A stretch of DNA of 12,875 nt, from the NCBI GenBank assembly GCA_027046625.1, contig JALTXX010000015.1:1-12875 (forward strand), read 5' to 3'. Below, piece by piece: positions 1-12,875 of the stretch (positions within the stretch are counted from its first letter, which is position 1; each line of letters opens with the position of its first letter). The stretch is from Candidatus Micrarchaeota archaeon (GTDB lineage Archaea > Iainarchaeota > Iainarchaeia > JAADDC01). Below the pieces are notes generated by a model. It had not been told where the DNA came from. It was given only the letters and a program-made list of their open reading frames with translations, and searched no databases. The position numbers were made by a program, and so were the translations under genes.

Positions 1-1095
1 GGTTAGAGGTCCTCTAACAGATATTTTCAGATATTCATCCGCTGGGATAATAGCGACGCCTGTGTTTCCATCCCTTATGGCCTCTGCTATAATGCTGGAA
101 TAATACGGAGGGGCTTCCACAATAGCTATTCTTAGGGAACCTATACTAATTGGGTCTATAGATTGTAGAATGGAGGATAGGTTTCTTACATACCGCCTTC
201 TTATATCCTCCGCCTCGAGAATGGAGGATGTTTTTCCCCTTAAGATATCAAAGGCAATATTATAATTGCCTGTCCTTCCAAGGATGTTTATTAGAGTTGT
301 AAGTGTTTTTAGGTCGGAAATTAGAGGATCAAGGTGGTTTATTTCATAGCGCTCTCCTATTATGCTCTTTGCACCTTCTTCTCCCACCTTTTCATACAGA
401 TATAGTATCAGATTTGTGGTGAATTGTTTCCTTTCCTCTGGATCGAGATCGTAATATCTTGCATAAGGATTTAGTGAGAGTCTTTCCATAAATTCATAAA
501 CTCCTTCTGGATTTCCGCTCAAACCAGGAAGAAAGGGGTCTGTACTCTCTAACAGTACATTAACCAGTGACCTTCTATGGATGCCCGGCAGTACAAGATC
601 TTTGTATGCTGTCACCAATCCCTTCCGTATAGATTTTATAAGTAGCACTTTATTTAACCCATAGAACGAGCCTTTCCACTGCCTATCACCCATGGCCCCA
701 ATGAGTCCTATGGGTAGATCTTCATTGCAGGATGTAATCTCGTAGGAAAGAAGGTTTGATAGTGTGGAAGCTGAACTCTCAGTATCTGGGTCGTATCCCA
801 ATAGTTTGGGGTGTAAAAGTCTTGGATCGTTCTTATATCCTTCATGATGGTCTATCACTAAGACATTCTTAGGCATCACATCTAGATATTTCATGCCAAG
901 ATCTGTGAACACTACGGTATCATAGCTTTCGAAGTCTATATTGTCTAGGTGTTCTTTGTACAACTGGGGTAATACCACTATCTCTGCTTGGAAGTGCTTC
1001 ATAAAGGGAAAGGCTGCAGATATACCATCTGCGTCATGATGGGTAACCACGAGCAGTTCCTTACCTTCCAGTTGTTTGAATCTGGACGGAATCAT
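1..1095 (-). CDS. DHH-family phosphoesterase, archaeal RecJ/GAN (Cdc45-like); 3' end truncated by the window edge
   Basis: Not in the ORF track; translated by hand. The ATG at 1095-1093 overlaps the upstream stop (TAATG) and the frame stays open to base 1 (365 codons). It begins MIPSRFKQLEGKELLVVTHHDADGISAA and contains VFTDLG, LVIDHH and IGAMGDRQ (DHH motifs I-IV), then an STDPFLPGLSG segment typical of archaeal GAN-type proteins and KISVRG entering the DHHA1 domain. Confidence 0.88.
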   Translation of the reverse strand, partial: MIPSRFKQLEGKELLVVTHHDADGISAAFPFMKHFQAEIVVLPQLYKEHLDNIDFESYDTVVFTDLGMKYLDVMPKNVLVIDHHEGYKNDPRLLHPKLLGYDPDTESSASTLSNLLSYEITSCNEDLPIGLIGAMGDRQWKGSFYGLNKVLLIKSIRKGLVTAYKDLVLPGIHRRSLVNVLLESTDPFLPGLSGNPEGVYEFMERLSLNPYARYYDLDPEERKQFTTNLILYLYEKVGEEGAKSIIGERYEINHLDPLISDLKTLTTLINILGRTGNYNIAFDILRGKTSSILEAEDIRRRYVRNLSSILQSIDPISIGSLRIAIVEAPPYYSSIIAEAIRDGNTGVAIIPADEYLKISVRGPLT

Positions 1096-1625
1096 TACAT
1101 CAACCTCACAACAGGTCCCTTGGGGTAAATCTCTCTGTACACCTCTGCCTGGAAGGTATAAACTGTTGCATATTTATAACACTCTGGATCCAAGCCTGCC
1201 TTTATACAAGCAGCCGATAAAAACTCGTCTCTGCCCATTCTCTCCTCAATCGCTACTTGAGGGAGTAATAATGCTTGCTTACCTTCATACTCCACCACTA
1301 TACCGTCCCTTCCTACTACCACCTCACTATAGGGTGTTCTTCTAAAGGGAGACAGAACGCTCACCTCTACAGCGGATCGTTCAAGCTCCTCAAGAGTAAT
1401 GGGTGGATATCTTGGATCTTCGAAAGCGGCCAATAGTGCAGCTCGCACAACGTTGTACCCCAAATCTTTTTCTTCTAGAGATCCCATACAACCCCTAAGT
1501 CTGTTGTTCTCATCCTTTATGGTTACAAAGGCATATGCCTTTTTTCCTAACCTAATTTCTTCTATCTCTTCTCCTCTTAAAGCTCTTTCTATGGTGCTTC
1601 TTGCAATTCTAACAAGCTTTTCCAT
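1095..1625 (-). CDS. AMMECR1-domain protein (PH0010/TIGR00296-like)
   Basis: Motifs FVTI, LRGCMG (family LRGCIG), AAFEDPRYPP, EVSVLS, GRDG, LLLPQVA and KAGL; 176 aa. Confidence 0.93.
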   Translation of the reverse strand: MEKLVRIARSTIERALRGEEIEEIRLGKKAYAFVTIKDENNRLRGCMGSLEEKDLGYNVVRAALLAAFEDPRYPPITLEELERSAVEVSVLSPFRRTPYSEVVVGRDGIVVEYEGKQALLLPQVAIEERMGRDEFLSAACIKAGLDPECYKYATVYTFQAEVYREIYPKGPVVRLM

Positions 1626-1661
1626 GTTATACTTAAATAAAGTTTGTGTTTAAAGGCTTCT
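1626..1661. promoter_or_regulatory. Interleaved divergent TATA boxes for the AMMECR1-GAN and dhs units
   Basis: TTAAATA at 1633-1639 lies 22 nt before GTG 1662 (+). TTTAAA at 1649-1654 lies 23 nt before ATG 1625 (-). Both spacings fit leaderless archaeal transcripts. Confidence 0.55.
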
Positions 1662-2576
1662 GTGGAGACTGTAAGGGGGCCTTTTCCAGAGGAGATTGAG
1701 AAGGTCGAAGATTTGGTAGATAAGATGGGTAATATAGGGTTTCAAGCCGCTGAATTATACAGAGCTGTGAAGATGTTAGAAGAAATGCTATCAGATGATT
1801 CCTATACCCTATACTTGGGGTTTACATCCAATGTTATCTCTTCCGGTATGAGGGAGCTTGTAGCCGCTATGTTGAGGGAAGGGTGGTTTCACGTTGTGGT
1901 AACCACTATAGGAGCTGTAGAGGAGGATGTCATGAAGACCTTGGGTGATTTTAAGGTGGGTGATTGGTACGTTGATGATGTAGAGCTAAGAAAAAGGGGT
2001 ATAAACAGGATAGGTAATATTTTTGTGGAAAATAAGCTTTATGAGAGGTTGGAGGACTTTCTGGATCCTATATTTGATACAATAGAGGGAAGGGTCTCTT
2101 CTTGGGAATTCGTAAAACTTCTAGGGAATAGAATTAAGGATGAAAGATCTTTTATATACTGGGCTGTAAAAAATAACATCCCTGTAGTGGTTCCTGCACC
2201 TACAGATGGCGCTATAGGGCTAATGCTTTACTATTATAGGGAAAAAACTAACAGAGATATCGGGATAGATCCCACATTAGACATGGAGTTATTATCATCC
2301 ATTACTTTTGATGCAAAAAAGACCGGAGCCCTTATAATAGGGGGTGGTGTACCCAAACACCACATTATAGGCATGAACATCGTAAGGGGCGGATTGGATA
2401 AAGCTGTTTACATCACTACAGCCACAGAATGGGACGGATCCCTTTCGGGTGCCCAGCCCAGGGAGGCCAAAAGCTGGGGTAAAATAAAGGAAAGGGGGAA
2501 TAGTGTTACAGTATATGCGGAGGCGTCCCTAGTACTTCCCCTCATGGTGAGATATCTATGGAGCCGTTTGCAATAG
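1662..2576 (+). CDS. dys: Deoxyhypusine synthase (aIF5A modification)
   Basis: Motifs GFQA, LGFTSNVISSGMRE, VVTTIGAVEED, LRKRGINRIGN, TDGAIG, IIGGGVPKHH and DGSLSGA.PREAKSWGKI with the catalytic Lys. The ORF track starts at TTG 1644; the in-frame GTG 1662 is preferred on TATA spacing. Confidence 0.96.
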   Translation: METVRGPFPEEIEKVEDLVDKMGNIGFQAAELYRAVKMLEEMLSDDSYTLYLGFTSNVISSGMRELVAAMLREGWFHVVVTTIGAVEEDVMKTLGDFKVGDWYVDDVELRKRGINRIGNIFVENKLYERLEDFLDPIFDTIEGRVSSWEFVKLLGNRIKDERSFIYWAVKNNIPVVVPAPTDGAIGLMLYYYREKTNRDIGIDPTLDMELLSSITFDAKKTGALIIGGGVPKHHIIGMNIVRGGLDKAVYITTATEWDGSLSGAQPREAKSWGKIKERGNSVTVYAEASLVLPLMVRYLWSRLQ

Positions 2577-3001
2577 CATTCGCTGCTGGTGTTTCTACAA
2601 AACTTGCAGATTCTTTAAAACCTCCTTATGACAACGTATTTGGCGTAATCTATGGAATACTGAATGGTATTTTGAGTTTCTATGCCTTTCCTATAGTTTT
2701 AGGAACTACCTTAGGTGTTTATATAGCAGGCAAAATAGATAAGGCTTCCCACAGAGTCGGAACAGCTGCTTTGCTCTTTATATCAGTATTTTCTCCTAAA
2801 AATCATTTATTGGTATTTCCCTTCGCTGCTATTGCATCGTACCTAGACGAGAAGCTCCCCGTTAGGATAACTCTACCCCTCACAATACTATTACTATCTC
2901 CCTTTATAGGATGGGATTATGTGCTGCTTCTTCTCGCATGGGATGTAGGGTATAATCTTACATCATATATATTTTCTCTACCTCCTTTGCAATCGAAGTA
3001 A
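2558..3001 (+). CDS. Multi-pass membrane protein of unknown function
   Basis: 147 aa with about 5-6 hydrophobic segments and polar motifs KLAD, GKIDKASH and YLDE. SD GGTGA at 2546-2550; overlaps the end of dhs by 19 nt. Confidence 0.75.
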   Translation: MEPFAIAFAAGVSTKLADSLKPPYDNVFGVIYGILNGILSFYAFPIVLGTTLGVYIAGKIDKASHRVGTAALLFISVFSPKNHLLVFPFAAIASYLDEKLPVRITLPLTILLLSPFIGWDYVLLLLAWDVGYNLTSYIFSLPPLQSK

Positions 3002-3365
3002 GCTCTTCCTTCCTAGATAATAGGTCATCTATCAGTCTTTCTATTGTCCTCTCCAAGCTCCCACCAGAAAACTTATAATAAACGCCATCCTTGGATAGAA
3101 TACCACATCTCACCATCTTTCTAAGATGGTACCTAACCGCCTCATCCGAAGGAGGTTTTCTACCCTTTGACAGAAAAAGTCTATCTACATCCGACTTTAT
3201 GTCTTTAAATTCAATCCTCTTCTTCAACAAAAGCTGATATATTACCACATCCACCACAGTATAAAGGAGTTCTGAACTTCTACTATGTCCTACTAGAGCA
3301 AGAAGCCACCTTACACCATCTTTTCGCGTGCGAATAGCGGATGGAGATTTATATATACATAACAT
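2958..3365 (-). CDS. Winged helix-turn-helix protein (ArsR/TrmB-like), putative transcription regulator
   Basis: Recognition helix and wing SDEAVRYHLRKMVRCGILSKDGVYYKF, followed by a C-terminal amphipathic helix. Start moved from 3542 to ATG 3365 (135 aa), which lies 25 nt from TTTATAAA at 3391-3398. Confidence 0.75.
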   Translation of the reverse strand: MLCIYKSPSAIRTRKDGVRWLLALVGHSRSSELLYTVVDVVIYQLLLKKRIEFKDIKSDVDRLFLSKGRKPPSDEAVRYHLRKMVRCGILSKDGVYYKFSGGSLERTIERLIDDLLSRKEELTSIAKEVEKIYMM

Positions 3366-3390
3366 ATACAAAATTTCTTTTTGCGTAACA

Positions 3391-3398
3391 TTTATAAA
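3391..3398. promoter_or_regulatory. Palindromic TATA box TTTATAAA, probably bidirectional
   Basis: The 8-mer is self-complementary and sits between divergent genes. It fits a leaderless start at 3365 (-) and a + strand transcript starting near 3420, ahead of SD GGAGGTGA at 3430-3437. Confidence 0.55.
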
Positions 3399-3459
3399 GG
3401 AGAATATCATCATAGTTGCGGGGGTTGAGGGAGGTGAGAACAGATGGGTGGTGTAAAAG

Positions 3460-3657
3460 GTGAAGATACTCACATGCTCGGTGTGTGGAATTCCCCTAGG
3501 AAGTGAGGATGTAAGAAGATGTAGCATGTGCAGCAGATACATATGTAGGGATCACATCAGATACATACCTACAAAAGGATGGATATGCACCACATGCATA
3601 AGAGAAATGACACCTAAGAAGGAGCCCCTAATAAGTGTGGCATACATCGACTTATAG
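3460..3657 (+). CDS. Small two-zinc finger protein (C-x2-C-x11-C-x2-C-x4-C-x2-H-x10-C-x2-C)
   Basis: Eight regularly spaced ligands: C6, C9, C21, C24, C29, H32, C43, C46. GTG start with SD-like GGTGGTG at 3447-3453. Confidence 0.8.
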   Translation: MKILTCSVCGIPLGSEDVRRCSMCSRYICRDHIRYIPTKGWICTTCIREMTPKKEPLISVAYIDL

Positions 3658-3675
3658 TCCCCCACGAGGCCCCCG

Positions 3676-3699
3676 AGGGGTGGCCCATGGGCCACCCCT
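3676..3699. repeat. Perfect 24-bp GC-rich palindrome AGGGGTGGCCCATGGGCCACCCCT
   Basis: All 12 pairs checked by hand. It is intergenic, within a GC-rich patch at 3657-3699, and directly followed by TTTAAC. Confidence 0.95.
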
Positions 3700-3727
3700 T
3701 TAACTATTTCTATACTCCATTTATAGG

Positions 3728-4072
3728 ATGATAGTTACCGTTAACAAGGTTCCTTTTAGGTTGAAAAAAGGCTCCGGTCCCCTCATACTTGAAGTAAACA
3801 TAAGAAACAACGCTCCCACTCCAAGGAAATATATTGTTTCCATAGAAACAGGTTCTTTTCTATCCACACGTCCCTCCGGACCTGCAAGATACGAAACTAA
3901 AAGAACTCAGCTAGTTTTACCTGGAGAAAAAACTACTGTAAGCTTCAAGATATATGCCAGGCCAGTAGGCGGAGATAAAGACACCATAAAGATAACTGTA
4001 GATGAGTGTATAGATGATTACAACAATGTTGTACTCACGAAGGAGGTAGAAACTACCGTAGATATTATTTAA
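3728..4072 (+). CDS. Hypothetical soluble protein, probable Ig-like beta-sandwich (CARDB-like pattern)
   Basis: Alternating beta-strand pattern LEVNIRN ... LPGEKTTVSFKIY ... IKITV. No signal peptide. TATA-like TTTAAC at 3699-3704. Confidence 0.7.
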   Translation: MIVTVNKVPFRLKKGSGPLILEVNIRNNAPTPRKYIVSIETGSFLSTRPSGPARYETKRTQLVLPGEKTTVSFKIYARPVGGDKDTIKITVDECIDDYNNVVLTKEVETTVDII

Positions 4073-4096
4073 AAATTAAAGAGAAGGTTTAGTAGT

Positions 4097-4699
4097 ATGG
4101 ACAAATTCGTTGAAAGGGTAATAAACGAGTACAGGGAGAAGTTTCCTCTCATATCCATAGGGGTGGTAATATCTCTCCTCGTTGCACTCACCTTCTCCAC
4201 GCTGTTGTACCCTTTCCTTGATGCATACACGATTGGAGCTATTGCTCTAGGGTTAATGATATCTGGCATATACATAACCATTCGGGAACAGGAGGAATTG
4301 TTAGAGGGTATAAGAAAAGGGGTTTGGTTGTTCCTATCCCTTGTTCTATTTGCTATACCTGCCATACTTCTAAGCTATATATCTCCACTACTCACCATAA
4401 CATACTACTATCTTTTCCTTACAGCTCCTGTTGTTATGGCTGAGCTTGGCATTATCCCTGGCATTAGAAAGGTTTTTTCCCTCCTCAAGAAAAGGACACT
4501 CACATACATAGGGCTAAATACGTCCTTTATAATAATCTCACAGCTTTTATCCCTGATTTTACTGCTTGGGAGTGGAGGGAATATACTCTTCGCTAATCCG
4601 GTTACTGCTTTTGTAGTAATCATCCTCATGCTCTTTTTCGTCATACCTGTATATGTTATTTCTGGTGTTCACGCTACACAGATGGATCGGGGGAGGTAA
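4097..4699 (+). CDS. Multi-pass membrane protein of unknown function
   Basis: 200 aa with about 6 hydrophobic segments and an amphipathic GIIPGIRKVFSLLK helix. TTTAAAAA at 4068-4075 upstream. Confidence 0.75.
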   Translation: MDKFVERVINEYREKFPLISIGVVISLLVALTFSTLLYPFLDAYTIGAIALGLMISGIYITIREQEELLEGIRKGVWLFLSLVLFAIPAILLSYISPLLTITYYYLFLTAPVVMAELGIIPGIRKVFSLLKKRTLTYIGLNTSFIIISQLLSLILLLGSGGNILFANPVTAFVVIILMLFFVIPVYVISGVHATQMDRGR

Positions 4700-5672
4700 T
4701 AATAGGATCTATATCCATACCCTCCCTCCTGTTCTTTAGTACCACCACACGAGAAGGCTCATCTTCGTCCATATACTCATAACCTGGCAAATACTCCAGC
4801 AATTTGAAGGAAAATTCCCTTACATATGAATGGGATGGCATGTTTTCGTATTCAAGTCTCCTTCTTGAAAAGCCCAGATACATGTAGGCCTTTACCTCTA
4901 CAAAGTGGGGGTTCATTCTCTCTATAAGGGAGGCGTATCCCTCTGGATTAATATCATTGACACCTTTTATGAGGGTGAGCCTTGCCACCTTCCTAACAGG
5001 GGCATCCCTTAATAGATCAAGAGTTTTTAGGAATCTTTCCCAATAGTCTTTGAAGGCTGGTCTGCTAACCTTGAAGTATGTTTCCTTGTCAGGGCCTGTA
5101 AAGGAAACGTATAGTTGGGTGGGTAGTTTATTTTCCTTTATCATTCTCTCTATAGCTTCTGGCACCTGGCCTGAGGTTACCACAAAGATGGATTTCACCC
5201 ATGGCCAGTGTTTTTTCACATATTCTATGGCTTCAGGTACATAGGGGTATAGAAGAGGTTCGCCCATGAGAGAAAAGGTAATATGGGTAGGTTCCATGGC
5301 TTCTTCGAGTCTTTTTTTGTCTATATTTGGATTGCCACCAAACCCCGTAAGTAATTTCTTTCTCTGCTCTCTAAGTTTTTCCATAGTAACCTCCGGAGGG
5401 TCAAGTTCCCCATTAAGAGAGGTTCCCACAAAGAACTCCATAGGCCGCCAGCAGTATATACATCTATTTGTACACCAAGCAACCGCTTGGGTCATCTGCA
5501 TACATCTATGGGAGTCTATTCCGTAGAATTTATTCTTGTAACAACTTTGGGATGGATCTTTGAGAGATTTCTTAGTCCACGTACAGATTTCTACTGCTGA
5601 GTGGTTGAAAATACCATAGTGAGCATTCCTAAGTTGTTCCTCTATGAATGCTGGTGCACGCACCACCAACAT
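4674..5672 (-). CDS. taw1: 4-demethylwyosine synthase Taw1/TYW1 (radical SAM tRNA-Phe modification enzyme)
   Basis: Motifs HSAVEICTWTK, CYKNKFYGIDSHRCMQMT, CTNRCIYCWRP (CxxxCxxC), SLMGEP, PTQLYVS and FVEVKAYMYLGFSRRRL..NMP. SD GAGGTGA just upstream. Confidence 0.96.
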   Translation of the reverse strand: MLVVRAPAFIEEQLRNAHYGIFNHSAVEICTWTKKSLKDPSQSCYKNKFYGIDSHRCMQMTQAVAWCTNRCIYCWRPMEFFVGTSLNGELDPPEVTMEKLREQRKKLLTGFGGNPNIDKKRLEEAMEPTHITFSLMGEPLLYPYVPEAIEYVKKHWPWVKSIFVVTSGQVPEAIERMIKENKLPTQLYVSFTGPDKETYFKVSRPAFKDYWERFLKTLDLLRDAPVRKVARLTLIKGVNDINPEGYASLIERMNPHFVEVKAYMYLGFSRRRLEYENMPSHSYVREFSFKLLEYLPGYEYMDEDEPSRVVVLKNRREGMDIDPIITSPDPSV

Positions 5673-5701
5673 TTATCACCTCATAGGGTGTTTATACTTC
5701 C

Positions 5702-8005
5702 GTGGAGGCCTGGAAGTACTCTGCTGAAGAAGTACTAAAAATGTTACATAGCAGCGTTAACGGGCTTAGCAAGGATGAGGCACTAAAAAGGTTGAAAATT
5801 TATGGAGAAAATGTACCATACGAGAAAAGGAAAAGAACCCTCATCCGTATGGTAGCAGAAGAACTGTTTAATCCTATGGGTTTATTGCTCTTAACAGCTT
5901 CTATATTATCCCTTCTTATAGGGGAAGTGCTAGATGCCCTTCTAATAGTGCTCATTCTTCTTCTAAACATAGCTCTTGGGGTGTATCAGGAATACAAGGC
6001 AGAGCGGATTTTAGAACAGCTAAGAAACCTCACATCCCCAAAAGCCAAGGTAATAAGAGATGGGGGCGTTCACACCATCGATCCAAAATATATTGTACCC
6101 GGGGATATTGTGCTCCTCTCTGAGGGAGATATTGTACCTGCCGATGGGAGATTGATAGAAGGGTTTGGCTTGAGGGTTGACGAGTCTCTCCTTACTGGGG
6201 AATCTATGCCCGTGGAAAAGGACGCCCTATGGAAGGGAGATGCACCACTTTTTGAGAGAAAGAATATGGTTTTTCTTGGAACGAGGATATTGGAAGGTTA
6301 CGGAAAGATGGTAGTAGTATACACTGGTAGGAATACCGTTCTAGGTCGCATATCGTCAAAAGTTGAAGAATTGGAGGAGGAGCTACCCTTTGACAGAGAA
6401 ATGAGGAGACTTACTTGGATCTTGGCTATAGCTTCTGTGATTTCTGGTATTATAGCTGGTATATTAAACCTAGGTAATGGTGTTTTGTTCTCCCTACTAC
6501 TTGCTATATCAGTCATGGTAGCCGCGGTTCCAGAGGGACTCCCAGTTACTATAACAATGGCGCTAGCTTACGGATCAAGGAGAATAGGAGAAAGGGGTGT
6601 CCTAGTGAGAAAGTTGAAAGCTATTGAATCTATGGGAGAAATAAATGTCATCTGTACAGATAAGACAGGAACCATAACCGTTGGGAAGCCCAAAGTTGTT
6701 GAGGTGTGGGGTGATAAAGATACCATTGCCCTTATATCAAGCTGCTGCAGAAGGGAACCACCAGACGAGTTGGAGGAGGCATTATTGGAATATTTTGGAG
6801 ATAGATGGAAGTGCAAACAATTTGAAGTTGTTCCTTTCTCCTCAGAAAGAAAGTATATGAGCACAAAAATTTTGTGGAAAGGTGAAGAGGTTACACTATT
6901 CAAGGGGGCTCCGGAGATTATACATAACATAGCACCAAACCACCAGGCCCTCACCATTGCCAACCGCATGGCATCCAAGGGTTTGAAAGTGTTAGGATTT
7001 GCCCTTTGTAGGAGGGGTAATTGTAAGTTTGTAGGTGTTGTTGGATTGTTAGATCCCCCTAGAGAGGAGGTTAAAGATGCCGTAAAGGAGGCTAAATCAA
7101 TGGGTATAAGAACTGTTATTGTAACGGGGGATCATATGGAAACTGCCCGATATGTTGCATCCCTTGTAGGCGTAGAGGGAGAAGTACTGGAGGGAAAACA
7201 GCTTGAACTTCTCGACGATAAAACACTTTCAGGGATAATAGATAAGGTGGGCGTGTTTGCTCGGGTTACACCGGATCAAAAGGTTAGGATTGTTAGGGTC
7301 TTCAAAGAAAAGGGATATGTTGTTGGTATGGTGGGAGATGGGATAAACGATGCTCCTGCCTTGAAGGAGGCTCACATAGGTATTGGCATATCCAAAGGTG
7401 CTCAGATTGTAAGAGAAGTGGCTGATATAGTACTTATAGGAAGTTATAAGGCTCTCGTAGAAGGTATAAAGGAGGGTAGATACGTAATTGCTAGCATAAA
7501 TAGCTTTCTAAGGTATCTCATACCCTCCAATGTTGGGGAGGTCATTGCAGTAGTTGGAGGATCCCTTTTAGGAAGTGTGATAATAAAGCCTGTTCAGCTA
7601 CTTCTGCTCAATATTGTAACTGATGGTCCGCCTGCGGTGGCCCTAGCATTAGACAGAGGGAAAGAAAACGTAAAACATGTTTTAGATGGCGTAAAAAAGG
7701 ATACCATCCTTGTAGGCAGCCTGTTAGGAATGGGTGCAATAATAACATATGCGATTACCCAATCATCTGCTGCTGTATTTCTATTCTTTGTATTAGGGGA
7801 GTTCGCAAGAATGTATCAGGTAAGAGGTAACTTCCTAAGTAACAAACTACTATTATTTTCGCTTTTAGCATCCCTTCTTTTAGGTTTTGGGGCTACTATC
7901 GCTTTTATGGATGGTATCTCTCCTCTCAATATTGTTATTATAGGCAGTGTCGTAATTGGGGTGCTTCTGTTTTCTAAAATGTTGGGACGTATAATAAATA
8001 TATGA
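5702..8005 (+). CDS. Cation-transporting P-type ATPase, P2A (Ca2+-ATPase-like)
   Basis: Motifs TGES, PEGLP, ICTDKTGT, FSSERK, KGAPE, DPPR, TGD and GDGINDAPAL. Membrane ligands SNVGE and QLLLLNIVTDGPPA. Confidence 0.95.
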   Translation: MEAWKYSAEEVLKMLHSSVNGLSKDEALKRLKIYGENVPYEKRKRTLIRMVAEELFNPMGLLLLTASILSLLIGEVLDALLIVLILLLNIALGVYQEYKAERILEQLRNLTSPKAKVIRDGGVHTIDPKYIVPGDIVLLSEGDIVPADGRLIEGFGLRVDESLLTGESMPVEKDALWKGDAPLFERKNMVFLGTRILEGYGKMVVVYTGRNTVLGRISSKVEELEEELPFDREMRRLTWILAIASVISGIIAGILNLGNGVLFSLLLAISVMVAAVPEGLPVTITMALAYGSRRIGERGVLVRKLKAIESMGEINVICTDKTGTITVGKPKVVEVWGDKDTIALISSCCRREPPDELEEALLEYFGDRWKCKQFEVVPFSSERKYMSTKILWKGEEVTLFKGAPEIIHNIAPNHQALTIANRMASKGLKVLGFALCRRGNCKFVGVVGLLDPPREEVKDAVKEAKSMGIRTVIVTGDHMETARYVASLVGVEGEVLEGKQLELLDDKTLSGIIDKVGVFARVTPDQKVRIVRVFKEKGYVVGMVGDGINDAPALKEAHIGIGISKGAQIVREVADIVLIGSYKALVEGIKEGRYVIASINSFLRYLIPSNVGEVIAVVGGSLLGSVIIKPVQLLLLNIVTDGPPAVALALDRGKENVKHVLDGVKKDTILVGSLLGMGAIITYAITQSSAAVFLFFVLGEFARMYQVRGNFLSNKLLLFSLLASLLLGFGATIAFMDGISPLNIVIIGSVVIGVLLFSKMLGRIINI

Positions 8006-8229
8006 ACATGTGGTTTGTGGGTATGATGCTGCTCTTTCTAGGCAGCATACTGTTCATGGTACTTCTTATGGGTGAGTATGTAAAAGACATGGGATTGGCA
8101 GCTGCCCTATCACAGTGCAAAACCCTATGTATAAAGGAAGGTACTAGGGAGTGCAATATCGGAGGGCTGGTTATATTACTCGATGAAAACTGTTCTCTAA
8201 GTCCAGCAGCTGCCCCAGTTAATGGTTGA
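8002..8229 (+). CDS. Small single-pass membrane protein with a 4-Cys C-terminal domain
   Basis: ATGA overlap with the ATPase stop; hydrophobic residues about 4-24; CKTLC..ECN..ENC. Confidence 0.6.
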   Translation: MNMWFVGMMLLFLGSILFMVLLMGEYVKDMGLAAALSQCKTLCIKEGTRECNIGGLVILLDENCSLSPAAAPVNG

Positions 8230-8607
8230 TGGCCCTAGAAAGATAGTGATACAATCTTCTCTTCTAACAGTATTGGGGAAAACCAGTAACACTATATCCC
8301 CCCTATCCAACACATTTACATCACCCTTATCTCTCACGATATAGATGTTTACATCTACGGGGGATCCATTGTACGTTACACTAATATCCTTGGGCCTTAA
8401 CTCTCCCCCTACTATTCTAAGATACACATTTCTATCATATACTTGTATTATTTCTCCCTCTGTTAGGAGTGTTCTCGTAGTTTCTGTAGAAGATATCCTG
8501 GCAGTAGACGCGTGGCTCTGTATCATACCTATTAATAGCCCTGATACTGATGAAACAATCAGCACAACAACTATAAACAAAAACAGAGCTTCATAAGACT
8601 GTATCAT
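8197..8607 (-). CDS. Archaellin/pilin-like (ArlF/G-like) membrane-anchored beta-sandwich protein
   Basis: N-terminal hydrophobic helix, then VYLRIVG, ISVTYNG and DKGDVNVLDRGDIV. ATGA overlap with the upstream gene and SD GAGGTGA 7 nt before the ATG. Confidence 0.65.
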   Translation of the reverse strand: MIQSYEALFLFIVVVLIVSSVSGLLIGMIQSHASTARISSTETTRTLLTEGEIIQVYDRNVYLRIVGGELRPKDISVTYNGSPVDVNIYIVRDKGDVNVLDRGDIVLLVFPNTVRREDCITIFLGPSTINWGSCWT

Positions 8608-9053
8608 CCCACTATCACCTCGAAATCTGAGTATACACCGTTCTCTGCCACCACACGTATCCTGTATGTACCAATAGAAAGAGTATATGGAATGTTTACT
8701 TCCATCAATTCGTTGGGTGACAGAATACCGTTGTTTGTTTCATCCACACAGCTGATTGTGTCACACCCACCCACATAACTTCCATTCACAAACACATCAA
8801 ATCCGTTTACATCAAGGGGCACAGATCCTAGATTTTTAACATACGTTATTATGTAATCGTTTGTATCTGCTGGGTATCCTTCCACTATTTTTATAATAGT
8901 AGAAGCTTGTTGGGCTGCTGCTGACATACGCTCGTTTATGGCATAGGTAACCCCTTTTAAGGCTGTTGTAATAACACTTACAGAGATTGCCAATGCTATA
9001 AGTGTAGCTATAAAGAATACAAGGTGGCTCATAGTTAGGCTGAATCCTCTCAT
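8604..9053 (-). CDS. arlG: ArlG/FlaG-like archaellum accessory (archaellin-fold) protein
   Basis: SHLVFFIA N-terminal helix, YVKNLGS, DVFVNG, LSPNE and YRIRVVAENGV match recalled FlaG features. The MRG/F start resembles a class III signal peptide. Confidence 0.75.
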   Translation of the reverse strand: MRGFSLTMSHLVFFIATLIALAISVSVITTALKGVTYAINERMSAAAQQASTIIKIVEGYPADTNDYIITYVKNLGSVPLDVNGFDVFVNGSYVGGCDTISCVDETNNGILSPNELMEVNIPYTLSIGTYRIRVVAENGVYSDFEVIVG

Positions 9054-9075
9054 ACTCTATTATTGTAGCTCCATA

Positions 9076-10509
9076 TTAATTTAACAACCACTCACCCACC
9101 TCTTCTGCACCTACCACTACGGTTGGTTCTGGGTCCCTTCTATACCTTACCACCCACACGCCACTAAGAAAGTCTAGATATCCTGTATATAGAGCTTGAA
9201 TCTCATCCAATGTCAGCAATCTTCCGTAAAGTATTACTTCGTCCAGCACTCCGTTAAAATCCCACGCTACAGCTCCTCCTGAAGGTTCTCCACCAAGATA
9301 TAGTGTGGATCCTGCCGGTTTTGTTACCACGCTTGTAATTGCTGCATTATTTTCAAGGACACCATCCACATATATCTCCTGAAACTGTCCACTATTTGAT
9401 ACTCTACCCACTATAAAATGCCAATTGTTGTACACGTTTGTTGTGCCGTAAAGAGCCGTCTCTGGGGTAGAAAACCACACATAGGGTCTTGGTATATTAT
9501 CCGTTCCTATCGCTCTGTTGTACACACCATCATATAGCGCTGTACTTACAGAAGAAGATGGTATATATGTCTTCATCCACAAGGCGTAGGTAAGCTCCAA
9601 TGGACCCGCATCTACATTTGTTTCTACCCAATCATCGTTGCCGTCAAATAAAATACCTCCACCGTAATAGCCCGAGGTTCTTGTAGCATTGAAAATCGTT
9701 CCTCCGTACACCCCTGTTTGGTCGTATACTGTAGATCCTGTTTCGTTAAAATGGAATACAGCTATTAGATTTGTGTCATCAAAGTTAAACCAGTAAAACG
9801 TTTTGTATCCATTGGATTCCGAGGTTGTATAGGGGTTACAATAGTACATCCAAATATTCTTGTCTCCATTTACCACATTTACCTCTACCCAGATCCTTGC
9901 AGCTGTAGAGGACCAGCTCTCTACCCAATAATCGAGTTTCGTAGTACCATCATAGAATCTGAGGTCATTACCGTCTGTAGTGGTGAAATCAAAGTTGGAC
10001 GTATTTAGCTCTATAAGAATAGAGTAGTTGTTAAAATCGAAGGTGGAAGATACGGTGATAGGTCTTCTGCAGCGCCACACACATATATCATCCTTTACTA
10101 TCGAGGTGGTAGACCCCTTATATTCTAGGGTTATAGGAAGGTTGCACACTCCAGGGAAAGGTGCATTTATTTCCCCCGTTTCACCCAAAACTAGATATCC
10201 GTTGTTGGTCTGATCATTACAGGACAGTGTGGAACAGTCGCCCACATATCTATGATTCAAAAACACTGCAATCTTGTTTAACTCCACTGTATCCAGTGCT
10301 GTCACCGTTATTACAAGGGTACTTCCTACTAATCTAACATTGTCTATACGCAGATAAGTTTTCTGTGATGCGCTCACAATAGATTGAGCCTTTGTTTGGC
10401 TTTCTTGGAGCTGAAGAGACTTTACAGTGTATAGAATAAAGACATAAAGTACTGCAACAGATAGTGCAATACCTATCAAAAACACGGGAAGGGAAGATAG
10501 ACCTTTCAT
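9076..10509 (-). CDS. Surface protein: pilin/ArlF-G-like N-terminal domain plus DUF2341 plus LamG/ConA-like domain
   Basis: MKG/L followed by a hydrophobic helix. Residues about 50-140 resemble the neighbouring ArlG. DUF2341-type motifs WRCRRPITV, DGNDLRF, LDYWVESW, RIWV and IWMYY. LamG-3-type motifs FHFNE, FDGNDDWV, WHFIVG, IYVDG, LYLGG and FNGVLDEVILYGRLLTLDEIQALY. Sequons NYS, NTS, NET and NAT. Confidence 0.85.
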   Translation of the reverse strand: MKGLSSLPVFLIGIALSVAVLYVFILYTVKSLQLQESQTKAQSIVSASQKTYLRIDNVRLVGSTLVITVTALDTVELNKIAVFLNHRYVGDCSTLSCNDQTNNGYLVLGETGEINAPFPGVCNLPITLEYKGSTTSIVKDDICVWRCRRPITVSSTFDFNNYSILIELNTSNFDFTTTDGNDLRFYDGTTKLDYWVESWSSTAARIWVEVNVVNGDKNIWMYYCNPYTTSESNGYKTFYWFNFDDTNLIAVFHFNETGSTVYDQTGVYGGTIFNATRTSGYYGGGILFDGNDDWVETNVDAGPLELTYALWMKTYIPSSSVSTALYDGVYNRAIGTDNIPRPYVWFSTPETALYGTTNVYNNWHFIVGRVSNSGQFQEIYVDGVLENNAAITSVVTKPAGSTLYLGGEPSGGAVAWDFNGVLDEVILYGRLLTLDEIQALYTGYLDFLSGVWVVRYRRDPEPTVVVGAEEVGEWLLN

Positions 10510-10535
10510 CTATGTGTTATTGGGTGGTTCTGCTT

Positions 10536-11735
10536 TTAGGATATTGCCTTGGTAAAGAGTTGAAGCAACTGGGGATACTGAACAAGTTTTGTTAGCATTG
10601 TCTTCAGTGCTTGCATTCTTCCCTCTGAGATATTTAGAACATCTTCTGGTGTTAGGATATCAGCTAATAGGTTAAAGTCGTCGTCTGTCAGCTTCTCAAA
10701 CATCTGCCTTAACTTTACAAGGCGCTCAAGTTGGTTACCTCTTTTCTCCCACCACATTTTATTATATAGATCGAGTGTTTTATCTGAGAAGTCTTCCTTT
10801 TCATGGGCTATAGCAGCTACCTCTGCAGCTATAGCACCTGCTTCCATGGCAAGATACATACCACCTCCATGAAGAGGGTGAACCTGATGAGCAGCATCCC
10901 CTATTACCATAAGACCGTCTGTTGTCATCTTCTTCATAAGTCCACCTACAGGTATTCCTCCTCCTTTTACCTCTATAATAGAAGCGTCTTCGAAACCATA
11001 CTTGTCCTTGTTTTCCTCTATCCATTTGTCTAAGTACCACTGGGCTGTTTTATCCTCCCTCGCGTCTATTCCTATACCTACATTTGCACTATCCTCTCCA
11101 GTGGGGAAGATCCACACATAACCCCTTGGGGCTATCTTGGTTCCGAAGAATAGGTGAATGTTTTCGGGATCGATATCTATACCTGCCATGTGATACTCTA
11201 TACCAGAATCTGCATGATATGCCTGTTGGAACGTTCTTAAGCCTGCCTTTCTTGCTACCATAGATTCGAATCCATCTGCTGCTATCACAATATTACCGTA
11301 AAACTCTCTTGTCTCCCCGATAAACTTTGCCTTTACACCGCTTACCTTTCCATCCTCCTTTATGATGTCAAAAACCTCGTGGAAGGCCAATACGGTAGCA
11401 CCCGAGCGTGTTGCCATCTTTGCAAGCTCTTTTTCGAAGATCTTTCTTTCTATGATGTATCCTTCTCCAGGAACCTGTATATATTTTCCGTTTGGTGCAT
11501 ACACTTTTGCACCACTTACTTCCCAACCTCTCCACTTAGGATCAGGCTCTATACCTAATTGATAGAAGGCGTCCTTCGCAAATCCCTCGCCACACTGGAC
11601 CGGTGTGCCGAGTTCTTTCTTTCTATCAAGAACGAGCACCTTCAGTCCCTTATCCGCCGCATTCTTGGCAAACCAAAGTCCTCCAGGCCCCCCACCAACC
11701 ACCACTACATCCCAGTCAGACCGCAAGTTCCACAC
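10536..11735 (-). CDS. Geranylgeranyl reductase family (digeranylgeranylglycerophospholipid reductase)
   Basis: FAD motif DVVVVGGGPGG, QCGEG, IAADG, archaeal GGR motif APRGYVWIFP and GDAAHQVHPLHGGG. The true start may be TTG 11726, which lies 6 nt after GAGGTG. Confidence 0.92.
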   Translation of the reverse strand: MWNLRSDWDVVVVGGGPGGLWFAKNAADKGLKVLVLDRKKELGTPVQCGEGFAKDAFYQLGIEPDPKWRGWEVSGAKVYAPNGKYIQVPGEGYIIERKIFEKELAKMATRSGATVLAFHEVFDIIKEDGKVSGVKAKFIGETREFYGNIVIAADGFESMVARKAGLRTFQQAYHADSGIEYHMAGIDIDPENIHLFFGTKIAPRGYVWIFPTGEDSANVGIGIDAREDKTAQWYLDKWIEENKDKYGFEDASIIEVKGGGIPVGGLMKKMTTDGLMVIGDAAHQVHPLHGGGMYLAMEAGAIAAEVAAIAHEKEDFSDKTLDLYNKMWWEKRGNQLERLVKLRQMFEKLTDDDFNLLADILTPEDVLNISEGRMQALKTMLTKLVQYPQLLQLFTKAIS

Positions 11736-11949
11736 CTCTTTCCTTTGCTATAGCTTCAAGTTGAGGTCTTATCTCCAAAGCTGCCACGGGACATCCCTTT
11801 ACACACAGTCCACAGAGTGTGCACTTTTCATGGTCTATGATGATCATGTTGTTCTCCAATTTTAGAGCGTCAAAGGGGCACACTCCCACACAAAGACCAC
11901 ATCTAATACACCTATCTTCCAGCCACACCAACTTTCTATCTCGCTCCAT
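11716..11949 (-). CDS. 2x[4Fe-4S] ferredoxin
   Basis: CIRCGLCVGVCP and CTLCGLCVKGCP. Start moved from 12003 to ATG 11949, with TTAAAAA at 11979-11973 upstream. Overlaps the start of the reductase. Confidence 0.93.
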   Translation of the reverse strand: MERDRKLVWLEDRCIRCGLCVGVCPFDALKLENNMIIIDHEKCTLCGLCVKGCPVAALEIRPQLEAIAKERGVELAV

Positions 11950-11989
11950 TAACAGGGTTAAAATAGGATGTATTTTTAAGCTATTGCAA

Positions 11990-12298
11990 TTATGTGCACA
12001 CAACCTTTGTGGTTCGTTCCTTGCCTTCCTCTTTAAAGGAAACTATAAATTCATCCCCCTCATTTGAAAAACACGTCAGTTTCCAGCCTTTTTCTATTTT
12101 TTCAGCACCACAAACATCAGAAATTTTTATATCTTCTAGGTATGTCCCTGGTTTTAGTGTTATAATAGCTCCGTCTTTTGTTAGTTTGCAAAGAACCTCC
12201 GTAGTGCGTGGTATCATAGAATCTGACTTTGGAGTATTGCTAAAGGCCAATGCTCCTAGAAGGAGCAGTACAATGGCTCCCACCACGAGGCCCCGCAT
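11990..12298 (-). CDS. Small secreted or membrane-anchored protein with 4 Cys, possibly pilin-like
   Basis: Signal or anchor MRGLVVGAIVLLLLGALA, followed by a beta-rich domain. TTTAAAAA at 12327-12320 upstream. Confidence 0.7.
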   Translation of the reverse strand: MRGLVVGAIVLLLLGALAFSNTPKSDSMIPRTTEVLCKLTKDGAIITLKPGTYLEDIKISDVCGAEKIEKGWKLTCFSNEGDEFIVSFKEEGKERTTKVVCT

Positions 12299-12322
12299 GG
12301 AGGTATAAAAACATCTGGGTTT

Positions 12323-12710
12323 TTAAATCATGGGGATGGTAGGTTGGGAGGATACCTCCCTGTTTATGTATAGTTTTTTATGGGATGAGGGATTGAAGAA
12401 GGATAGCACGTCTTTCTCTATCTGTTTTACACTCACATCAGAGCACGTGTATATATCTACGCTCACATAACCTAATTCTGGCCATGTATGTATGGCTATG
12501 TGGCTCTGTAAAAGGGTTGCTACATATATAACTCCCTCCGGGTCTGTGGTATGAAAAACCTCTCCTACAATGTCAGAATTTAGTTTTAAAGCTATATTAC
12601 GCCCCAGTTTCATAATTCCCGAAAGATCATTGGCAATTTCTTTAGAAACTCCGTATAGATCAAAAATCACATGGTTTGGATATGCAAAGTTATAGTGTAC
12701 CATGTTTATA

Positions 12711-12730
<20 letters not shown>
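12323..12730 (-). CDS. speH: SpeD/SpeH-family pyruvoyl-dependent decarboxylase proenzyme (AdoMetDC-like; substrate uncertain)
   Basis: HVIFDLYG, PEGV and LLQSHIAIHTWPELGYVSVDIYTC (family consensus ESH..IHTWPE.GY..D.FTC). The true start may be ATG 12703. Confidence 0.85.

Positions 12731-12875
<145 letters not shown>

Follow-up and report, generated by a model that had tools for sequence, protein, structure and literature searches.

What do three adjacent archaellum-like genes, one of them fused to a lectin-type module, do in a small archaeal genome, flanked by genes for a lipid reductase and a P-type ATPase? The window (the whole 12,875-nt stretch that was analysed) comes from a 652-kb genome, about 94% complete, of the Iainarchaeota type, in line with the DPANN archaeon assumed in the preliminary description. 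That description had read the genes as an orphan ArlF/ArlG-like cluster with a lectin-type fusion, whose stator-like subunits may have been repurposed for host attachment.

Layout and conservation of the locus

The trio occupies positions 8197..10509 of the window on the minus strand, as three co-oriented and closely packed open reading frames (ORFs): P1 (9076..10509, 477 aa), P2 (8604..9053, 149 aa) and P3 (8197..8607, 136 aa). According to the ORF list, P1 and P2 are separated by 22 nt, and P2 and P3 overlap by 4 nt, the start of P3 running over the stop of P2; an SD-like GAGGTGAT lies upstream of P3. A single strongly hydrophobic segment lies near the N-terminus of each protein, at residues 9-27 of P1, 11-29 of P2 and 8-26 of P3, with a best 19-residue Kyte-Doolittle mean of 2.6-3.0. 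The N-termini read MKG in P1, MRG in P2 and MIQSYE in P3; a [KR]G motif resembling a class III signal is thus found in P1 (MKG-LSS) and P2 (MRG-FSL) and is absent from P3. In AlphaFold2 (AF2) models, P1 and P3 both have a long helix at the N-terminus and, after it, eight beta-strands. Based on these models, and for P2 on hhalign homology, each of the three proteins consists of an N-terminal hydrophobic helix and a beta-sandwich of the archaellin/ArlF/ArlG type, which agrees with the helix and beta-rich domain, and with the two MKG/MRG starts, noticed before.

The neighbouring genes are also as first described. A geranylgeranyl reductase of the DGGGPL type (GGR; 10536-11735, minus strand; TIGR02032, 233 bits) lies upstream, 26 nt from P1, and a P-type cation ATPase identified by profile matches (5702-8005, plus strand) is convergent with the trio. 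The gene order ferredoxin (Fdx)-GGR-P1-P2-P3-P-type ATPase is kept in 7/7 loci of relatives belonging to two genera, with GGR adjoining P1 and the P-type ATPase present in every one. Because intact orthologues occur in the same order in two genera, the trio consists of real genes and not of chance ORFs; no frame is broken, either in the window or in relatives whose identity falls to 22-44%, and there are invariant Cys, Gly and Trp columns and confident folds. Profile searches of the window detected no archaellin, ArlH or ArlI besides P2 and P3 themselves, as had been stated earlier, and neither the window nor the seven syntenic loci contained an assembly ATPase or platform gene. A scan for sigma-70 promoters and terminators gave 12 sites against 10.6 expected and is uninformative for an archaeon.

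Family and domains of the three proteins

P2 is the clearest ArlF/ArlG-family member of the trio. It matches Pfam Arch_flagellin (PF01917) with 43.2 bits, above the cut-off of 29.5, and its best NCBIfam matches, ArlF with 62.4 bits and ArlG with 61.2 bits, are nearly equal. The equivalog cut-off of these two models (NF052590 for ArlF and NF052591 for ArlG) is 110 bits, and all proteins of the window score below it. All eight P2 orthologues (8/8) match both models at E <= 0.01. As a single sequence P2 gave nothing significant against PDB sequences (best E 0.34), and its profile weakly reached FlaG 5tug (E 0.028) and archaellins. A relative of P2 is labelled 'archaellum component FlaG (FlaF/FlaG flagellin family)' in a JGI record, and P2 is of typical length, since 143 of the best 150 relatives measure 121-175 aa. 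A 34-residue match to P2 in a Planctomycetota contig was regarded as chance; the same search contained one true relative.

P3 is a divergent, ArlG-leaning paralogue. Aligned with the P2 family by hhalign it gave 96.2% probability (E 2.3e-9), and its AF2 model has a pLDDT of 78.2. In a wide fold search with this model the seven best matches all belonged to the archaellum, FlaF 4p94 (Z 8.8, rmsd 2.4 Å for 80 residues) and FlaG 5tug (Z 8.2, 2.4 Å for 76) among them, so the archaellin-like fold on which the preliminary description had made its idea depend is present. At E <= 0.01, 6/7 P3 orthologues match NCBIfam ArlG and 2/7 match ArlF. The P3 of the window itself reaches 21.5 bits with ArlG, confined to the N-terminal helix (residues 4-60), and 17.2 bits with Arch_flagellin (PF01917), under the gathering score of 29.5. 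In two relatives, G003 and G005, there is a fourth paralogue, P4.

P1 is built from a head of the same type and two further domains, all on the minus strand. Residues 1-49 (10363..10509) comprise the MKG start, the hydrophobic segment and a helix that spans residues 6-49 in the model, and residues 53-139 (10093..10353) form the ArlF/G-like beta-sandwich with its eight strands. These are followed by DUF2341 (residues 145-246, 9772..10077; PF10102 at 179-246, model beta-strands at 145-223) and by a LamG/concanavalin-A-like jelly roll (residues 248-477, 9079..9768; PF13385, Laminin_G_3). The Pfam scores are 58.9 bits for DUF2341 (cut-off 23.4) and 53.7 bits for Laminin_G_3 (cut-off 27.6). In the AF2 model, with a mean pLDDT of 87.9, three beta-domains are strung together in the extracellular part. 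Full-length orthologues were found in eight genomes of relatives from two genera and in eight further database proteins. Among the 14 alignment rows that cover the N-terminus 13 start with M(K/R)G and the remaining one with MKA, and the head carries a G-x-C-x4-C motif of which G90, C92 and C97 are invariant in 16 sequences.

The P1 family is related to the P2 family with 99.5% probability in hhalign (E 1.8e-22, 131 columns), and 4/16 of its members match the NCBIfam ArlF model (best E 1e-9) and none the ArlG model. The P1 of the window itself matched neither ArlF nor ArlG in NCBIfam, had no Arch_flagellin hit in Pfam, and gave nothing significant as a single sequence against PDB sequences (best E 0.73). 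The Foldseek search with whole P1 was dominated by the LamG domain and therefore did not probe the head. Its matches are jelly rolls of the lectin/CBM type, among them domain 4 of AbnA (5hon_A, TMt 0.73, rmsd 3.3 Å) and a sialidase lectin domain (E 1e-9). The conserved columns D289-G290 and D423-E424 of P1 may hint at ligand binding, which is suggestive at most.

The combination of an ArlF/G head with DUF2341 and LamG was found nowhere else in the databases and literature searched. A 343-aa record that joins LamG to a P2-type domain (P0202) was rejected as an independent fusion, being the C-terminus of a sister-genus P1 run into P2.

A complex prediction for the P1 head, P2 and P3 reached a score of 0.53 compared to 0.01 for the best of three controls, with 100% contact agreement between runs and a partner pLDDT of at least 86. 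The mark used was reached by 116/157 solved complexes and 2/215 mismatched pairs, and scores of 0.60 or less comprised 18/157 solved complexes plus both of the mismatches that passed. The prediction therefore weakly suggests that the three proteins may assemble, and as a FlaF-FlaG complex has already been solved (5tug) the score may reflect likeness to it.

An archaellum cluster without arlF and arlG

The genome encodes a full archaellum cluster on another contig, C10, comprising three archaellins, ArlCDE, ArlH, ArlJ and two copies of ArlI. ArlH scores 237.7 bits (cut-off 215) and the ArlI copies 620.7 and 550.7 bits (cut-off 550); ArlJ was recorded among the cluster genes on C10, which is the scope of that observation. 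This cluster contains no arlF or arlG. Model searches of the genome for further ArlF/ArlG matched the trio only, plus one pilin and the N-termini of archaellins, so the second canonical arlFG pair suggested as a check was not found. The pilin in question gave an ArlF-model match on contig C4 (E 9.6e-6) and was rejected as a second arlF, being a 145-aa protein with an MRGISPIV start among housekeeping genes. A 256-aa gene between arlJ and arlCDE was likewise rejected as a hidden stator on account of its classical archaellin N-terminus and flagellin-model matches, as was its 269-279-aa sister-genus counterpart, also of the archaellin type. No alternative stator candidate was found in the arl clusters of the family, where the extra genes are classical archaellins. 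The cluster is thus not an orphan: the trio is the only ArlF/G set found in the genome, and the C10 cluster has none. A repurposing of stator subunits is unsupported as well. The situation corresponds to the scattered but ordinary archaellum system that, by the preliminary description's own account, would refute its idea.

The distribution of the genes points in the same direction. In a class-wide survey of 121 genomes ArlH was detected in 9 genomes and P2-like genes were detected in 11, and every one of these genomes belongs to a single family, f1. The remaining 28 families of the class, with 107 genomes, yielded neither. Within f1 (14 genomes) both occur in 8, P2-like genes only in 3, ArlH only in 1 and neither in 2; the six genomes that miss one or both are all 68-87% complete. 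This co-distribution concerns one lineage and hence counts as one evolutionary event. The trio (contig C15) and the arl cluster (contig C10) are separated, and in all eight family genomes that have both they lie on different contigs; in G007 the contig with the trio measures 47.8 kb and extends for 15.8 kb or more on each side of it.

A proposed displaced stator and its alternatives

ArlG of known archaella polymerises, and motility depends on ArlF as well as ArlG. The canonical model (Tsai 2020 and Umrekar 2021, summarised in PMC8978795) has an ArlG filament that extends outwards from the membrane and an ArlF/ArlG cap that binds the S-layer, giving the motor something to push against. Makarova et al. 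2016 (PMC4858521) state that every archaellated archaeon has FlaF and FlaG. The reading that we prefer, with a probability of roughly 0.55, is that P1-P3 are a displaced and triplicated archaellum stator set in which the lectin-headed, ArlF-leaning P1 grips the cell's own envelope. The arlF/arlG-family genes would have left the arl cluster for a conserved site between the lipid reductase and P-type ATPase genes, and the usual two genes would have expanded to three. The leanings of P1 towards ArlF and of P3 towards ArlG are based on the NCBIfam match counts in their families. The ArlG-leaning P2 and P3 would build the stalk, and P1, with its ArlF-leaning head, would be the cap that binds the envelope, its DUF2341-LamG part replacing or extending the S-layer-binding surface of ArlF and gripping envelope glycans or a glycoprotein. 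Candidate targets would be an N-glycosylated surface protein, or a giant DUF2341 protein from the neighbourhood of the arl genes. A glycosylated envelope as target is plausible because the genome has an STT3/AglB homologue, and DUF2341 is tied to the archaellum in a second way because the giant DUF2341 protein adjoins the arl cluster (in G000, G005, G006 and G011). Against this assignment stand the scores with the curated ArlF/ArlG models, at most 62 compared to 110 bits, and the facts that the trio lies outside the arl cluster and has three genes instead of two; the M(K/R)G starts of P1 and P2, taken up below, also speak against it.

A clearly less probable but serious alternative leaves P2 and P3 in the service of the archaellum and makes P1 (and P4 in relatives) a surface adhesin for host or substrate glycans. 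The P1 head would then only anchor the protein in the membrane, or insert into a short P2/P3 stalk or the base or tip of the archaellum, perhaps once PibD has cut it at M(K/R)G, giving an attachment device coupled to the motility apparatus. The MKG and hydrophobic stretch of P1 resembles the pilins and archaellins of the lineage (sister-genus archaellins start with MRG-QTGIGT, the pilin mentioned above with MRGISPIV), the genome has two Peptidase_A24 homologues, on C3 and C14, and with such starts P1 and P2 could be PibD-processed filament subunits. Canonical ArlF/G are described without a class III signal peptide (PMC8978795), and distant relatives mostly start with MGF. The string of three beta-domains in P1 would also suit an adhesin, and binding modules occur on further pilin-headed proteins of this genome (P0010 and a 292-aa protein starting with MRGISPIV). 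DUF2341 proteins of archaeal type IV pilus (T4P) loci have been proposed as tip adhesins, as put forward in PMC4858521, and a DUF2341 gene in the epd pilus locus of M. maripaludis was repeatedly hit in a screen for transformation defects, as reported in PMC10133366. Entries in the Atlas, taken as database leads only, include archaeal Pilin_N + LamG_3 clusters and, for phages, DUF2341 + LamG_3; LamG/DUF2341 thus appears to be common in phage and Pilin_N-LamG proteins, which would favour adhesion over anchoring. However, the P1 head is of the ArlF/G type and not Pilin_N, ATPase and platform genes are absent nearby, and the P1 gene is fixed in an operon with the sole stator-type genes and shares their distribution. 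Adhesion to host or other glycans by the LamG head is one of two live readings of P1, and not the best-supported one for the cluster. It might also be combined with a stator role, in a dual-purpose stator whose P1/P4 cap reaches through the envelope and binds host glycans by its DUF2341-LamG head, bracing the motor and docking the symbiont at once, or in a PibD-processed, stator-derived short fibre with a P2/P3 stalk and a P1 tip that would be a new type of adhesive appendage; either of these we regard as rather unlikely.

Quite improbable, in our view, is that the trio forms a short type-IV-like fibre of its own, built by another T2SSE/platform pair, in which case the archaellum would run without ArlF/G or with undetectable analogues. 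Seven T2SSE matches in the genome exceed the Pfam cut-off and five of them sit outside the arl cluster, in none of the 8 genomes with both is the trio linked to arl genes, and stator content can vary, as T. acidophilum reportedly lacks ArlG (PMC12448462). This is opposed by the confinement of P2-like genes to the ArlH-bearing family (0/107 other genomes of the class), by the usual ArlF/G-family size of P2 and the FlaG name given to its relative at source, and by the arl clusters of the family, which offer no other stator candidate. That the trio is a functionless remnant left when an arl operon was rearranged, with an accidental lectin fusion, would fit the low scores with the curated models and the P1 tail run into P2 in record P0202, but the conservation of ORFs, order, invariant columns and confident folds argues strongly against decay, which we consider very improbable.

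Comparison with known proteins and significance

The trio shares with the ArlF/ArlG stator, for which structures exist from Sulfolobus acidocaldarius (4p94, 5tug/5tuh) and a filament of Pyrococcus ArlG (PMC8667602), the membrane helix with an archaellin-derived beta-sandwich, the small size of P2 and P3 (136-149 aa), the adjacent and translationally coupled genes and the restriction to a family that encodes an archaellum. It differs in lying outside the arl operon and not beside arlH/I/J, in scoring below the equivalog cut-offs, in the [KR]G start of P1 and P2, in the conserved Cys pair of the G-x-C-x4-C motif and in the DUF2341-LamG extension of about 330 residues in P1. Compared to the one ArlF and one ArlG per genome given in PMC4858521, there are three paralogues here and four in two relatives. 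P1 on its own also resembles type IV pilin-like proteins that carry lectins or adhesins, such as archaeal Pilin_N + LamG proteins, the DUF2341 'PilY-like' proteins of T4P loci discussed in PMC4858521 and bacterial modular pilins, having a pilin/archaellin-type helix, a small beta-domain, a C-terminal DUF2341/ConA-like module and a short M(K/R)G leader-like start. Unlike these, its head belongs to the ArlF/G (Arch_flagellin) family, and instead of sitting in a pilus locus with ATPase and platform its gene shares an operon and a distribution with genes of the stator type.

ArlF/ArlG are held in the literature to bind the S-layer, yet archaea that lack an S-layer are able to swim, and a distinct binding motif was not found in their ArlF (PMC12448462). 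The fusion of an ArlF/G head to a lectin-type module might act as a 'Rosetta stone', suggesting that the family grips envelope glycoproteins, and it offers a soluble domain whose ligand is directly measurable. The lectin-type head of P1 may show how archaellum motors attach to the envelope of the cell or to a host, and if it does bind host glycans, motility hardware would be linked to symbiont attachment. The locus further shows a minimal DPANN genome that has kept a full archaellum with scattered and triplicated stator genes. Operon-based detectors expect arlF/arlG inside the arl locus (PMC13705601), so that systems of this kind could wrongly be scored as incomplete.

Rare elaborated ArlF/G proteins are also found among the relatives of P2, where 6 of the best 150 P2-family representatives exceed 250 aa, and they give the proposed stator role of P1 a precedent. 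In the examples P0121, P0073, P0107 and P0166 further extracellular domains come after an ArlF/G-type head, as in P1, but all four lack DUF2341 and LamG: P0121 has fn3 and a PQQ beta-propeller, P0073 has four tandem ArlF/G domains, and P0107 and P0166 have extensions without an assigned family.

Gene layout and family of the trio

The genome (G000) comprises 652 kb in 18 contigs, with completeness rated at 94%, and the window of 12,875 nt covers one of these, C15, in full. The three co-oriented genes of the preliminary description are minus-strand open reading frames and occupy precisely 8197..10509 of the window: P1 (10509..9076, 477 aa), P2 (9053..8604, 149 aa) and P3 (8607..8197, 136 aa). 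The upstream reductase gene is separated from P1 by 26 nt and P1 from P2 by 22 nt, the stop of P2 overlaps the start of P3 by 4 nt, and GAGGTGAT is located immediately 5' of P3. Each product contains one strong hydrophobic segment, which is N-terminal. The trio is flanked on one side by genes for a ferredoxin and a digeranylgeranylglycerophospholipid-type reductase, and on the other side by a convergent P-type ATPase gene. The remaining genes in the window are housekeeping genes, encoding a DHH protein, AMMECR1, deoxyhypusine synthase, a wyosine radical-SAM enzyme and SAM decarboxylase.

Two small reading frames were also present. A plus-strand ORF of 75 aa (8002-8229), with one hydrophobic helix, four cysteines and no Pfam match, overlaps the ATPase stop by 4 nt and, convergently, the 3' end of P3 by 33 nt. 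Homologues of 118-119 aa occupy the same position in sister-genus loci (L038 8201-8557 and L043 8840-9199), and the product may serve the P-type ATPase as a small subunit. Between the genes for ferredoxin and SAM decarboxylase, a minus-strand ORF of 102 aa (11990-12298) starts with MRGLVVGAIVLLLLGALAF and has a hydrophobic N-terminus; it gave no family match above cut-off and is conserved, at 26-33% identity (E about 1e-9), in two loci of the same genus.

P1 carries DUF2341 and Laminin_G_3 domains, both over the Pfam cut-offs, and P2 an Arch_flagellin domain, also over its cut-off. The top curated matches of P2 were ArlF (62.4 bits) and ArlG (61.2 bits), each below the 110-bit equivalog cut-off, and P3 matched the ArlG model weakly (21.5 bits), over the N-terminal helix only. 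In profile-profile comparisons, the P1 head (residues 1-131) matched the P2 family with 99.5% probability (E 1.8e-22), and P3 matched P2 with 96.2% probability (E 2.3e-9). The P2 profile retrieved FlaG (5tug, E 0.028) and several archaellins from the PDB, and the JGI record of a P2 relative is named 'archaellum component FlaG (FlaF/FlaG flagellin family)'. The AF2 model of P1 (alignment of 16 sequences, mean pLDDT 87.9) shows a helix at 6-49 and eight strands within 53-139, followed by DUF2341 and then LamG beta-domains, and that of P3 (7 sequences, pLDDT 78.2) shows a helix at 3-41 and eight strands in the same order as in P1. According to two independent programs, the best fold matches of P3 were archaellins and solved stator proteins, and rows 1-7 of a wide fold search were all archaellum proteins. 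The match to FlaF 4p94 (Z 8.8, rmsd 2.4 Å over 80 residues, 21% identity) and that to FlaG 5tug (Z 8.2, rmsd 2.4 Å over 76 residues) have Z values (8-9) that are middling on the tool's own scale, and weight was therefore placed on the consistency of the match list and on the sequence profiles. P1, P2 and P3 are all ArlF/G-type proteins. In a Foldseek search with the P1 model, the C-terminal domain resembled lectin/CBM-type jelly rolls, including a sialidase lectin domain, domain 4 of the arabinanase AbnA (TMt 0.73) and neurotoxin-type Hc-N domains, and the matches covered this domain and not the head.

A G-x-C-x4-C motif provides an invariant cysteine pair in the heads of P1 (C92, C97) and P2 (C97, C102; alignments A1 and A3), and P3 contains C119 and an invariant C134. 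These cysteines probably form disulfides of extracellular domains in a thermophile.

An archaellum cluster on another contig

The trio had been considered an orphan cluster; however, a full archaellum cluster is encoded on contig C10 of the same genome. It includes archaellins of 208, 256 and 248 aa, ArlH (237.7 bits, cut-off 215), a fusion of FlaC and FlaD/E, ArlJ (284 bits, below the 550-bit equivalog cut-off, yet the best match by far) and two tandem ArlI genes on the minus strand (L015 10180-11808 and 11805-13376; 620.7 and 550.7 bits with the FlaI model, cut-off 550). ArlF and ArlG were not found in this cluster, and searching the whole genome with both models returned only the trio, a weak match on contig C4 and archaellin N-termini. 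The C4 match to the ArlF model was rejected, being an ordinary 145-aa pilin that starts with MRGISPIV. The genome also encodes two prepilin-peptidase homologues. The relevant part of Makarova et al. 2016 (PMC4858521) places FlaF and FlaG in every archaellated archaeon, in one copy each. Since the C10 cluster lacks them and they are stated to be universal, the simplest reading is that the trio supplies the ArlF/ArlG components of this genome. The proposed repurposing of these subunits is likewise unsupported: the trio fits the first of two cases that the preliminary description had itself named as refuting it, in which an archaellum that is scattered but ordinary has no other arlF/arlG genes. 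It is best read as ArlF/ArlG genes that were displaced and triplicated in a DPANN archaellum of ordinary make-up in other respects, though rearranged, and the lectin-bearing P1 is taken as a lineage-specific paralogue.

The layout arlB-arlI2-arlI1-arlJ-arlB-arlCDE-arlH-arlB is itself conserved, and the order is atypical. No stator candidate was found inside the conserved cluster, and the gene between arlJ and arlCDE turned out to be a classical archaellin in both genera. The two C10 ArlI paralogues are about 41-45% identical in cross-matches, and the tandem pair is also present in G005, G006, G009, G011, G012 and G002. As descriptions of archaella usually mention one ArlI, the two paralogues could conceivably form a hetero-oligomeric motor ATPase or divide assembly and rotation between them.

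Full-length orthologues of P1 were found in the same genus (G001, G003 and G005, 45-49% identity) and in the sister genus (G006, G007, G009 and G012, 26-30%; partial in G008), and eight more database proteins contain both domains. In 7/7 loci of relatives the order is ferredoxin, geranylgeranyl reductase, P1, P2, P3, P-type ATPase, and arl queries gave no match within these loci. In a sample of 121 genomes of the class, 9 gave matches to ArlH (E <= 1e-30) and 11 to P2-like genes (E <= 1e-5). All of these belong to family f1, and the 107 genomes from the remaining 28 families yielded neither. Eight of the 14 f1 genomes contain both, three only P2-like genes (G003, G008, G010), one only ArlH (G002) and two neither (G004, G013), and these six are 68-87% complete. 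In all eight genomes with both sets, the trio and ArlH are on separate contigs. The trio of G007 has 15.8 kb or more of sequence on each side within a 47.8-kb contig, and the arl cluster of G006 is at 16.9-25.4 kb of an 85-kb contig on which no P2-like match was found. Because kin are not independent, this co-distribution counts as one lineage-level event and not as a statistical test. It argues for a link with the archaellum rather than with pili, which are common in DPANN. The restriction of ArlH to a single family (9 of 14 genomes) suggests either a single gain of the archaellum by transfer or widespread loss elsewhere.

A proposed stalk and cap, and possible adhesion

Matches to ArlF and ArlG were unevenly divided over the three families: P1 matched ArlF in 4 of 16 members and ArlG in none of the 16, P2 matched both in 8/8, and P3 matched ArlG in 6/7 and ArlF in 2/7. 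In the current model, as outlined in the relevant parts of PMC8978795, PMC12448462 and PMC8667602, ArlG forms a pseudoperiplasmic filament and an ArlF/ArlG tetramer cap binds the S-layer. In view of such a cap, we infer that P1, with its ArlF-leaning head and lectin-type module, would be the envelope-binding cap, and that P2 and P3 would form the stalk below it. An STT3/AglB homologue is encoded in the genome, which makes glycosylated surface proteins plausible targets of the P1 module. A three-chain complex prediction, in which soluble forms of P2 and P3 were given the P1 head as partner, scored 0.53 against 0.01 for the best of 3 controls, with 100% contact agreement between runs and a partner pLDDT of at least 86. 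The mark that this score reached was passed by 116 of 157 solved complexes and 2 of 215 mismatches, and scores up to 0.60 comprised only 18 of the 157 solved complexes plus both mismatches that passed. A similar FlaF-FlaG complex has been solved, so the pass may reflect likeness, and the prediction weakly supports formation of the complex.

Alternatively, P1 may be an adhesin that binds the host or a substrate and has a stator-type head. We regard this as less likely, and retain it because of several points concerning leaders, DUF2341 and pilins. P1 and P2 keep an M(K/R)G start with a hydrophobic stretch behind it in both genera, and the same three-residue leader is found in a pilin of this lineage (MRG/ISPIV) and in sister-genus archaellins (MRG/QTGIGT). 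Canonical ArlF/G are described without a signal peptide in the corresponding part of PMC8978795, and distant P2 relatives mostly start with MGF. DUF2341 proteins of archaeal pilus loci have been proposed to be tip adhesins (PMC4858521), and a transformation screen in M. maripaludis repeatedly hit a DUF2341 gene of the epd locus (PMC10133366). In bacteria, DUF2341 is also appended to MotA/ExbB-like 'generic ion transporter' subunits (PMC12505986). This genome encodes further pilin-headed proteins that carry binding modules, and the Atlas provided, as leads, archaeal clusters combining Pilin_N with LamG_3 and phage clusters combining DUF2341 with LamG_3.

Elaborated stator proteins and other DUF2341 proteins

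The best 150 representatives of the P2 family were drawn from 1.84 billion proteins; 143 of them have 121-175 residues and 6 have more than 250. The long forms contain tandem ArlF/G domains (four in P0073), fn3 with a PQQ beta-propeller (P0121), or C-terminal extensions without an assigned family (P0107 and P0166), and none of those among these 150 contains DUF2341 or LamG. This suggests that stator proteins are now and then elaborated with extracellular modules. When longer proteins containing a P2-like domain were sought, the only one found was P0202, which was rejected as an independent fusion, being a sister-genus P1 tail run into P2. The open-access literature searched on archaellum stators, DUF2341 and DPANN archaella contained no description of an ArlF/G-lectin fusion, and the terms 'lectin' and 'LamG' do not occur in PMC8667602 and PMC13705601. 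The lectin-bearing paralogue would allow the way in which archaellum stators grip the envelope to be studied directly.

Two same-genus relatives have a fourth gene after P3 (L044 3014-4342 in G003 and L041 3130-4476 in G005), encoding a P3-like head, DUF2341 and a further beta-domain in 442-448 aa. It is missing from the window, where the gap between P3 and the ATPase gene is only about 190 nt. A giant surface protein is encoded on the plus strand of C10 (L015 2-5494; > 1830 aa, clipped by the contig end), with two DUF2341 stretches, Big_1 and CARDB, and the corresponding frames in G011 and G006 are 4238-5138 aa. Such a gene adjoins the arl cluster wherever that flank is assembled, in the four cases G000, G005, G006 and G011, which ties DUF2341 proteins to the archaellum in a second way. 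The giant protein is a candidate partner of the archaellum, in the envelope or as an adhesin. A solitary 449-aa protein on contig C11 (L045 7554-8903, minus strand) combines a hydrophobic N-terminus, a small beta-domain, DUF2341 (92.6 bits, 53% identical to that region of P1) and a C-terminal domain. About 1 kb away lies the gene for a 292-aa protein (5563-6441, plus strand) that starts with MRGISPIV and has an extra C-terminal domain, and housekeeping genes surround the two.
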